Part shown: piece by piece, positions 1 through 64,000 of the stretch
How positions within the stretch are numbered: the first letter of the stretch is position 1
How the letters are laid out: every line of letters begins with the position of its first letter
Assembly: GCA_044344255.1 (NCBI GenBank)
Contig: JBIJDH010000004.1
Location: 224,001 to 288,000, forward strand
Length of the DNA: 64,000 nucleotides
Direction: 5' to 3'
From: Myxococcota bacterium
GTDB taxonomy: Bacteria > Myxococcota_A > UBA796 > UBA2385
The notes under the pieces: model-generated
The model's input: the letters and a program-made list of their open reading frames with translations, nothing else
What the model was told of the DNA's origin: nothing
The model's database searches: none
Made by a program: the position numbers and the translations under genes

Positions 1-25
1 CGAGCCCGCCCTCGCTCGCGCTGGG

Positions 26-2230
26 GTGGACGCCAGCGTGCTGGTGCGGGTCCGTGTCCCGCCCGGACCGCAGGCCGCCGCGAGCCGACGGCTCCTCCTG
101 ACCGCCTCGGTGGGCACGGTGGACGCCGTCACCCCCTCCGCTGACGGCTCCTTCGTCGCGCGATGGACGCCCCCTCCGAAGCCCGACCGTTCGCGGATCG
201 TGGTCTTCACGGCGGCCGACGCCGCGGCCCCCGACACCGCCGTGGGGGTGGGGCTCCTGCCGCTCGTGGTCAAACGATCGGTCACCGTCGACGCCCCGGC
301 GGGCAGCTCCAACCTGCTCGTCCTCGGCGATCGCAGCTACGGTCCGGTCCCGGCGTCCCCGGCGGGCACGGTGGCCTTCGACGTCGAGGTCAACCCCACC
401 GCGCCGAGCGCGACGCTGCGGAGCACGATCCAGGGCGCGACCACCGACAAGCCGGTCGATCTCGCCTACGGTGAGGCCCCCGCTTGGTCCTTCCTGCCCC
501 TGCCCGCCGTCGCTCTGGCCGATCCTTCCACCCCCTTTTTGGTCGGGTTGGCGGTCGTCGGGGCCGATGGGGGTCCTTGGAAGGGCTCGCTCCCCAGCCT
601 CACCGCCAACCAGGGACAGATCGGCCCGGTCACGGCCGGCGAGCTGGCCGGCGTCTACCGCGCGCTCTACACCCCGAGTCCGGCCCCGGGCCCCGTCACC
701 TTTGCCGCGAAGCTCGACAGCATGGAGCTGAGCCGCACGGTCGCGCTGGCGGCCCGCTTGCCGACGCTCTCGGTCACGACGACGCCCACCTCGCTCGAGC
801 CGGGTAAGAAGGAGGTGGTGATCACCGCCCTCCTCAAGGACGCCAATGGCACCTCCGTGCCCGGCGCGCCGCCCGACATCCTGGTCGACGGGCTCGAGAA
901 GGTGGGCAAGCCCATCGACAACAAAGACGGCACCTACCGCCTCAACACCAAGGTGAAGGCCTCGGCCGGGCAAGCCCTCGTGTTGGCCGAGCCGAACATG
1001 AAGGCCTCCGCGGAGGGGCCGGCGCGCCTCGTCGCCTGGACCGCCGACGCCTCCGTGGAGCCCGGCCATGTGGACTACCTCGTGGTGGCCGCGGTGGACC
1101 GCTTCGGGAACCCGATCGCCAACCTTCCGCTGAGCTTCTCGGTGCCGGTGGGGGACGGCAGTCTCAGCCCCTCCGGGAAGACCGACGGCAAGGGCCTCGC
1201 CTGGGTCGCATACACGGCGGGCAGCCGATTGGGGCCGGTGACGCTGCGGGTGCAGGGCGCGGGCCTGCAGGACGAGCTCGCGCTCTTCCAGGGTGCGGCG
1301 CCAGCCGGCCTCCTCCCCCCTGACGCCCTCGAGGCGCGCTGGCGCGCCGCGGTCGGGCTCGCCGTGCTGGACGGCCCGAAGGCTGCCGTGCCGGTGGCGG
1401 TGGCCGCCCCGGCTGGCTCCCCGTCGACCTCCGCGGCCGCGGCGCCGGTCGCGAGCGCGGCGCCGGTCACCTCGGCCGCGCCCGCCGCCGCCGCTGCGGC
1501 GACCTCGACGACGAAGGTCAAGGCGCCCAAGGCCCCGCGCGCCGCCTCGAGCGGCGACAAGGCTCCGACGCGGCTGATGCTCGGGCTCGCGACGATGCCG
1601 CGCACCTTCTCGATGACCGCCGAGGACGCGGCCGGCTCGGTGCCGCCCGAGGCGAGCTACTCCTCGGGTGACCTGTTTGGTGGTGACCCGTTCGGCGGCG
1701 CCGGGATTGACCTCCGGGCCGAGCTCGGCTTTAACGAGACCTGGGTGGCAGATGTCCGCGCGCGGCTGGGCGTCGAGTCGGTCGAGGCGGGCCACGACGA
1801 GCAGTCGATCAAGTCCTGGTCGGGGGCCGTGGGCGCCCGCTATCGGCGGGAGCTGACGGACGGGGTGCATTACTACGGCATCGGCCAGATCCACCGTATC
1901 TCCGCACCCTACTTTCAGTATGGGGACGAGCGGAAGGTGGTCGTGGACGTCCACCAGGCGAGCAAGGTCGGCCTGCGGGCGGGCGGCGGCCTGGAAGCGG
2001 CGATCGGGCCGGTCTTCGCCGAGCTGGAGGCCACCGAGACCTTGGTCCCCTTGCCCGCCGATGCGCACCTCGGACTCCTCCTCGGCGTGGCGGTCCAGAG
2101 CAACATGGCCGTGCACCTCGGGGTCGATCTTGACTGGCTGGCCATCCGCGAGACGGTGGACGAGGTCGACATCAAGCTCAAGTCAAAGGAGCAGGTGCTC
2201 TTCCTCGGCGGGACGCTCGCCTTCGATTGA
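26..2230 (+). CDS. Large surface/outer-membrane protein with Ig-like (invasin/Big_1-like) domains, an Ala/Pro linker and a probable C-terminal beta-barrel; probably 5'-truncated by the window edge
   Basis: The frame is open from the window start. Ig-like motifs (VVITALLKDANG, DNKDGTYR, AVDRFGNPI, TDGKGLA). The C-terminal ~220 aa show alternating beta-strand pattern and end in LAFD. Confidence 0.6.
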   Translation: MDASVLVRVRVPPGPQAAASRRLLLTASVGTVDAVTPSADGSFVARWTPPPKPDRSRIVVFTAADAAAPDTAVGVGLLPLVVKRSVTVDAPAGSSNLLVLGDRSYGPVPASPAGTVAFDVEVNPTAPSATLRSTIQGATTDKPVDLAYGEAPAWSFLPLPAVALADPSTPFLVGLAVVGADGGPWKGSLPSLTANQGQIGPVTAGELAGVYRALYTPSPAPGPVTFAAKLDSMELSRTVALAARLPTLSVTTTPTSLEPGKKEVVITALLKDANGTSVPGAPPDILVDGLEKVGKPIDNKDGTYRLNTKVKASAGQALVLAEPNMKASAEGPARLVAWTADASVEPGHVDYLVVAAVDRFGNPIANLPLSFSVPVGDGSLSPSGKTDGKGLAWVAYTAGSRLGPVTLRVQGAGLQDELALFQGAAPAGLLPPDALEARWRAAVGLAVLDGPKAAVPVAVAAPAGSPSTSAAAAPVASAAPVTSAAPAAAAAATSTTKVKAPKAPRAASSGDKAPTRLMLGLATMPRTFSMTAEDAAGSVPPEASYSSGDLFGGDPFGGAGIDLRAELGFNETWVADVRARLGVESVEAGHDEQSIKSWSGAVGARYRRELTDGVHYYGIGQIHRISAPYFQYGDERKVVVDVHQASKVGLRAGGGLEAAIGPVFAELEATETLVPLPADAHLGLLLGVAVQSNMAVHLGVDLDWLAIRETVDEVDIKLKSKEQVLFLGGTLAFD

Positions 2231-2340
2231 CCGGGGCGCCCTCGCCAGACCTGACCTGAAGTTGGCGAGCGCGGAAGATGTCCCGCTGCCGATCGTCAGT
2301 CGCTTTGGCTATACTCTTGCAGTCTTCCACGGAGCCTTCG

Positions 2341-3222
2341 ATGCGCCTTCTCCTCCTCGGCCTCCCCCTGTTCGTTGTCGCTTGCTCAGGCGGCAAGAGC
2401 TCCTCTGACCGTTCGAATGACCAGAGCACGAGCGGCGACGGGGGCGGCGGCGATTCGACCACCGACACCGACGGCGACGGTGTAACGGACAGCGACGAAG
2501 AGGCCGCCGGCACTGACCCTGCTGCCGCTGACTCCGACGCCGACGGGATCATGGATGGGGACGAGCTCGCGGGTGGCACGGATCCCCTCTCCGGTGACTC
2601 CGATGAAGACGGCTACCCCGACGGCGCGGAGGTCGCCGCTGGCTCCGATCCCAACGACGCCTCCAGCCTCCTCTACACCGGCGGCTGGCCTTACAACCCG
2701 AACAAGGACTCCATGACCGCCGGTGACCCGGAGGACATGGCCGCCGTGGACGGTGTGGTGCCGCGCTTCGTGTTCATGGACCAGTATGGCGACATGGTCG
2801 ACATCTATGACTTCGCCCAGCAGGGCAAGCCGATGATCATCGACCTCTCGGGCGTCTGGTGCTACTGGTGTAATGAGGCCGCCAAGCTCATCGAAGGGAG
2901 CCCCAGCGCGCTCGACGGATACGGCTTTGAGGGCATCCACGACGCCATTGTCAACGGTGACGTGTACTGGATCACCATCCTCGACTCCAATCGCTCCGGG
3001 GCCCCGGCCGCCGACGACACCGCCGAGAACTGGTTCAACCTCTACCCCTTTGAGCCCGTGCTGGTGCTGAGCGACGTGAACCAAGAGTCCACCGCCTGGA
3101 TCGCGCCCTCCGGCTACCCCACCATGATGTTCGTCGATGAGAACATGGTCATCACGAACTACAAGAAGGCCGACTACACCAAGGCGATCACCGCGGCGAT
3201 CAACTACTCCGAGTCGCTCTGA
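2341..3222 (+). CDS. Lipoprotein with Asp-rich Ca-binding (DxDxDG) repeats and a C-terminal thioredoxin-like domain
   Basis: Lipobox FVVAC after the ATG at 2341 (GGAG upstream). Repeats DTDGDG/DSDADG/DSDEDG. WCYWC CxxC motif and GYPT cis-Pro motif. Confidence 0.75.
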   Translation: MRLLLLGLPLFVVACSGGKSSSDRSNDQSTSGDGGGGDSTTDTDGDGVTDSDEEAAGTDPAAADSDADGIMDGDELAGGTDPLSGDSDEDGYPDGAEVAAGSDPNDASSLLYTGGWPYNPNKDSMTAGDPEDMAAVDGVVPRFVFMDQYGDMVDIYDFAQQGKPMIIDLSGVWCYWCNEAAKLIEGSPSALDGYGFEGIHDAIVNGDVYWITILDSNRSGAPAADDTAENWFNLYPFEPVLVLSDVNQESTAWIAPSGYPTMMFVDENMVITNYKKADYTKAITAAINYSESL

Positions 3223-3254
3223 GTCGGCCACCCCGATGACGGGGTGACCCAGGT

Positions 3255-3298
3255 AGGCCCCGGGGAGCACGATCCAAGGATCGTGCTCTTCGGGGCCT
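3255..3298. terminator. Long GC-rich hairpin between convergent genes; likely intrinsic terminator
   Basis: aggccccggggagcacgatcc-aa-ggatcgtgctcttcggggcct is a near-perfect inverted repeat, followed by a pyrimidine tract. Confidence 0.7.
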
Positions 3299-3328
3299 CT
3301 CTCTTTGGGCTCGTAGCCGTCCGTCGGT

Positions 3329-4915
3329 CTACTTCCCCGGGGGCGCGGCTTCGCGCATTCCGGCGGGGCAGTCCGGCTTAGCCTCGATCCGGTAGTAGCC
3401 CACCTCGTCGGCCCAGAACTCGCCCTCGTAGGGCCAGGCTCGCCAGCCCGGCTTGACCCGGGCCTTCCGGCCGACGGTGTCGCGGACCTTCGCCATGTCG
3501 CCGGTGGCCGCGGCCATCTCGTAGAGGCGCGTCTCCATGCTGAGCATGTCCAGCTTGGAGAGCTCGGCGTCGGCCAACATCTGGTCGAGGGCGGCGCTCA
3601 TCTTCTGGGCGTCGGCCTGGATGCGCTTGCCTTCGGTCTGGCGGATGGAGGCCTTACGGTCGGCCACCCAGCCCTTCGCGGCGCGGCTGAAGGGGTTGGC
3701 GGCGATGTTGTCGAGCCGCTTTGACTCGTCTTCGGCGGAGCGCACGGCGCGCAGGCTGCCCAGGAAGCGGTCTTCTGCCTCGAAGTGCCAGGTCACCATC
3801 GCAGGGATCTGGTTGCTGCCGCCGTTCTTCTTCTCGACGTGGTCGGCCATCTGGTCGAAGAGGGCGTCCGGGGTCTCGGCGGCGACCCGCTTCAGCTCGG
3901 CGGCCTTGGGCGTGTAAGCCACCTGGAAGGCGGCCACCTGGCGGCTCGCTTCGGGGAACTTGCACATCAAGAAGAGCGAGTGGATGCGGAGCAGCCAAGC
4001 CTCTGGGTAGAACCACTGGTCGAAGAAGGGCGACACGTGGTTCTGGAGGAGGCTCAGGGCGCCGTTCATGTCATTGACACGGAAGTGCGCCCAGGCCCGC
4101 TCGAATTCCGCCTCCGGCCAGTCCCGGCTGCCGCGCTGCACCTTCGCGTAGTACTCGATGGCGCGCGGGAAGTTGCCCGCCGCGTAGTAAGCGCGGGCGA
4201 TGTTGAGGTCGGTGTGATTGAAGAACTCGCTGCCGCGGCCGAGCTTCTCGGCGGAGCCCCGCGCGGTGAGCAGCGGCGCGAGGGCGTCTACGGGCTTTCC
4301 CTGGAGCGAGAAGTTGATGCCCTCGAGGGTCTTGGCCTCCGGGTACCAGGGGTCCTCGGGGCGCACCATCTTGAGGATGGCCCCGGCGGTGCCGAAGTTA
4401 CCGGAGTGGACGGACTCGCGGGCCGCGAGGTAGGCCATCCGGCTGCGGGTGGCGGGATCGACCTCGAGGCCGACGTTTGCAGCGAACACCTTCTCGAGGA
4501 CCCCGGTGTCACCGACCTTCTCGCCGAGCTCAATCGCCAGCTTGGCGGAGTCGCTGACGAGGACGGGATCTTTGGCGAGGGCCTTCTCGTAGGCGAGGAG
4601 GGCGGCGTAGGGCAGGTCGAGCTCGCGCAGCACGCCGCCGAGCCGGGCCCAGGCCTCGGCGTGAAACTTGTCGTTGGCCGGGTTCTCGACGATCTCGACC
4701 AGCAGGTCAGCGGCCTTGGCCTTCCGCCCTTCTTTGTAGGCCGTGTCGACCTCGCCGAAGACCTTGGCCCGCTCGGCCATGTCGAGCGTGGAGCCAGCCT
4801 CGGTCTTCGAGGCGGTCTCGGGCTTCTTGGCCTCACCCTTCTCGTTCTTCTTCGCCGCCCAAGCCGGCCCGCCGAGGCAGAGCGCGAGCCCGAGCAGCAG
4901 GGCGGAGGGCCTCAT
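3329..4915 (-). CDS. Secreted TPR protein resembling the adventurous-gliding protein GltC
   Basis: Signal peptide MRPSALLLGLALCLGGPAWA. TPR helices. C-terminal WPYEGEFWADEVGYYR resembles the GltC-type tail. The ATG overlaps the upstream stop (ATGA). Confidence 0.7.
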   Translation of the reverse strand: MRPSALLLGLALCLGGPAWAAKKNEKGEAKKPETASKTEAGSTLDMAERAKVFGEVDTAYKEGRKAKAADLLVEIVENPANDKFHAEAWARLGGVLRELDLPYAALLAYEKALAKDPVLVSDSAKLAIELGEKVGDTGVLEKVFAANVGLEVDPATRSRMAYLAARESVHSGNFGTAGAILKMVRPEDPWYPEAKTLEGINFSLQGKPVDALAPLLTARGSAEKLGRGSEFFNHTDLNIARAYYAAGNFPRAIEYYAKVQRGSRDWPEAEFERAWAHFRVNDMNGALSLLQNHVSPFFDQWFYPEAWLLRIHSLFLMCKFPEASRQVAAFQVAYTPKAAELKRVAAETPDALFDQMADHVEKKNGGSNQIPAMVTWHFEAEDRFLGSLRAVRSAEDESKRLDNIAANPFSRAAKGWVADRKASIRQTEGKRIQADAQKMSAALDQMLADAELSKLDMLSMETRLYEMAAATGDMAKVRDTVGRKARVKPGWRAWPYEGEFWADEVGYYRIEAKPDCPAGMREAAPPGK

Positions 4916-5652
4916 GACTTCCTCTTGCCGAGCTTGCTGTAGCCGATGGTGATGGCCGCGTTCTGCTTGAGGAAGAAGCCCTGGGAGTCGGCGGTCTTGA
5001 CCCGCTTCTCTCGCAGGAGGTCGTCTCGGACCTGCACGCGGATGGTGCCGGTGTCGTGTACGAAGAAGCGCATCCCCACCCCGAGGCCGAGGGTGGGGGA
5101 GAAGGCCATCGCGTTGTCGGGCAAGATGGCCTGCTCGGCCGAGACGCCGAGGCCGCCGAGGCCGTAGATGTCGTAGTGGGCGATCTTCTTGCCGGCGAGG
5201 CTCATCTTGGCGTAGATCGGCGACCACTGGGCGTCGACGAGGAAGCTGCCGAGGAAGCGATAGGCGTCGGGCGTGATGCCGTAAGCGTCGCTCTCCAAGA
5301 TCTTGTAGTTGGCGTTCTTCAGGCCGTAGCCCCCGGTGAAGGAGCCTTCGAAGCCGAGCTGTTCGCTCTTGCTCCACATGCCGGTGAGCTGGAACACCGG
5401 CGTGGTGGTGTAGGTGTCGAAGGGCATCCAGCCGAGGTGGGCGCCGAGCTCCAGGCGGCCCGTCTTCGGGAAGAGCAGCTTCTGCACGACGGTGATGTCC
5501 TGGTTCTTCAGGACGCCGATGTCGAGCGGGCTGCTCACCGCCGGCTTGTCCGCGCTCGGCGGCGGAATATCGTCGTCACTCTGGGCGAAGGCCGCGCGGG
5601 AGGCCAGGAGGGCCATGCCGGTCGCGAGGAGGGCGCGCAACATCATCGACAC
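4912..5652 (-). CDS. Outer-membrane beta-barrel domain protein (myxobacterial GltA/GltB/GltH-like family)
   Basis: Signal peptide; VVQKLLFPKTGRLEL and WSPIYAKMSL...HYDIYGLGGLG motifs. The start may be 5646 or 5643. Confidence 0.7.
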   Translation of the reverse strand: MSMMLRALLATGMALLASRAAFAQSDDDIPPPSADKPAVSSPLDIGVLKNQDITVVQKLLFPKTGRLELGAHLGWMPFDTYTTTPVFQLTGMWSKSEQLGFEGSFTGGYGLKNANYKILESDAYGITPDAYRFLGSFLVDAQWSPIYAKMSLAGKKIAHYDIYGLGGLGVSAEQAILPDNAMAFSPTLGLGVGMRFFVHDTGTIRVQVRDDLLREKRVKTADSQGFFLKQNAAITIGYSKLGKRKS

Positions 5653-5708
5653 ACCACGGAAGACAGGGGGACAAACAGGGAAGGGCGAGAGACGGGGCGC
5701 ACGCGGGG

Positions 5709-7112
5709 CTAAAAGGGCAGCTCCCGCGGGTTTCCGGACAGCGGCCGGTAGTAGATGCGGACGTCGGCGTTGTAGCCGGGCACCTGATCGGGCCAGAAGA
5801 CCACCGCGTTCTGGGCGGAGTCGTAGCTCCAGCCGTCGGCGTAGATGGGCTCGGTGGAGGGGTCTTCAGAGATCGCATCGGCGTTCTCGATGGTCGCCGA
5901 AGGGATCTCCTCCCCGTCGATCCACACCTGGATGGTGCTGGTGTCGGGCACGCTCTGGAGCTGGAACACCGTCTGCAGGTTGTTCAGCAGGTCGCCGAGC
6001 TGCTCGAGGTAGGTGGCGAAGTCGGAGAGCTCGCAGGCGTCGTCGGAGGCGCCGGGGGCGACGATGTTCTGGTAGAAGCCGCCTGTCACGGTGGCGGCGT
6101 CTTGCAGGCGCTCGACGCTCCAGGTGGGGACGGCGTCGGCGCACTTCACGCCGCCGGTGGCCGGATCGAGGTAGGGCCCGATGGCCACGATCTTGATCGG
6201 GCGCTCGAACTCGGAGAGGAGGTCGAGGTAGGGCTGGGGGTCCGCCTCGCCCTGCGAGAGGCGGCGCGAGTTGTCTCCTTCATCGCTGACGATCACCACC
6301 ACGACCGTGCTGTCGTCGCGGAGGAAGCCGTCGTTGGTGTACTCAGGCGGCACGATGAAGGGGGAGAGGGGGTCATAGCAGCCCTCGGGGGGCTCCTCGA
6401 CCGAGCGGCACAAGGCGAGGTACGCCGCCTCGAGCGGCTCCTCCTGGCCGGAGCCGCTGTTGCCCTGCCAGCCGTCGATACCGCACTCGCAGTCGAGGTA
6501 CTCGAGGGAGATGAGGTCGTCGGGGCCGAGGGGGGTGCCGCAGATGTAGGCGGAATCCGAGGTGAGCGCGCTCTCGTTCCAGCTCGCCGCCTCACAGAGC
6601 AGGTTGCGGCGGAAGTCTCCCTCCACATCGTCTCCGCCGCGGGCCACGACGGTGGGATCGCCGAGCAGCCGCCCGGCCTCACCGGGGTCTACGCCGTCGG
6701 AGTCACCGAAGCCGGCGTAGTCCACCGAGGTGGACGTGATCGCGAGGTGGTAGTCGATGATGCTGCCGCGGTCGCTCGTGTAGGTCACGTAATTGGCGAC
6801 GGCGTCTTCGAGGCTGCCGGTGGGGGGCTCGGAGCCCCGCAGCGTCTCGATGAACGTATTGAAATTGAGCCCGAGCGAGGCTGTCTCCTCTACCATCGAC
6901 GGGGAGTTGTCGATGACGAAGAGGATGTCGGCCTGGTTCGAGTACGAGACCTGCTCGTATCCGGCGACGTTGAACATCGCGTACCGGTTGCAGCCGGGCA
7001 GGGCGCCGAGCGCGGCGATCGCCGCGAGGCCGGCGAAGCGGGCGGTGACCCGGTCTGCGCGGTGGAGCAAGGCAGGGAAGGCAGAACGTACGGGCTGGTG
7101 AAGGGCCACCAT
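5709..7112 (-). CDS. VWA-domain lipoprotein
   Basis: Lipobox-like LPGC. Intact MIDAS in DILFVIDNSPSM, plus VVVIVSDEGD. Cys-rich inserts. Start uncertain. Confidence 0.7.
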   Translation of the reverse strand: MVALHQPVRSAFPALLHRADRVTARFAGLAAIAALGALPGCNRYAMFNVAGYEQVSYSNQADILFVIDNSPSMVEETASLGLNFNTFIETLRGSEPPTGSLEDAVANYVTYTSDRGSIIDYHLAITSTSVDYAGFGDSDGVDPGEAGRLLGDPTVVARGGDDVEGDFRRNLLCEAASWNESALTSDSAYICGTPLGPDDLISLEYLDCECGIDGWQGNSGSGQEEPLEAAYLALCRSVEEPPEGCYDPLSPFIVPPEYTNDGFLRDDSTVVVVIVSDEGDNSRRLSQGEADPQPYLDLLSEFERPIKIVAIGPYLDPATGGVKCADAVPTWSVERLQDAATVTGGFYQNIVAPGASDDACELSDFATYLEQLGDLLNNLQTVFQLQSVPDTSTIQVWIDGEEIPSATIENADAISEDPSTEPIYADGWSYDSAQNAVVFWPDQVPGYNADVRIYYRPLSGNPRELPF

Positions 7113-7297
7113 CGCCTCCGGGGAGCGGCGCTCAGTGTACCGGGGTCGGGTGGGCTGCCGCAAGGAAGCCACCCCGGAGAGGACCTGCAAGTTTGTGTCA
7201 ACTGCGCTGCCCGGGGGAGCAGAGCGCGGGGAGCGTCGTGCCGGTGCGGCGCAGCGCAGGGGGGGAGACCGAGAGGGGAGGGGAGGGCGTCGGGGGG

Positions 7298-9868
7298 TCA
7301 GAGGTTGCGGACGATCGTCTCGATCGTGCGGAAGGTGTGTGAGACCCTCGGTTGGACGGCCTGACCGCGCGTCCGATGGTGCTCGATGAGGTGGGCCCAC
7401 AGGGAGGCGAACTCATCACGGATCTTGTCGTAGTCGCGGTTCTGGACGAGCTCGCCCATACGGACCACCGGCGGGGGTGCGCCCTCCGGGTAGCAGGCGC
7501 GCATCCGCCCCACCGTCTCTTGGAGGAGCATCGCGATGGGGTCTTGTGCGGGCGGTGCGGCCGCCGCGGGCCGGGGCGCGCGCGGGGGAGCGCCGCTGGG
7601 GGCAGGGGCCTCGTCCTCCACCATCATGAGCGGGGTGGTGACGGGGCTCCCGGCAGGGGAGGGAGGTCGGAAGGGGACGTCTTCGACGATGCGGGCGGGC
7701 GCGAGCGGGGCCTCGGTCGTCGGTCGGGTCGGGGCAGGGGAGCGCTGCGGGGGGGTGGGCTCCGGGGTGGGCAAGGAGGGCGCGCTGCGGGGGAGCCGAG
7801 CGGTGGGCTCGGCGGCGATCTGCGCGCCGCCCCGCGGCGGGGCAGGGGTGAGCGCGCCGGACATGTCGAAGACGGCGTCCGCCGACAGGTCGTCGGCCAC
7901 GTCTTCCATGCCGATGAGCTCGACCGGCAGCCGGTGGGTGTCGGTCGGCTCGTCGAGGGGCTCTGGCGCCGGCATCTGGGGGGCTGGCGTGGCGGCGGGG
8001 GCCGGGGGGCTCGGCTCCACGGGCGGCGGGGCGGTGGTCTCGTCGGAGGGCGTGAGCTGGAACAGGACCTCGACCGAGCTGTTCGGATCGGGCCAGCCCG
8101 CGGACGGTCGGGCGGCCTTCGCTCCCGGCTCGTCGCTCGTGGCGACCTGGGGAGCGGGCGCGCCCACCTCGTCGGTCGGGTCTACCAGCAACATCGGCGG
8201 CGCGATCCGCGGCGAGGCGGGGGCCGCGGCGGCGCTCGCTTCGACGGTGGGCGGATCGCTGACGGGCGGGGCCAGGGGCGCGGCGGCGGGGGGTGTCTCG
8301 GGCGCCGCGGCCTCTCTGGCCTGTTGTGCCGCGAGCTCGATCTCGGCGGCGAGCAGCTCGGCCTCGATCTGGGCTGCGATCTGGCGTTCGATCTGCTCGG
8401 CCTGCGCCTGCTCGGCTCGTCGCGCGGCTTCGCGCTCTTCGGCGGCTCGCAGCGCCGCCGCGGCCGCCTCCTGCGCGGCGCGGCGCTGCTCCTCGGCGGC
8501 TCGTTCGGCCTCAAGTCGCTCGGCCTCGAGTCGCTCGGCCTCGAGTCGTTCGGCCTCGAGTCGTTCGGCCTCGAGTCGTTCGGCCTCGAGTCGCTCGGCC
8601 TCGAGTCGTTCGGCCTCGAGTCGTTCGGCCTCGAGTCGCTGGACCTCTCGCCGGGCGGCCTCCAGCCGCTCGGCCTCTCGGCGAGCGACCTCCTGCCTCT
8701 CGGCCTCTCGGCGCTCGGCCTCTCGCCGGGCGGCCTCGGATCGCTCGGCCTCGACGCGGGCGGCCTCGAGCCGCGCCGCCTCGACGCGGGCGGCCTCGGC
8801 GCGGGCGGCCTCGGCGCGGGCGGCGTCGACTCGGGCCTCCTCCGCCTTCGCGGCGGCCTCGGCGCGGGCGGCGGCCAGCCGATCGGCGTCGATCCGGGCG
8901 GCCTCGATCCGGGCGGCCTCGGCCTGCGCCGCCTCCATCCGCGTGACCTCCTCGGCCAAGGGCGTGCGGGCCGGGGTGGGCAGGCGGTGCAGGCCGCGGT
9001 CGTTGAGGAAGCGGTCCACGTCCTGGCCGAGCAGGGACTCGAGGTCGCTCAGGCGGAGGCAGCCCTTGACGCCGGTGAGGCTGAGCTGCTCGTGGTTGTG
9101 GCACTCCACCACCGTGACCCGGCCGGCGGTGCCCGCCTCGAAGCTCACGGTGGGGGCGATGAAGACGTCGGACTGCAGGCGGGTCTCGCCCACTCGGATG
9201 CTCGTACGGGCCTGGGCGACCTTGAGCTCCGCCCGCCCGCCGTCGAGGCGGATGGTGTCCGCGCGGAGGGAGTCGGCCTCGACGTTGCCGTGCAGCTCTG
9301 CGCTCTCACCGGCTCGGAGCTCCGTGGCGTGGACCGGGCCTCGGGCCTCGAGGTCGGTCCCGGCGACGATCAGGCGGGCGCGGGTGGCGCCCCGGAGGTC
9401 GAGGCGCCCCTCGGTGGCCTCGACGCGATCGGCCACGGTGTCGCCGCCGATCGACACGGCGCCGTGCCGGGCGAGGATGTCGCCCTTCACACGGCAGGCG
9501 CCGCTCACGACCAGGTCGCCCACTTCGATGTGGAGGCTGTTGGCCTCGACGTTCCCTTCGATACGGACCTCGGCGCCGACCACGGTGTGCGCCCGCAGGT
9601 TCCCGCCGATCCGAAGCCCCTGGGCCGTGACCGCCTCGGCGGTGAGCGAGCCCGTGACCTCGATGTTGCCCTCGGGCGCCTCGACCCGGCTGAGCTGGGC
9701 GTCAAAGTGGAGGTGGACGTTGCCGAGCCGCGAGCGGACCTTGTGGAGGCGCTGCCCGAGGGTGCCGTACAGGACGATGTCCCCGTCGTGCTCGATCTCG
9801 AGCCCACCCTCGACCTGATGGAAGACGAGGCCGGCGGGGACGACAAAGGGGTCGGTTCGGGTGCCCAT
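7298..9868 (-). CDS. Protein with an N-terminal bactofilin-like beta-helix region, a long charged coiled-coil, a Pro-rich linker and a small C-terminal helical domain
   Basis: Repeated VxGxL/IxA beta-helix turns in the first ~270 aa; (RLEAE)n helical repeats; Pro/Ala-rich region. Start taken at ATG 9868. Confidence 0.55.
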   Translation of the reverse strand: MGTRTDPFVVPAGLVFHQVEGGLEIEHDGDIVLYGTLGQRLHKVRSRLGNVHLHFDAQLSRVEAPEGNIEVTGSLTAEAVTAQGLRIGGNLRAHTVVGAEVRIEGNVEANSLHIEVGDLVVSGACRVKGDILARHGAVSIGGDTVADRVEATEGRLDLRGATRARLIVAGTDLEARGPVHATELRAGESAELHGNVEADSLRADTIRLDGGRAELKVAQARTSIRVGETRLQSDVFIAPTVSFEAGTAGRVTVVECHNHEQLSLTGVKGCLRLSDLESLLGQDVDRFLNDRGLHRLPTPARTPLAEEVTRMEAAQAEAARIEAARIDADRLAAARAEAAAKAEEARVDAARAEAARAEAARVEAARLEAARVEAERSEAARREAERREAERQEVARREAERLEAARREVQRLEAERLEAERLEAERLEAERLEAERLEAERLEAERLEAERLEAERAAEEQRRAAQEAAAAALRAAEEREAARRAEQAQAEQIERQIAAQIEAELLAAEIELAAQQAREAAAPETPPAAAPLAPPVSDPPTVEASAAAAPASPRIAPPMLLVDPTDEVGAPAPQVATSDEPGAKAARPSAGWPDPNSSVEVLFQLTPSDETTAPPPVEPSPPAPAATPAPQMPAPEPLDEPTDTHRLPVELIGMEDVADDLSADAVFDMSGALTPAPPRGGAQIAAEPTARLPRSAPSLPTPEPTPPQRSPAPTRPTTEAPLAPARIVEDVPFRPPSPAGSPVTTPLMMVEDEAPAPSGAPPRAPRPAAAAPPAQDPIAMLLQETVGRMRACYPEGAPPPVVRMGELVQNRDYDKIRDEFASLWAHLIEHHRTRGQAVQPRVSHTFRTIETIVRNL
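8503..8640 (-). repeat. 15-bp coding tandem repeat, about 9 copies, encoding (RLEAE)n
   Basis: Unit cggcctcgagtcg(c/t)t is repeated directly on the + strand. Confidence 0.9.
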
Positions 9869-10018
9869 GATCGCAGACGTACTCGGGTGGGAGCTCAGGG
9901 GGGAGCGCGGTCGCCGCTGGGAGGCCCAGCAGGCCGGACCGAGGCGGGGACGGGTGCCGCAGGCGCGCCACTTTACCGATCGGATCGACCCTTGGGAAGG
10001 GGCCCCGGGGCTGGCCAT

Positions 10019-11326
10019 CTACCCCGTCCTTGGGGCCTCGGGCAGGTGCGAGGTGTTCCGCGTCGGGCCGAGCGCTCGGGCGTACGGGCCGGCCAGCAGG
10101 TCGTGGGCGTGACCGAGGGGGTCCGTCCACGTGAGCGGCGCTTGACGACCTCGGCCGCGGTGGAGCTCGGCCTGCAGCGCGGCCTCGAGCTCGTGGAGCC
10201 CGATCGGCCCCACGAGCCGGGCCCCGGGGCAGAGCTCCGCGGCGCCGCCCTCCCGGCTGACCACCACCCGAAGGCCCGCTGCGGTGGCCTCGCGGATCAC
10301 GAGCGGGCTGTTCTCGGGCCAGGTGGAAGGGAGCACGAGCACGTCGTGATCGTCGAGCAGCGCCTGCATCTCGTCGGGGCGGACCCCCCCCTTCCAGTGG
10401 GCGTTCGGCGTCCGCGCCACCTCGGCCCGCAGGCGTTCGGCGAAGCTGGGGTCACCGTCGAAGGGCGGGCAGGGGCCGGCCAACGTGAGGCTCGCGGCGC
10501 CGACCGGGAGGCGACCGAAGGCGGCGAGCAGGCGGTCCGGGCCCTTCGTGGGGAGGATCGCGCTGGCGAAGAGCAGGCGGAGGGGCCCCGGGGGCGGCGT
10601 GGGCGCGGCGCGGATCGGGCGAATCAACGGGAGGGGCGCGTGCTCGGGGCGCCGGAGGCCGAGGTCGGCGAAGCGGCGCGCGAGGTCGTGCGAGGGCGAG
10701 AGCAGCGTGTGGACCGAGCTCAGGAGGGCCTCGACCGCGGCGATCCGTCGGGAGACTCGGAGGGTGTCGCTCGGACGGAGCGGGCGGTCGCTCACGCGCT
10801 GGTGGAGCGCCGCTCGGGCCCCGGGCCAGGCGCGGAGGCGGCCGCCCAGGCGGGCGGAGAGGGGATCGAGGCGGAGGTGGGCCCCGAGGCAGGCCGCGCA
10901 GGCTTCGGGGCTGGGGCCCCCGCAGGGCTCGCCGGACCCCGTGACGAGCTGCCCGCGGGCGCAGGGGATCGCGTAGTCGTGGAGGGTGAGGACGGTGGGG
11001 ATGCCGTGCTCGGCCGCGATCCGGGGGAGCCCGAAGCTCAGCCCCGAGAGGTGGTGGACATGTACGAGGTCGGGGCGAGCGAGGCGGAGCCAGGCTCGCC
11101 AGCGCGCCTCGACGTCCCGACGCCGGAAGCTCTCCTCCCAGAAGAGGGGCGGGGAGGGCGTGAGGAGCAGCCGGGACTCCGAGGCCTCCGGAGGCCCCCT
11201 GGTGGGCGCGACCAGGGAGACGGCCACCCCGGCTTGCGCGAGGGCCTCCCCCAGCGCGGCGACGTAGAGGCCGGTCCCGCCCATCTGCTCCGGCGGCCAG
11301 CCGTGGAGCACCAGGGCGACCCGCAC
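10019..11326 (-). CDS. GT-B glycosyltransferase (family 4-like)
   Basis: N-terminal HGWPPEQMGGTGLY, PDLVHVHH, TLHDY, KGPD and ENSPLVIREA (EX7E) motifs. Confidence 0.9.
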   Translation of the reverse strand: MRVALVLHGWPPEQMGGTGLYVAALGEALAQAGVAVSLVAPTRGPPEASESRLLLTPSPPLFWEESFRRRDVEARWRAWLRLARPDLVHVHHLSGLSFGLPRIAAEHGIPTVLTLHDYAIPCARGQLVTGSGEPCGGPSPEACAACLGAHLRLDPLSARLGGRLRAWPGARAALHQRVSDRPLRPSDTLRVSRRIAAVEALLSSVHTLLSPSHDLARRFADLGLRRPEHAPLPLIRPIRAAPTPPPGPLRLLFASAILPTKGPDRLLAAFGRLPVGAASLTLAGPCPPFDGDPSFAERLRAEVARTPNAHWKGGVRPDEMQALLDDHDVLVLPSTWPENSPLVIREATAAGLRVVVSREGGAAELCPGARLVGPIGLHELEAALQAELHRGRGRQAPLTWTDPLGHAHDLLAGPYARALGPTRNTSHLPEAPRTG

Positions 11327-11788
11327 TCAGAGCGCCGGGTGGTCGAAGCGGTGGGCGCGGGCCTCCGCCTCTTCCCTCGCCGCGGGGCCAGGGCGCATCG
11401 CGCCAAACTGGATGCCGGGCAGGCCCACGATCTTGGTGAGCAGCCACCCCTTGAGGCGCGGGGCCAACCAGCGACGGATGGGCGGGATGATGATGAGCAG
11501 GCCGAGGAGGTCGGTCAACACGCCGGGGCTGATCAGGAGGACGGACCCCACGAGCACCAGCAGGCCCTCCACCACCCGGTCACCGGGGGGGATCCCGAGG
11601 ACGGACTCCTCTTTGAGCTGCCGGATGACACCGAGGCCCTCCCGCTTGGCGAGCCACGCCCCCAGCATCCCGGTTCCGACCACGAAGGCGACCGTCGCGG
11701 CGGGCCCCATCAGCGCCCCCACCCGGATGAGGAGGTAGAGCTCGATGGTGGGCACCACCGTCATCAGGAGGAAGAGGCGCGCGAGCAT
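11327..11788 (-). CDS. fxsA: FxsA family membrane protein
   Basis: VPTIELYLLIRVG...REG...LLISPGVLTDLLGL family pattern. Confidence 0.9.
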   Translation of the reverse strand: MLARLFLLMTVVPTIELYLLIRVGALMGPAATVAFVVGTGMLGAWLAKREGLGVIRQLKEESVLGIPPGDRVVEGLLVLVGSVLLISPGVLTDLLGLLIIIPPIRRWLAPRLKGWLLTKIVGLPGIQFGAMRPGPAAREEAEARAHRFDHPAL

Positions 11789-11800
11789 GGTGGAGTCTAT

Positions 11801-12262
11801 TCACGCCGATCGGGGCGGGGAAGGGGCCGCTACAACGCCGTCGGGGCTGGGGGGGTGCTCATCGGCCTGGAGCTGCCGCTTGGACTCGACCCACAGGGCG
11901 TCGAGCGCGGCGGCGTCGGCCTCTTCGAGGCGCAGGCCCCGGAGGGCGGCGTTCGCCTCGAGGCGCGCGAATCGGCGGGCGAATCGCTGGTTCGCGCGCC
12001 CCAGGCTGGGCTCGGGCTCAAGGCCCAGGTGGCGACCCACCGACGCCACCGCCATCAGGAGGTCGCCGTACTCGTGGTCGAGGGCCGCGGGGTCTCCGCT
12101 CGCGATGGCCTCGCGGAGCTCGGCGAGCTCCTCCTCCACCTTGGCGAGGACGCCGTGAACATCAGGCCAATCGAAGCCCACTCGGGCCACCCTGGCCGCG
12201 GTCTCGTGGGCGCAGATGAGCGCGGGGGAGGCGGGGTGATCGATCTCGTCGCTGGGGAGCAT
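11801..12262 (-). CDS. Single-domain MazG-like nucleotide pyrophosphohydrolase (matches the C-terminal MazG domain)
   Basis: AARVGFDW, KVEEELAEL, EYGDLL, ANQRFARRF and LDALW motifs. Start 12262 (alternative TTG 12328). Confidence 0.8.
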   Translation of the reverse strand: MLPSDEIDHPASPALICAHETAARVARVGFDWPDVHGVLAKVEEELAELREAIASGDPAALDHEYGDLLMAVASVGRHLGLEPEPSLGRANQRFARRFARLEANAALRGLRLEEADAAALDALWVESKRQLQADEHPPSPDGVVAAPSPPRSA

Positions 12263-12369
12263 CGCCGAGTGGGCTCCACGCTCGAGGGGGCTGTTGTCCA
12301 GGTTTGCGGTCAACGTCGTGACACTCAAGCAGAGAGGGTGGTACTATCCGCTCTTCATCGGGGCTCCTC

Positions 12370-14151
12370 ATGAATCCAGACAATTCCGCCGCTCGCCTGT
12401 TGCCCACCCGCCGCGCCCTCCGTGCGGCCCTCCGTCCCTCCGCCGGGCGCCTCGTCCTGCTGGGCGTGCTCGCGGTCGCCTGTCAGAGCGACTACGACAT
12501 CAAGGGTGAGCACATCGGATCGGTGCTCAGCCTCGAGGTGACGAGCCCCACCTACGGCGAATTCATGGGGGACTCCGACATCACCGTGACGGGCACGGTT
12601 TACCCCCGTCAGGCGGTGCTCACGATTGAAGGGGAGACGGTCGAGGTGTCGGACGATGGCTCCTTCTCCGTCTCGGTCCCTGTCGACTACGCCTACCGGA
12701 TCGTCGACATCGAGGCCCACCTCGACAGCCAGGCCGAGCGCATCCGCCTCCCGGTCTTCCAGGGCCACAACCCCGCCGACACCTGGCCGGGCGGGATGTC
12801 GGCGCGGCTCCTGCCCTCCGGCCTCGACAAGCTCGGCGTGCAGGTGGGCGCGATGGTCGACGGCCTCGGCTGGAAGGAGCAGATCTCGGCGGCGCTGCCG
12901 TCGTACACCTCAGACTTCTTGTCGCTGACCTCGCTCGGCGTCACCTCAGACCCCACCGTGGTCCTCCTCGAGCCGGCGCTCGGCGGCCTCGACACCTACT
13001 TCACGATCAACAACGTCCTCGTCGCCTACCAGATCGACATCGACTACTGGATCGGCACCTACACCGGTGAGATGTCGATCGGCTTCACCGAGGTCGCCAT
13101 CGGCGGCCTCATGGTGCCCTCCCTCGACGAGGCGGGCATCCTCACGCTCGAGCTCACCGATGCCTCCCTCGACATCTCCGAGCCCGATCTCACGCTCGGC
13201 CCCCTGGACGGCACCGTCCTCGAGTGGGTCATGGGCGCGCTCAACGACTACATCCTCGAGCCCCTCGTGGATCTGCTCCTCGGCGTGATCCTGGACCAGG
13301 TGGGCGTCATCGAGGTGGGCGGGCCCTTTGACTTCAGCACCGACCTCTTCGGCACCTCGATCGACATCAGCCTCGCCTCCGTCTTCGCAGACCTCGACGG
13401 CCTCGGCGCGCTGCTCGGCATGGGCATCGGAGAGCCGATTGACCTCGCCGGCCTCGACGTCCCCGTGCCGGGGCTGACGACCACCTACGGCGATCAGTCC
13501 GACGTCGCGATCGGCGTCCATGAGGGCCTGCTCCAGCTCGTCATCGTCAACACGCTCGACGAGCTGTTGGGCGGCGGCTTCGACATCGGCTCTTACGCCT
13601 TCCTGCTCGACGGTCCGATCCGCGCCCTCCCGGGTGGCTCGGAGGCCCCGGAGGGCGCCGCCTGGTGCCTCGCCATCGACCCCGGCACCGCCTACGTCGC
13701 CCGCTTCGTCGAGGGCACCGACCGCCTGGGCGCCGTCTACATGCCCGACTTTCTGGTCGACATCGGCATCGACGACGGTTCGACGTGCAACCCCTGGCTG
13801 AAGACCTCCCTCGCGATGGAGCTCGGCCTCGTGGTCGAAGACGGGACCAACATCACCTTCGACATGTCGGTGCGGGAGGGCGCGGTGCTCGAGTACGGCG
13901 CCAGCGAGTACGACGAGGCGGAGGTGGTCAACCAGCTCGGCACCCTGCTCTCGACGATGATCGGCCTCGTGGGCGGCAGCCTCTCCTTCAACCTCACCGA
14001 TCTCGTGGGCGGCCTCGGCGCCGACACCACCGGGGGCCTCTCGCTCGGCGAGCTCGCCCCCACGGTGGTGGGGACGACGAAGCTGTACAACACCGACGGC
14101 AGCTGGAACGAGGGCCTCTACGCCCTCTGCCTCGACCTCTGGGCCGATTGA
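12370..14151 (+). CDS. Acidic lipoprotein with an N-terminal Ig-like domain; the remainder is possibly a BPI/LBP-like lipid-binding fold
   Basis: Lipobox LAVAC; ITVTGTV...DGSFSVSVP Ig pattern; strong host-like codon usage. Confidence 0.6.
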   Translation: MNPDNSAARLLPTRRALRAALRPSAGRLVLLGVLAVACQSDYDIKGEHIGSVLSLEVTSPTYGEFMGDSDITVTGTVYPRQAVLTIEGETVEVSDDGSFSVSVPVDYAYRIVDIEAHLDSQAERIRLPVFQGHNPADTWPGGMSARLLPSGLDKLGVQVGAMVDGLGWKEQISAALPSYTSDFLSLTSLGVTSDPTVVLLEPALGGLDTYFTINNVLVAYQIDIDYWIGTYTGEMSIGFTEVAIGGLMVPSLDEAGILTLELTDASLDISEPDLTLGPLDGTVLEWVMGALNDYILEPLVDLLLGVILDQVGVIEVGGPFDFSTDLFGTSIDISLASVFADLDGLGALLGMGIGEPIDLAGLDVPVPGLTTTYGDQSDVAIGVHEGLLQLVIVNTLDELLGGGFDIGSYAFLLDGPIRALPGGSEAPEGAAWCLAIDPGTAYVARFVEGTDRLGAVYMPDFLVDIGIDDGSTCNPWLKTSLAMELGLVVEDGTNITFDMSVREGAVLEYGASEYDEAEVVNQLGTLLSTMIGLVGGSLSFNLTDLVGGLGADTTGGLSLGELAPTVVGTTKLYNTDGSWNEGLYALCLDLWAD

Positions 14152-14215
14152 GACGCCGGTCGGGCTGACGCGCGGGGGCGCTTTGGCGCTCCTGGCGGCT
14201 GAGCCGAGGCGTAGG

Positions 14216-14266
14216 CTCGGCCGCGGCGCGATCTCGGCCGCGGCGCGATCTCGGCCGCGGCGCGGT
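14216..14266. repeat. Three tandem 17-bp repeats (ctcggccgcggcgcgat) between convergent genes
   Basis: Directly visible; the third copy has one mismatch; no spacers. Confidence 0.85.
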
Positions 14267-14269
14267 CTC

Positions 14270-15694
14270 TCAGGCCTTGAGCGCGCTCACGAGCTTCTGC
14301 ATGCTGTCCTTGGCGTCGCCGTACAGCATGTGGCAGTTGTCGTAGTAGAAGAGCGGGTTCTCGATGCCTGCGTAGCCGGCTCCCTTGCCGCGCTTGAGCA
14401 CCACGACCGTCTTCGACTTCCAGACCTGGATCACTGGCATGCCGTAGATCGGGCTCGACCCGTCGGTCTCGGCGCCGGGGTTCACGATGTCGTTGGCCCC
14501 GATGATGAGGACGAGGTCGGTGGTCGGGCAGTCGCCGTTGATCTCGTCCATCTCGAGGACGATGTCGTAGGGCACCCCCGCCTCGGCCAGCAGCACGTTC
14601 ATGTGGCCGGGGAGGCGGCCTGCGACGGGGTGGATCGCGTAGCGGACGTTGACGCCGCGGGCGCGCAGCACCTTGGAGAAGTCGTGCACGAGGTGCTGCG
14701 CGCGGCCGACGGCCATGCCGTAGCCGGGCACGATCATGATCTCCTTGGCCGACTGCGCGGCGCTGACCACGTCGGCCACCGTCATCTCGGTGATGCTGCC
14801 GACGATGGGCTCCGCCGGGGCCGAGGGCTTGCCGCCGTCCGTGCCGAAGCCGCCGAAGACCACGTTCAAGATCGAGCGGTTCATCGCCCGACACATGATG
14901 ATCGAGAGGATGGCGCCCGAGGAGCCCACGAGGGCGCCGGTGACGATGAGCAGGTCATTGCCGAGCATGAAGCCGGCCGCCGCCGCCGCCCAGCCCGAGT
15001 AGCTGTTGAGCAGGGAGACCACGACCGGCATGTCGGCCCCGCCGATCGCCATCACGAGGTGCACGCCGAGGAGGCTGGCCAGGGCCGTCATGCCGAGGAT
15101 GAGCGGCAGGGCGAGGGTGGGCGCGCCCGCGCCAAGGTGGTCGATCACGAAGGGGACGCCGAGGCCGAGGATGGTGATGGCCAGCGCGGCGTTGAGCAGG
15201 TGGCGGCCCGGCAGCAGCAGGGGCCTCCCGCCGATGCTGCCCTTGAGCTTGGCCCAGGCGATGATCGAGCCGGTGAGCGTCACCGCGCCGATGGCCACGC
15301 CGAGCCAGACCTCGATGAGGTGCACGACGAGCTCGCCCTTGTGGAGCTCGGGCGGTAGGGCCATCGCGCTCGAGATGCCGACCAGCACGGCGGCGAGGCC
15401 GACGAAGCTGTGCAACACCGCGACGAGCTCGGGCATCGCCGTCATCGCGACCCTGCTGGCGAGGAAGGCCCCCACCGCGCCGCCGATCACGACGGCGCCG
15501 ATCAGCATCCCGAAGGCGTGCACGGTGGGGTTGAGGGCCGTCGCCGCGATGGCGATCGCCATGCCGATCATGCCGTAGAGGTTGCCTTGGCGGGCCGTCT
15601 GCTGGTTGGCCAGACCCCCGAGGCTCAGGATGAACAGGATGGCCGCGAGGAGGTAGGCCGCGGTCAGCGCGCCCATCGGCAGCAGGTTCTCCAT
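14270..15694 (-). CDS. pntB: NAD(P) transhydrogenase subunit beta
   Basis: MPELVAVLHSFVGLAAV, AIGGADMPVVVSLLNSYSGWA, HPVAGRLPGHMNVLLAEA. Confidence 0.97.
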   Translation of the reverse strand: MENLLPMGALTAAYLLAAILFILSLGGLANQQTARQGNLYGMIGMAIAIAATALNPTVHAFGMLIGAVVIGGAVGAFLASRVAMTAMPELVAVLHSFVGLAAVLVGISSAMALPPELHKGELVVHLIEVWLGVAIGAVTLTGSIIAWAKLKGSIGGRPLLLPGRHLLNAALAITILGLGVPFVIDHLGAGAPTLALPLILGMTALASLLGVHLVMAIGGADMPVVVSLLNSYSGWAAAAAGFMLGNDLLIVTGALVGSSGAILSIIMCRAMNRSILNVVFGGFGTDGGKPSAPAEPIVGSITEMTVADVVSAAQSAKEIMIVPGYGMAVGRAQHLVHDFSKVLRARGVNVRYAIHPVAGRLPGHMNVLLAEAGVPYDIVLEMDEINGDCPTTDLVLIIGANDIVNPGAETDGSSPIYGMPVIQVWKSKTVVVLKRGKGAGYAGIENPLFYYDNCHMLYGDAKDSMQKLVSALKA

Positions 15695-15696
15695 GT

Positions 15697-17361
15697 CTAC
15701 TCACCCTCTCTGCGGAACATCTGGAGCATGCGCTGGGTGACCAGGAAGCCCCCCGCGATGTTGATGGAGGCCACGAGGATGGCCACCGCGCCGAGCACAG
15801 CGGCGATGTTCATCTCGCCGGAGGCCGCCTGGAGCATGCCGCCGACGATGATGATCCCCGAGATGGCGTTCGTGACGCTCATCAGGGGCGTGTGCAGGGC
15901 GGGGCTCACGCTCCAGACCACCTGCCAGCCGACGAAGCAGGCGAGGACAAAGACCGTGAAGTGCTGGATGAACTCGCTCGGCGCGAAGACGCCGATCGCG
16001 GCCAGCATGGCGGCGACCACCGCGATGACGACGTTCTGCGCCACGCCGGACATCCCAGCGCCGCCGCCATGGCCGTGGCCGCCGGACTTGGCCTTCTTGG
16101 CTGCGGGAGGGAGCAGGGTGGGGTGCGCGATCGGCTCGCTGGCCTTCGGCGCCGTTGGGCTCGGCGCGGGGGTCGCTGCGGGGGTCGCTGCGGGGGCCGG
16201 CGCGGGGGTGGCCACCGCCTTGGGCGGCGGGGGCGGCCAGACCAGGGCGCCCTCCTGGAGCACGATCGCGCCACGAACGACCTCATCGCTGAGGTTGATC
16301 CTGTACTTGTCGCCTCCGCCCATGTCGGTGAGGAGGTGGACCAGGTTGGAGGCGAAGAGCTGCGAGGCCTGGCCGGGCAGCCGGCTCGGGAGGTCTGTCC
16401 AGCCGAGGATCGTGACACCGTGGACGTTCACCACCTCACCGGGCACCGTGTACTCGCAGTTCCCACCCTGCTCTGCCGCGAGATCGACCACCACAGACCC
16501 GGCCTTCATGCGATCGATCACATGGCCGGGGAGGAGGATGGGGGCGCGGCGGCCGGGGATGAGGGCCGTCGTGATGATGATGTCCACCTCGCGGGCCTGC
16601 TCTCCGAAGAGCTTCATCTCCGCGTCGTAGAACTCCTGGCTCATCACGTTGGCGTAGCCGCCCTTCGTCTCGGCCGACTCGCCCATCGGGAAGTCGAGGA
16701 GGAGGAAGGTGGCGCCGAGGCTCTCACACTGCTCCTTGGTGGCCGGGCGCACGTCGAAGGCGCGCACCTCCGCCCCGAGGCCGCGGGCGGCGGCGATGGC
16801 GGCGAGGCCGGCCACCCCGGCGCCGATGATCAGCACCCGCGCCGGGCGCGTGCGACCCGCGGCGGTGATCATGCCGGCGAAGAAGCCGCCGAAGTGATTG
16901 GCGGCCTCGATGACCGCCTTGTAGCCGGAGATGTTCCCCATGCTCGACAGCACGTCCATCTTCTGGGCGCGGCTGATGCGGGGGATCTGATCGAGGGCGA
17001 TCACGGTCGCCTTGCGGGCCGCGAGGCGCTCGATCAGCTCTTTGTTCTGGGCGGGGAAGAGCAGGCAGATGAGGTGCCCGCCCTCGCGCAGCAGATCGGC
17101 CTCGTGCACGCCGGTGGCGGGGTCGACCCCGGGTGGCCGCACCTTGGTGACGACGTCGGCGGCGGCCCACAGCGGAGCTGCCCCCTCGATGATCGTGGCG
17201 CCGGCCGCGGCGAAGTCAGCGTCGGACAAGCAGGCGCCGGCGCCAGCGCCAGCCTCTACGAGGACTTCAAAGCCGAGCTTTCGCAGCCGAGTGACGGTGT
17301 CGGGCGTCCCCGCGACGCGGCGTTCGCCGGCGTGGGTCTCCCGGGGGATGCCGATCTTCAT
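15697..17361 (-). CDS. pntA: NAD(P) transhydrogenase subunit alpha
   Basis: [45 protein letters not shown]. Confidence 0.97.
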
Positions 17362-17408
17362 CGGGCCTCCGAATGGGCGGCCCTGCTATCTCGCCCCGGG
17401 GCCTTCGG

Positions 17409-18002
17409 TCAGCCCCGCTCGTCGGTGGATTGTATGATCCAGTCCATGGCCATGTTGTCGAGCAGGGCGGCGCCAGCGTCGTCCTCTGGGGAGAGCGCGG
17501 CCCGGGCCTCGGCGAGGCGGCCGAGCAGCGGAGGGTCGGCCAGCTCGCCGAGGGGGGGGCTGGTGAGCGCGCCCTGCCAGCGCCCCTCGACGAAGGTGTC
17601 CTGGATGGGCAGGCCTCCGCCGCGCTTGAGCGCGAAACAAGGGGTGCCGAAGCAGCGCAGCAGGCGGCCGAGGGCGTCGTCCCGCGCCGCCGCTCCGGCG
17701 AGCACCGCGACCACGGCCGCCTCGGGGTCGTCCTCCTCGGCGGGCTGGCTGAGGGCCCAGAGGCCGTAGAGCCCCGACCAGGCGAGGGCGGGGTCTGCGG
17801 CCCAGCGTGCGGCGCCGTCGCCGAGCACCCAGGCCCGGAGCTGACGCACGGGGCCGAAGGTGGCGAGCGCCTCGCTGACCTGCTCGATCACCTCGAGGTC
17901 GTCGAAGGCCTGGGCGGGCAGGACGCGGGTGTCGATGACCACGCCGCCGGAGCGCAGCCGGGTGAGGAGGGCGGCCGAAGGGCGAAGGGTGGGGGATGCC
18001 AT
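17409..18002 (-). CDS. Hypothetical protein
   Basis: Plausible globular protein co-oriented with pntA; GGAG upstream of ATG 18002; no motif recognised. Confidence 0.55.
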   Translation of the reverse strand: MASPTLRPSAALLTRLRSGGVVIDTRVLPAQAFDDLEVIEQVSEALATFGPVRQLRAWVLGDGAARWAADPALAWSGLYGLWALSQPAEEDDPEAAVVAVLAGAAARDDALGRLLRCFGTPCFALKRGGGLPIQDTFVEGRWQGALTSPPLGELADPPLLGRLAEARAALSPEDDAGAALLDNMAMDWIIQSTDERG

Positions 18003-18057
18003 CGGGGGCTCCAGGGCGGGTGCCTCTGTTATGCTGGCGGAGCGAGGAGCACCCGCC

Positions 18058-20190
18058 ATGACCCTGGACCCCCGATTCTTCCCCGTTCATCGACGGCTCG
18101 CCCTCGGGGCGCTGCTCGGGTTGGCCGCCTGCGCGGGCGGCGAGGCCGGGAAGGGTGGCGCGGCCGGTGAAGGGGGCGTCACCGGCCAGGACCGTGACCT
18201 CGACGGCTACTCGGGGCTGGACGACTGCAACGACGAGGACCCCGCCGTTCACGTGGACGCCGCCGAGATCTGCGACGGCGTCGACAACAACTGCGACGGG
18301 GAGGTGGACGAGGGTGTGCTCACCACCTGGTACAGCGACCTCGACGACGACGGCTTCGGCGACGCCGCGAGCCCCATCGAGGCCTGCTCTCCGGATGAGG
18401 GCATGGTGACGAACGACACGGACTGCGATGACGACGAGGAGCGGGTCTACCCCGGTGCTTATGACGCCTGCGACGGCCTCGACAACGACTGCGACGGCGA
18501 GATCGACGAGGCGGAGAGCGTCACCTGGTACGCCGACGAAGACGGGGACGGCTACGGTGACCCCGCCGCCTGGGTCGAGGCTTGCGCCGCCCCCGACGGC
18601 TACACGCGCGACGATCAGGACTGCGACGACACCACCGCGGCGGCCGCCCCGGCGGCCGCGGAGGTCTGTGATGAGATCGACAATGACTGCGACGGTGACA
18701 TCGACGAGGCCGTGACCTCCACCTACTACGAGGACCGCGACGGAGACGGCTGGGGCCTCCTCGCCGAGACCACCGAGGCCTGCACCCGCCCCACCGGCTA
18801 CTCGGTCGACGCCGGGGACTGTGACGACACCGACGTCGCCTACAACCCCGACGCGCTCGAGCTCGACTGCACCGATCCCCACGACTACAACTGCGACGGC
18901 AGCGTGGGCTACGCCGACGCCGACGGGGACGGCTGGGCCGCCTGCGAGGACTGCGACGACAGCGACGCCCTCGTCCGCCCCGACGGCCTCGAGGTCTGTA
19001 ACGGCGTCGATGACGACTGCGACACCCTCATCGATGACGCGGACCCCTCCGCTGACCTCAGCACCGGCTCCACTTGGTACGCCGACGCCGACGGGGACGG
19101 CTTCGGGGACGCCGGCGTCGCCGTCTCGGCCTGCGGGGCGCCGTTCGGCTACGTCTCGAACACGCTCGACTGTGATGACCACGACAGCCTCGTGAGCCCC
19201 AGCGCCACGGAGATCTGCAACGAGATCGACGATGACTGCGACGGGGACATCGACGGGGACGACAGCTCCGTCGATCTGTCCACGGGTGTGGTGTCCTACG
19301 CCGACGTGGATGGAGATGGGTACGGCGACGCCGCCGCCCCCGCCGAGGGCTGCGTGATCGAGGCCGGCTACGTCGACAACGACTCCGACTGTGACGACGC
19401 GGCGGTGGCGGTCAACCCGGCGGCGATCGAGGTCTGTAATGGTTACGACGACGACTGCGACCTGGCGATCGATGACGCGGACGGCAGCCTCAGCCTCGGC
19501 TCGGCCGGCACCTGGTATCAGGACAGCGACGGCGACGGCTACGGGCTCAGCAGCTCCACCACCCGCGCCTGCCTCGAGCCCGCCGGCTACGCCGCTTCGA
19601 GCGCGGACTGCGACGACGGGGCCGGGGCGGTCCACCCGGGGGCCACCGAGGTCTGTGACGCCGTAGACAATGACTGCGACACGAGCGTCGACGAGGGCTG
19701 GGACGCGGACGGAGACTCGATCACCGACTGCAAGGAGATCTCCCACACGGTGACGCTCTACCTCTCCGTCGATGACGCCTGGAGCGGCTACATCGACGGG
19801 ACCTCCATCGGCTCGGGGGGCGGCTGGTCCACCGTCCACACCATCACGAGCACCCTCGACTCCGGTGACCACGTGCTCGCCATCTACGGTGTCGACACGG
19901 GAGCGGCCATCGCGGGCTTCCTGGCCGCCGTCTACATCGATGGGAGCCTGTACTCGGTCTCGGGAGACGGGAAGTGGAAGGTCGGCGCCTCTGGCCCCAG
20001 CGGCTGGACCACGGCCGCGTACAACGACGCCGCCTGGGGCACCGGCACGGCCTGCACCGCCTCCCAGATGTCGACCTACTGGGGAGGGGCGCCGGCCAGC
20101 CTGCGGGCCACCGGCGCCTCCTGGATCTGGTCGCAGAGCTGCACCAGCCTTGGGGCGGGCTACTTCCGCTTGAACCTGACCTTGCCCTGA
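18058..20190 (+). CDS. Lipoprotein with about 10 putative metal-binding-motif repeats (DCDD...E.CDG.DNDCDG.IDE) and a C-terminal lectin-like beta-sandwich
   Basis: Lipobox LAAC; repeated WYxDxDGDGYG / DCxD / ExCxxxDxDCDG units; C-terminal VDDAWSGYIDG...GDHVLAI...WIW domain. Confidence 0.85.
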   Translation: MTLDPRFFPVHRRLALGALLGLAACAGGEAGKGGAAGEGGVTGQDRDLDGYSGLDDCNDEDPAVHVDAAEICDGVDNNCDGEVDEGVLTTWYSDLDDDGFGDAASPIEACSPDEGMVTNDTDCDDDEERVYPGAYDACDGLDNDCDGEIDEAESVTWYADEDGDGYGDPAAWVEACAAPDGYTRDDQDCDDTTAAAAPAAAEVCDEIDNDCDGDIDEAVTSTYYEDRDGDGWGLLAETTEACTRPTGYSVDAGDCDDTDVAYNPDALELDCTDPHDYNCDGSVGYADADGDGWAACEDCDDSDALVRPDGLEVCNGVDDDCDTLIDDADPSADLSTGSTWYADADGDGFGDAGVAVSACGAPFGYVSNTLDCDDHDSLVSPSATEICNEIDDDCDGDIDGDDSSVDLSTGVVSYADVDGDGYGDAAAPAEGCVIEAGYVDNDSDCDDAAVAVNPAAIEVCNGYDDDCDLAIDDADGSLSLGSAGTWYQDSDGDGYGLSSSTTRACLEPAGYAASSADCDDGAGAVHPGATEVCDAVDNDCDTSVDEGWDADGDSITDCKEISHTVTLYLSVDDAWSGYIDGTSIGSGGGWSTVHTITSTLDSGDHVLAIYGVDTGAAIAGFLAAVYIDGSLYSVSGDGKWKVGASGPSGWTTAAYNDAAWGTGTACTASQMSTYWGGAPASLRATGASWIWSQSCTSLGAGYFRLNLTLP

Positions 20191-20203
20191 GGCCGGGCCC
20201 TCC

Positions 20204-20240
20204 CCCCGTGTCCCCTCGCTCCGGGTGAGGGGACACGGGG
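20204..20240. terminator. Hairpin between convergent genes; likely terminator
   Basis: ccccgtgtcccctcgc-loop-gtgaggggacacgggg inverted repeat. Confidence 0.65.
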
Positions 20241-20249
20241 ATCGGTCGG

Positions 20250-21431
20250 TCAGCCCTCGCGCTCGAAGACCGCCGCCGCGCCCATGCCGCCGCCGATGCA
20301 CATCGAGACGACGCCGTAGCGGCTGCCGCGGCGCTTCATCTCGTGGAGCAGGGAGGCGGTGAGCTTGGCGCCCGTGCAGCCCAAGGGGTGACCGAGGGCG
20401 ATGGCGCCGCCGTTCACGTTGACCTTGGCGGCGTCGATGCCGAGCTCGCGCACGCAGTAGACGGCCTGGCTGGCGAAGGCCTCGTTGATCTCGAAGACGT
20501 CGATGTCTTCGACCGCCACGCCGGCCTTCTTGGCGGCGACGGGGATGGCGGCGGCGGGGCCGATGCCCATCACCGCGGGGTCCACGCCGACGACCGCGTA
20601 GGAGCGCAGCACGCCGAGGATCGGCAGGCCCTGGGCCTCGGCGGCCTCTCGCGCCATGACGAGGGTGGCGGCGGCGCCGTCGCTCATCTGGCTCGAGTTG
20701 CCGGCGGTGGTGGTGCCGGTGGTCGAGAAGGCGGGCTTGAGCTTGGAGAGCCCCTCCGCCGTGGTGTCGCCGCGCACGCCGTCATCGATGGTGATGGTGG
20801 TGTCGGTCCAGGCGCCGTCCTTGTACAGGCGGGTCGCGACCGGCACGATCTCGTCGGTGAACTTGCCATCGCGGATGGCGGCGGCCGCCTTCTGGTGTGA
20901 GGAAGCAGCGAAGGCGTCCTGGTCGGCCCGGGAGACGTTGTAGCGCTTGGCCACGTTCTCCGAGGTGATGCCCATCGGCGTGTAGATCTCGGGGTGCTCC
21001 GCCATGATGGTCGGGTTCGGGCTCGGCCGGTCCCCGCCCATCGGGATCTGGGACATGGACTCCACGCCCCCCGAGATGCCGGCGTCGTACCAGCCGGCGT
21101 TGATGCTGGCCGCCACCTGCGCGAGGGACTGGAGGCCCGACGAGCAGAAGCGATTGATGGTCATCGCGGGGACGCTGTCGGGCACGCCGGCCGCGAGGGC
21201 AGCGATGCGGGCCACGTTCATGCCCTGCTCGCCTTCGGGCATCGCGGTGCCGATGACGACGTCACCCACCTGGGTGGCGTCGAAGCCGGGCACCCGCTCG
21301 AGCAGGCCACGGATGGCGATGGTGATGAGGTCGTCGGGGCGGGTGTCCTTGAGACCACCACGCTTGGCCTTGGTGACGGGGGTGCGGACCGCCGCCACCA
21401 CGACCGCGTCCCGGGGGTTCTTCTGTGCCAT
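20250..21431 (-). CDS. fadA: Acetyl-CoA C-acyltransferase (thiolase)
   Basis: INRFCSSGLQ, NEAFA, GGAIALGHPLG, SMCIGGGMG. Start at ATG 21431. Confidence 0.95.
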   Translation of the reverse strand: MAQKNPRDAVVVAAVRTPVTKAKRGGLKDTRPDDLITIAIRGLLERVPGFDATQVGDVVIGTAMPEGEQGMNVARIAALAAGVPDSVPAMTINRFCSSGLQSLAQVAASINAGWYDAGISGGVESMSQIPMGGDRPSPNPTIMAEHPEIYTPMGITSENVAKRYNVSRADQDAFAASSHQKAAAAIRDGKFTDEIVPVATRLYKDGAWTDTTITIDDGVRGDTTAEGLSKLKPAFSTTGTTTAGNSSQMSDGAAATLVMAREAAEAQGLPILGVLRSYAVVGVDPAVMGIGPAAAIPVAAKKAGVAVEDIDVFEINEAFASQAVYCVRELGIDAAKVNVNGGAIALGHPLGCTGAKLTASLLHEMKRRGSRYGVVSMCIGGGMGAAAVFEREG

Positions 21432-21486
21432 TGGAAACACTCCGAATTCAGGTACGAAGGAAGTCGGAAACTGTGGTGGGAGCGGA

Positions 21487-23889
21487 TCAGTTCCGGAGGG
21501 GCTTGCCCTTCTCCAGCATGTACATGATGCGGGCCTGGGTGCCCTCGGTGCCGCAGAGGCTGAGGAAGGCCTCGCGCTCGAGCTCGAGGATGCGCTCCTC
21601 GGTGACCCAGGTGCCGTTCGGCACGTCGCCGCCGGTGAGCACGCGGGCGAGCTGCTTCGAGACGACCAGGTCATGGTCGGTGGCGAAGCCGCCCTCGTGC
21701 ATCTGGTAGAGGAAGAGCTCGATCGCGGCGCGGCCCTGCGAGCCGGGCAGCTTGAACTTCCGCTTGCGGGGCGGCTGGTAGCCCGAGGCGGCGAGGCCGA
21801 GGCCGACGCGCTTCGCGCTCTGGATGAGGGAGTCGGGGTCGAGGATGACGCTGTCGGTCGGGCGGAGGTAGCCGATGGCCCGGGCCTCTTCGGCCGACAC
21901 CGCCACCTTCGCGAGGCCGATGCTCTTGAAGGCGGCCTGCACGAAGGGGTTGGGGTCGTACTCGGTGCCCTCGGGGATGTCGCCGAGGTAGCGCGCGAGC
22001 ATCTCCTTACAGCCGCCGCCGGCGGGGATGAGGCCCACGCCGACCTCGACGAGGCCCATGTAGGTCTCACCGGCGGCCCGGGTGTGGGCGCACTGCATCG
22101 CGATCTCAGCGCCGCCGCCGAGCACGAGGCCCCAGGGTGCGGTGACCACGGGGACGCGGCTGTACTTGGCGCGCTGGAGCACGTTCTGGAGGCGGGTGAT
22201 CATCGCCCCCAGCTGCTCCCACTCCTGCGACATCGCCGCGGTGCCCACCATCATCAGGTTGGCGCCGGCGCAGAAGGCCGGCCCGCCCTGGTTGCCGACG
22301 ACGATGGACTTCCAGCGGCCGGCCTCTGCCTCATCGAGCGCCTGCTCGTAGAGGCCGATGATGGCGTCGTCGATCGCGTTCATCTTGGTGTGGAAGGAGA
22401 GGCAGACCACGCCGTCGCCGAGGTCGATGAGGTCAGCGGAGTCGTTGCTGTGGACGACGTTGCTCTTGTGGACGGTGACGTCCTTGAGGAACAACCAGTC
22501 CTCGCTCATCGGCACGCGCTTGGCGCTGGCGGTGGTCGGGTCCCAGTAGGTCTGGAAGCCGGCCTCGTCGCGGCCGTAGAAGCTGGCGCGGCCGGTGGCC
22601 AGCATCGCCTTGACCCAGGCGGGCACCTCGCGGCCCTCGGCCTCCATCCGGGCGACGGTGGCGGCGACGCCGATGCCGTCCCAGCCCTCGAAGGGGCCCA
22701 TGTCCCAGGCGAAGCCCCAGCGCATGGCCCGGTCGATGTTGACGATGTCGTCGGCGATCTCGGGGATGCGGTTGGCCGAGTAGATGAGGGTGTCGGCCGT
22801 GCAGGCCCAGGCGATCTGGGAGGCCTTGTCGTCGCCCTGGAGCACGATCTGGGTGGAGACGGAGGGGTCGTCGGCGAAGGGGCGGGCGGCGCCGAGGCTG
22901 GCGAAGCGGACCTTGGCCGAGGGGGCGTACTGCCCCGTCTTCCAGTTGCGGGCGAGGATGGTCTTACCGCCGTCGCCGCGCAGCTTCTGGTAGAAGCCCT
23001 TGCCGGTCTTGTCGCCGAGGGCGCCCTCGGCCACCATCTGCTTGAGCCAGGGGGGGCTCACGAACCAGTCGCGACGTTCGTCTTCGGGGCAGCCGTCGTA
23101 GACGTTGGCCAGCACGTGGTCGAGGGTGTCGAGGCCGACGAGGTCGCCCGTCCGGAAGACGGCCGACTTCGGGCGGCCGAGCGGCTTGCCGAAGATGGCG
23201 TCGACCTCCTCCACCGAGAGGTCAAAGGCCTCCATGTGGCGGAAGACGCTCACGATGCCGAAGGTGCCGATGCGGTTGGCGACGAAGTTCGGCGTGTCCT
23301 TGCCGTAGACGATGCCCTTGCCGAGCGTCTTCTCGCCGAAGGAGGCCACGGCGGCCGTCACCGCGGGGAGGGTCTCGGGGCCGCTCACGAGCTCGAGCAG
23401 CCGCATGTAGCGGACCGGGTTGAAGAAGTGGGTGATGAGGAAGTGCTGGCGCATCTCCTCGGGCATGGAGGCCGCCATGTCGACCAGCTTGAGGCCCGAC
23501 GTGTTGGAGGCGACGATGGAGCCCGGGCGGCGGTGGGTGGCGACCCACTCGTAGACGCGGCTCTTGATGTCGAGGCGCTCGACCACCACCTCGATGACGA
23601 GGTCACAGCCGGCGAGGAGCGCGCCGTCGTCGTCGTAGTTGGCCGGAGAGATGAGGGCGGAGAGGTCAGCCCGGAAGAAGGCGGCGGGCTTGAGCTTGGC
23701 GGCGTTGGCGATGCCGTCGATCGCGAGCTTCGAGCGGGGCTCTCCAGCGACCAGCGTGCGGGGCACGATGTCGAAGAGGATGGAGGGGATGCCGGCGTTG
23801 GCCAGGTGGGCGGCGATGCCCTGACCCATCACACCGGCTCCAAGCACGGCCACCTTTCGAATTGGGTAGGCCTTGGGCTGGGAGACCAT
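21487..23889 (-). CDS. fadN: 3-hydroxyacyl-CoA dehydrogenase/enoyl-CoA hydratase (FadN-type, dehydrogenase domain first)
   Basis: GAGVMG Rossmann motif, SNTSG, HFFNPVRYM, FCAGANL, GLVEVGVGLIPAGGG, GKPLRN C-terminus. Confidence 0.92.
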   Translation of the reverse strand: MVSQPKAYPIRKVAVLGAGVMGQGIAAHLANAGIPSILFDIVPRTLVAGEPRSKLAIDGIANAAKLKPAAFFRADLSALISPANYDDDGALLAGCDLVIEVVVERLDIKSRVYEWVATHRRPGSIVASNTSGLKLVDMAASMPEEMRQHFLITHFFNPVRYMRLLELVSGPETLPAVTAAVASFGEKTLGKGIVYGKDTPNFVANRIGTFGIVSVFRHMEAFDLSVEEVDAIFGKPLGRPKSAVFRTGDLVGLDTLDHVLANVYDGCPEDERRDWFVSPPWLKQMVAEGALGDKTGKGFYQKLRGDGGKTILARNWKTGQYAPSAKVRFASLGAARPFADDPSVSTQIVLQGDDKASQIAWACTADTLIYSANRIPEIADDIVNIDRAMRWGFAWDMGPFEGWDGIGVAATVARMEAEGREVPAWVKAMLATGRASFYGRDEAGFQTYWDPTTASAKRVPMSEDWLFLKDVTVHKSNVVHSNDSADLIDLGDGVVCLSFHTKMNAIDDAIIGLYEQALDEAEAGRWKSIVVGNQGGPAFCAGANLMMVGTAAMSQEWEQLGAMITRLQNVLQRAKYSRVPVVTAPWGLVLGGGAEIAMQCAHTRAAGETYMGLVEVGVGLIPAGGGCKEMLARYLGDIPEGTEYDPNPFVQAAFKSIGLAKVAVSAEEARAIGYLRPTDSVILDPDSLIQSAKRVGLGLAASGYQPPRKRKFKLPGSQGRAAIELFLYQMHEGGFATDHDLVVSKQLARVLTGGDVPNGTWVTEERILELEREAFLSLCGTEGTQARIMYMLEKGKPLRN

Positions 23890-24069
23890 GGGACGCGCTC
23901 CAAAGTTGGGGAGAGGTGCTGAATGAACCCTCATTCAGTGACGCGCTTATCCCCGCCCCTCGGGGGGCGCACGCTGACCCGGGTCGGGGATCTGTGAGGA
24001 GCTTGATCCGCGACCCTGGCGCGGCTACGCGGGAGAGGCCCCGCCTTCGGTCGGGCCGCCGCGGCCTTC

Positions 24070-25716
<1,647 letters not shown>

Positions 25717-25724
25717 CGCGGCGC

Positions 25725-25764
25725 GGCGGACGGCGGACGGCGGACGGCGGAGGGCGGACGGCGG
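25725..25764. repeat. 7-bp tandem repeat (ggcggac), about 5.7 copies, in the convergent intergenic gap
   Basis: Directly visible. Confidence 0.85.
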
Positions 25765-25765
25765 C

Positions 25766-26227
25766 TCAGGCGAGCGATCGACAGTAGGTGACGCAGTCGT
25801 CCCCGGGCTGGTAGTAGTCCTTCACCCGCCCCACCTCGAGGTAGCCGGCCTCCTCGTAGAAGCGCCGTGTGCGCGCATAGTCGGGGCGACCGCTCGTCTC
25901 GAGCACGAGCCTCGCGCCACCGCGCTCCGTCACCAGCGCCTCCCCCGCCGCGAGCAGGTTGCGCCCGCTGCCGAGGCCTTGGGCCTCCGGGCTGACCGCG
26001 ATCCAGTAGAGGTGCCAGGAGGAGCGGGTCGCGGCGATGGGCCCGACGCAGATGTAGCCGATGACGCTCCCGCCGCGCTCGAGCACGAGGTGGGGGTAGG
26101 CGTCGGTGGACAAGCCAAGCTGCATCACCTCGAAGGCGAGCGCCTGCTCTTCGAGGGAGAAGGCGCCGCAGCGGCGGGTGATCGGGAGCAGGTGCTCCAC
26201 ATCGGACAGCAGCATGGGGCGGATCAT
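25766..26227 (-). CDS. GNAT family N-acetyltransferase
   Basis: LYWIAVSPEAQGLGSG acetyl-CoA motif, LETSGRPDY, FYEEAGY. The ATG overlaps the upstream stop. Confidence 0.9.
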   Translation of the reverse strand: MIRPMLLSDVEHLLPITRRCGAFSLEEQALAFEVMQLGLSTDAYPHLVLERGGSVIGYICVGPIAATRSSWHLYWIAVSPEAQGLGSGRNLLAAGEALVTERGGARLVLETSGRPDYARTRRFYEEAGYLEVGRVKDYYQPGDDCVTYCRSLA

Positions 26228-27132
26228 CGCGCGATCTCCACCTGGAAGCGGATGAAGTCGGCCCAGGACCATCCTGCAGAGAGCACGGCCCGCGCCATTC
26301 CCGAGGTGGAGGTGAGCCCGTCGTCGGGGGTGAGATCGGGGTTCGGGTTCACGTCGATCACCCGCGGTCGGCCCTCGGCGTCGAGCCGCAGGTCCATCCT
26401 CGCGTAGCCCCAGAGCCCGATCGCCGCCCAGGCCCCGCGGGCCGCTTGGAGCAGCTCCGCCGCCAGCGCCGGCGAGACGTCGGCCGGGTACGTGGTCGTG
26501 GTGCCCCGATAGTCGTCGCTGGTGGGGAGCCACTTGGCCTCCCACGTCAGGAAGGGCCGGTGCGCCGGGAAGCGGACCTCGCCGACGGCGGCGTGCTCCG
26601 CCTCGCGCCCCCAGAGGGCCACCACCAGCTCCCGGCCGGGCAGGTAATCCTCGACCACCACCTCGCCGAGCCGGGCGCGCTGGGCCTCCACCTCGGTCGC
26701 GTCCCGGCAGAGGCAGCCGGCCTCGATGCCCGCCGAGCCGTGCTCCGCGACGGGCTTGACGAAGGCCGGCAGGCCCCCAGAGCCGGGGATGGGCACGCTG
26801 GCCGCGCGCAAGAGGGCCCGCACGCGGTCTTTGCGGTGACAGAGGGCGAGGGCCTCGCTGCCCGCGCCGGTGTGCCGCTGCCCGAGCCATGCGAGCAGCG
26901 CGGGGACGTGCGGCTCCCAGGTCGGCACGCCGCAGGGCGCCTCGCAGAGGTTGAAGACCACGTCGGGGCGGTGGCGGTGGAGCAGGGCCAGGAGCTCGCC
27001 CGGCTCACCTCGGACCCCCTCCACGACCACGTCTTCGAGGGCGGCGGCCACGCCGGCGGCGGGGAGCGAGAGGTCGGTGTCGATGAGGGTGGGATCGGCG
27101 GGCAGGGTGTGCAGGACGAGCGTGCGGGTCAC
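26224..27132 (-). CDS. D-Ala-D-Ala-ligase-like ATP-grasp enzyme
   Basis: VFNLCE, FVKPVAEHGSAGI, EDYLPGRE, GYARMDLR, IDVNPNPDL. Confidence 0.85.
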   Translation of the reverse strand: MTRTLVLHTLPADPTLIDTDLSLPAAGVAAALEDVVVEGVRGEPGELLALLHRHRPDVVFNLCEAPCGVPTWEPHVPALLAWLGQRHTGAGSEALALCHRKDRVRALLRAASVPIPGSGGLPAFVKPVAEHGSAGIEAGCLCRDATEVEAQRARLGEVVVEDYLPGRELVVALWGREAEHAAVGEVRFPAHRPFLTWEAKWLPTSDDYRGTTTTYPADVSPALAAELLQAARGAWAAIGLWGYARMDLRLDAEGRPRVIDVNPNPDLTPDDGLTSTSGMARAVLSAGWSWADFIRFQVEIAR

Positions 27133-27270
27133 GTCGTGGGCTCTTCGGGGCTCGGGTGGGTCGCGCCTCTCCCGAGGGGGGCGCGGGACCCGTATCCGAC
27201 CGCTGGCGAGGCGACCGCGCGGGTCGAGATCTGGCGCCCGCTCATCCGTGCAGCACGTTAGGCAGCGCCG

Positions 27271-28752
27271 GTGAACAGCACCCAGGACGCCGCTCCGCTC
27301 TTTGCTTCACGCCGCAGCGAGGCTGGGGGCGATCGGCTCGCGTTGTCCCTGGTCTGGTCGCGGGAAGAGCCCCACCGTGTCGGAGAGATCGTGCTCCCCG
27401 GCCCCACGCCAGCGGTCCTCGGTCGCGGGCCGGCGCTCGGCGCGGGTCGCCTGGGCCTCGGGCGCGCCCGCCCGGGCTCGACGTGGGACCCCTCCCAGCT
27501 CGGCTCACCGCGCATCTCTCGAGACCAGCTTCGACTGTGGACCGAGGGCGGGAGCCTCCGCGTCGAGAACGTGGGGCGCTGCCGGCTGCTCGTTGATGGC
27601 GCGGCGGTGACCGAGGTCACCGTCGACCCGCACGACCAGGTCTTGCTCGAAGACGAGGCCCTCTTCATCGTCGTCCGGCGTCCCTGGCCGGTCACCGCCT
27701 GGAGCGCCACGCCGCGCCCGCCGCGCTTCCCCTTCGGAGAGGCGGATGAGGACGGGCTCGTCGGCGAGAGCCCGGCGATGTGGGCCTTACGCAGCCAGCT
27801 CGCCCTGCTCGGGCCGCGGGCCGCCCACGTCTTGGTGCGGGGCGAGAGCGGCACGGGCAAGGAGCTCGTGGCGCGGGGTCTCCACCGCCGGTCGACGCGC
27901 GCCTCCCGAGCGCTGGTCGCGCGAAACGCCGCCACCCTCCCCGCCACCCTGGTCGACGCCGAGCTCTTCGGAAACGCGCGGAACTACCCGAACCCGGGCA
28001 TGGCCGAGCGCCCGGGGCTCGTGGGTGAGGCCGATGGCGGCAGCCTCTTCCTCGATGAGTTCGCCGAGCTGCCGGTCGAGGCCCAGGCCCACCTCCTCCG
28101 CGTGCTCGACCAGGGGGAGTACCACCGCCTCGGGGAGGCCAAGGCCCGCGTGGCCGACCTCCGCCTGATCGCGGCCACCAACCGGCCAGAGACCGCGATC
28201 AAGCACGACGTGCTGGCGCGGATGCCGCTGCGGGTGGAGCTCCCCCCGCTCACCGCGCGCCCCGAAGACGTGCCCCTGCTGCTTCGGCACCTCCTCTTGG
28301 GCATCACCCGCCGCGATCCTGCGCTGATGGCCCAGCTCATCGGCCCCACCGGGCTCCCTCGCACCACGCCGGGCCTCATCGCGGGGCTCTGTCGGTGGCG
28401 GTGGACCACCCACGTGCGGGAGCTCGAGCAGCTCCTCTGGAGGGCGATCGGCGAGGCCACGGACGGCCTGCTCGACTGGCCCCGGGGCCTCGACGCCCGG
28501 CCCGCCGCCGCGCGGCCCGTCACGCCCCTGGGGCCGCTCGTCGATCCCGAAGAGGCGGAGCGGGGTGACGGAGACAGCGGTGGGGTCGATCCCGAGACCC
28601 TCGATCCCGCTCATGTGCAGGATGTCCTCGACGAACATGGGGGCCAACAGGAGCCCGCCTGGCGCGCCCTCGGGCTCGCGAGCCGGCATGTGCTCACCCG
28701 GCTCGTCAAGAAGCACGGGCTCCGGGTGCGGGGCCGCAGGGGCCCCGCTTGA
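27271..28752 (+). CDS. FHA-like + AAA+ + HTH enhancer-binding-protein-type regulator with a non-canonical L1 loop
   Basis: FHA-like LGR...ISRDQ...EN; Walker A GESGTGKE; ELFGNARNYPNPG in place of ELFGHxxGAFTGA; FLDE; IAATNR; C-terminal Fis-type HTH. Confidence 0.88.
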   Translation: MNSTQDAAPLFASRRSEAGGDRLALSLVWSREEPHRVGEIVLPGPTPAVLGRGPALGAGRLGLGRARPGSTWDPSQLGSPRISRDQLRLWTEGGSLRVENVGRCRLLVDGAAVTEVTVDPHDQVLLEDEALFIVVRRPWPVTAWSATPRPPRFPFGEADEDGLVGESPAMWALRSQLALLGPRAAHVLVRGESGTGKELVARGLHRRSTRASRALVARNAATLPATLVDAELFGNARNYPNPGMAERPGLVGEADGGSLFLDEFAELPVEAQAHLLRVLDQGEYHRLGEAKARVADLRLIAATNRPETAIKHDVLARMPLRVELPPLTARPEDVPLLLRHLLLGITRRDPALMAQLIGPTGLPRTTPGLIAGLCRWRWTTHVRELEQLLWRAIGEATDGLLDWPRGLDARPAAARPVTPLGPLVDPEEAERGDGDSGGVDPETLDPAHVQDVLDEHGGQQEPAWRALGLASRHVLTRLVKKHGLRVRGRRGPA

Positions 28753-31700
28753 CGAGCTGGGTACTCCCCGATCAGTTCGATGGGCTGCGGGTCGTGAGGG
28801 CGCTCGGCCGCGGGGGGATGGGCGCGGTTTACCTCGCGCACGACGTCGCCCTGGATCGCCCGACCGCCCTCAAGCTGATCAGCGCCGAGGAGCCCACGAG
28901 CGCGCTGCGTTCGCGCTTCCTCGTCGAGGCCCGCGCCCTGGCCCGGCTCCAGCACCCCAACGTGGTCGGGGTGTATCGGTTCGGTGAGGTCGATGGCCGG
29001 CCCTACCTCGCCTACGAGTTCGTCGAGGGGGGCTCCCTCGCCGGTGTGGGCCAGATGCCGTGGGTGCGGGCGCTGAGCATCTGCGCGCAGGTGGCCCGCG
29101 GTATGGCCGCCTCCCATGAGCGGGGGGTGGTGCACCGGGACATCAAGCCGGCCAACATCATGGTCGGCGTCGACGGGTCGGTGAAGCTGCTCGACTTCGG
29201 CCTCGCCGTCCTCGGCGCCACCGGAGATCGACCCGCCCAGGCCCTCACCCTCGACGGCCGCGTCGTGGGCACCCCCGCCTACATGGCCCCCGAACGCTGG
29301 CTCGGCGAGGCCCCCTCTCCGGCCGCCGACGTCTGGGCTTGGGCGATGGTCTTCCGCCTCCTGCTCACAGGCTCCCACCCCTTGGAGGGGGTGCCGGTCT
29401 CCGAGCTGCCGCGGGAGCTCACCCTCCGGGACCTCCCGCCCTGCAGCAGCGTCCTCCCCGACCTCCCGCCCGTGCTCTCCTCGCTGATCGATCGCTGCCT
29501 CTCCCGCTCGCCGGAGCGCCGGCCCCCCTCCGGCGTCGAGGTGCGGGACGCCCTGGAGGCGGTCACGGCGCTCCTGCTCCCCGCGGGCGGCGGCTCCCCC
29601 ACTGAGGGGCGCATCGGCCTCGTGGGGGCCTCCTTCTCGCGGGTGGCGCAGTCCGTCGAGCTCTTCTCCCGGCGCTTCTATGAGCGCCTCTTCGCCCTCT
29701 CCCCCGGCCTGCGCCCGCTCTTCCCGCTCGACATGTCGAGCCAACGCGACAAGCTGGTCGGCGCCTTGCAGCTCAGCGTACAGTCGCTGCGGGTGCCCGA
29801 GGTGCTGGTCCCCTTGCTTCGGGACCTTGGGCGGCGCCACGCGGCCTACGGGGTCGAGGCGCGGCACTTCGAGCCGGTGGGGGCGGCGCTGCTCGGCGCG
29901 CTGCAAGAGATCGAGGGCAGCGCCTGGACGCCGGCCCTCGCCCAGGCCTGGCAGGCCACCTGGGCCGATCTGGCGCGGCCCGTGCTCGCCGGCCTCGCCG
30001 AGGCGCGGGGAGGGGACACCCTGGGGATGCTCACCGAGGGCGGCGGCGCCATCGCCCGGGTCGCCCTGCCCACCCACCTGCCCCTCTCCGGGCCCTCGGC
30101 GATGGCGACCCCCGCCAGCGACGCCCGCGCCCCCTCGCTCCCGCCGCGGGGCGCAACGCCCTCCAACGGCCCCGGGGCCTCCCGGCCGCCGCTCTCCGCG
30201 CCGCCCCGCGCCTCCGGCTCGTCCCCGCCCCCCTCGCTGCCGTCGCCCTTGACCCGCTTCTTCGGCCGCACGCGGGAGCTCGAGGAGCTCGTCGCCCAGG
30301 TGGCCGAGGGAGTGCGGCTGCTCACGATCCTCGGCATGGGCGGCTCGGGCAAGACCCGCCTCGCCCTCGAGCTCGCCCGGCGCCTGCACGCGGCCAGCCT
30401 CGGACGGCCGGTCGTCTGGGTGGCCCTCGCCGACGCTCGCGACCACGAGGGGGCCCTCTCCCTGATGTTGCGGGCGCTCGGGGTCAAGGACGCCCAAGGC
30501 GAGCCCCTCGATCTCCTCATCGAGACGCTCCACACCCGCCCAGCGCTGATCTTCCTCGACAACGTCGAGGACATCGCCGATGAGCTCGGCGACAGCCTCA
30601 GCGGCGTGCTCGAGCAGTGTCCGGACGCCACCTGCATCATCACCTCCCAGCGCCCGCTCCACATCATGGGGGAGCTGCTCTACCGCCTCGAGCCGCTGCC
30701 GCTGCCCTCCGCCGACGCCGCGACCCTGGAGATCGAGGCCAGCGACGCCGTCGCGCTGCTGATCGACCGCATCCGCCTGCAGCGCCCCACCTTCCGGCCC
30801 GATCCCACCTCGCTCCCGCAGCTCCTGGCGTTGGCCCGCCGCCTCGACGGCATCCCGCTGGCCCTCGAGCTCGTGGCGGTGCGGGTGGGCAAGATGCAGC
30901 TCTCGTCGCTCATCGAGCGGCTGGAGCGTGATCTCGGGCTGATCGAGGACGGCGCCCGAAACCGCCCCGGCCGACAGCGCTCGCTCACCGCCGCGCTCCG
31001 GTGGACGGCCGAGCGCCTCGACCCCGAGCTCCGTGCGCTCTTCTCCGATCTGGCGGTCTTCCCCGGAGAGTTCGGCCTCGAAGACCTGCGCGAAGTGCTC
31101 GGCGTCCCGGTCACCCACGAGGAGCTGGAGTCGCTGATCGAGCACTCCCTCGTGGTGCCCGTCGGCGGCTCCGAGGGGCGCTATCGGATGCTGAGCACCG
31201 TGCGGGCCTACGCCGCCGGCCTGAGCTCTCCCGAGCGCAGCGCGGCCCTCCAGCTCGCCCTGGTCGAGATGATCACCTCGATGGCCGGGAAGTGGATCGA
31301 TCAGCTCGGCACCTCGGAGGCCCAGCGGAGCACCGCGCGCTTGGAGGCGAGCTGGTCCACCCTGCTCGCGGTGGTCGATCTGGCCACCCCCGAGCGGGCC
31401 GCGCACATCCTCGGCCGCGTCCCCGTCTTCGTGATGATGACGAAGCGCTTCGCCGATGTCCTACCCCGCATCGAGCGGCTCTTCGCCAGTGACATCCTGC
31501 CGAAGCTGAGCTCGGACGTGCGAGTGCGCCTCTGCCGGGCCGGCCACCGCCTCAACCTCGTCACCGGCCACGCCGATCGCACCGAGGCCTGGCGGCTCCA
31601 GCTCCTGCACTGCGCGGCCCTGCCGCTCTCGGAAGTCATTCGAGACGGCCTCGACGCCGAGCTCGGTCTCTCGGCCATGGAGCGGGGCAGCTATCGGGAG

Positions 31701-32480
31701 GCGCGCGAGATCTACCAGCGCCTGCGCGAGGGGGAGCAGCGCCGCGGGAACACGCGCCAGGAGGCCGTTCACGTGGACTCCCTGTCCCGTGTCGCCTTCT
31801 ACGCGGGTGATCTCCGGCTCGCGAATTCGCTGGCGGTCGAGTGCGCTGCGCTCGTGCACCAAGTGGCTGATCCGCAGCTCGCCGAGGCGAACCTCCGCAT
31901 GCGCATCGGCCTCCAGGCCGACCTCGAGGACGCCGAGGAGGTCGAGTCGCTCTACGACGCCCTCGTCGAGCTCCGGCGGGCCTCCGGACAGCCAGAGCGC
32001 GATGGCTCGATGATCCTGCTGGAGTCGATGATCGCGCGGGCGAAGGGGGAGTACGAGCGGAGCTTCAACCTGCTGCTGGAGTCGGGCGGCGAAGAGAGCG
32101 ACAACCGTCGTCAGCGCATCATCTTCCTCGGCTTCCTGGCCAAGGCGGCCCTCCTCCGGGGCGACCTGGAGCGCGCCTTGGTGGAGGCCGAGCGCTCGTC
32201 GGCGGGGCATCGCGCCCTCCTCCGCCCTTGTGAGCTGCCGCGGGTGCTGTGGATCCGCGTCCGCTGCCTCCACCTCCTCGGGCGAGCCGGGCAGGAGGAG
32301 GCCCTGTGGGAGGCCGCCGAGGCCACGCTGGCCGTGGAGGGCTACCTCGCCGCCCGAGACCTCCTCGAGGTCTGGTCCCTCGTCCGCCCCGGCGATGGGG
32401 TCACGATGGAGATGTACCCGGAGGGCTGGCGTGGCCGGGTCCGAGAGCTGCTCGAGCAGCGGAGGGCGCCGGGCTCATGA
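28749..32480 (+). CDS. Ser/Thr kinase - globin - STAND (NB-ARC/AfsR-like) NTPase - TPR-like fusion protein
   Basis: Kinase: GRGGMG, ALK, HRDIKPAN, DFG, GTPAYMAPE. Globin (~29610-30000): FYERLF, RPLF, SQRDKL, LGRRH, YGV..HF..VG.ALL, AW. NTPase: FFGRTREL, GMGGSGKT, LIFLDNVE, LDGIPLALEL. Helical repeats follow. The TTG start overlaps the upstream TGA. Confidence 0.9.
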   Translation: MTSWVLPDQFDGLRVVRALGRGGMGAVYLAHDVALDRPTALKLISAEEPTSALRSRFLVEARALARLQHPNVVGVYRFGEVDGRPYLAYEFVEGGSLAGVGQMPWVRALSICAQVARGMAASHERGVVHRDIKPANIMVGVDGSVKLLDFGLAVLGATGDRPAQALTLDGRVVGTPAYMAPERWLGEAPSPAADVWAWAMVFRLLLTGSHPLEGVPVSELPRELTLRDLPPCSSVLPDLPPVLSSLIDRCLSRSPERRPPSGVEVRDALEAVTALLLPAGGGSPTEGRIGLVGASFSRVAQSVELFSRRFYERLFALSPGLRPLFPLDMSSQRDKLVGALQLSVQSLRVPEVLVPLLRDLGRRHAAYGVEARHFEPVGAALLGALQEIEGSAWTPALAQAWQATWADLARPVLAGLAEARGGDTLGMLTEGGGAIARVALPTHLPLSGPSAMATPASDARAPSLPPRGATPSNGPGASRPPLSAPPRASGSSPPPSLPSPLTRFFGRTRELEELVAQVAEGVRLLTILGMGGSGKTRLALELARRLHAASLGRPVVWVALADARDHEGALSLMLRALGVKDAQGEPLDLLIETLHTRPALIFLDNVEDIADELGDSLSGVLEQCPDATCIITSQRPLHIMGELLYRLEPLPLPSADAATLEIEASDAVALLIDRIRLQRPTFRPDPTSLPQLLALARRLDGIPLALELVAVRVGKMQLSSLIERLERDLGLIEDGARNRPGRQRSLTAALRWTAERLDPELRALFSDLAVFPGEFGLEDLREVLGVPVTHEELESLIEHSLVVPVGGSEGRYRMLSTVRAYAAGLSSPERSAALQLALVEMITSMAGKWIDQLGTSEAQRSTARLEASWSTLLAVVDLATPERAAHILGRVPVFVMMTKRFADVLPRIERLFASDILPKLSSDVRVRLCRAGHRLNLVTGHADRTEAWRLQLLHCAALPLSEVIRDGLDAELGLSAMERGSYREAREIYQRLREGEQRRGNTRQEAVHVDSLSRVAFYAGDLRLANSLAVECAALVHQVADPQLAEANLRMRIGLQADLEDAEEVESLYDALVELRRASGQPERDGSMILLESMIARAKGEYERSFNLLLESGGEESDNRRQRIIFLGFLAKAALLRGDLERALVEAERSSAGHRALLRPCELPRVLWIRVRCLHLLGRAGQEEALWEAAEATLAVEGYLAARDLLEVWSLVRPGDGVTMEMYPEGWRGRVRELLEQRRAPGS

Positions 32481-32487
32481 GGCCGTC

Positions 32488-33663
32488 TCAAGCCGAGACG
32501 AGGCGGAGGAGCGTGATCTCTGCGGGTTCGCCCATCCGGTTCGGGGGCCCCCAGTAGCCCGTGCCGCGGTTCGTATAGATCCACATCTCCCCGAGCTTGT
32601 TCAGACCCGCCGCGAAGGGCTGGACGAGGCCGATGAGGAGGGTCCAGGGGAAGTATTGGCCCGCGTGGGTGTGGCCGGAGAGCTGGAGGTGAAAGCCCCC
32701 CTCCACGGTGACGGCTGCCAGCGCGCTCCGCGGCTGGTGGGCCAGCAAGAGCCGCAGCGCGGCCGGCGGCGCTCCGCGGATGGCGGCGGCGGGGTCCGAG
32801 CGGTGCGTGGGCATCATCCGCTCGGCGGAGAGGTCGGTGACCCCGGCGACGACCACGGTCTCGCCGTCGTGCTCGAGCACCACATGCTCGTTGACCAGGG
32901 TGCGCAGCCCGTAGCCGCGGAGGGCCTCGAGCCAGGCCTCGGCGCCCGAGTAGTACTCGTGGTTGCCGGTCACGAAGAAGGTGCCGTGGCGCGAGCGAAG
33001 GTCGCCAATGATCGAGACCTCGGCGCCGAGGGCCTCTACGGTGCCGTCCATGAGATCGCCGGTCACGGCGACGAGATCGACCCCGAGCGCGTTGACCCGC
33101 TCGACGACGGCGCGGAGGTACTCACCGGTGATGGTGGGCCCGATGTGGACGTCGCTGAGCTGGGCGACGCGGAGCCCCACGAGGGATCGGGGGAGGCCGA
33201 CGATCGGCACCTCGATCTCGACGACGGCTGCGAGTCGCCGAGCCTCCCGGTATCCGAGGACGGTGGCCCCCGCGCCGAGGGCGAGGGTGGCGCCGTAGCC
33301 CACCCCGGCGAAGAGCCGCCGACGGGCAGGGTCGAAGCGGTCCGCACCAGCCCCACCCCGGGCCCGCCGCACGACGTCGGGCAGGCGGGCGAGGAGGATC
33401 AGCAGATCGGTGGACGCGACCCCGGCGAAGAGGAGGGTCGAGCAGCCGAAGAGCAGGTAGGCCGGCCAGCTCACGAAGGGCTGCCAGGGCGCGCGGCTCG
33501 CGGCGCGCATCAGCGTGAAGGAGAGGGGCAGGAGCAGGGCCTGAGCGGCGAGGAGGCCCCAGATGAGCGCCTTGAAACGGGGGAAGGCTCCGCCGATCCG
33601 GCGACCGAGGTAGGCGCTGAAGCCGGTGAGGAGGCCGAGGGCGAGGAGGCCGAAGAGGGTCAT
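32488..33663 (-). CDS. Membrane-anchored calcineurin-like metallophosphoesterase (YkuE/YaeI-like)
   Basis: SDVH, TGDLMDG, GNHEYY, LAHQP, SGHTHAGQ, GYWGPPNR; N-terminal TM helices. Start at ATG 33663. Confidence 0.92.
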   Translation of the reverse strand: MTLFGLLALGLLTGFSAYLGRRIGGAFPRFKALIWGLLAAQALLLPLSFTLMRAASRAPWQPFVSWPAYLLFGCSTLLFAGVASTDLLILLARLPDVVRRARGGAGADRFDPARRRLFAGVGYGATLALGAGATVLGYREARRLAAVVEIEVPIVGLPRSLVGLRVAQLSDVHIGPTITGEYLRAVVERVNALGVDLVAVTGDLMDGTVEALGAEVSIIGDLRSRHGTFFVTGNHEYYSGAEAWLEALRGYGLRTLVNEHVVLEHDGETVVVAGVTDLSAERMMPTHRSDPAAAIRGAPPAALRLLLAHQPRSALAAVTVEGGFHLQLSGHTHAGQYFPWTLLIGLVQPFAAGLNKLGEMWIYTNRGTGYWGPPNRMGEPAEITLLRLVSA

Positions 33664-33789
33664 GGGCAGAGCTCCTACCCCGCCTGTCCCCGGCGCCCAG
33701 TCGCCGGCGGCCTCGGCGCCCCGCGGCCCGGGTTCGCGGCGCTCCGCCTCGGCCCCGCGATAGGCGGTCGGGTCCGTGAGGCCCTCGCG

Positions 33790-34824
33790 ATGCTGATCCC
33801 GCTCTCGTTCCTCGGCGCCCTCAGCGTGCTCGGCGCGCGCTCGTTGACCCCGGAGGCGCGGGCCGAGCCGCTCACCACCGCGCTTGTCGGGCAGCACGAC
33901 CAGCCCGGGGACTGCTGGGCCCTCATCGACGGCGTCGTCTACGACCTCAGCCCCTGGGTGGGCGCTCACCCGGGGGGAGAGGCCATCACCCGGGCCTGCG
34001 GCAAGGACGCGACCTGGCTCTTCCACCATCGTGAGGCCGCCGGGGGGCCATCCGGGGGGCAATCAGGTGGCCACTCCGCCGCGGCCGCAGCCCTCCTGCC
34101 CTCCCTCGCCCTCGGCCCTCTCGGCGCAGAGGCTCCCGCGAGCGTCGCCCGCCCCGTGATCCACCCGCACGCCGCTCGGCTCGAGGGGGCGCGGGTGGGC
34201 CTCCTCCCCTCGTCGGGGGTCGGTCCAGCGAAGAGCGTGGCCCTGCGGGTGGGGCACCAGCTCTCCACCGGCGACGCCGCCTCGGGGATCGGGGTGCAGC
34301 TCGGCTACAGCACCGGCTGGATGGACGTCCTCGTCAGTGATCAACGCGCGCCCGGGCTCGGCGCCCTCGAGGTGAAGGTCCGCCCCCTCGCCCAGCACGG
34401 GGCGGTGGAGCGGCCGCTCTCGATCTCCCTCGGCGCCGGCGGGGGCTACGCCTCCGCGGCGGAGGCGCCCGCCCTCTTCGGCGCGCTGGTGCTGGAGCGG
34501 GACGCCCTCGACCGACGTCTGAGCGCCCGACTCGTCGGCGACGGGGGCCTGTCCCCGGGAGAGGCGGAGAGCGCCCAGGCCTCGGCGGGCGTCGGGCTCG
34601 AATTCCGGCCGATCCCCATCCACAGCCTCTTCGGGGAGCTGGTGGTGCCGCTCGGAGCGCCCGAGAGCTTGGCCTGGTCGGCGGGGGCCCGATTGTTCAC
34701 CCGCAGCCACAGCTTCTCGATCTATGTGGCCTCGACGCCGGCCCTGTCTCCCTGGGAGCTCGCCGGCCCCACCGCAGAGACCCTGTCGATCGGCCTCTCG
34801 ATGGAGCGAGCCTTTCGACTCTGA
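33790..34824 (+). CDS. Exported cytochrome b5-like heme domain fused to a probable outer-membrane beta-barrel
   Basis: Signal-like N-terminus; HDQPGDCWALIDGVVYDLSPWVGAHPGG...CGKDAT.LF...GHS b5 signature; beta-strand-rich C-terminus ending AFRL. Confidence 0.75.
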   Translation: MLIPLSFLGALSVLGARSLTPEARAEPLTTALVGQHDQPGDCWALIDGVVYDLSPWVGAHPGGEAITRACGKDATWLFHHREAAGGPSGGQSGGHSAAAAALLPSLALGPLGAEAPASVARPVIHPHAARLEGARVGLLPSSGVGPAKSVALRVGHQLSTGDAASGIGVQLGYSTGWMDVLVSDQRAPGLGALEVKVRPLAQHGAVERPLSISLGAGGGYASAAEAPALFGALVLERDALDRRLSARLVGDGGLSPGEAESAQASAGVGLEFRPIPIHSLFGELVVPLGAPESLAWSAGARLFTRSHSFSIYVASTPALSPWELAGPTAETLSIGLSMERAFRL

Positions 34825-34883
34825 GGTGCCCGCCCGGTTAACGGTCGGGAGGCCCGTCCCCTCGGGTCACCCTGGGAGCCCCC

Positions 34884-36275
34884 GTGAGCCCGAGCCGCCC
34901 TTCCATTCGAATCGTGACCGAGATCCCCGGCCCCCGCAGCCGGGCCATCGTCGCTCGCCGCGACGCCGCGATGCCGTCGGGCGCCGCTCGCCTCACGGGC
35001 ATCTCTGTCCGCTCCGCGCACGGCGCTGAGGTCACCGATGAAGATGGCAATGTCTTCCTTGACTTCGCGGGAGGCATCGGCACCCTCGCGGTGGGCCACA
35101 CCCCCGACGACGTGGTGGCGGCGGTGCAGGCCCAGGCCGCAGACCTGCTGCACATGTGCGCCATCGTCGCCACCTACGAGCCGATGGTCGAGCTCGCCGA
35201 GCGGCTCAACGCGCTCACGCCGGGCGGCTTCGCCAAGCGCTGCCTCTTCATGAATTCGGGCGCGGAGGCCCTCGAGACCTGCGTTCACATCAGCCGCGCC
35301 TACACCAAGCGACAGGGTGTGGTGGTCTTTGACGGGGCCTATCACGGGCGCACCAACCTCACGATGGCGATGACCTCGAAGTTCAACCTCTTCAAGAAGG
35401 GCTTCGGCCCCTTCGCCCCGGAGGTCTATCGGTTCCCTTTCCCAAACCTCTATCGGCGTCCCGCGGAGAGCACCGAGGAGAGCTGGATCGACTGGAACAT
35501 CCGCCTGCTCGACCACGCCTTCATGGCGGTGGTGGATCCGGGCCACGTCGCCGCCGTGGTGATCGAGCCGGTCATCGGCGAGGGGGGCTTCCTCCCGGCG
35601 CCCGCCCGTTGGCTGGTTCGGCTCCGCGCCCTCTGTGACCAGCACGGCATCTTGCTCGTGGCTGACGAGGTGCAGTGCGGGATGGGGCGCACCGGCCGCC
35701 TGTTCGCCATCGAGCACGCGGGCGTCGTGCCCGACCTCGTCGCCACCGCCAAGAGCCTCGGCGCCGGGCTGCCGATCTCGGCGGTCATCGGGCGGGCCGA
35801 GGTGATGGAGGCCCCGCACCCAGGCGGCCTCGGCGGGACGTACTCCGCGAACCCGCTCGCCTGTCGTGCGGCCCTCAAGGCCCTCGACACCCTCACGGAC
35901 CCCGCCTTCCTGGCCCGGGCCACCGCGCTCGGCGCCCGCCTCCGGGCCCGCCTCGAGGCCATCCAAGCCCGCCACCCCCGCCTCGTCGGCGACGTGCGAG
36001 GCCTTGGCCCGATGCTGGCGATGGAGCTCGTCCGCGACCGGGACACCCAGGAGCCCTGGATCGAGGCCACCCAGCAGGTCAACGCCGCCACGCTGCAGCG
36101 CGGCCTCATCACCATCCGGGCCGGCCTCTTCTCGAACTGCGTCCGCCTGCTGCCGCCGCTCACGCTCACCGACGCCCAGGTGGACGAGGCGATGGACGTG
36201 CTCGACGCCTCCGTGGACGAGGTGGCGCAGCGCCTCGGCGTCGCCGGCGCTCAGGCGCGGCCGAACAACGCCTGA
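34884..36275 (+). CDS. gabT: Class III PLP aminotransferase, 4-aminobutyrate aminotransferase-like
   Basis: DFAGGIG, NSGAEA, YHGRT, EPVIGEGG, DEVQCGMGRTG, AKSLGAG, GGTY. Confidence 0.85.
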   Translation: MSPSRPSIRIVTEIPGPRSRAIVARRDAAMPSGAARLTGISVRSAHGAEVTDEDGNVFLDFAGGIGTLAVGHTPDDVVAAVQAQAADLLHMCAIVATYEPMVELAERLNALTPGGFAKRCLFMNSGAEALETCVHISRAYTKRQGVVVFDGAYHGRTNLTMAMTSKFNLFKKGFGPFAPEVYRFPFPNLYRRPAESTEESWIDWNIRLLDHAFMAVVDPGHVAAVVIEPVIGEGGFLPAPARWLVRLRALCDQHGILLVADEVQCGMGRTGRLFAIEHAGVVPDLVATAKSLGAGLPISAVIGRAEVMEAPHPGGLGGTYSANPLACRAALKALDTLTDPAFLARATALGARLRARLEAIQARHPRLVGDVRGLGPMLAMELVRDRDTQEPWIEATQQVNAATLQRGLITIRAGLFSNCVRLLPPLTLTDAQVDEAMDVLDASVDEVAQRLGVAGAQARPNNA

Positions 36276-36850
36276 CGGAGCTCGGCGTCGGGCTCACCGC
36301 GGAGGCTGGTGAGCTCGACGCTGCCGCCGATCGGGCTGCCTCGCATCTCCATGCACATGTGGCGGGCCACGAGGCGCACGCCGACCGCGGTGGGGGCGAG
36401 GGCGGAGGCCGCGATGGTGTCGGCGATGGCGGCGGAGAGCCGCTCTTGGACCTGCGGCCGGCGAGCGTGCGCCTCGAGCACCCGCACGAACCAGCCGAGG
36501 CCGGGTACGCGCCCCTGAGGCCGCATGGCGAGGGTGGCGGTGCCGAAGAAGGGCAGCAGGTGGTGGGCGCAGAGCGAGTGGAAGGGGAGATCGCGGAGCA
36601 CGATGAGATCGCGGCAGGCCGTGGGCAGGAGCTCCGGTGACGGAGGATCCAGTGGGCGAAAGCCTGCTAGGAAGGTGGAGACCAGCTCCGCTGTCCGGCC
36701 GGTCTCGGGGTCATCCCGAAGGGTGAGGGCCTGCAGCGCCGCCTCGATGTGGTATCGCGCGAGGTCCAGATCCTGGCCTGTCGGCGGCGCGCCCCCAGCG
36801 GAGGGGGGCGGTTGCGAAGGCGAGGGGGCGCTGGTGGCAGGCATGGTCAC
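36251..36850 (-). CDS. folE: GTP cyclohydrolase I family protein (divergent)
   Basis: SLCAHHLLPFFG, ARRPQVQERL, ARHMCMEMRG. Start 36850 or 36844. Confidence 0.8.
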   Translation of the reverse strand: MTMPATSAPSPSQPPPSAGGAPPTGQDLDLARYHIEAALQALTLRDDPETGRTAELVSTFLAGFRPLDPPSPELLPTACRDLIVLRDLPFHSLCAHHLLPFFGTATLAMRPQGRVPGLGWFVRVLEAHARRPQVQERLSAAIADTIAASALAPTAVGVRLVARHMCMEMRGSPIGGSVELTSLRGEPDAELRQALFGRA

Positions 36851-36904
36851 CCAGTGGATGCGCCCTCGGTATCGCGCGGGCTACGGGTGCGCTTCGAGGT
36901 GAAC

Positions 36905-37681
36905 ATGCGTCCTTCTCGCGGATACGCGCCGCGCTCCGTCAGCCCCGGTCAGGACGCGCTCCTCGATGACATCCTGGCCGTGGCGCACCGCGCCGGCCCG
37001 ACGGGGGTGGGCGTCTTCGACCTCGATGGTTGCCTCTTCGACACCCGGCCTCGCCAGCTGCACATCCTCCGTGAGCTCGGCAGCCTGGAGGGCATGTCCG
37101 ACCTCTATTGTGTGACCGAGGACCACTTCACCGACTGGCACTTGAGCGCCAGCCTGTCCCGCGCGGGCTTGCCCGCCGACCGGGTGGCGGCCATCCTCCC
37201 TCGTGTCGAGGCCCACTGGCAGCCCCGCTTCTTCTCGGGGGAATATGTTGGTTTTGACGCCGCGATGCCCGGGGCGGCCGCGCTCGTCTGGGCCTGCTAC
37301 CGGGCGGGGATGCAGGTCGTCTACCTGACCGGGCGTCACGAGGAGATGCGGGCCGGCACCGAGGCCGCCCTGAGCCGGATGGGCTTTCCGATGCAGCGGC
37401 CCGGCACCCACCTGATCGTGAAGCCGTCGATGCAGATGGAGGACACCGCCTTCAAGCGGGAGGCCCTGCGGGAGCTGCGCACCCTCGGCCGGCCGGTGCT
37501 CTTCCTCGACAACGAGCCCTCGAACGTCAACGCCTTCCGCGCCGAGGAGCCCGATGCCCTCGTCGTCTTCGTCGAGACCGACCATTCGCCGCGCCCCATC
37601 TACCCGCTGCCGGACATCCCCTGGATCCGCGGCTTCTTACGACAGGGCGCGCCGGGCGCTCGGTCGGACGGGGAGCGGTGA
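36905..37681 (+). CDS. HAD superfamily hydrolase
   Basis: FDLDGCLFD, YLTGR, FK, LDNEPSN motifs. Confidence 0.85.
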   Translation: MRPSRGYAPRSVSPGQDALLDDILAVAHRAGPTGVGVFDLDGCLFDTRPRQLHILRELGSLEGMSDLYCVTEDHFTDWHLSASLSRAGLPADRVAAILPRVEAHWQPRFFSGEYVGFDAAMPGAAALVWACYRAGMQVVYLTGRHEEMRAGTEAALSRMGFPMQRPGTHLIVKPSMQMEDTAFKREALRELRTLGRPVLFLDNEPSNVNAFRAEEPDALVVFVETDHSPRPIYPLPDIPWIRGFLRQGAPGARSDGER

Positions 37682-37739
37682 GGGGGCTTTCGAGGCCGAG
37701 AGAGGGGCGTCCTGGCGGCGGACTGGGTAGGAGGGCCGA

Positions 37740-39260
37740 ATGATCGAAGGCTCCCCAGTCCTCCAGGCGCTCGGCACCGTCCTCGCGGTGTTGGCCATCA
37801 TCGTCGGCTATGAGCTGCTCCGCTTCGCGCTGGTGCGGCGGGTGCGCGCCCGCCTCCACGAGGGCGCGGTGCGCTTCGTGCGGCGGTACCGCGTGCGCCT
37901 CGAGTCGGCCCGCTTCATCGATCGGGTCTGGCTCCGCGAGGCCCTCTTGCAGGACGCCGAGATCGACCGCGCCGTCTCGGAGGCCTCCGCCGAGCGGGGC
38001 GAGCCCGTCCTCGTGCTCCGTGACCGTGTCGAGGCCTATGTGGCCGAGATCACGCCCGCCTTCTCGCTCACCGCCTACTACCGGGTGGGGGCCCTGCTCG
38101 CGCGGCTGTCGGTCGATTTTCTCTATGAGCTGGTCTTTGACCCGCGGAGCTATGAGGCCGCCGTCAGCAAGGTTCCGCCGGGGGCGATCCGTGTCTTTGT
38201 CATCAATCATCGTTCGAACGCAGACTATGTGCTCCTATCTTATGGGCTCTTGCGCCATGTGGCCCTGTCGTACGCGGTGGGCGAATGGGCGCGGGTCTGG
38301 CCGCTCGACCTCCTCTTTCGCTCCTTCGGCAGCTACTTCATCCGCCGCGGCGAGAAGGACCGCCTCTATCACAAGGTGCTCGAGCGGTACGTTCAGCTCC
38401 TCGTCGGGAATGGCGGCGTGACCGGCTTCTTCATCGAGGGTCGCCTGACGCGGGACGGGCTGCTCGGAGAGGCCAAGGCTGGGCTGCTCGACTATATCGT
38501 CGGCGTGCGCCGGAGTGACCCTGCGCGCGAGATCTGGTTCGTCCCCGTCGGCCTGAACCTCGATCACGCGCTCGAAGACCGCAGCCTCGTCCAGGAGCGG
38601 CCCCGCGCTGCGGCCCCGGGGTTCGGCGACAAGGCGCGCTCGCTGCTCCGGGTCGTCTATCGACTGCCGATGGTCGTGGGGGCGAACCTCCTCCGGGTGG
38701 CCACGCGCTCCCACCGGAAGTTCGGCTACGCCGCCGTCGTCGTGGGAGAGCCCGTGTCGCTCGAGGATCTGACGGGGGGCATGGAGGTGGCGAACCTCCC
38801 GGCCGAAGAGCGCTGGTCGCGCGTGAAAGACCTCGCCGCCTCGCTGCTCGTCCGGGTGGGCGAGGTGGTGCCGGTCACGCCGGTGCCGGTCTTCTGCCTC
38901 GCCCTGCTGCGGGCCGAAGAGCTGAGCCACCGCGCCTTGACGGTCCAGGTCCGGTCGCTGCTGCAGGCCTTCCGCGAGGTCGGAGCGCCGATCACCCTCG
39001 GGAAGGCCTTCGAGCGGCGCGGCGCGGCGGGGGCCAACATCCCGGGGCTCGACGATGAGATCGAGCTGCTCGCCGAGGCGGAGCTGGTGGTCACCCTCGC
39101 CGGGATGCCGATGGAGCGCCGGGGGCTCGTGCAGCGGCGAGGCGGCTTCTTCCACGTGACGCCGGGCTCGGAGCCTCTCGTCGCCTGGTATGCCAACTCC
39201 GTCGTGCACCACCTCGGCTGGGGTGACGCCTTGCCGGGTCGCGCCGCTCCGGTAGCCTGA
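37740..39260 (+). CDS. PlsB-like glycerol-3-phosphate/lysophospholipid acyltransferase
   Basis: NHRSNADY (HX4D), YFIRR, FFIEGRLTRDG, FVPVGLN. Confidence 0.85.
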   Translation: MIEGSPVLQALGTVLAVLAIIVGYELLRFALVRRVRARLHEGAVRFVRRYRVRLESARFIDRVWLREALLQDAEIDRAVSEASAERGEPVLVLRDRVEAYVAEITPAFSLTAYYRVGALLARLSVDFLYELVFDPRSYEAAVSKVPPGAIRVFVINHRSNADYVLLSYGLLRHVALSYAVGEWARVWPLDLLFRSFGSYFIRRGEKDRLYHKVLERYVQLLVGNGGVTGFFIEGRLTRDGLLGEAKAGLLDYIVGVRRSDPAREIWFVPVGLNLDHALEDRSLVQERPRAAAPGFGDKARSLLRVVYRLPMVVGANLLRVATRSHRKFGYAAVVVGEPVSLEDLTGGMEVANLPAEERWSRVKDLAASLLVRVGEVVPVTPVPVFCLALLRAEELSHRALTVQVRSLLQAFREVGAPITLGKAFERRGAAGANIPGLDDEIELLAEAELVVTLAGMPMERRGLVQRRGGFFHVTPGSEPLVAWYANSVVHHLGWGDALPGRAAPVA

Positions 39261-39263
39261 GGC

Positions 39264-40694
39264 ATGGCCCGCCTCGACCTCCTGCTGTTCCACGCGTACC
39301 TGCTCGCCGAAGATCCCCACGAACAGGAGATCATGCGGCCCTTTCCGCCCCTCGGCCTCCAGTATCTGGTCGCCTGGCTGCGGCGGGAGGGGGCCTTCGC
39401 GGTGGACTGGTTTGACCTCACCTTCGCAGGTGGGGTGGGCGACTTCACCGCGCGCTGCGCAGATGAAGACCCCCGCGTGGTCGGCCTCTACGGCCACACC
39501 ATCACCCGCCCGCGCGCGGCCGCGATGGTGCGGCGCTGTCGGGAGGAGGGCCGCCGGGTGATCGCAGGTGGGCCCGATCCGGTCCAGTACCTCGATGAGT
39601 ACTTCGACGCGGGCGTGGAGGTGGTGATCATCGGCGAGGGGGAGCAGACCACGGAGGCCCTCCTCCACCACCTCCGCGGCAACGACTGGCGGTGGGACTG
39701 GGACCGGCTGGCGGAGATCGACGGTGTCGCGTTCCGCCGCGACGGCGTGGTCATTCGGACCCGCCCCCGTGCCCTCCTCCGCCCCATCGACCGATTCCCC
39801 TGGCCCGTTCGTGATCGGAGAGACCAGGAGGGGTATTTTTCGGCCTGGCGGGCGCGACACGGCGAGACCGCCCTGTCGATGATCACCAGCCGAGGCTGCC
39901 CCTATCACTGCACCTGGTGCAGCAAGCAAGTCTATGGGGACACCTTTCGCCGTCGTAGCCCCGGCGACGTGCTCGATGAGCTCGCCGCGCTGCGGGAGCG
40001 TTTCAATCCGGATCAGATCTGGTTCGCCGATGACCTCTTCACGCTGAACAAGGCTTGGGTGCACCGCTTCTGCGCCGAGATGGTGCGACGCGGGCTCCAG
40101 ATCCCCTTCTACGTCATCGGCCGCCCCGAGACCCTCGATCCCGAGCTCTGCGCCGCGATGCGGGCGGCGGGGCTCTTCCGGATGTACCTCTCCGCCGAGA
40201 GCGGGGCGCAGCACATCCTCGACCAGATGCGCAAGGAGGACACCGTCCAGGACATCGAGCGGGCGGCCCGCCTCCTCCGCGCGCAGGGCGTCGAGCTCGG
40301 GGTCTTCGTGATGATCGGATACCCCGGAGAGACCCGCGCCGACCTCGACCAGACCCTTCGGATGTTGCACCGCATCGCGCCGGACGTCTCGCTCGTCAGC
40401 GTCGCCCACCCGATGAAGGGCACCGCCTTCTACGACGCCGTCGCCGATAGGGTGATCGCGGGGTCAGCCGCCGAGAATGGCGGCCGGAACCGCTTCGTGA
40501 TGGACCACCCCGCTGAGTACTACGAGCTGGCCCAGCGGCTCATCCACGCCGAGACGGGGCTTGTGCGGCGGCTCCGCCAGGGGCGCCTCGACGGTGAGAC
40601 CGCGCGCCTCGCCCTCAAGGCGCCGGTGCTGAGGGCGGGGACCTGGTGGTGGAGCCGCAGCGGCCCCCCGCTCACAGGACAAACTGGAGGGTGA
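39264..40694 (+). CDS. Cobalamin-binding radical SAM protein
   Basis: PPLGLQYL and IAGGP B12-domain motifs; TSRGCPYHCTWC (CX3CX2C); FADDLF; AESG; IGYPGET. Confidence 0.92.
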   Translation: MARLDLLLFHAYLLAEDPHEQEIMRPFPPLGLQYLVAWLRREGAFAVDWFDLTFAGGVGDFTARCADEDPRVVGLYGHTITRPRAAAMVRRCREEGRRVIAGGPDPVQYLDEYFDAGVEVVIIGEGEQTTEALLHHLRGNDWRWDWDRLAEIDGVAFRRDGVVIRTRPRALLRPIDRFPWPVRDRRDQEGYFSAWRARHGETALSMITSRGCPYHCTWCSKQVYGDTFRRRSPGDVLDELAALRERFNPDQIWFADDLFTLNKAWVHRFCAEMVRRGLQIPFYVIGRPETLDPELCAAMRAAGLFRMYLSAESGAQHILDQMRKEDTVQDIERAARLLRAQGVELGVFVMIGYPGETRADLDQTLRMLHRIAPDVSLVSVAHPMKGTAFYDAVADRVIAGSAAENGGRNRFVMDHPAEYYELAQRLIHAETGLVRRLRQGRLDGETARLALKAPVLRAGTWWWSRSGPPLTGQTGG

Positions 40695-41436
40695 CCCCGG
40701 TGGCCGCGAGGCCGGCGAGGCCGTAGCTCCCATAGGTGTAGACCTTCTGCCGCGCGAAGTGGCTGTCGAGGTCAGCCTGGGTGGTGGCGGTCTCCATGAT
40801 GCCCGTCTCCCGCCAGGCCATCAGCATGCCCCCGCCGGCGAGCAGGCCCGTGCCCACCCCGGCGGCCAGCCACACCGGGAAGCCGCGCCCCGTCTTTGGG
40901 GCGTGGGTGAGGGGGCCCGTGTTGACCACGAGGCTCTCCCCGGCGCCGAGGAGGCTGAGCCGCGCGAAGCGGGAGGGGCCGCTCTTCGGGTCGAGGACCT
41001 GGACGAGGTGGAAGCCCGCGGTGGTGGTGACGGGGAAGGCGACGATCTTCCCGTCGAGGGCGGTGCGGAAGCCCTCCGTCGCCGGCTCGATCGTGATCTG
41101 GCCGATGGTCCCCGCGCTGCCGGCCACGGCGGCGTCATACTCGGCCTGGAGGGTCGCGCCGTACTTCGGATCCCAGACGTCGGCCTGGATGGAGTGCGCT
41201 GTGACGAAGGCGGCCTTGGCGTCGCCCTTCTCGCCGCCGAGGGAGAGCCACACCCCCTGGACGAGGAGGAGGTGGGCCAGGGCGGTCGGATCGGCGACCT
41301 CCCCGCAGGCGAAGGCGGCCTCGGTGCGGCTGATCAAGGCTTGGACCTCCTCTTGCCGACCGTCGAGCACGGCGGTCTCGACTTGGGTGACCAGGGCGGC
41401 GACATCTTCACAAGGGGGCAGGGCGGGCGGGGTCAT
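40672..41436 (-). CDS. Hypothetical protein with a helical N-terminus and C-terminal hydrophobic segments
   Basis: ATG 41436 overlaps the kinase stop (ATGA); two C-terminal hydrophobic stretches. Confidence 0.6.
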   Translation of the reverse strand: MTPPALPPCEDVAALVTQVETAVLDGRQEEVQALISRTEAAFACGEVADPTALAHLLLVQGVWLSLGGEKGDAKAAFVTAHSIQADVWDPKYGATLQAEYDAAVAGSAGTIGQITIEPATEGFRTALDGKIVAFPVTTTAGFHLVQVLDPKSGPSRFARLSLLGAGESLVVNTGPLTHAPKTGRGFPVWLAAGVGTGLLAGGGMLMAWRETGIMETATTQADLDSHFARQKVYTYGSYGLAGLAATGVTLQFVL

Positions 41437-43487
41437 TGGAGGGTCTCCCATTGATTGGTCTCTACGTTCCACCGAAATCGATTGGCGCGCCGCGAGCTCA
41501 CGTTCACGGTCACCGTCTTGGTCTTGTCGCCGAGGCGCAATTGGACGCTGTGTTCGCCCGCGCTGGCCTTCAGCGCCTTGGGGGTCTGTCCGACCACGGC
41601 GCCGTCGAGGAGGATGGTCGCCCCCACCTGGGAGGCCGAGATGTTGAGGTCGTAGAGGGCGACCTCAGCGGCCGGGGGCGCGGAGGGGCCGGCGGCGGCC
41701 GTCGTGACGGTGGGGGCGGCGGAGGGCGGCGGAGATTCGGAGCGGGGTTCGGAGCGGTGTTCGGAGCGGGGTTCGGCCTTGCCTTCCGGGCGCGGCTCCG
41801 GCTGGGGCTCGGATGTCGCGGCCACCCTCGCCGGGGCGGGCACCTCGACGGGCGGGCGGGAGAGGCTGTCCGCAGGAGGCCTGCTCTCGGCGAGGCTGCC
41901 GATGAGATCCTGCCGGGCACCTTCATGGGCAGGGCGGGCGGCGCGCCCCTCCTGCCTCGCGGCCGCGGCCGGGCTCGGGGGCGAGGCGGCGGAGCCCGCG
42001 TCGCGGGCGGGTTCGGCGGGCGGCGCCTCGGCGGTCTCCGCAGCGGGCGCTTCGGGCCCCTGGGCCGGCGCTGGCGCGACCACCCCCTCTCCCAGAGGGT
42101 GCGCCTGGGGGGTGTCGCGGGTGGAGAGCGCCCAGAGCGCCGCGCCGACGGCGCCGAGGAGGCCGATCGCGGTGAGGCCTGCGACCGCCGTGATCAACCC
42201 CAGGCGGGGGGTGGACCGCGCCGGACGGCGGTGATCGGGCTGAGGGATAGCGAGGGAGTCCTCCGGCGCGGTCAGCGGGGCGCCGAGGGCCTCGCCCACC
42301 CGAGCGGCGCGGAGGGGCACGGTCGAGGCGCTCGAGGGGAGCGCAGGCGAGGAGGAGGGGCCTGAGGCGGCGGCGCTCGGTGGTCGCGGCGGAGGGGACG
42401 TCGTCGATCGCGGTGGGCTTTCGGGGCCCTTCGAGCTCGACCTCGCCTCGTCGGTGGGGATTGAGACCTCCTCGTAGGGGACGCTCACGGCGTCGAGCAT
42501 GGGGTCGTTGCGGAAGCGCTCGCGTCTCCCCTCGATCAGCGGAGGGATCAGCCGGGTCGCGTAGCGGCCGAGCCCCTCACCGGGCGCGAGGTCGGCGAGA
42601 TTTTGGGCACGCTCGTGCACCGCGCCTGCGTCCGGCCGATCCTCGGGACGAAAGGCCAGCATCCCGAGGATGAGCGCGTCGAGCTCGCGCTGGGCCTCCG
42701 GGGGCCAGAGCGGGTTTTGGAGGGCCTGGGCGATCGCCTCGACGTGCTCGCGGTGACGTTCGGGCGCGAGCGGCGCGCGGGTGACGTTGGCGCCGACCAG
42801 GATCTCGGCGAGGCTGATACCGAGGGCGTAGATGTCGACCCCGTGTCCGACCTGGCCATACAGCCACTGCTCGGGCGCCATGAAGCGGGCGGTACCGAAC
42901 TGCATCGACTCTGTCTTGCCCTCCCGATCGAAGTCGGCGCGCGCGACCCCGAAGTCCAGCACCTTGACCCCTCCGTGACGGGAGATGAGCAGGTTCGCCG
43001 GCTTGATGTCGCGGTGGACCACCCGGAGGGGTTGGTCTGCCCGCGGCCCGGCGGTGGTCCAAGCGGCGTGCAGCGCGCTGGCGGCGGCGGCCACGATCTG
43101 AAAGGCGGCCCGCGGAGGGATTGGCCCGTGGCGGAGCAGCTCCGCGGCGTCTACCCCCTCCACGTACTCCATCATCACCGCGGGCCGACCGTGGATGGTG
43201 GTGAGGTCAAAGACCTTGACGATATTGTCGTGGTTCAGTCGGGCGAGCAGGCGGGCTTCGTCGCGTTGGCGCGCGGCGAAGTCGGCGGTGTCGTTCATCT
43301 CGGCGCTCAGCACCTTGATGGCGAGGCGCTGGACGAAGCGGTCTGGGTTGTGGACCTCGGCGAGGTAGACGGCGCCGAAGCCTCCGCGACCGAGGGTCTC
43401 GAGGAAGCGAAGCCGCCGCTGCCGGCCACCGCTGTCCGCCCGCTCCCCGCGGGCAGTGAGGAGGATGTCCGGTGGGTTGACGCTCAC
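41433..43487 (-). CDS. Membrane Ser/Thr kinase with a C-terminal PEGA-like domain
   Basis: LGRGGFGAVY, AIK, HRDIKPAN, DFG, MAPE; one TM helix; GATILLDGAVVGQTP. GTG 43487 is preceded by AAGGAG. Confidence 0.9.
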   Translation of the reverse strand: MSVNPPDILLTARGERADSGGRQRRLRFLETLGRGGFGAVYLAEVHNPDRFVQRLAIKVLSAEMNDTADFAARQRDEARLLARLNHDNIVKVFDLTTIHGRPAVMMEYVEGVDAAELLRHGPIPPRAAFQIVAAAASALHAAWTTAGPRADQPLRVVHRDIKPANLLISRHGGVKVLDFGVARADFDREGKTESMQFGTARFMAPEQWLYGQVGHGVDIYALGISLAEILVGANVTRAPLAPERHREHVEAIAQALQNPLWPPEAQRELDALILGMLAFRPEDRPDAGAVHERAQNLADLAPGEGLGRYATRLIPPLIEGRRERFRNDPMLDAVSVPYEEVSIPTDEARSSSKGPESPPRSTTSPPPRPPSAAASGPSSSPALPSSASTVPLRAARVGEALGAPLTAPEDSLAIPQPDHRRPARSTPRLGLITAVAGLTAIGLLGAVGAALWALSTRDTPQAHPLGEGVVAPAPAQGPEAPAAETAEAPPAEPARDAGSAASPPSPAAAARQEGRAARPAHEGARQDLIGSLAESRPPADSLSRPPVEVPAPARVAATSEPQPEPRPEGKAEPRSEHRSEPRSESPPPSAAPTVTTAAAGPSAPPAAEVALYDLNISASQVGATILLDGAVVGQTPKALKASAGEHSVQLRLGDKTKTVTVNVSSRRANRFRWNVETNQWETLQ

Positions 43488-43578
43488 GGGCCCTCTCCTT
43501 GGATTGTGCGCAGGGCGTGACACCCAGAAGGTATCACAGAGCGTCGGCATTGTGAGCAGACGGTCTCACGGTGCGGGA

Positions 43579-45435
43579 TCATGGTGATCCCCCCGATTGT
43601 ACGGCTCTCCAGGTCGGCTCGATGAGCGTCTCCAGCGCGGGGTGGGGTCGCTCGGCGGCCGCGGCGGCGACCGCGGCTCTCCAGGCGTCGCCGTCTGCGC
43701 GACCGCGAGGGCCGGGAGTGTCGGTGTCCAGCCACCAGGCGAGGGCGCAGCCGAGATCACGCGGCGCACCGAAGTGGCGGCCGAGGCCGCTGCGGTAACG
43801 ATTGACCCCGCCAGACGAGAGAGGCCCACCGGGTAGGGCGTCTATCGCGATGACAGACACCCCCTGCTGGCGGAGGCTGCGTACGGCGTCCGCGCCGGGG
43901 TCTTCCGGCCACTCGCCAGCCTCGAAGGCCTTGATGTAGCGGAGGATCGGCTCCGACTCGACCCAGGCGCTCCAGGACTCCGGCGGCCGCGCTCCGGGGG
44001 GGAGGAGGACGGGGTTCACCAGGGGACGCCCGTGGAATCGCTGGTGCAGCCCCACCTGCGAGGCCCGCAGCCACCCCCGCCGGAGCGGCAGCTCGAGCAC
44101 CGCGCCGCTGGCCCCGCGCAGCTCCGTCCAGCACGCCTCGTCCCCGACGCGAGTGGTCTGCAGGGGCAGGTTCTCGCTCGTGTACAGGCTGCTCAACAGG
44201 ACCGCCCCGGCCCAGAGCGGCGGCCGTGGCGCTCGCGCGGCGACGAGGACGAGGCCGAGGCTGATGAGGAAGCCCCAACGCTCCGCCCAGTCGAGGCGCG
44301 CAAAATACGGGTGCAAGGATCGAAAATAGTGGAAGGGCAGGGCGATCGGCGAACCATTGACGGTCACGACCTCGTCTCCCCACCGAAGGTAGGGCCCAAG
44401 CACCATCACGCCGCCGAGGCCCATCAACCAGAGGCCCAGCAGCCCCTCCCGCTTCTTCGACCGGGACAGCCCCGCCGCCGCGGCGAGCAGCAGCGCGGGG
44501 CTCAGCCAATTCGAGAGGTCGATGGGGGTGCGGTCGGCCCAGAAGGTCGGCGTGTTGCCGTGTTGCGCGATGAAGATCTCGTCTGTTGGCAGCACGTCGT
44601 AGGTGTCCGGCGCGTTGGCGGGCGGGATCGGCGGACCGGCGCGGGTGAGCGACCGCTCGTCCCAGCCGATGAGCTGCGGCAAGAGGAAGGGGCCGCAGAG
44701 CAGCAGGCCGGTGAGGGCCATCCAGCCGAGGGCGCGGAGCGGCGTCCGGAGCAGGAGGGGCAGGGTGCCGAGGAACACGAAGAGCCCGGCGTACCAGTAG
44801 GCGAGGGAGAGGAGCGAGAGCCAGGCCCCAGCGGTCATCGCTCCCCGCCGGCTGGGCTTCGCCTGGAGCTCGAGCAACGCGAGCAGGTAGAGGGGCGCCG
44901 CGAAGAGCATGGCTTGGGGCGCGTGGTGGAGGTTCGCCTCTCGGGCCACCGGCTCGGCGAGCTGAAAGGCCACGCCGGCCAGCCAGCCGGCCCCCTCCGA
45001 GCCCCCCACCTTTCGACCGAGGGCGTGAGCGGCGAGCCCATTCAACGTCAATACGCACAGCCACCACAGGTTGTCGCCCCATGGGAAGCCAAAGATCCAA
45101 ACAAATGGCGCCGCGCTCAGGTGATCGAGCAGGTTCGGTGTCAGCTCGAGGACGGGAAAGCCGATCGGGAAGTACACACCGAACGACTGGGGGAATGAGG
45201 AGGGGTGCAGCAGGAGATCGGCGACCAGTCCCCGCAACATCACCGTATCCACGGCGTCGATCGTGGAGTATCCGATGATGGCGTCGCCGGGGGTCCGCGC
45301 CAGCGGCCAGCTCATCAGGACCGAGATGAGCAAGAAGCCGAGCGGTCGGAGCGCCCAGGTGGGGAGGGAGCGCCCGCCGAGGGTGAGGATCTGCGAGGGG
45401 GCGCCTGCGGGGTCTTGGTCTGTGTTCACCGCCAC
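43579..45435 (-). CDS. Polytopic membrane protein, probable GT-C-type glycosyltransferase/envelope modification enzyme
   Basis: Many TM helices followed by a soluble domain (GAVLELP...QRFHGRPLVN). Confidence 0.6.
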   Translation of the reverse strand: MAVNTDQDPAGAPSQILTLGGRSLPTWALRPLGFLLISVLMSWPLARTPGDAIIGYSTIDAVDTVMLRGLVADLLLHPSSFPQSFGVYFPIGFPVLELTPNLLDHLSAAPFVWIFGFPWGDNLWWLCVLTLNGLAAHALGRKVGGSEGAGWLAGVAFQLAEPVAREANLHHAPQAMLFAAPLYLLALLELQAKPSRRGAMTAGAWLSLLSLAYWYAGLFVFLGTLPLLLRTPLRALGWMALTGLLLCGPFLLPQLIGWDERSLTRAGPPIPPANAPDTYDVLPTDEIFIAQHGNTPTFWADRTPIDLSNWLSPALLLAAAAGLSRSKKREGLLGLWLMGLGGVMVLGPYLRWGDEVVTVNGSPIALPFHYFRSLHPYFARLDWAERWGFLISLGLVLVAARAPRPPLWAGAVLLSSLYTSENLPLQTTRVGDEACWTELRGASGAVLELPLRRGWLRASQVGLHQRFHGRPLVNPVLLPPGARPPESWSAWVESEPILRYIKAFEAGEWPEDPGADAVRSLRQQGVSVIAIDALPGGPLSSGGVNRYRSGLGRHFGAPRDLGCALAWWLDTDTPGPRGRADGDAWRAAVAAAAAERPHPALETLIEPTWRAVQSGGSP

Positions 45436-45438
45436 AGC

Positions 45439-46245
45439 CTACTCCAGGTGCCGGTAGGGGGCCCAGGCGGCCGTGGCGGGGAGATGGTGGGTGTCGAGGG
45501 GCGGGAATCGAGGGTCTCCGAGGAAGGGCGCCAGGCGGTCGAGCGCCGCGGGAGAACCGGGCGGGCATCGGCGAACCGTGGACTCATCGACCCCGAGCTG
45601 GCGGCCGATCTCGCCCTGGCTGAGCCGCGTCCAACGGCGGGCCGCCGCCATCACCAGGCGGCGGAATGCGCCGCGGCCGTGCAGCGCGCGGAGGGGCGTG
45701 CGCGTCCAGGCTGAGGTGACCGCGACGATCTCCGGCAGCGCCACGGCGCGCGGGGCTTCGCTCGGCGTGTAGACAGCCCCGAGCGGCGGCAGGCGGGAGA
45801 GCTCGGCCCGCTGGGACTCGTACCAGCGGTGGGCGTCCTGTCGGGGCGGGCGGGCGCCGTGGTCACAGAGGCCGAGCCCGTCGCGGAGGGTGCTGAAGGG
45901 CCAGGCGAGGGGGTGTGGGCTGAGGCCGAGGCGCCAGGGCTCGAGCTCGGCCTGGGTGGGCTGCCCGGGGCAAGCGAGCCCGGTGAGCCCGGGGGTGTCG
46001 AGCGAGGCCCAGACTGCGCCGGCCGTGCGGCGGTGGTGGTTCCGCCACCGCGCATAGGCGCGCATGCCCGTGCGCAGTGCCGTCACCTGGGGCAGGGGGT
46101 GACTGAGGTGGAGGTGATCGGGGAGGAGGACGAGGCTCGTCAGGCCAGGGACGGCCACCAACACGCGGTCCCAGAGGGCGCGGGCCTCTTCCCAACTGTT
46201 GAAGAGCAGGGTGCCGGGGAGGGCGTGGGCGGTGTAGTGGAGCAT
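45439..46245 (-). CDS. Degenerate HUH/Y1 (RAYT/IS200-like) transposase homologue with a C-terminal HTH
   Basis: LVLLPDHLHL HUH motif; LAWPFST resembles the RAYT W.WSS motif; LSQGEIGRQLGVDESTVRR HTH. Confidence 0.6.
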   Translation of the reverse strand: MLHYTAHALPGTLLFNSWEEARALWDRVLVAVPGLTSLVLLPDHLHLSHPLPQVTALRTGMRAYARWRNHHRRTAGAVWASLDTPGLTGLACPGQPTQAELEPWRLGLSPHPLAWPFSTLRDGLGLCDHGARPPRQDAHRWYESQRAELSRLPPLGAVYTPSEAPRAVALPEIVAVTSAWTRTPLRALHGRGAFRRLVMAAARRWTRLSQGEIGRQLGVDESTVRRCPPGSPAALDRLAPFLGDPRFPPLDTHHLPATAAWAPYRHLE

Positions 46246-46413
46246 GTCTGGCTCCGTAGCAAGAGGCGTGCCTCTGTAAGAGGCTGGAATTACAGAGGGG
46301 TACCGCGGTCCAGGTGACGAGCGTCGACCGACATTCGTCAGACCACGGTCACCCTGTGCCAGCGAGGTCGCTGTCAAGGGCCGACCTGGGTTGTGGGAAG
46401 CGAGGAGGTTGGG

Positions 46414-47244
46414 ATGCCGGAGCTCCCCGAGGTCGAGATCGCCGCGCGACAGCTCCGCGGCTGGCTCGGTGGGCGCTTGCTCGTCGACGTCGAGCTGCTC
46501 GATCCGGGCCTCCTGAGCGGCGCCTGGGCGGCGCGCGGCCCTGCGGCCCTGCAGCCCCTGGTCGGCGCCCGGGTGGACGCGGTGGGGCGCCGCGGGAAGA
46601 ACCTGCTGATCCGGGTCGGCGGGCTGTGCCTGCACCTGCACCTCCGGATGACCGGGCAGCTCGTCCGGGGCTTCGACCTGCCGCGCTTCGCTCGTCTCCG
46701 GCTGTCACCCGAGGGGGCGCCCCCGGTGACCTTCGTCGATCCCCGCCGCTTTGGGACCTTGCAGCCCTTGGACACCGACGCCGAGCGCGCCCTCGAGGCC
46801 TCGCTCGGCCCCGAGCCTTGGCCCGACCGACGCTCCGGGGCTTGGTGGGCGGCCCGGTTCGCTGGCGCGCGGGCGCCGATCAAGGTCGCCCTCTTGGATC
46901 AGTCGAGGGTGGCGGGGCTTGGCAACATCCTCGCGACGGAGGCCCTCTTTAGCGCGAGCCTCGCCCCCGATCGGTCGGTCGCCTCGCTCCGCCCAGAGGA
47001 GTGGGCTCGGCTCGCCGACGCCGTGCCTGCCTGTGTCGATCACGTGCTCGCCGTGGAGAGCGCCGAGGCGCTCACGTACGTGAACCTGGGAGGAGTCAAC
47101 CCCTTCGCGGTGTACGGCCGCGCCGGTGAGCCCTGTCCCCGCTGCGGCGCGCCCATCGAGCGCTTCGTCCAGGCGGGGCGAGGGACCTGGTGGTGCCCAC
47201 CCTGTGCGCAGGCGGCGGAGATCGAAGGGGCAGGGCGGCGTTAA
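46414..47244 (+). CDS. mutM: Formamidopyrimidine-DNA glycosylase (Fpg/Nei)
   Basis: MPELPEVE, RRGK, HLRMTG, DPRRFG, GLGNI, CPRC...CPPC zinc finger. Confidence 0.95.
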   Translation: MPELPEVEIAARQLRGWLGGRLLVDVELLDPGLLSGAWAARGPAALQPLVGARVDAVGRRGKNLLIRVGGLCLHLHLRMTGQLVRGFDLPRFARLRLSPEGAPPVTFVDPRRFGTLQPLDTDAERALEASLGPEPWPDRRSGAWWAARFAGARAPIKVALLDQSRVAGLGNILATEALFSASLAPDRSVASLRPEEWARLADAVPACVDHVLAVESAEALTYVNLGGVNPFAVYGRAGEPCPRCGAPIERFVQAGRGTWWCPPCAQAAEIEGAGRR

Positions 47245-47273
47245 GAGCCGGGGCAATTGCCTCGAGGGCCCCC

Positions 47274-47969
47274 ATGACTCGCCTCCCCGACCCTCCGGTT
47301 GTCCCCGATGCCGGCGGCGCCGAGCCCCATCCGTCCTCCGACCCCTGGCGGGTGCCGCCGGGGGACACGCTCCGCTCCTTCCTGGCCGACGCCCCCTCCG
47401 GCGCGCGGCTGCGCTTGCTCCCGGGCCTGCACTGGGGGCCCTTCACGTTCACCCGATCCGTGTGGCTCGAGGGGGAGGCCGGTGTGATCCTCGACGCCCG
47501 GGGGCGCGGACCTTGCGTCCACGTAGAGGCGGACGACCTCTCCATCCGCCTCCGCGGGCTTCAGCTCAGCGGCGGCGCCGGCCCCCGAGGGGGTGGCGTC
47601 TGCCTCGAAGGCTGGTCGTCCGTCGAGCTCCACGCGGTGCGCCTCGAGGGCAGCGTGGCCCGCGAGGGGAGGGGGGCCGGCCTCGCGCAGTCCCGGGGGG
47701 GCCTCTTCGCTGCCGGGCTGCGCGCGGGGGTCGGTCAAGACCTCCTCTTCTCCGGCGTGGCGGAGGCCCGCCTCGAGGGCGCTGAGCTGGACGCGGCCAT
47801 CGGCCTGTTCGATGGCGCAGATCTCTCCCTGTCGGGGGGCCAGTTCCCCGGTGGTGTCGACCTACGCGGCACCACCAGCCGCGCACCCCTGCTTCGGCTC
47901 CGGGCGGGCGCCTCGCCGAGCCTCCGCCAGCACCCTCGGCTCCCGGGCCGAGTGGAGCGCGAAAGCTAG
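47274..47969 (+). CDS. Hypothetical protein, probable pectin-lyase-like beta-helix
   Basis: APSGARLRLLPGLH...LEGE...ILDARGRG...LRGLQLSGG...GGGV pattern. Confidence 0.55.
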   Translation: MTRLPDPPVVPDAGGAEPHPSSDPWRVPPGDTLRSFLADAPSGARLRLLPGLHWGPFTFTRSVWLEGEAGVILDARGRGPCVHVEADDLSIRLRGLQLSGGAGPRGGGVCLEGWSSVELHAVRLEGSVAREGRGAGLAQSRGGLFAAGLRAGVGQDLLFSGVAEARLEGAELDAAIGLFDGADLSLSGGQFPGGVDLRGTTSRAPLLRLRAGASPSLRQHPRLPGRVERES

Positions 47970-48110
47970 GGCTCAAAATATCCCTGAATCTTTCGTCGCC
48001 TCGCCTTGAATCTATGGACCCGGATGGGTACGTTCCACGAATCAGGCGTGCGTCGTGCCTGCGTTGCTTGGCTCGCGAGTAGCCCACCGGGGTGATGAGA
48101 TGGGGCAAGA

Positions 48111-49163
48111 GTGAAGAAGAGCGGGTCGGAGGTCGAGAGCTCCGCCCACCCCCGCTCAAACTCTTGTCAGGTCAAGTCAGCTGGTGAGGTGAGTTCAAGG
48201 CCCTCCGCCCGGAGAGAGGCGGGGAGGGCGTCCGCGTTGTCGGCCCTGGCGCCCGCGCTCCCGCTCGACGAGGCCCAACGCGAGGTCCGGATCCGTCGCT
48301 GGCTCCGCCCCCGCCTCAGCGTGCTCGCCCTGCTCGTGATGAGCGTGCTCTCGGTGGGCTTCTCTTGGGGGGTCGGCGAGGAGGTCGCCCGGGGTGAGCC
48401 TCAGGGCCGCTGGTTGGAGCGTGTGGACCAGCACCTTCGAGTGGTCGCCCAAGCCGAGCTCCTCGACGCCGCCGGCCTCGCCGGGACGGATCTCGAGCGG
48501 GCCGCCCTCATCCGCGACCTCGGGCGAGCGCGGACGGCGATGGCGGGGGATCCGACTGAGGCGCGGCGCCTGCTCGAGGCCCTCTACCTGGACAGCCCGG
48601 GCACCGACGTCGAGGCGCGGGCCATCGAGCTGATGATCGAGCTCGCCGCTCCCGGCTGGCCCGAAGGCTACCGCGGTGAATTTCTGGCAGGCCTGGCCCC
48701 CGCCGCCATCGAGTCGGGTCGGGCCCGGAAGATCCCGCCCAGCGTCACGCTCGCCCAGGCGATCATTGAGAGCGGATGGGGGCGCAGCCAGCTCACCCGC
48801 AAGCACCACAACCTCTTCGGCGTGAAGGGTGGGAGCGGAGCCTCCAAGGTGATGGTGCGGGCGCGGGTGTCGGGGAGCGGCCGGAGCGCCCGTTACGCGC
48901 GGTTGGGGTACCGCAGCTACCCGAGCTTCGCGGCGAGCATCGCCCACCATGGGGAGCTGCTCTCCCAGTCTTCCGCCTACGCGAAGGCCCGTCCCCTCTG
49001 GCGGGACTGGCGCGCCTACCTCAAGTGCATCGGCCCGATCTATGCGCGGGATCCTCGTTACGTCCGCGCGGTCTCCGACATGATCACCCGCTACGACCTC
49101 GATCAGTGGGACCGCCTCGTGGTCCTGGCCGTCGAGCGGGATGCCATAAAGGACGAGTCCTGA
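48111..49163 (+). CDS. Membrane-anchored GH73 (FlgJ-like) glucosaminidase/muramidase
   Basis: SVTLAQAIIESGWG, HNLFGVK, YARDPRY; N-terminal TM. Start uncertain. Confidence 0.85.
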   Translation: MKKSGSEVESSAHPRSNSCQVKSAGEVSSRPSARREAGRASALSALAPALPLDEAQREVRIRRWLRPRLSVLALLVMSVLSVGFSWGVGEEVARGEPQGRWLERVDQHLRVVAQAELLDAAGLAGTDLERAALIRDLGRARTAMAGDPTEARRLLEALYLDSPGTDVEARAIELMIELAAPGWPEGYRGEFLAGLAPAAIESGRARKIPPSVTLAQAIIESGWGRSQLTRKHHNLFGVKGGSGASKVMVRARVSGSGRSARYARLGYRSYPSFAASIAHHGELLSQSSAYAKARPLWRDWRAYLKCIGPIYARDPRYVRAVSDMITRYDLDQWDRLVVLAVERDAIKDES

Positions 49164-49182
49164 GCGCGCGAGGGGGCCGCCC

Positions 49183-50343
49183 GTGACCGCGATGGGTCCG
49201 GCGGAGGGTACGATGGTGCCTCCGGACAGGGGGCGAGCGTTGGATCCCAGGTCTCCCTTCGGGGGCGTGTTGCGGCTCGGCCTCTGGGCGCGGCTCTCCC
49301 GCTGGTGGTTGGGGGTAGGCCCCCTCCGCGCGCGCCCTGGGTCGGCGCGGGGCCCGCTTGCGATCGGCGCCTCCCCTGCGCTGGCCCCTGCCGGCTCCTC
49401 TCCGCGCCTCGCCGCCCCCTGGCTGGGAGACGTGGAGGCCCCCTCGGTGGAGGCATCCCAGGTCCGGGCCTGGCTCGTCGGCTCCCTGCTCGAGGAGCGG
49501 GATCGGCACGTCCCCGGCCCCGATCGGGACCTGGTGGAGCGGCTCCTCCGCCTCCTCGGCTCGCAGACCCTCGACTTCCCCCTCTTCCCCGACGTCGCCT
49601 GGGAGCTGAACACCCTGCTCCAGCGGGGCGACCCCTCGATCACCGAGGTGGCGCGCCTGGTTCGGCGGGAGCCCGACCTCGTGCGACGGGTGTGGGCGGA
49701 GGCGTCGGGCGCGGAGTTCGCGCGGAAGGTCGGTAGCTTGAACCATGCGATCGCGCGGATCGGCTTCGACTCCCTCTGGCGGGTCGTCATGCGGGCCTCG
49801 ATGCAGTCCACCGTCTTCAAGGTGCGAGGCTGGCAAGGGGCGGTCGATCAGGCCCGCAGCGTCGCGATCGTCACCGCCGAGGTGGCGGCTTGGCTCGGCG
49901 ACGAGGGGCGAGGGGATCTCTTCCTCTCCGGTCTGCTCCACAACGCCGGTCAGCTCCTCGTGCTCCGGGCCGCGGGGCCGCCGCGCGCCGCCGATGGGCT
50001 GCCCGGTCGGGCCTTCGTGCTCGACCTCCAGCGCCGCCTCTCCGCCTCCTTTGGCCTCCTTGTGGCAGACACCTGGCAGCTTGGGCCGACGGTGGGCGCC
50101 GCGATCGCCTTCTGTCCGGCCCCCCTCCGCGCTCCACCGGAGCACCGCGAGGGGGCGACCATCGTCCAGATCGCGCGGATCGCCGCGCTCACGGCGCTGG
50201 AGGCCCGCACACACCGTGACGTCGGCGGCGTGGCGGCCCTCTTCGCGATCCAAGGCCTCACCTTCGATCCAGCGCGCACCGTCGAGAAGGCGGTGGGCGC
50301 CCTCAAGCAGCTCGAAGCCGGCGGCGGGACTATCCCCGGCTGA
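49183..50343 (+). CDS. HDOD domain protein
   Basis: FPLFPDVA, VRREPDL, SLNHAIARIG, LSGLLHNAG, TWQL. Start uncertain. Confidence 0.8.
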   Translation: MTAMGPAEGTMVPPDRGRALDPRSPFGGVLRLGLWARLSRWWLGVGPLRARPGSARGPLAIGASPALAPAGSSPRLAAPWLGDVEAPSVEASQVRAWLVGSLLEERDRHVPGPDRDLVERLLRLLGSQTLDFPLFPDVAWELNTLLQRGDPSITEVARLVRREPDLVRRVWAEASGAEFARKVGSLNHAIARIGFDSLWRVVMRASMQSTVFKVRGWQGAVDQARSVAIVTAEVAAWLGDEGRGDLFLSGLLHNAGQLLVLRAAGPPRAADGLPGRAFVLDLQRRLSASFGLLVADTWQLGPTVGAAIAFCPAPLRAPPEHREGATIVQIARIAALTALEARTHRDVGGVAALFAIQGLTFDPARTVEKAVGALKQLEAGGGTIPG

Positions 50344-51610
50344 TCGAGCCGGTGATCTCTTCGGTGGGCGGGGGCCCGGGATCGGGGAGGGTGATCAGCT
50401 CCCACGATGCACGCGCCTGGCTGATCGCGACGTCCGGATCGAAGCCCAGCGCCGCGATCTCCTGGCGGGCGACGGCGAGGGTGGGATCGGAGAGGTCGGT
50501 GATCTGCGAGGCGTGAGCCGCGATGTGGGCCGCGTGTACGATCGAGGCGACGCTCTTGTGCATCGCTGGGGCGTGGTTGGGGGCGTGGTGGAAGCCGATG
50601 CCAGCCGCCACGCTCTCGTCGAGCTTCCAGGAGTCGGCGACCAGCACGCCGAAGGCGGAGTGGGTGCGCTCGATGACCCGCCGCACCATCTGCGGGCTCG
50701 CGCGCATGGTCGAAGCGCGTCCCCCCGCCGTGCGCAAGATGATGAGGTGCCCCACGTCGTGGAGGAGGCCTGCGAGGTAGAGGGTGCCGCGGCGCTCCCC
50801 GCCCAGGGCCGCAGCGACGTCTGCGGTGATGAGGCCGTGCGCACGCACGTCGTCGGCCATCTCCTGGAAGCCCTCGACCCGGAACACCGTGTCGTTCAAG
50901 CAGACGCTCATGCCGATCTGCCACAGCGTGTCCAAGCCCACCCGCGCGACCGCATGGTGGAGGCTCCGCGGCGCGGTGTTGTACATGGCGCTGCGCGCGC
51001 AGGTCCAGACTCGACGGATCAGGCCCGGATCTCGCTCGACGACCCTCGCGATCTGGGGGAGGTCGACGTCGGGCTGCCGGAGCAGGGCGTCGAGCTCGCG
51101 GGCGATGTCGGGGAAGGGGGGGAGGTCGAGCTGGCGGCGATCGACCCGCTGGATGAGCCGCTCGACCAGGCGGAGGTCGCCCTCTGAGGTGGGGCTGCGC
51201 TCGGCGCGCACCTCGTCGACGAGGCGGTGGAGCTCGGCGAGGAGGGCGGTGTGGACCTGATTGGGGTCCAGCGAGGTGACTCGATCGCCGTTTACCCAGG
51301 ATCGAGGTGATGGCGTCGCAGGAGGGCGCGGCTTCACCGTCATGGGAGGCCCGGCTTGCTCGAGCTCCACCGCGATCGAGATCTCCGCCGTCGGGCTCTC
51401 GAAGGAGACCGGCCGCACGGGAGCGGTCTCCTCATTGGCCAGGGACCTCGCCGCATCGGCCAGCGACACCTCGGCTGCGGGAGCGACCGCCGGGGCGGCC
51501 TCGACCCCCGCCAGCGGCGGTTGCGGCGAAGGTTCTACCTTGCCTTCGACCTTGTTCTCAAGCCTGAGGAGTCGGCGGAGCCATTGCAGCATGGGGGTAG
51601 CGTACTCCAC
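50330..51610 (-). CDS. HDOD domain protein
   Basis: LPPFPDIA, VERDPGL, SLHHAVARVG, LAGLLHDVG, SWKL...IGFHH. Confidence 0.85.
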   Translation of the reverse strand: MEYATPMLQWLRRLLRLENKVEGKVEPSPQPPLAGVEAAPAVAPAAEVSLADAARSLANEETAPVRPVSFESPTAEISIAVELEQAGPPMTVKPRPPATPSPRSWVNGDRVTSLDPNQVHTALLAELHRLVDEVRAERSPTSEGDLRLVERLIQRVDRRQLDLPPFPDIARELDALLRQPDVDLPQIARVVERDPGLIRRVWTCARSAMYNTAPRSLHHAVARVGLDTLWQIGMSVCLNDTVFRVEGFQEMADDVRAHGLITADVAAALGGERRGTLYLAGLLHDVGHLIILRTAGGRASTMRASPQMVRRVIERTHSAFGVLVADSWKLDESVAAGIGFHHAPNHAPAMHKSVASIVHAAHIAAHASQITDLSDPTLAVARQEIAALGFDPDVAISQARASWELITLPDPGPPPTEEITGSISRG

Positions 51611-51663
51611 TCCGCGCGCCGTGGCGCTCTCGGTCCGGCAGATTCAGCGTGAGCCCCCTCGCC

Positions 51664-53574
51664 TCAGACGTCCAGCACGTCGACGAGGGCCATCCACTCG
51701 GTGATCTCGCGGTATCGGGTCTGCGCGTCCTTGCCCATCAGGTCGCTCACCACCTTGTCCGTCTCGAGCCGGGCCCCCTCCGGGATCGCGACCCGGAGGA
51801 GGCGTCGCTTCGTGGGATCGAGGGTCGTCTCGTACAGGGTCTTGGGCATCATCTCGCCGAGCCCCTTGAAGCGGCTGATCTCCGGCTTGATCCGGGGCGG
51901 AATCCGCTTCAGCAGGCGGTCGCGCTCGACCTCGTCCTTCGCCCACCAAGTCTGTTTACCTGCATCGATTCGGTAGAGGGGGGGCTGTGCGAGGAACACA
52001 TGCCCCTTGTCGATGAGCGGCGTCAGGTAGCGGTAGAAGAAGGTGAGCAGCAAGGTGGCGATGTGGTGGCCGTCGCTGTCGGCGTCCATCAGCAGGATGA
52101 TCTTGTTGTACCGGAGGCGGCTGAGATCAAAGTCCTTGCCCACCCCGCAGCCCACGGCGGAGACGATGTCGTTCAGCTCGCTGTTCTCGAGCACCTTCTT
52201 CAGCGTGGCTTGCTCGGCGTTGAGCACCTTCCCTCGCAGGGGGAGGATGGCCTGGAAGGCGCGGTCTCGACCCTGTTTGGCGGAGCCACCGGCGCTGTCC
52301 CCTTCGACGATGAAGAGCTCACAGAGGCCTGGATCGCCACTTGAACAGTCGGCCAGCTTGCCGGGGAGGTTGAGGCGGCGGCTGACGGGGCTCTTCCGGC
52401 GCACCTGCTCGGTGGCGTCGCGGGAGGCCTGCCGGGCGCGGGCCGAGAGCACGACCCGGCTCAGGATGGCGTCAGCCTGGCTGCGGTGGTCGTGGAGCCA
52501 CTTCTCGAGGGCCACGCGGACCACTCCGTCCACCTGGCCTTTGACCTCGACGTTGTTCAGCTTGTCCTTCGTCTGTCCCTGGAACTGGGGCTCGGCGATG
52601 AAGATCGAGCAGACGGCCACGATGCCCTCGCGGATGTCCTCCGCGGTCAGCTTGATGCCCTTCGGGATCTGCACCTCGTGGGTGTCGACGTAGTTACGCA
52701 GCGCCTTGGCGACGGCGTCCTTCAACCCCTGCTCGTGGGTGCCGCCGTCGCGGGTGGGGATGCCGTTGACGAAGGACAGGAAGCGCTCCCGGGGCGCGTC
52801 CGACCAGGAGAGGGCGAGCTGGATGCGCGGCTCGGCCTCGCGCTCGAGGAGGAAGGGGCGGTCGGTGGTCATGGTGACCCCCGACTGCTGCACGGCGTGC
52901 TGGAGGAACTCCGAGACCCCGCCGGGATGGCAGTACTCCTCCCGCTTGCCGGTGGTGTCATCCGCGAAGCTGACCTTCAGCCCCTTGTTGAGGAAGGAGC
53001 AGGTCTCGAGGTGCTCGCTGATCACCTCGGCGTCGAAGACGAACTCTCCGAAGATCTCGTCGTCGGGCGTAAAGCTGATCGCGGTGCCGGTCGCCCGGGT
53101 GGCGCGGCCCTTGCGCATCGGCCCCGTGGGCTTTCCCCGTCGAAATTCCTGGGCCCACTCAAAGCCGTCTCGGCGAACCGTGGCGCCGAGGTGGACGGAG
53201 AGGGCGTTGACCACGCTGGAGCCGACGCCGTGGAGGCCGCCGGAGGTGGAGTACCCGCCCTCTCCGAACTTGCCGCCGGAGTGCAGCGTGGTGAGGATCA
53301 CCTCCAGCGCTGGCTTGCCGACCTTGGGGTGCACGTCGACCGGGATGCCGCGGCCGTTGTCGGTGACCACCACCGTGCGCCCGTCGGCCTTGATGCGGAC
53401 CTCGATCTGGCTCGCGTGACCGTTCATGGCCTCGTCGACCGCATTATCTACGATCTCGCGGACGAGGTGGTGCAGCCCCTCCTTCCCGGTGCCGCCGATG
53501 TACATGCCGGGGCGCTTGCGGACCGGCTCCAGGCCCTCGAGGACGGAGATCGAGGAGGCGTCATAGGTGCTCAT
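51664..53574 (-). CDS. parE: Type IIA topoisomerase subunit B (ParE/GyrB family; probably topoisomerase IV)
   Basis: VRKRPGMYIG, EIVDNAVDE, GGLHGVG, VEGDSAGG, PLRGK, DADSDG, RFKGLGEM; 636 aa. Confidence 0.85.
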   Translation of the reverse strand: MSTYDASSISVLEGLEPVRKRPGMYIGGTGKEGLHHLVREIVDNAVDEAMNGHASQIEVRIKADGRTVVVTDNGRGIPVDVHPKVGKPALEVILTTLHSGGKFGEGGYSTSGGLHGVGSSVVNALSVHLGATVRRDGFEWAQEFRRGKPTGPMRKGRATRATGTAISFTPDDEIFGEFVFDAEVISEHLETCSFLNKGLKVSFADDTTGKREEYCHPGGVSEFLQHAVQQSGVTMTTDRPFLLEREAEPRIQLALSWSDAPRERFLSFVNGIPTRDGGTHEQGLKDAVAKALRNYVDTHEVQIPKGIKLTAEDIREGIVAVCSIFIAEPQFQGQTKDKLNNVEVKGQVDGVVRVALEKWLHDHRSQADAILSRVVLSARARQASRDATEQVRRKSPVSRRLNLPGKLADCSSGDPGLCELFIVEGDSAGGSAKQGRDRAFQAILPLRGKVLNAEQATLKKVLENSELNDIVSAVGCGVGKDFDLSRLRYNKIILLMDADSDGHHIATLLLTFFYRYLTPLIDKGHVFLAQPPLYRIDAGKQTWWAKDEVERDRLLKRIPPRIKPEISRFKGLGEMMPKTLYETTLDPTKRRLLRVAIPEGARLETDKVVSDLMGKDAQTRYREITEWMALVDVLDV

Positions 53575-53577
53575 GGC

Positions 53578-55989
53578 TCACTCCTCGCCGCGGCCGACGG
53601 GGCTCGGCCGGTCGTCGTCGCGGGGCTCATCGGGGGGGCGCAGCAGGTCGAGGCGGCAGAGGTTGGGCCTCCACGGCTGGAGCTTTCCGCTGCGGATGAC
53701 CCCCTTGCCCCGGGCGGCGCGGGCGCCCTGGAAGCGGCTCGGGCTGATGATCTCGAGCTTGCCCACGCCGGTCGTGACCGTGGGGCCGACGGCCTTGTCG
53801 CGGCTGAGCTCGAAGGCGAGCAGCGTGTCTCCCTCGTCGAGCTTGATCGCCGTGACCCCCTTGCCGGCGGCCTTGACCACGCTCACCTCGGTCACCGAGA
53901 AGCAGAGCGCCCGGCCCTCGGTGCTGGCGACGCAGACCGTCTCGGTGCCATCGGAGATGAGCACGGAGATCACGCCGTCGTCGGCCTCGTCGGTCTTGAC
54001 GTACCGGCGGCCGTTCTTGTTGGACACCTCGGCGTGCGTGGAGAGCGGGAAGCGGAGGCAGCGGCCCTGTCGGGTGACCGCGACGCCGTGCGGCGGCGGG
54101 GCCTCGATGTTGCCGGCCTCGTCGGGGACGCCGTCCAGCAGGGCCTCGGGCACCTCGGGGAGGGAGGCGCGGTCGTGGATGGCCACGCCCACCACCCGCT
54201 CGCCGTCGGCGAAGGAGAAGTGGCGCTGGACGGGCTCCCCGTGGCCGGCCGTGCTCACGAGATCGTCGATGCGCAGCACATAGGCGCCGCCGCGGTCGGT
54301 GAAGAAGGTGACGGTGGCGCGGGTGCTGCCCTTGCCGATCCAGCCCACGGCGTCGCCCTCGCGGACGCGGATGCGCTCGACGCCGTTGAAGCTGCCCTGG
54401 CGCTTCACCCAGCCGTCGCGGGTGACGACGACGTAGGCGTCTTCGGCGAGGATGTAGGCGTTCTCGTCGTAGGAGGGGTCGTCACCCTCGAGGCCGATGT
54501 CGGTGCGGCGCGGCTCGGCGTAGGCCTTACGGAGCTCCTGCAGCTCCTTGCGCACCTCCGCCTGGAGCAGGCGCTCGCTGGAGAGCAGCCCTTCGATGTG
54601 GAGGGCCGCCGCCCGCTTCTCTCCGAGCTCCTCTTGAATCGCCAGGATCTCGAGCTTGGCCAGCTTGTAGAGGCGGAGCTCGAGGATGGCTTCGGTCTGC
54701 AGATCGTCGAGGTTGAAGCGGTCCATCAGGCGCTCAGCGGCGTCGCGTTTGCCCTCTGATGCGCGGATGATTCGGATGACCTCGTCGAGCACGTCGAAGA
54801 CGCGGGCGAAGCCGTCGAGGATGTGGATGCGGGCGCGGAGCTGCTCGAGCTCGTAGATGAAGCGGCGGCGCACCGTCGTGATGCGGAAGTCGAGCCAGTA
54901 CCGGAGCATCTCTCGGAGCGAGCAGCGCATCGGCACCGCGGGCAGCTCGGAGTCCTCGGCGGGGACGAGGCAGGTCAGGTTGACCGGGAAGCTGGTCTGG
55001 AGGGCGGTGTGCTTGAAGAGGAAGGCCATCGCCGCCTGCTCGTCGCCCTCCTGGCGGAGCTCCAGCACCACCCGCACGACGTCGGTGGACTCATCGCGCA
55101 CGTCTTGGAGCTGGGGGATCTTCCGTTCAGAGATGAGCAGACCGATCTTCTCGACCAGCACCGCCTTGTTGGTGGCGTAGGGCACCTCGGTCACGACGAT
55201 GAAGTGCTTACGGCCCACCTTCTCGGTGGTCCAGCGGGCCCGGGTGCGGACGCTGCCCTGGCCCGTCTCGTAGATGTCGGCCAGCTCTTCGCGACTGTTC
55301 AGGATAATCCCGCCGGTGGGGAAGTCAGGGCCCTTCACCTTCTTGCACAGCGCGGCGCCGGTCACGTCGGGATCGTCGATCAGCAGTGTGACGGCGTCGA
55401 TGATCTCGCGCAGGTTGTGCGGCGGGATCCGGGTGGCCATTCCCACCGCGATGCCCTCCGCCCCGTTGACGAGGAGCTGGGGGAGCTGGGCAGGGAGCAC
55501 CACGGGCTCAGCGTGCTGGCCGTCGTAATTGGGCCGGAAGTCGACCGTCTGCTGCTTGATCTCGGAGAGGAGATCGACCGCGAGTGGGCGGAGCTTGCAC
55601 TCGGTATACCGCATGGCCGCGGCGTTATCACCGTCCATCGAGCCGAAGTTGCCCTGGCCGTCGATGAGCATGTGGCGGAGGGAGAAGGGCTGCGCCATGC
55701 GCACGAGCGCGTCGTAGATGCTGGTGTCGCCGTGGGGGTGGTACTTCGCCATCACCTCGCCGACCACCGCCGCGCTCTTTCGGTAGCGGGCGTCCGGCGT
55801 CAGGTGGAGGTTATTGTACATGGCGTACAGAATGCGCCGCTGCACCGGCTTCAGGCCGTCTCGCACGTCGGGGAGGGCGCGCGCGGTGATGACCGAGAGG
55901 GCGTAGTTCAGGTAGCGGTGGCGCGTGACCTCGTGGAGGCTTGCGTCGTCGATACCGGAGTGCGGAGGGGTCGATGTGGGCTTTGGCAT
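53578..55989 (-). CDS. parC: Type IIA topoisomerase subunit A (ParC-like)
   Basis: [29 protein letters not shown] catalytic Tyr; no QxRGGKG GyrA-box at the first CTD blade. Confidence 0.85.
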
Positions 55990-56073
55990 GGCGGCCGCAG
56001 TATGACCCGCCGCCCGCTGGGAGGCACGGTCAATAGCTGTCCGCGGATCAACAGCCGGGGCGCCGGCCGCGGC

Positions 56074-57102
56074 TCAGCCGGGGAGGCGACCGGTGGCGCG
56101 CAGCAGCTCGGCGTTGGCGATCGCCGCTCCGGCCGCGCCGCGGATGGTGTTGTGGCCGAGGGCGTAGAACTTCACGCCCAGGACGGGGCAGCGCTCGACC
56201 CGCCCCACCGTGACCCCCATCCCGCCGTGGGCCATGGCGTCAAAGCGGGGCGAGGGGCGGTCTCTCCGGTGGGTCAACAGCAGCGGCGGGCGCGGGCAGC
56301 TCGGCAGCGGCGGCGCCTCCCCCTGCCAGGTGACCATCGCCTCGACCACGGCCTCGACGGAGGGATCGCCCGAGAGCCGAACGTGTACGCCGACGAGGTG
56401 GCCATCCGCCACCGGGACGCGCACGCAGCGGGCAGAGAGCGGGAAGGTGGCGGGGGAGGTGGGGGTGCCGAGCATCTTCTGAGGCTCAATCGCCAGCTTC
56501 TCTTCTTCGTTTCCCGCGTGAGGGTGTACGTTTCCCACCATGTCCCAGGCGCTCTCGCCGGGGTATCCGGCGCCCGAGACCGCCTGCCAGGTCGAGACCG
56601 TGAGGGCCTCCACCCCCCAGCGCCGGTGCAGGGGCGCAAGGGCCATCACGAGGGGGATCGCGCAACAGTTGGCGTTGGCGACGATGAAGCCCGGCCCCTG
56701 CCGATCGATGAGGCAGAGGTGATCGGGGTTGACCTCGGGGATGATGAGGGGGACGTCGGGATCGGCGCGGAAGGCGCTGGCGTTGGTGACCACGGCGAAG
56801 CCGGCCGCCCGGAAGGCGGCCTCGATGGGCCCGGCCACCTGGGCGTCGAGGGCCGAGATCACGAGCCTCAGCCCGGGGGGCATCGCCGAGGGCTCGCAGG
56901 GCAGCACGGGCAAGGCGCCGATCTGGGCCGGCACGTCACCTTCGAGGCGCCAGGCCGTCGCCAGGGCGTAGGGCTGGCCCACCGAGCGGGAGGAGGCGGC
57001 GACGGCCTCGACGCGGAACCAGGGGTGGGCCTGGAGGCGCTCGATCAGGCGCTGACCGACCATGCCGGTGGCGCCGAGGATGGCGACAGGGGTGAAGCTC
57101 AT
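56074..57102 (-). CDS. asd: Aspartate-semialdehyde dehydrogenase
   Basis: GATGMVGQ, PEVNPDH, NANCC, QAVSGAGYPG, EEEK, RVPVADGH, HNTIRGAAG. Confidence 0.92.
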   Translation of the reverse strand: MSFTPVAILGATGMVGQRLIERLQAHPWFRVEAVAASSRSVGQPYALATAWRLEGDVPAQIGALPVLPCEPSAMPPGLRLVISALDAQVAGPIEAAFRAAGFAVVTNASAFRADPDVPLIIPEVNPDHLCLIDRQGPGFIVANANCCAIPLVMALAPLHRRWGVEALTVSTWQAVSGAGYPGESAWDMVGNVHPHAGNEEEKLAIEPQKMLGTPTSPATFPLSARCVRVPVADGHLVGVHVRLSGDPSVEAVVEAMVTWQGEAPPLPSCPRPPLLLTHRRDRPSPRFDAMAHGGMGVTVGRVERCPVLGVKFYALGHNTIRGAAGAAIANAELLRATGRLPG

Positions 57103-57218
57103 GGCCGGCTCCGTTCGCGCCCGATGCGGGTGGGTGGGGCGGCCATGCTACCCCGGTAGGACGGCCCAGGGCAGCCGCGATAGGCGCCCCCGCCGGAGCT
57201 TGAACACGGAGACAGGAC

Positions 57219-59156
57219 ATGCTCGACGCTGATCTCGACCTCCTCCCCGCGGTGCTGCGCGCCTATGGGCCGAGCCGATGCTCCCTGGAGCGCCTCGGCC
57301 GGGAGCCCGCGCTGGCGGACGGCCCCGGTCGCGGCCTCGAGGGCGCGGTGGAGCGGCATGGTGTGGGCCCGCTCGTGGCGGCCCTGGTCCCCGGCGATCG
57401 CCTCGTCCTCGCCGACGAGGGGATTGAGCTCGAGCTCGTCCGCGAGGCGGACGGCGCGCTGCTCCGCGCGCGGTGGTTCGACGGCCCGGCCTACGAGGAG
57501 CGGCTGCCCGCCGGCGTCTCCAGCCTGGAGCGGCTGTTGGGCCTCCCCGTCGCCGAGCCCGCACCGGCCGGCGCCGTCGCGCGCCCCGTGGTGTCGCACC
57601 CTCCCCCGCTCGCGCCGCGGGCGTCCCCCACGAGCCTCCCCCTCGAGGGCGCCGCGCTGGTCGAGGCCCTCCATGATCCCGCCCGCCCGCTGTGGGCGCT
57701 GGGCGGCAGGGTCTACCCCTCTCCGGTAGACGGCGGCAGCCCCATCCCCGTCGTGACGGCGGGCGCCCTCGGCTCTCGCGACTTCTGCGCCGCGCACGGC
57801 CTCCGCGCCCCCTACATCGCCGGCGCGATGGCGGGGGGCATCGCCTCGGTGGAGCTCGTCGTGGCGATGGGCAAGGCCGGCCTCGTCGGCTTCTTCGGCG
57901 CGGGTGGGCTAGACCTCCCCGCGGTCGCCGCCGCGGTGGACCGCATCCAGGCCGCCCTCGGCCCCACGGCCCCCGCCGGCTTCAACCTGCTCCACAACCC
58001 GGCCGAGCCCTCCGTCGAGGAGGCGACCGTCGATCTGTACCTGTCGCGCCGCTGCCGAATGGTCTCGGCCAGCGCCTACATGGGCCTCACCCCCGCGGTC
58101 GTGCGCTACCGCCTGAGCGGGCTCCACCGCGGGCCGAGCGGCGAGCTCGTCGTCCCCAACAAGGTCTTCGCCAAGGTGAGCCGGCTCGAGGTGGCGGAGC
58201 GCTTCATGCGGCCGGCCCCGAAGGCGATGATCGCCGAGCTCCTCGCTGCCGGGCGCATCAGCACCGCCGAGGCCGAGCTCGCCCCGCTCGTGCCCCTCGC
58301 CGAGGACATCACCGCCGAGGCCGACTCCGGCGGTCACACCGACCACCGGCCCCTCGTCGTGCTGCTGCCCGCCTTCCTCCGCCTGCGGGACCGGGTCTCC
58401 GCCGAGGAGGGTTACGCCGCGCGCGGCCTCTCGCTCCGGGTGGGCGGCGCCGGCGGCCTGGGTGACCCTGCCTCTGTTCACGCCGCCTTCGCGATGGGCG
58501 CCGACTACGTGCTGACCGGCTCGGTGAACCAGGCCTGCGTCGAGGCGGGGACGAGCGCGGTCGCCAAGGCGATGGTCGCCGCCTCTGGCATCGCCGACTG
58601 CACCACCGGCCCGGCCCCCGACATGTTCGAGATCGGGGCCCACGTGCAGGTCCTCGGGGCCGGCACGATGTACGCCCAGCGCGCGCAGCGGCTCTACGAC
58701 CTCTATCGGCGCCACCGCTCCCTCGAGGAGATCTCCGAAGAGGACCGGAAGAAGGTGGAGTCCACCATCCTCCGCCGCAGCTTCGACGAGGTCTGGGCCG
58801 ACACCCGCGCCTACTGGGCCGCCCGCGACGCCCGCGAGGTGGAGCGCGCCGAGGCCGATCCCCACCACCGCATGGCCCTCGTCTTCCGCTGGTACCTCGG
58901 CATGACCAGCCGCTGGGCCCGCATCGGCGACGCCGAGCGGAAGCGCGACTTCCAGATCTGGTGCGGCCCGGCCGCCGGTCTGTTCAACGACTGGGTGAAG
59001 GGCAGCGCGCTCGAGCCCGTGGAGGGCCGCACGGTGGTCGGCGTGGCCGACGCCCTGCTCACCGGTGCCGCCGCCCTCCGCCGCGTGGAGGTGGCGCGCG
59101 CCCTCGGCGTGGCCCTGCCGCCGGGCGCGTCCTCACCGAGGCCTCGCCTCGGCTGA
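57219..59156 (+). CDS. pfaD: PfaD-family FMN enoyl reductase (PUFA/polyketide synthesis) with an N-terminal extension
   Basis: YIAGAMAGGIAS, FAKVSR, AEADSGGHTD, TGSVNQ, PAPDMFE, FRWYLG, DFQIWCGPA. Confidence 0.9.
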   Translation: MLDADLDLLPAVLRAYGPSRCSLERLGREPALADGPGRGLEGAVERHGVGPLVAALVPGDRLVLADEGIELELVREADGALLRARWFDGPAYEERLPAGVSSLERLLGLPVAEPAPAGAVARPVVSHPPPLAPRASPTSLPLEGAALVEALHDPARPLWALGGRVYPSPVDGGSPIPVVTAGALGSRDFCAAHGLRAPYIAGAMAGGIASVELVVAMGKAGLVGFFGAGGLDLPAVAAAVDRIQAALGPTAPAGFNLLHNPAEPSVEEATVDLYLSRRCRMVSASAYMGLTPAVVRYRLSGLHRGPSGELVVPNKVFAKVSRLEVAERFMRPAPKAMIAELLAAGRISTAEAELAPLVPLAEDITAEADSGGHTDHRPLVVLLPAFLRLRDRVSAEEGYAARGLSLRVGGAGGLGDPASVHAAFAMGADYVLTGSVNQACVEAGTSAVAKAMVAASGIADCTTGPAPDMFEIGAHVQVLGAGTMYAQRAQRLYDLYRRHRSLEEISEEDRKKVESTILRRSFDEVWADTRAYWAARDAREVERAEADPHHRMALVFRWYLGMTSRWARIGDAERKRDFQIWCGPAAGLFNDWVKGSALEPVEGRTVVGVADALLTGAAALRRVEVARALGVALPPGASSPRPRLG

Positions 59157-59372
59157 GCCTTGCGTCTTCGCTCTTGCCCGGAGCCGCCCCGGAGCCCGTG
59201 CTCGGGGTCCGCCGGGCAGTGCTCAACTTTCCAATCCGATCCGACATAACGGCGCATTGTGGCGCGGGAGTCCGGTGTTGGCGACACGTCGTGCCGAAAG
59301 TATGAACGCTTGGTCAGCCCTCGTCTCCTCGCTCGTCGAGTGGAGCGCGTTATACTGCCGACGGAGTTACCC

Positions 59373-60239
59373 ATGCCCTCCTTCGTTCCAGATTCCTCTC
59401 TCAAGCACACCTTCACTGGGATCGTCCCAGACAAAAGTGAGTACGAAAATGAGGATTTCTCAGGGAGTGCTTTCGTTGACGTTGGCGCCAAGAAGTGCGT
59501 TTTCAAGTCGTGCAAGTTCAAGTTCTGCACGTTCGAGAGGTCGTACTTCCGTGGTGCGCTTTTCGAAGACTGTGATTTCCAGGGAGCTCGATTTCGAGAT
59601 AGTAACTTCCGAGATGCAATATTCAAGGGTAATTGCGTGTTCTATTATGCTACGTTTGTGGGAACTTTGATCGAATCAGAGCAAATGCTCACGAAGTTGC
59701 CACCGTATCCCAACCTCAAGTTGGAGTTCGCGAGGAGTCTCCGTGCGAACTTCGCGGGACTTGGGATGCATGTTGATGCACAAAGTTTTTTTGACGTGGA
59801 ATTAGCCTCCGAATACGAGCACTTCTCAAAGATTGTCGGCTCGGGCGAGACATACTACACTACCCGTTATCCGACCGTTCGTGAGCGCTTTCCCTACTGG
59901 GTGAAACTCGGTTTGCATCGCCTTGAGGCGTTCGTTTGGGGCCACGGCGCGAGTCCACTACTTCTCGCGCGTGCGACTTTGTTCGGACTCGCAGTTCTGT
60001 CCCTCGTTTTCATGTTTCTGGCGCCGGGCTACGGTGGAAGGGAATTCTCCTCGGACCCGTTCGGCGCGGTAGGTGACAGCGTCTACTACACCTTGCTCAC
60101 GTTCTTCAGTGCTGATGACCAGGGTTTTCGACCGGTCTCGGCGGTGACGAAGGGGTTCACGGTGCTCACGCTGCTTTATGGCTACTTGACGCTGGGGTTG
60201 TTCGTGACCGCTATGTATCGGCGTCTGGCTAGGATTTAG
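59373..60239 (+). CDS. Pentapeptide-repeat protein fused to a C-terminal ion-channel-like membrane domain (HalA-like effector candidate)
   Basis: Pentapeptide run (CKFKF CTFER SYFRG ALFED CDFQG ARFRD SNFRD AIFKG); WGHG.SP then TM, pore-helix-like SVYYTLLTFFS, and a final TM. GGAG precedes ATG 59373. Confidence 0.8.
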   Translation: MPSFVPDSSLKHTFTGIVPDKSEYENEDFSGSAFVDVGAKKCVFKSCKFKFCTFERSYFRGALFEDCDFQGARFRDSNFRDAIFKGNCVFYYATFVGTLIESEQMLTKLPPYPNLKLEFARSLRANFAGLGMHVDAQSFFDVELASEYEHFSKIVGSGETYYTTRYPTVRERFPYWVKLGLHRLEAFVWGHGASPLLLARATLFGLAVLSLVFMFLAPGYGGREFSSDPFGAVGDSVYYTLLTFFSADDQGFRPVSAVTKGFTVLTLLYGYLTLGLFVTAMYRRLARI

Positions 60240-60242
60240 CCC

Positions 60243-60971
60243 TTGCCTGTTCTAACCAACATAGTATGTGCTAGGCTCTTTGGTTCGAGGGTTCGGGGGG
60301 ACCACGATGACGTTAGCGATCACGACGTGCTTGTCGTGCTTGAGGACAAGTTGAATCCCGATGCGCTCGCCCGGATTGAGGACGAGGTGAGCCTGGAGTT
60401 GGGAGTACGGGTGGATGTATCCTTCTACTCCGAGACCCACCTTCGAAAGCTGTTTGAAGGTGGGCACCTTTTCGCGTGGCACCTCTGGCGTGAATCAGTG
60501 CCGCTTGCCGGTCGGATCCCAGACCTTATTGAGATAATCGGTCCGCCGGAAGCGAACACCGATGCGCGGCAGGAGATTCAAGACTTGCTTCTGCTTCTGT
60601 GTTCAATTCCTTCGAAGCGTCTGAATAGTCGGACTTTGGTGTACGATGCCGGTATTCTGTACGTGATAATTCGCAATGTGGGAACGAGCGCTACTTGGTT
60701 CTTTGGTCCATCTCGGCTCGACTTCGGCCGGTACTCTCCCTGGGCACTGAATCGTCTCGGCGGGCCGCCGCCCCCGATCGACGAGGAAGGTTATCATAGG
60801 CTTCTGCATGCCCGCAAGGCCGGAATGGCCGGGTTGCCGGCTCCGGCGATTTCGTTGGAGGAGTTGCGGCGGTGGTACGACCAGACCGCCGCTTGGATAG
60901 GAGCGGTATGCCGGCAAATCGACAGTTCACTCTCCGACGGCGAGATTGAGGCCTTCCTTACGAAGCTGTAG
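60243..60971 (+). CDS. Pol-beta-superfamily nucleotidyltransferase with a C-terminal helical domain (HalB-like candidate)
   Basis: LFGSRVRGD...SDHDVLVV (GS and DxD), third acidic residue in VDVSFY, GHLFAWHLWRES; starts 3 nt after the channel gene. Confidence 0.85.
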   Translation: MPVLTNIVCARLFGSRVRGDHDDVSDHDVLVVLEDKLNPDALARIEDEVSLELGVRVDVSFYSETHLRKLFEGGHLFAWHLWRESVPLAGRIPDLIEIIGPPEANTDARQEIQDLLLLLCSIPSKRLNSRTLVYDAGILYVIIRNVGTSATWFFGPSRLDFGRYSPWALNRLGGPPPPIDEEGYHRLLHARKAGMAGLPAPAISLEELRRWYDQTAAWIGAVCRQIDSSLSDGEIEAFLTKL

Positions 60972-61283
60972 GAGGTACTCTGCGAGTAGGGCAGCCCCAT
61001 CGAGGGCATCCACTGCCGGAGCTGGGTCGAAGACTGTTCGGCTTCTGTCGGCGATGGTTCCTGCGACATTGGACAGGCGGACGAGCGTCTCTGCGGCTCG
61101 TACCACTGCAAATGGAGCACCCTTGCCGCCCCGAGTGTCGATCCAGCGCACGATGGCCGGTTGACTTAGTCCAGCTAACTGCTCACCGTCTGCGAATGCA
61201 ATATTGGTAACCGCAATCACATCACGCTCGAAGGCGACGCGCAGGCGGAACCTGCGCCGGCGCTCGGTTTCATTGGATTCCAC
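60927..61283 (-). CDS. Small hypothetical protein (~118 aa)
   Basis: GTG 61283 overlaps the end of the upstream nuclease-like gene; the 3' end overlaps the NTase gene by 45 nt. Confidence 0.5.
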   Translation of the reverse strand: MESNETERRRRFRLRVAFERDVIAVTNIAFADGEQLAGLSQPAIVRWIDTRGGKGAPFAVVRAAETLVRLSNVAGTIADRSRTVFDPAPAVDALDGAALLAEYLLQLRKEGLNLAVGE

Positions 61284-62106
61284 TGATGTTCTCCGGAAGA
61301 GTGGCCTGGGCCTCAGAGGCGGCACGCAGCAGGGTATCCAGTGCAGCGTTCTCGTGCTCTGCGGCCACGATGCTGTGGAATGCGAGGGTCGTAAGGGCTC
61401 CCAACCGCGCCTCGTAAATCGACAGGTTTGTTATGGCTACGGGAGCACCAGTGTGAGAGATTCCGAATCCCCGAGCCAACAGTCCGTAGCTGGCCAACTG
61501 AAGGACTGTCTGCCCGTAATAGGCATTTCGTCCAGTCTTTACTTCGACGATCGCTTCATCCAGGGCGAGATCAGCATCCGCCCCGCCTACGGCGCGTGAG
61601 CCTATTCCAAACGTTGGGTTCAGAACGAGTCTCATTCTTGGCTTGAACTTCGACCATGGAACTACCGCGTAGAGCGCGCGCAACTCTTCAGTCGAATCGC
61701 ATTGGACGGTGAGCCTCGTCGGCCCCCTTCCTCGGCCTCTGTAGAATGCATCGAAGTCGGCTAGCGCAATACAGGCTCCGGCCTGAGCGGGCGTGATCGT
61801 TCCGGGCCTGAGTGTGCTCATAATACTCAGTGCGCCGAAGAGGCTCGCCTTCGCTTGCCTTTTGTTCATTGCCTTCTCGCCTGACACCAGCCGATCGACC
61901 AGTTCTGCATCCGACTCGGCGGCGAGCGCCCACCCAGCACCGGAGAGACCCCATCGGAGCGCGTAGTCGAACGCTGTTCCCACACGGGACCCGTAGGGCA
62001 CCAGGTCTTGCGGTGAACCTCGGGACTCTTCCATGGGGGGATACCGGACGAAGGGTGCCATCGCCGCAACCACCTTCGGTAAACGCAGAAGTTCTGTAAG
62101 GCTCAC
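61270..62106 (-). CDS. PD-(D/E)XK nuclease-like protein
   Basis: VGTAFDY, LNPTFG, GGADADLALDEAIVEVKT, QLASY (RecB/Cas4-like QxxxY). Confidence 0.7.
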   Translation of the reverse strand: MSLTELLRLPKVVAAMAPFVRYPPMEESRGSPQDLVPYGSRVGTAFDYALRWGLSGAGWALAAESDAELVDRLVSGEKAMNKRQAKASLFGALSIMSTLRPGTITPAQAGACIALADFDAFYRGRGRGPTRLTVQCDSTEELRALYAVVPWSKFKPRMRLVLNPTFGIGSRAVGGADADLALDEAIVEVKTGRNAYYGQTVLQLASYGLLARGFGISHTGAPVAITNLSIYEARLGALTTLAFHSIVAAEHENAALDTLLRAASEAQATLPENISGIQ

Positions 62107-62900
62107 GCGTGTACATCGACCTCAATGGTCTTCCGGGGGGCAATCGGAAGCTGGCGCTTGCGAAGTAGGGCCTCAAGGTCTGTCCCGGTGAGCCAGGAGC
62201 GCAGGGCCTTCTGGCCGACCGACTCGTCGAGATACTCCTGCCCTCCTTCCTTCAAGCGAAGGGCGACTGCGATATCGTGGTCATGGGTCTCCCGGAGCAG
62301 ACGGAAGCTGGCGTCGCCGGGATCGACGACGAGATCCATGTTCCGCCAACTCTCGTCGAAGTGTTGCTCGGTACCGTAATGGTCCAGCCCGGGTGTGATG
62401 TGGTAGCCGAAGTTGTTCTCGGCGCCGAGCGAATGGGTCTTGTGAATCGTGAGCGAGGCACCGTCTCCCGTGCCTTGGTTGCTCTCGTAGAGCTGACTCG
62501 TCAGGTTGACGACAGTGGAATCCTCTGCGCACCAGTCGCGCCGACGGGCCAGAATGCCTGGAAGGTGCTTGGGCTTGGCCTCTTCGAGGGCGCAGCAGCG
62601 CGCGGCCAACTCCTGCATAGGCGCGTCGGACTCGGCTTCGAACCACTGGTAGAAGGCATTCCGAGCGACCCTCGTCTCGGTGTCCCCCTTCGTCAGGGCG
62701 CAAACCGCCGATGCGAGGCGGCCGCACTCCTCGGTCCCCCCGGCGGAGATCAGGGCCCAGACCCACTCCAGTGGATCCAGCTTCCGTTCCCGCTTCAGCG
62801 CTCCCAGGCGCCTCGCTGTCTCCATCACCGAGGCTGCCGGCAGCATCTCGTTCAACTTCGCCCGGAATTGCTCGGCGTCCATCTGCCACCTCCTCAACAC
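62103..62900 (-). pseudogene. Truncated, decayed IS4-family transposase
   Basis: ARRLGALKRERKLDP N-terminus, AFYQWF, first catalytic EDSTVV. The second DxGY motif has decayed to DPGD, and the ORF ends before the catalytic Glu. Confidence 0.7.
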
Positions 62901-63005
62901 GACATGGAGAGCTACCCTGAAAAGAAGGGGCGATCAACCACGCGAGTCGGAGCGGGCGTAAGACTCGTACCCAGCCTGACCGAAAGGGATCGATCTACGC
63001 CGAGG

Positions 63006-63701
63006 ATGAGCCTTTGCGGACTACGATTCACCTTCACCTCCAGCTACGACCGTGGGGTGTACGTCCTCGGCGACGCGGGCGGCACCACGATCGAGGGCAA
63101 CGTCTTCGACCGGATCGGCAACGGCGCGGTGAAATTCGCCGGGCACACCGAGGAGCCCGACCCCGAGCTCAGCCTCGCCGGCCTCCACGACGGCGCCATC
63201 CGCGACAACCGCTTCCTCCAGATGCGCAACGGCGCGATGCTGATGTCGGGCGTCCGCAACACGATCCTCGGCAACGAGGTGGTCGCTTATGACGCCTCCG
63301 CCGATCCCACCGGCTGGTACCACCCCTTTCAGCGGCCCGGCTACCACTACCTGGACGAGTTCCTCATCACCGACGCCGGGCAGGCCGGGCAGGCCGGGAG
63401 GGCCAACCACATCTGGGGCAACACCTTCGAAGACAACACGACCACTGACGGGGACTTCGAGCTGTTCCTCCAGCAGCGGCCCAACGTGGCCGACCGCAGG
63501 ATCTCCGCCAAACTCGTGACGGGCGCGGGACAGACGGTGTACTTCCGCCACCTCGTCCCCTGCGCCGAGAGCGCCGCGCCCTGCTTGGCCTACACACCCT
63601 CCATCCGCGTGGATGCTGGCGCGACGCTCGTCTTTGGCGCCCCCGCCGACTGTGCAGACTGCTACCCGTCGGACACCGGCTACCTCACCGAGCTGCCCTG
63701 A
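63006..63701 (+). pseudogene. Probable 5'-truncated right-handed beta-helix protein at the island's right junction
   Basis: Host-like GC3 resumes near 63030; TIEGNVF, IRDNRF, NTILGNEV and NHIWGNTF repeats begin without a signal peptide or N-terminal cap. Confidence 0.5.
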
Positions 63702-63762
63702 CCGTCGGGCTTCGGGGAGCGATCCCAGGGCCGACCTGGCGGTTCGACGATTGGGAGGTGGA

Positions 63763-63999
63763 TCAGCGACGGGGAACAGGGGACGCCGGGTTCGGCTCGC
63801 CCGGGCTCCCCGCCTCGCCCGCCTTCCCGCAGCCGCAGGCCGGGTGGCCCTGGTTCTTGTCCATCGCCTCGAGGAAGCTGCGCACCGACTGGGGATCGAC
63901 GCCGGGCTCGGCGCCCTGGCCCTTCCGCCACATCAGGGCGCACTCCTCGCAGACGGGCTCGCCTTTGCGCAGGGCCTCGCCGCAGCGGCAGCCGCCGGC
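63763..63999 (-). CDS. 3' end of a Cys-rich protein running off the window edge (absent from the ORF track)
   Basis: Manual translation: ...AGGCRCGEALRKGEPVCEECALMWRKGQG...GHPACGCGK...PVPRR-stop, with host-like codon usage. Confidence 0.55.
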   Translation of the reverse strand, partial: AGGCRCGEALRKGEPVCEECALMWRKGQGAEPGVDPQSVRSFLEAMDKNQGHPACGCGKAGEAGSPGEPNPASPVPRR

Positions 64000-64000
64000 C

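Follow-up and report, generated by a model that had tools for sequence, protein, structure and literature searches.

The draft genome of an uncultured freshwater myxobacterium codes for a 1243-residue protein in which a Hanks-type Ser/Thr kinase is joined, in a single reading frame, to a putative heme globin, a disordered linker, a predicted STAND NTPase and a TPR-like array of helices. From comparisons of sequence and predicted structure, we interpret it with moderate confidence as a soluble, multi-input Ser/Thr kinase regulated by heme, in which the STAND-TPR module would supply a second, oligomerizing input. The kinase and globin form a pair that has been kept together in dozens of sequence clusters and is apparently unstudied; in the proteins that carry it, phosphorylation is probably under the control of oxygen, nitric oxide or redox state.

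Domain architecture and authenticity of the gene

The gene occupies positions 28749..32480 (+ strand) of the window, the 64,000-nucleotide stretch of DNA analyzed here, and starts with TTG; its extent is given by the open reading frame list and translation, by alignment over the full length, at 45% identity, with the ortholog L034 from a different genome within the order, and by bridging contigs. The kinase domain (aa 15-259; 28791..29525, +) is recovered by the Pfam Pkinase model PF00069 with 140.9 bits against a cut-off of 31.7 (E 6.6e-41) and is followed by a putative F-family heme globin (aa 288-428; 29610..30032, +), identified through Pfam Globin, NCBIfam and PDB sequence matches. The linker that comes next (aa 429-500; 30033..30248, +) is assigned as disordered from its composition, with 18 Pro, 12 Ala and 12 Ser among its 72 residues, and from its low pLDDT (below 50 across aa 423-461 in the AF2 model); it varies in length and sequence between orthologs. 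Beyond it lie the predicted STAND NTPase core or NOD (aa 503-825; 30255..31223, +), assigned from sub-threshold Pfam matches, AF2 and Foldseek, and a TPR-like helical-repeat region of about 20 helices (aa 828-1239; 31230..32465, +), delimited by DSSP of the AF2 model and by Foldseek. Pfam, AF2 and Foldseek together bear out the initial annotation, which had read kinase, globin, linker, STAND and TPR-like helices in one frame.

The genome comprises 83 contigs and de Bruijn contigs break at the conserved kinase and AAA+ motifs, as might happen if the fusion were an assembly chimera or a frameshifted pseudogene; the chance of either is close to nil. Single contigs of other metagenome studies, from runs not flagged as possible sources, span 27840-32700 (X14), 27846-30320 (X9) and 29133-32685 (X10) with 0 indels. 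Because these contigs bridge every domain junction, the fusion is not a chimera. At least half of the sampled words over the kinase-globin-linker stretch are contained in each of 19 DNA runs (a fraction of 0.05 of sampled words is present in the single RNA run listed), and three other clusters of proteins (P0003, P0004 and P0005) show the identical architecture from end to end.

The kinase is an RD-type Hanks kinase with its catalytic residues intact by alignment: a GRGGMG Gly loop (20-25) is accompanied by K42, E60, H129-R130-D131, N136, D149-F150-G151, T175 and E182 of the APE motif. When 32 kinase-globin proteins are aligned, K42, E60, HRD, N136, DFG, T175 and the APE Glu are the same in every one of them. 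In the AF2 model, pLDDT is mostly above 90 over the kinase, with a disordered activation loop (152-173), and the tether to the globin is short, consisting of a helix (262-276), a seven-residue loop and the globin helix that starts at 284. The pTM of 0.64 for kinase plus globin does not by itself establish a fixed interface between them, and a complex prediction of the kinase (aa 1-280) with the globin (aa 283-430) and heme, run without controls, scored 0.00 against a mark of 0.32 and speaks neither for nor against such an interface.

The globin domain

The Pfam Globin model PF00042 matches aa 309-408 with 48.3 bits against a cut-off of 22, and the NCBIfam match is to the globin part of a flavohemoprotein model. 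PDB sequence matches include the heme-bound structures of HGbRL (3wfw, E 2.7e-20) and HGbI (E 4.3e-16) as well as 3s1i, 1vhb and 1cqx, and the best solved relatives are HGbRL and HGbI of Methylacidiphilum, Vitreoscilla Hb, FHP, HMP and neuroglobin. With its nearest solved relatives in the F family and its heme-pocket residues in register with theirs, the domain is of the flavohemoglobin/single-domain type, as had been claimed from the sequence. The four globin motifs then singled out are all present (FYERLF 310-315, RPLF 322-325, SQRDKL 331-336 and GRRH 361-364). The aligned pocket residues are Tyr311 (B10), Phe325 (CD1), Gln332 (E7), Lys335 (E10), Arg363-His364 (F7-F8) and Tyr367, with B10, E7 and E10 assigned by alignment to the HGbI and HGbRL residue numbers printed in the accessible text of PMC4476040, and CD1 and F8 by our own reading of the HGbI/HGbRL alignments. 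In that text, the counterparts of Tyr B10, Gln E7, Lys E10, Arg F7 and Tyr367 are heme or ligand contacts. By alignment, the globin retains all the heme-holding and heme-contacting residues of its closest solved relatives, and we infer that it binds heme and is gas-gated.

Among the 32 kinase-globin proteins, Y311, F325 and H364 are invariant, and conservation reaches at least 90% at Q332, K335 and R363. This conservation argues against the globin being a dimerization or scaffold domain only, with heme constitutive or absent and regulation by the STAND-TPR part alone, because a heme-free scaffold would not need these residues. Such a role does have parallels: heme-free globin-like sensor domains occur in RsbR and a Bacillus sporulation kinase (accessible part of PMC7475203), the HGbRL globin domain is an obligate swapped dimer (accessible part of PMC4476040) and globin-less kinase-STAND-TPR proteins are found in their thousands by protein search. 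However, kinase-globin proteins without any STAND part also exist, leaving the globin as their only candidate regulatory domain, and we hold the scaffold role to be quite improbable.

In most cases, F-family globins act as enzymes or carriers and not as sensors. Hence, we also considered a heme enzyme or gas buffer (NO dioxygenase, peroxidase-like or O2-scavenging) that is regulated or localized by the kinase and STAND parts. The solved F-family relatives would fit this, as they include flavohemoglobins, Vitreoscilla Hb and one PDB chain whose title is nitric oxide dioxygenase, and share the Tyr B10/Gln E7 pair; so would the KatG-like peroxidase beside one kinase-globin locus. Conversely, neither a reductase domain in the protein nor an adjacent reductase gene to recycle the heme was found by Pfam or among the neighbor genes, signaling is suggested by the short and invariant tether that holds the globin to an intact kinase, and HGbRL, the closest solved relative, is itself proposed to be a sensor in the accessible text of PMC4476040. 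Together with the fusions of the same globin clade to signaling modules described below, these points make an enzymatic role unlikely.

The comparison with HGbRL of Methylacidiphilum infernorum (PDB 3wfw/3wfx) is instructive in both directions. No other solved globin is closer in sequence; the two have Tyr B10, Phe CD1, Gln E7, Lys E10, Arg-His F7-F8 and the propionate-binding Tyr in common, and HGbRL is described in the accessible text of PMC4476040 as a putative sensor combining an F-type globin with a Roadblock/LC7 domain; in both cases, an F-family globin sits within a multidomain protein thought to signal, the function of HGbRL being likewise unproven. In HGbRL, however, the globin is N-terminal and partnered by Roadblock/LC7, whereas here it lies between a Ser/Thr kinase and a STAND NTPase, and in the HGbRL crystal the E and F helices are fused into one within a swapped dimer, whereas they stay separate in our AF2 monomer model.

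The S-family globin-coupled sensors, which in the accessible parts of PMC8697598 and PMC7475203 include HemAT, EcDosC/YddV and the oxygen-activated histidine kinase AfGcHK of Anaeromyxobacter, share the principle proposed here, namely that the ligand or redox state of a globin heme controls a fused signaling enzyme. As described in those sources, they carry an N-terminal sensor-type (protoglobin-like) globin, with a histidine kinase in AfGcHK. In contrast, the present protein has an F-type globin (aa 288-428) placed C-terminal to the transmitter kinase (aa 15-259), a Hanks Ser/Thr output and no match to Protoglobin (PF11563) at E <= 1 anywhere in its length. The contrast with classical globin-coupled sensors drawn in the initial annotation thus holds.

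The kinase-globin core and its alternative C-termini

An exhaustive globin search found the kinase-globin pair in 34 of 148 newly listed representatives, and in one large contig (L017) it stands as a complete two-domain ORF of 497 aa. Usually, the pair is followed by an alpha/beta hydrolase or by no further domain, and all 13 long forms scanned have the hydrolase; the STAND form is rare, being confined to four protein clusters including that of this gene. These proportions reverse the earlier reading of the globin as an insertion into a kinase-STAND protein and identify kinase-globin as the conserved core. Because this core occurs alone or with a hydrolase, the STAND-TPR part looks like one of several alternative C-termini attached to it. 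In the globin tree, 41 of 41 kinase-fused globins fall in one half and 0 among the other 38 rows. Members of the same globin clade are also fused to MCP, PAS, HisKA-REC and CheW domains, which points to a sensor role for the globin in those proteins.

Querying the genome collection for related loci with aa 285-1243 yielded nothing beyond a distant STAND match in Actinoplanes (L003), and querying metagenome contigs with P0005 nothing beyond a short kinase fragment (L027). One candidate in a relative (G016:C489, matching query residues 6-403) was rejected as a kinase-ATPase without a globin, and the search that produced it showed no kinase-globin protein in any of the 60 relatives covered. Literature searches, whose scope excluded subscription-only reviews on bacterial globins and the myxobacterial kinome, recovered no paper on a Ser/Thr kinase-globin fusion; within that scope, the initial statement that no protein of this architecture had been characterized is upheld.

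The STAND-TPR module

The Pfam AAA_16, NB-ARC and nSTAND models all fall on aa 503-640 below their cut-offs (27.4 against 32.6 for AAA_16 and 20.8 against 23.5 for NB-ARC), and no TPR model matches at E <= 1 across the 1243 residues; the STAND and TPR-like assignments therefore rest on predicted structure. The structure prediction that the initial annotation had proposed yields, for aa 495-1243, an AF2 model with pLDDT 90.1 and pTM 0.80, in which a STAND fold with helical and winged-helix parts in its core is followed by the TPR-like arm. Foldseek ranks the STAND-TPR protein 6mfv_A first among the matches of this model (E 7e-15, TMt 0.58, 742 columns), and further matches are to Apaf-1 (1z6t, E 1e-9), plant NLRs, CED-4 and Avs3; the TPR-like region also matches TPR proteins such as APC subunits and LGN. 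Both NTPase motifs quoted from the sequence are in place (GMGGSGKT 529-536 and LIFLDN 600-605), and the G-x-G-G-x-G-K-T P-loop and a D-N-x-E motif are invariant among 30 aligned relatives. On the strength of the model, we presume a STAND NTPase whose TPR-like arm serves as its sensor.

The closest sequence relatives of this module are SARP (AfsR-type SARP/BTAD-STAND), LuxR, adenylate-cyclase and kinase regulators. AfsR of Streptomyces (PMC10936776) represents the first of these and the 6mfv protein (accessible text of PMC6468293) the best structural match; both carry DNA-binding or other effectors, whereas here a kinase and globin take that place and Pfam finds neither Trans_reg_C nor BTAD in the protein, these being present only in relatives of the STAND part. 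The globin-less kinase-STAND-TPR proteins have the same N-terminal Hanks kinase, P-loop STAND core and helical repeats, and their STAND parts are 26-43% identical to this one; they differ in having no heme domain between kinase and NTPase, and the TPR-like arm here is too divergent for Pfam TPR. PknK of M. tuberculosis is reportedly a studied example of this globin-less type.

The predicted fold, in matching Avs3, Apaf-1 and plant resistosome NLRs, raises the possibility of an NLR-like anti-phage sensor, in which the TPR-like arm would sense an invader protein, the STAND part oligomerize and the kinase act as effector, with the globin as an accessory. The PADLOC kinase models PD-T4-6 and mad6 do match the protein, but, for the 25 of 33 matches listed, none extends beyond the kinase domain, and an unrelated, ordinary kinase encoded nearby receives the same ones. 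The nearest relatives of the STAND part are the regulators named above, and the genes around it are of a housekeeping or metabolic nature, for fatty-acid oxidation, an aminotransferase and an acyltransferase. A defensive function is therefore very unlikely, and of the earlier label "NLR-like," the part that concerns the fold stands by Foldseek and AF2, whereas a link to defense finds nothing in PADLOC beyond generic kinase matches.

Gene neighborhoods

Directly upstream lies a gene for a sigma-54 enhancer-binding protein of 493 aa (27271..28752, +; Pfam Sigma54_activat, E 3.3e-39), whose TGA stop overlaps the TTG start of the kinase gene by 4 nt (TTGA). No conserved gene neighbors emerged among five kinase-globin loci: the L034 ortholog is preceded by a PepSY_TM gene rather than a sigma-54 activator, and the neighbors differ in each of the three other loci, one of which (L038) adjoins a KatG-like peroxidase gene. 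Two of the five (this gene and L039) have a sigma-54 activator no more than 5 kb away, which may reflect chance in genomes rich in both kinases and activators. ESM Atlas features assign the N-terminus of the upstream activator to FHA clusters (score 0.90), while the genome-wide Pfam search gave no FHA match in it at E <= 10 and its PDB sequence search only chance-level matches; an FHA-like N-terminus is possible.

A proposed mechanism

Under the heme-regulated kinase model that we favor, the globin would bind heme b through His364, and its distal Tyr311/Gln332 pocket would respond to O2, NO, CO or the redox state of the iron, with Lys335 possibly providing, as it does in HGbRL, a sixth ligand. 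The E helix and CE loop would shift as a result, and this shift would be relayed to the adjacent kinase and alter its autophosphorylation. Following the STAND resting-to-multimer mechanism in the accessible text of PMC6468293, the STAND-TPR part would rest as an ADP-bound closed monomer until a ligand on the TPR-like arm prompted nucleotide exchange and multimerization, gathering the kinase domains for trans-phosphorylation of their activation loops. The protein would thereby integrate the heme signal with a second signal, and in this lineage a candidate for its downstream target is the sigma-54 activator, to which it is translationally coupled.

A more elaborate version, which we consider speculative and rather doubtful, is a two-key hub in which heme ligation in the globin (by O2, NO or CO, or a change in iron oxidation state) licenses STAND opening and a cue on the TPR-like arm then drives the ATP-dependent assembly of an apoptosome-like ring, whose kinase domains activate one another in trans and phosphorylate the sigma-54 activator. 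If true, a gas signal would reach sigma-54 transcription via a co-translated, possibly FHA-type activator.

Biological implications

To our knowledge, the outputs of bacterial heme-based gas sensors are histidine kinases, cyclic-di-GMP enzymes, chemotaxis receptors or transcription factors, and the literature searched held no description of a bacterial heme sensor controlling a eukaryotic-like Ser/Thr kinase. Ser/Thr kinases dependent on a heme or metal-redox center are represented by HRI, the animal heme-regulated eIF2-alpha kinase, and the rubredoxin-bearing PknG of mycobacteria; their sensing domains are unrelated to globins, and the resemblance is functional only. In a wider and likewise speculative reading, the kinase-globins would be the first class of heme-globin-gated Hanks kinases in bacteria and a Ser/Thr counterpart of FixL, DosS and AfGcHK. 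The kinase-globin pair, being small (about 450-500 aa) and predicted to be soluble, is a directly testable candidate, with His364, Tyr311, Gln332 and Lys335 as the key candidate residues. More broadly, the fusions to MCP, CheW, PAS and His-kinase modules suggest that F-type globins, besides the sensor-type ones, have been widely recruited as signaling modules. The STAND form would combine, as a rare case, an NLR-like switch and a cofactor sensor in one polypeptide and could show how two signals are integrated.

Domain anatomy and integrity of the fusion

The gene at 28749-32480 (+) is a single open frame of 1243 codons, the TTG start of which shares the bases TTGA with the TGA stop of the overlapping upstream gene; the N-terminus of the product aligns with the N-termini of its homologs. 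Pfam recovers a protein kinase domain at aa 15-259 (Pkinase, E 6.6e-41) and a globin (PF00042) at aa 309-408 (48.3 bits; cut-off 22), with the globin part of the NCBIfam model for NO-inducible flavohaemoproteins aligning to aa 299-410. A linker of 72 residues (aa 429-500; 18 Pro, 12 Ala and 12 Ser) leads to a region at aa 503-640 that is matched by the STAND P-loop models AAA_16, nSTAND1/3/5/6 and NB-ARC, every one below its curated cut-off, and no TPR model matches the protein in Pfam at E <= 1. The motifs quoted in the initial annotation are all present, each in the domain to which it was assigned. The protein belongs to both the Hanks kinases and the F-family globins and, by predicted fold and motifs, is also a STAND NTPase.

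An assembly artefact is one rival explanation of the fusion, and the initial annotation had asked for the junctions to be checked. The segment 29400-30400, which spans the kinase end, globin, linker and STAND start, recurs almost word for word in freshwater metagenomes (lake, river and others), in the Logan contigs of 19 DNA runs. Eight of these runs are flagged as potential sources of the assembly. Contigs were compared with the window for four runs without this flag: a single 14,146-nt contig of run X14 spans 27840-32700, while single contigs of runs X9 and X10 span 27846-30320 and 29133-32685, respectively. Substitutions are scattered and insertions and deletions are absent, so the domain junctions are bridged intact in independent runs; the points where contigs end are conserved motifs (AAA+ and HRD), a pattern expected of de Bruijn graphs. 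Further, the four-part architecture occurs end to end in three other protein clusters, P0003 (66% identical to the window protein), P0004 and P0005 (both 45%), with P0004 located on a 289-kb contig of G472, a genome of the same order. Hence, the kinase-globin-STAND-TPR fusion is not an artefact.

Kinase and globin domains

The catalytic signatures of the kinase are complete (GRGGMG, K42, E60, H129-R130-D131, N136, D149-F150-G151, G174-T175-P176 and E182) and do not vary across 32 aligned kinase-globin proteins. Judged by its sequence, it is an RD kinase. Such kinases are usually expected to be controlled via phosphorylation of the activation loop, which is therefore the expected control here. 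In the AF2 model of the domain, pLDDT is mostly >90 and the activation loop (aa 152-173) is disordered.

By sequence comparison, the globin belongs to the F family: its closest solved structure is the HGbRL globin domain of Methylacidiphilum infernorum (3wfw, E 2.7e-20), other close ones being HGbI (3s1i), Vitreoscilla haemoglobin, the Ralstonia and E. coli flavohaemoglobins and neuroglobins, and the sensor-family Protoglobin model of Pfam has no match in the protein at E <= 1. With helix positions numbered as in PMC4476040, the alignment places Tyr311 at B10, Gln332 at E7 and Lys335 at E10, and Arg363 and Tyr367 at two propionate-binding positions; our own reading of the same alignments makes Phe325 CD1 and His364 the proximal F8. 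The haem-pocket residues named in the initial annotation (Tyr B10, Phe CD1, Gln E7, His F8) are thus borne out by alignment with solved globins. Among the 32 kinase-globin proteins, Y311, F325 and H364 never vary, and conservation of Q332, K335 and R363 is at least 90%. The globin might be a scaffold that carries no signal, but the conserved haem-pocket residues would have no purpose in a haem-free scaffold. Another rival reading makes the globin catalytic. In the closed form of HGbRL, Lys E10 is the sixth haem ligand, and release of this lysine reorganizes the CE loop and helix E, a rearrangement that the authors of the study propose to be the signaling movement (PMC4476040, in excerpt).

The same genome also codes for a stand-alone globin of this F-type clade, 33% identical to the fused one, on the short contig C81 (L002:38-523 (-)), where it is adjoined by a 2OG-oxygenase-like ORF.

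The STAND-TPR part

Searches with aa 495-1243 recover thousands of relatives named 'predicted ATPase', in which the STAND part is partnered by SARP/BTAD, LuxR, adenylate cyclase, XRE or kinase domains. The nearest full-length matches beyond the ortholog group (clusters P0277, P0009 and P0278) share 35-36% identity over 93-94% of this region. An AF2 model of aa 495-1243 made from 30 of the relative sequences (pLDDT 90.1, pTM 0.80) has a P-loop domain as well as helical and winged-helix parts, followed by about 20 helices arranged in pairs. The first Foldseek match, over 742 aligned columns, is the STAND protein 6mfv_A (E 7e-15, TMt 0.58), which has a TPR sensor; Apaf-1, plant NLR resistosomes, Avs3 and CED-4 come next, and the helical-repeat arm aligns with APC/C chains and LGN. 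The structure prediction called for in the initial annotation thus returns a STAND-TPR fold. A defense NLR is a rival identity for the protein; against this, the PADLOC matches are limited to the generic kinase domain among the 25 of 33 matches listed.

A conserved kinase-globin core

With aa 285-430 as query, an exhaustive HMMER search at E <= 0.001 retrieved 7050 proteins. The best 150 of these include 148 newly listed representatives, of which 34 have a Hanks kinase related to that of the window directly before the globin, as do P0122-P0126, clusters found earlier. Of the matches listed, a STAND part follows the pair in the P0003-P0005 group only. An alpha/beta hydrolase forms the C-terminus in all 13 long kinase-globin representatives scanned, and forms of ~450-510 aa end with the globin; one such two-domain version is a complete 497-aa frame deep within a 3.2-Mb contig (L017/L039). 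In a quick globin tree with weak support (90 single-globin domains, 143 columns), all 41 kinase-fused globins fall within a single half of 52 rows, whose SH-aLRT of 93 is below the starred level, and the other 38 rows contain none; the two STAND pairs lie close to the base, where they are not resolved into a single clade. The initial annotation viewed the globin as inserted between the kinase and STAND modules, which does not fit the recurrence of the kinase-globin pair and the confinement of STAND to the P0003-P0005 group. Instead, we read the kinase-globin unit as the conserved core and the STAND-TPR part as one of several apparent alternative C-termini.

In public databases these proteins carry generic names ('protein kinase' or 'alpha/beta fold hydrolase'), and the source MAGs are assigned to Myxococcota, Deltaproteobacteria and Polyangiaceae. 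A kinase-globin query found the fusion in none of 60 relatives, a single apparent match being rejected on inspection. With the globin alone as query, matches at E <= 1e-15 occur in 9 of 154 genomes from the order, the ortholog being present in G472 only, and 34 of 401 genomes match at E <= 1e-12 in a phylum sample of 400 plus G000. Among the matches in this sample are genes of the kinase-globin-hydrolase type (G184, G194) and one of the two-domain form (G309). Some kinase-globin-hydrolase proteins (P0006, P0007, P0024 and the L020 ORF, residues 766-899) have an extra conserved C-terminal region of ~130-150 aa, for which no Pfam family is reported. The kinase-globin-hydrolase gene of G184 is directly preceded by a histidine kinase and three gas-vesicle genes of the GvpL/GvpF type (L037:4655-7895); an oxygen sensor could naturally act on buoyancy through gas vesicles.

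Other fusions of the globin clade

Globins of the same clade occur fused to MCP, PAS-HAMP-MCP (1351 aa), CheW, GAF-HisKA-globin-receiver and MHYT modules, and further to a methane monooxygenase gamma chain, pentapeptide repeats and a protoglobin (P0201, P0223, P0254, P0235, P0264, P0260, P0270, P0255 and L035:2960-7012). This variety suggests that F-type globin sensors form a broad group that has been little described. There are also tandem-globin giants, among P0129-P0144 and others, such as P0129 (14 globin stretches in 2461 aa) and P0130 (12 in 1842 aa); at least two stretches are present in 72 of the 161 proteins tallied. In proteins of ~1030-1060 aa, the globin forms the very C-terminal end. 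P0128 lacks a kinase and begins with an AAA_16 (STAND-like) ATPase, so that STAND precedes globin, the opposite of the order in the window protein; in L036:5560-8751 the globin is the sole Pfam match and a separate Ser/Thr kinase gene lies ~3.5 kb upstream.

Gene neighborhood

Translationally coupled to the kinase gene is an upstream gene for a sigma-54 enhancer-binding protein (27271-28752 (+)), with a GNAT acetyltransferase (-) and another Ser/Thr kinase further upstream. Downstream are a metallophosphoesterase (32488-34062 (-)), a cytochrome b5-like haem domain (~33886-34026 (+), 53 bits) in a candidate frame at 32230-34824 (+) that overlaps the N-terminal part of the metallophosphoesterase ORF, and a class III aminotransferase. 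None of the window neighbors was found beside the ortholog in G472 (L034), which is flanked by PepSY_TM (upstream) and BKACE (downstream) genes, and neighbors differ again at three other kinase-globin loci, one of which has a clearly FHA-type sigma-54 activator ~4 kb away. The first 160 aa of the window activator (27271-27750 (+)) appear FHA-like by eye and in ESM Atlas (0.90, Myxococcota clusters); Pfam finds no FHA match at E <= 10. If real, this domain would place a phosphothreonine reader directly before a Ser/Thr kinase gene. Since the neighbors are not kept elsewhere and Pfam detects no FHA, the activator is a candidate target of the kinase in the window lineage only.

Two MopE-type proteins were also seen: a 776-aa protein with eight putative copper-binding motifs in the window (17860-20190 (+), 216 bits) and, near the ortholog, one with a single motif and FG-GAP repeats (L034:3696-5849 (-)).

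A possible haem-regulated Ser/Thr kinase

The anatomy of the protein, the conservation of its catalytic and haem-pocket residues, the recurrent kinase-globin unit and the predicted STAND-TPR fold we regard as established. We propose that haem b would be held at His364, with a distal pocket of Tyr311, Gln332 and perhaps Lys335 reporting O2, NO, CO or redox state. In the AF2 model, a helix at 262-276 is separated by a 7-residue tether from the globin helix beginning at 284, and a change in haem state may cross this tether to the kinase. STAND proteins in general are opened by an inducer from a closed ADP-bound monomer and then multimerize (PMC6468293, in excerpt); the STAND core here could contribute nucleotide-dependent multimerization, which would favor trans-phosphorylation. 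On balance, we lean toward a haem-regulated Ser/Thr kinase, and hold any particular wiring of the STAND part with far less confidence.

In its proposed principle the protein would work like AfGcHK, a globin-coupled sensor kinase. However, globin-coupled sensors have a sensor-type globin at the N-terminus, whereas the globin here is neither sensor-type nor N-terminal, a contrast the initial annotation had rightly drawn. The available portion of PMC7475203 gives kinase domains as outputs of sensor-family globins only, and we found no description of a Ser/Thr kinase-globin fusion in the full-text literature, subscription-only globin and myxobacterial-kinome surveys aside. The function that we infer would make these proteins relevant to the fields of both haem sensors and bacterial Ser/Thr kinases.

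Follow-up and report, generated by a model that had tools for sequence, protein, structure and literature searches.

Genes and setting of the locus

Within the window, the whole 64,000-nucleotide stretch of DNA that was analyzed, a low-GC island at 59230..63000 (borders approximate; GC content of about 0.51 to 0.65, rising above 0.70 again beyond about 63500) carries the genes described here. Two of them are plus-strand genes that, as a preliminary description of this DNA had stated, are separated by 3 nt and have a lower GC content than their surroundings: gene A (59373..60239; 0.527) and gene B (60243..60971; 0.572), compared with 0.712 genome-wide. Gene A encodes a 288-amino-acid protein with a pentapeptide beta-helix and a two-transmembrane (two-TM) part, by its sequence a probable channel effector, and gene B, which begins with TTG, encodes a 242-amino-acid protein with a polymerase beta (Pol-beta) nucleotidyltransferase (NTase) core and a HEPN-like helical domain. 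The same description treated A and B as a two-gene unit and missed a third gene, C, on the minus strand (60927..61283), which encodes a 118-amino-acid, four-helix protein of no known family. C starts from a GTG at 61283 with GGAG 7 nt upstream, and it overlaps the last 45 nt of B. Since C lies on the opposite strand in the window, its expression is not coupled to that of A and B. The start of C is in turn overlapped for 14 nt by the stop of gene D (61270..62106, minus strand; 278 amino acids), which encodes a PD-(D/E)xK-like protein, and directly upstream of D is a truncated IS4-family transposase (62103..62900, minus strand) that matches positions 2 to 219 of the 332 in profile NF033592 (65.3 bits versus a cut-off of 115).

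Contigs from the public runs of two other studies were identical to the window across the A-B junction (contig X3), the B-C junction (X3 and X16), and the C-D junction (X16), so the layout of the locus is not an assembly error. The upstream neighbor of the island is a PfaD/FabD-like gene (57219-59156), to which the genome has four matches at E values up to 1e-50. A short repeat marks the left edge of the island (59176-59207); copies occur on other contigs, often near contig ends, and public contigs break or branch at this point. Among the public contigs examined there was no clean empty site for the island. No repeats beyond chance were present within it, and a promoter scan of the locus returned 0 sites versus 0.9 expected. 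Adjoining the IS4 remnant, at about 63000-63701 on the plus strand, is the 3' part of an open frame with no clear start, labeled by eye as a beta-helix (pectin-lyase-like) fragment.

Gene D has a weak PADLOC match (RTasPDDEXK; E value of 1.4e-4). Its family has no Pfam match, is recognizable from the motifs GTAFDY and NPTFG..S..VGGAD.D, and occurs in 14 of 182 genomes of the class; searches for C in the 13 others of these genomes gave no match, and no A, B, or C was found within the fetched stretch around D in 9 of 9 loci (from L111 to L119). The system has D beside it in only 2 of 75 related loci, L037 and L030, the latter with the same D-C coupling. Because D mostly occurs without C and adjoins so few of the related loci, it is probably a passenger that provides the transcript for C, not a core part. 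A role for D as a core processing nuclease is unlikely for the same reasons. In L030, a small protein with a HELGH zinc-protease-like motif (5218-5769, minus strand) precedes D, and a 460-amino-acid HEAT-like repeat protein (1112-2494, plus strand) precedes A, with a transposase fragment further left (all labeled by eye).

A third core gene and its distribution

C is the third core gene of the system. It follows B in 68 of 75 loci related through B (13 genomes, 4 viral contigs, and 58 metagenome contigs), and the remaining seven contigs end no more than 94 bases past the B match; about 53 B+C loci, window included, are nonredundant at roughly 80%. In 67 loci C is codirectional with B and abuts or overlaps its stop. 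The inverted layout of the window recurs in L030, the closest fetched relative (B, 52% identical; C, identical at 56 of 118 residues), where C is coupled to a D-like gene by the same 14-nt overlap. A is upstream of B in 69 of the 75 loci; four of the other six have 131 or fewer bases upstream, and two (L070 and L080) have room but no A, with B cut at its N terminus. Four B-C fusion proteins were also found, and the three included in a quick tree fall in two separate branches.

Searches in the opposite direction gave the same association. A reverse search from C, covering 397 scored genomes of the sampled family, returned four new matches, of which three were A-B-C in order and the fourth was a C-terminal fragment (E value of 1e-4), and in another family the one genome of 401 with a match had it at an already known locus. 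A search for longer C-containing proteins found none among 8000 candidates, an uninformative blank given that four fusions are known. Beside the HalB, HalB-like, and L090-type NTases discussed below (9 loci), the C profile found nothing above 10.6 bits, compared with 72.8 bits for a positive control (L092), and no C was found beside HalB in L088 or L091.

The C protein resembles little in current databases. C itself has no Pfam match, no Pfam or PADLOC family was common to more than one of 14 members, there was no NCBIfam match, no PDB sequence matched below an E value of 0.016, and the ESM Atlas gave no usable match (values of 0.87 or less). The model of C (four helices; pLDDT, 83.3) had no Foldseek match at an E value of 0.001, and VIA-align returned only generic helical bundles (best Z score, 8.0), with no standout HEPN match; these negative results together do not establish a new fold. 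HHalign gave no support for C having split off from HalB or HalA, with a probability of 0.4 for both. The most constant feature is a serine in the motif D-x-S-R-x-V-F (D77-x-S79-R-x-V-F83 in the numbering of alignment A5), which is kept in 61 of 61 copies, comprising 52 of 52 in that alignment and 9 of 9 further copies. In L122 to L124 the motif reads NKSQ, with the serine kept although the neighboring Asp and Arg change. In the window this residue is Ser81 of the 118-amino-acid protein (codon 61041..61043, minus strand; position 79 in alignment A5) and is a candidate acceptor hydroxyl; in the model it ends a helix, and a loop of low confidence (83 to 89) comes next. C has no conserved tyrosine, and 31 of 52 C proteins have no tyrosine at all.

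The distribution of A-B-C is patchy and mobile. The B family comprises 156 clusters at 50% identity (E values up to 1e-30) in Bacteroidota, Proteobacteria, Acidobacteriota, and others, while within the class of the window's genome C was found in 1 of 182 genomes, its own, with at most 25 candidates scored per genome. Six plasmids and four viral contigs carry B-family genes; for example, a 6.9-kb plasmid (NC_021210.1) encodes A-B-C and little else than mobilization and toxin-antitoxin genes. Strong matches to other defense systems (type IV CBASS, a DISARM-type methylase, PDC-S06, a class II pAgo, a DpdJ/BrxH-type helicase, and HEC-03) were found beside 6 of 23 loci and none beside 17, in a scan of 147 of 179 open reading frames that had no control set. 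In L002 (2888-6858) the three genes directly adjoin a type IV CBASS operon, and in L010 (2784-6910) they are preceded by a class II pAgo locus and a TIR-domain gene.

Relationship of B and A to the Hailong proteins

The preliminary description had placed the locus near Hailong, the system of HalA and HalB reportedly described by Tan et al. in 2025 and a model for defense by an inhibitory DNA signal, in which the self-priming tyrosine is central. In the available text of two reports, the poly-dA that HalB makes is primed by a tyrosine of HalB itself, HalA is kept shut by short oligo-dA, and a phage exonuclease opens it (PMC13434031, PMC13276650), with the two genes forming an operon (PMC13434031). 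References for comparison were PDB entries 9DBH, 9DBI, 9DBJ, and 9NYI and the NCBIfam models NF051894 (HalA; cut-off of 250 bits) and NF051895 (HalB; cut-off of 190 bits).

B is an NTase with the fold of HalB. The motif GS...DxD...D reported earlier is present (G14, S15, D26, D28, and D58), and PF01909 and PF18765 both match above their cut-offs. Foldseek searches with an AlphaFold2 model of B (pLDDT, 93.3) placed HalB chains at all of ranks 1 to 10, and VIA-align also ranked HalB first (Z score, 14.0; rmsd, 3.5; 181 residues aligned), followed by a HEPN domain (4nqf; Z score, 12.3). HalB was likewise the best PDB match of a profile built from 140 B proteins, with the motif G[DH]LFA[IW]HL..E in common and an HHalign value of 98.5% over 144 columns. 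Structural identity to HalB is 15 to 19%. Residues G14, S15, D26, and D28 are kept in 139 of the 140 proteins; at the third carboxylate position (D58), 62 of them have Asp or Glu and 51 have Ser, and this variability means that the chemistry may differ from that of HalB.

The relationship to Hailong proposed in the preliminary description therefore holds as far as the fold of B is concerned, and so does its claim of divergence: scores against the family models fell far below the cut-offs for both A (27.9 of 250 bits, from the repeats only; best of six relatives, 42.3) and B (37.4 of 190 bits; best of 23 further family members, 53.9). The priming tyrosine of HalB sits at the terminal position of the NTase C terminus. 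The structural match to B spans only residues 1 to 186 of HalB, and residues 187 to 227, the last 41 and including this tyrosine, have no counterpart. B ends in EIEAFLTKL, with its last tyrosine at residue 212, 30 before the end, and the lack of a terminal tyrosine, first noticed in this one protein, is a trait of the whole family: tyrosine is the last residue in 2 of 140 B proteins and is among the last three in 9, versus 15 expected by chance. A true HalB was found in 1 of 401 genomes (271.6 bits; 227 amino acids, ending in Tyr), and all 7 HalB-like proteins examined have tyrosine within the last two residues. A quick tree of 51 rows places 43 B proteins (three B-C fusions and 40 members of the set of 140) on one side of a branch with support of 91 and seven HalB-like proteins on another with support of 98; this tree has no outside root, and the branches meeting in it are long. 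Canonical Hailong is ruled out for A-B-C by the NCBIfam cut-offs, the missing tail, and the third gene.

Gene A has the architecture described earlier, a beta-helix repeat protein with a channel-like membrane domain. Residues 22 to 87 are pentapeptide repeats (PF13576; 58.2 bits, cut-off of 27), and hydrophobic segments lie at 196 to 214 (TM1) and 262 to 280 (TM2), with a weaker one between them. The layout runs from a cytosolic beta-helix (about 22 to 100) through a helical linker and a WGHG motif to TM1, a likely pore helix with a degenerate loop, and TM2. The linker has conserved residues, mostly basic or aromatic (R124, N126, E143, Y161, Y162, K/R165, and Y166), among which R124, Y161, Y162, K165, and Y166 are the most conserved of A outside the repeats; by their character they could bind nucleic acid. 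The part of A after the repeats scored 20.6 bits against the Ion_trans_2-positive GYGD channel of another locus, L090, a score reached by none of 287 reported shuffles (HHalign: 165 columns; probability, 27.9; E value, 6e-4). Against HalA it scored 2.2 bits, which 15 of 287 shuffles equaled, and neither HHalign nor shuffle-tested alignment detected homology between A and HalA beyond the beta-helix. A is thus likely to be a two-TM channel with a degenerate filter, while these comparisons gave no evidence of a HalA-like DNA-binding crown.

The pore loop of A does read TFFSADDQGF, between TM1 and TM2, as stated in the preliminary description, but it fails as a difference from Hailong. HalA itself lacks GYGD, with the HalA beside the above-cut-off HalB (genome G464) reading EIFFLFGY and not TxGYGD, and the loop sequence varies across 41 A proteins, only one of which has G[YF]G; the loop was rejected as a mark of novelty.

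Proposed mechanism, alternatives, and known systems

Binding between B and C is supported by a predicted complex, which scored 0.80, compared with 0.15 for the best of three controls; 116 of 157 solved complexes, but just 2 of 215 mismatched pairs, reach the mark used for such scores. Model runs agreed on at least 88% of contacts, and the pLDDT of the partner was at least 77. In the model, residues 3 to 44 of C lie on the helical domain of B (107 to 138 and 190 to 200), an interface that would explain the conserved cluster F10, E17, R18, and G36 of C. Interface residues of C are more conserved than the rest (0.51 versus 0.38), and those of B are about equally so (0.44 versus 0.43). The cluster containing the serine motif is absent from the listed B-C interface residues. 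No similar complex turned up in searches.

C occurs in the very clade that is without the tyrosine tail, and in the fusion proteins it occupies the position that the tail would have. This suggests, with moderate probability, that A, B, and C are one three-part antiphage guard, a sister of Hailong, in which B and C form a signal-making holoenzyme and A is the guarded channel. The first two helices of C would dock on the helical domain of B, and C would stand in for the C-terminal tail of HalB with its priming tyrosine. This holoenzyme would be constantly active. Its nucleotide product, most likely a single-stranded oligonucleotide that begins on the invariant serine of C, would bind the cytosolic part of A and hold the channel shut. 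When a phage enzyme destroys the product, or when B-C activity is lost, A would open, the membrane would depolarize, and the infected cell would stop growing. The toxicity of the channel, the inhibitory sense of the product, and phage nucleases as the trigger are all inferred from Hailong, which A-B-C may resemble in its working, and an antiphage function is supported by genomic context and analogy.

How the product is started is a separate question, and here the proposal is tentative. Terminal proteins of phi29 and adenovirus are primers for their polymerases. C could be a dedicated primer protein of this kind, with a Pol-beta NTase building a guard oligonucleotide on the serine of a separate subunit; this is possible but falls short of probable, and Ser81 as the specific priming residue is a candidate held with similar, perhaps slightly greater, confidence. 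The signal could then stay tethered to C, a protein-DNA conjugate serving as the lock, and might be something other than oligo-dA. Thr/Ser38 of C is a less likely acceptor, as it belongs to the interface with B, and 2 of 52 proteins have Asn there.

The same guard could operate with C as a structural, regulatory, or phage-sensing subunit, B priming itself at an internal tyrosine or making a free oligonucleotide, and the D-x-S-R motif of C binding A, the product, or a phage protein. This version is unlikely, even though B has suitable residues: Y62, a Leu in HalB, is found in 139 of 140 B proteins, Y140 and Y184 are also common, and position 105 is Tyr in 127 of 140 (Asn in the B of the window). 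The serine of C, being at a helix end, could be a capping residue, but its retention in every copy of C, including those with NKSQ, argues against this version of the guard, as does the way in which the presence of C and the absence of the tyrosine tail go together across two clades.

Rather improbable is a type VII-like toxin-antitoxin system with C, or A, as a protein to which B attaches a single nucleotide or a few; the toxic partner would then be held inactive by that modified protein rather than by a DNA chain. An invariant hydroxyl on a bound partner would fit a modification site, the helical domain of B resembles HEPN (the match to 4nqf), and the core of B weakly matches the MntA model NF047752; that match reaches 30.6 bits against a cut-off of 60, however, C has no standout HEPN match, and HalB is the best match of B by profile and by structure, down to the common G[DH]LFA[IW]HL..E motif.

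An NTase with a membrane effector is a common CBASS layout, and C binds B in the model. C might hold B inactive or sense phage, after which B would make a signal that opens A, an activation in the CBASS sense that is slightly more improbable again: PADLOC gave no cyclase match for B at an E value of 0.1, compared with 378.6 bits for the CBASS cyclase neighboring A-B-C in L002, and HalB, the closest relative, negatively regulates its channel according to the available text of PMC13434031. A nondefense role, as a mobile addiction module or a nucleotide-regulated channel for stress or plasmid maintenance, would fit the small-plasmid copies and the majority of loci with no recognized defense neighbor but is very improbable given the type IV CBASS, class II pAgo, PDC-S06, HEC-03, and DISARM-type methylase neighbors and a similar pair in a P4 hotspot, pentapeptide-channel plus NTase-HEPN, that is reported, in the text available, to be antiviral (PMC13586616).

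Priming from the serine of C, if true, would be a mechanism new to bacterial immune signals, and C as primer would define a distinct three-gene defense family of at least 156 clusters missed by current HalA/HalB, Pfam, and PADLOC models. The sister clade offers a sharp test of whether priming can be split between two proteins, with one named residue; the natural B-C fusions suit structural work, and the small plasmid-borne copy suits cloning. In literature searches that covered few subscription papers, no listed title or abstract opening described a three-gene form of Hailong, and no paper from 2025 onward combined Hailong with "HalC"; the supplements of the original Hailong report could hold the clade.

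Further NTases related to HalB occur in other pairings. In L090 (988-2948, minus strand), a 330-amino-acid NTase (56 bits to the HalB model) follows a pentapeptide channel whose TTLGYGD filter is intact (Ion_trans_2; 49 bits) and has no C; this NTase-channel pair is a third clade. HalB-like NTases with tyrosine in the last two residues lie directly behind a WYL-domain gene in L089 (1462-3122), L093, L094, and L095, with no HalA in the fetched stretch, a pairing that by analogy may join a putative single-stranded-DNA maker to a WYL reader. HalB-like genes ending in Tyr also occur on small plasmids in L096 and L097, near a divergent WYL-type gene or small open reading frames (DUF1883 in L096), with no channel gene seen. 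This suggests that HalB-fold enzymes form a wider toolkit, paired with HalA, an A-type channel, a GYGD channel, or WYL proteins.

Known systems share parts of this arrangement. PADLOC gave B no match to the CD-NTases (cGAS/DncV-like) of CBASS. Type VII MntA-HepT likewise has an MNT-type NTase core, a HEPN-like helical domain, and a small helical partner, whose binding is predicted here, but in B the NTase and HEPN-like parts are in one 242-amino-acid chain instead of a stand-alone small MNT protein, the His after conserved Arg144 is missing, the score is below the MntA cut-off, and a membrane protein belongs to the unit. In DRT10 (PMC12632851) and DRT1 (PMC13275509), defense systems that may include a membrane partner, DNA synthesis starts from a conserved serine; as far as the available text of these reports goes, they are reverse transcriptases that prime from their own chain, unlike a Pol-beta NTase whose candidate serine is on a separate subunit. 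A two-gene P4-satellite system called Hailong, with pentapeptide and IRK channel parts in one protein and NTase and HEPN-like parts in the other, is reported to be antiviral and, compared by description alone, has the same domain pairing, but the available text describes two proteins (PMC13586616).

The closest comparison is with Hailong itself. In both, a channel gene directly precedes an NTase gene, the NTase has the HalB fold with the motifs G[DH]LFA[IW]HL..E, RNIA/RTIA, and FSR/FSP in common, and the channel protein carries a pentapeptide beta-helix ahead of its two-TM membrane part. Unlike Hailong, A-B-C has a third gene, present at 68 of the 75 loci and also known from the four B-C fusion proteins; its B lacks the HalB C-terminal tail and terminal tyrosine and falls in a separate branch of the unrooted quick tree; and its A is about 70 amino acids shorter than HalA, with no detectable homology outside the repeats. 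With no close match to a canonical HalB bearing the priming tyrosine, the claim of a variant made in the preliminary description stands and can be given a more definite form: A-B-C is not HalA/HalB but a large sister clade of Hailong with an unannotated obligate subunit, C.
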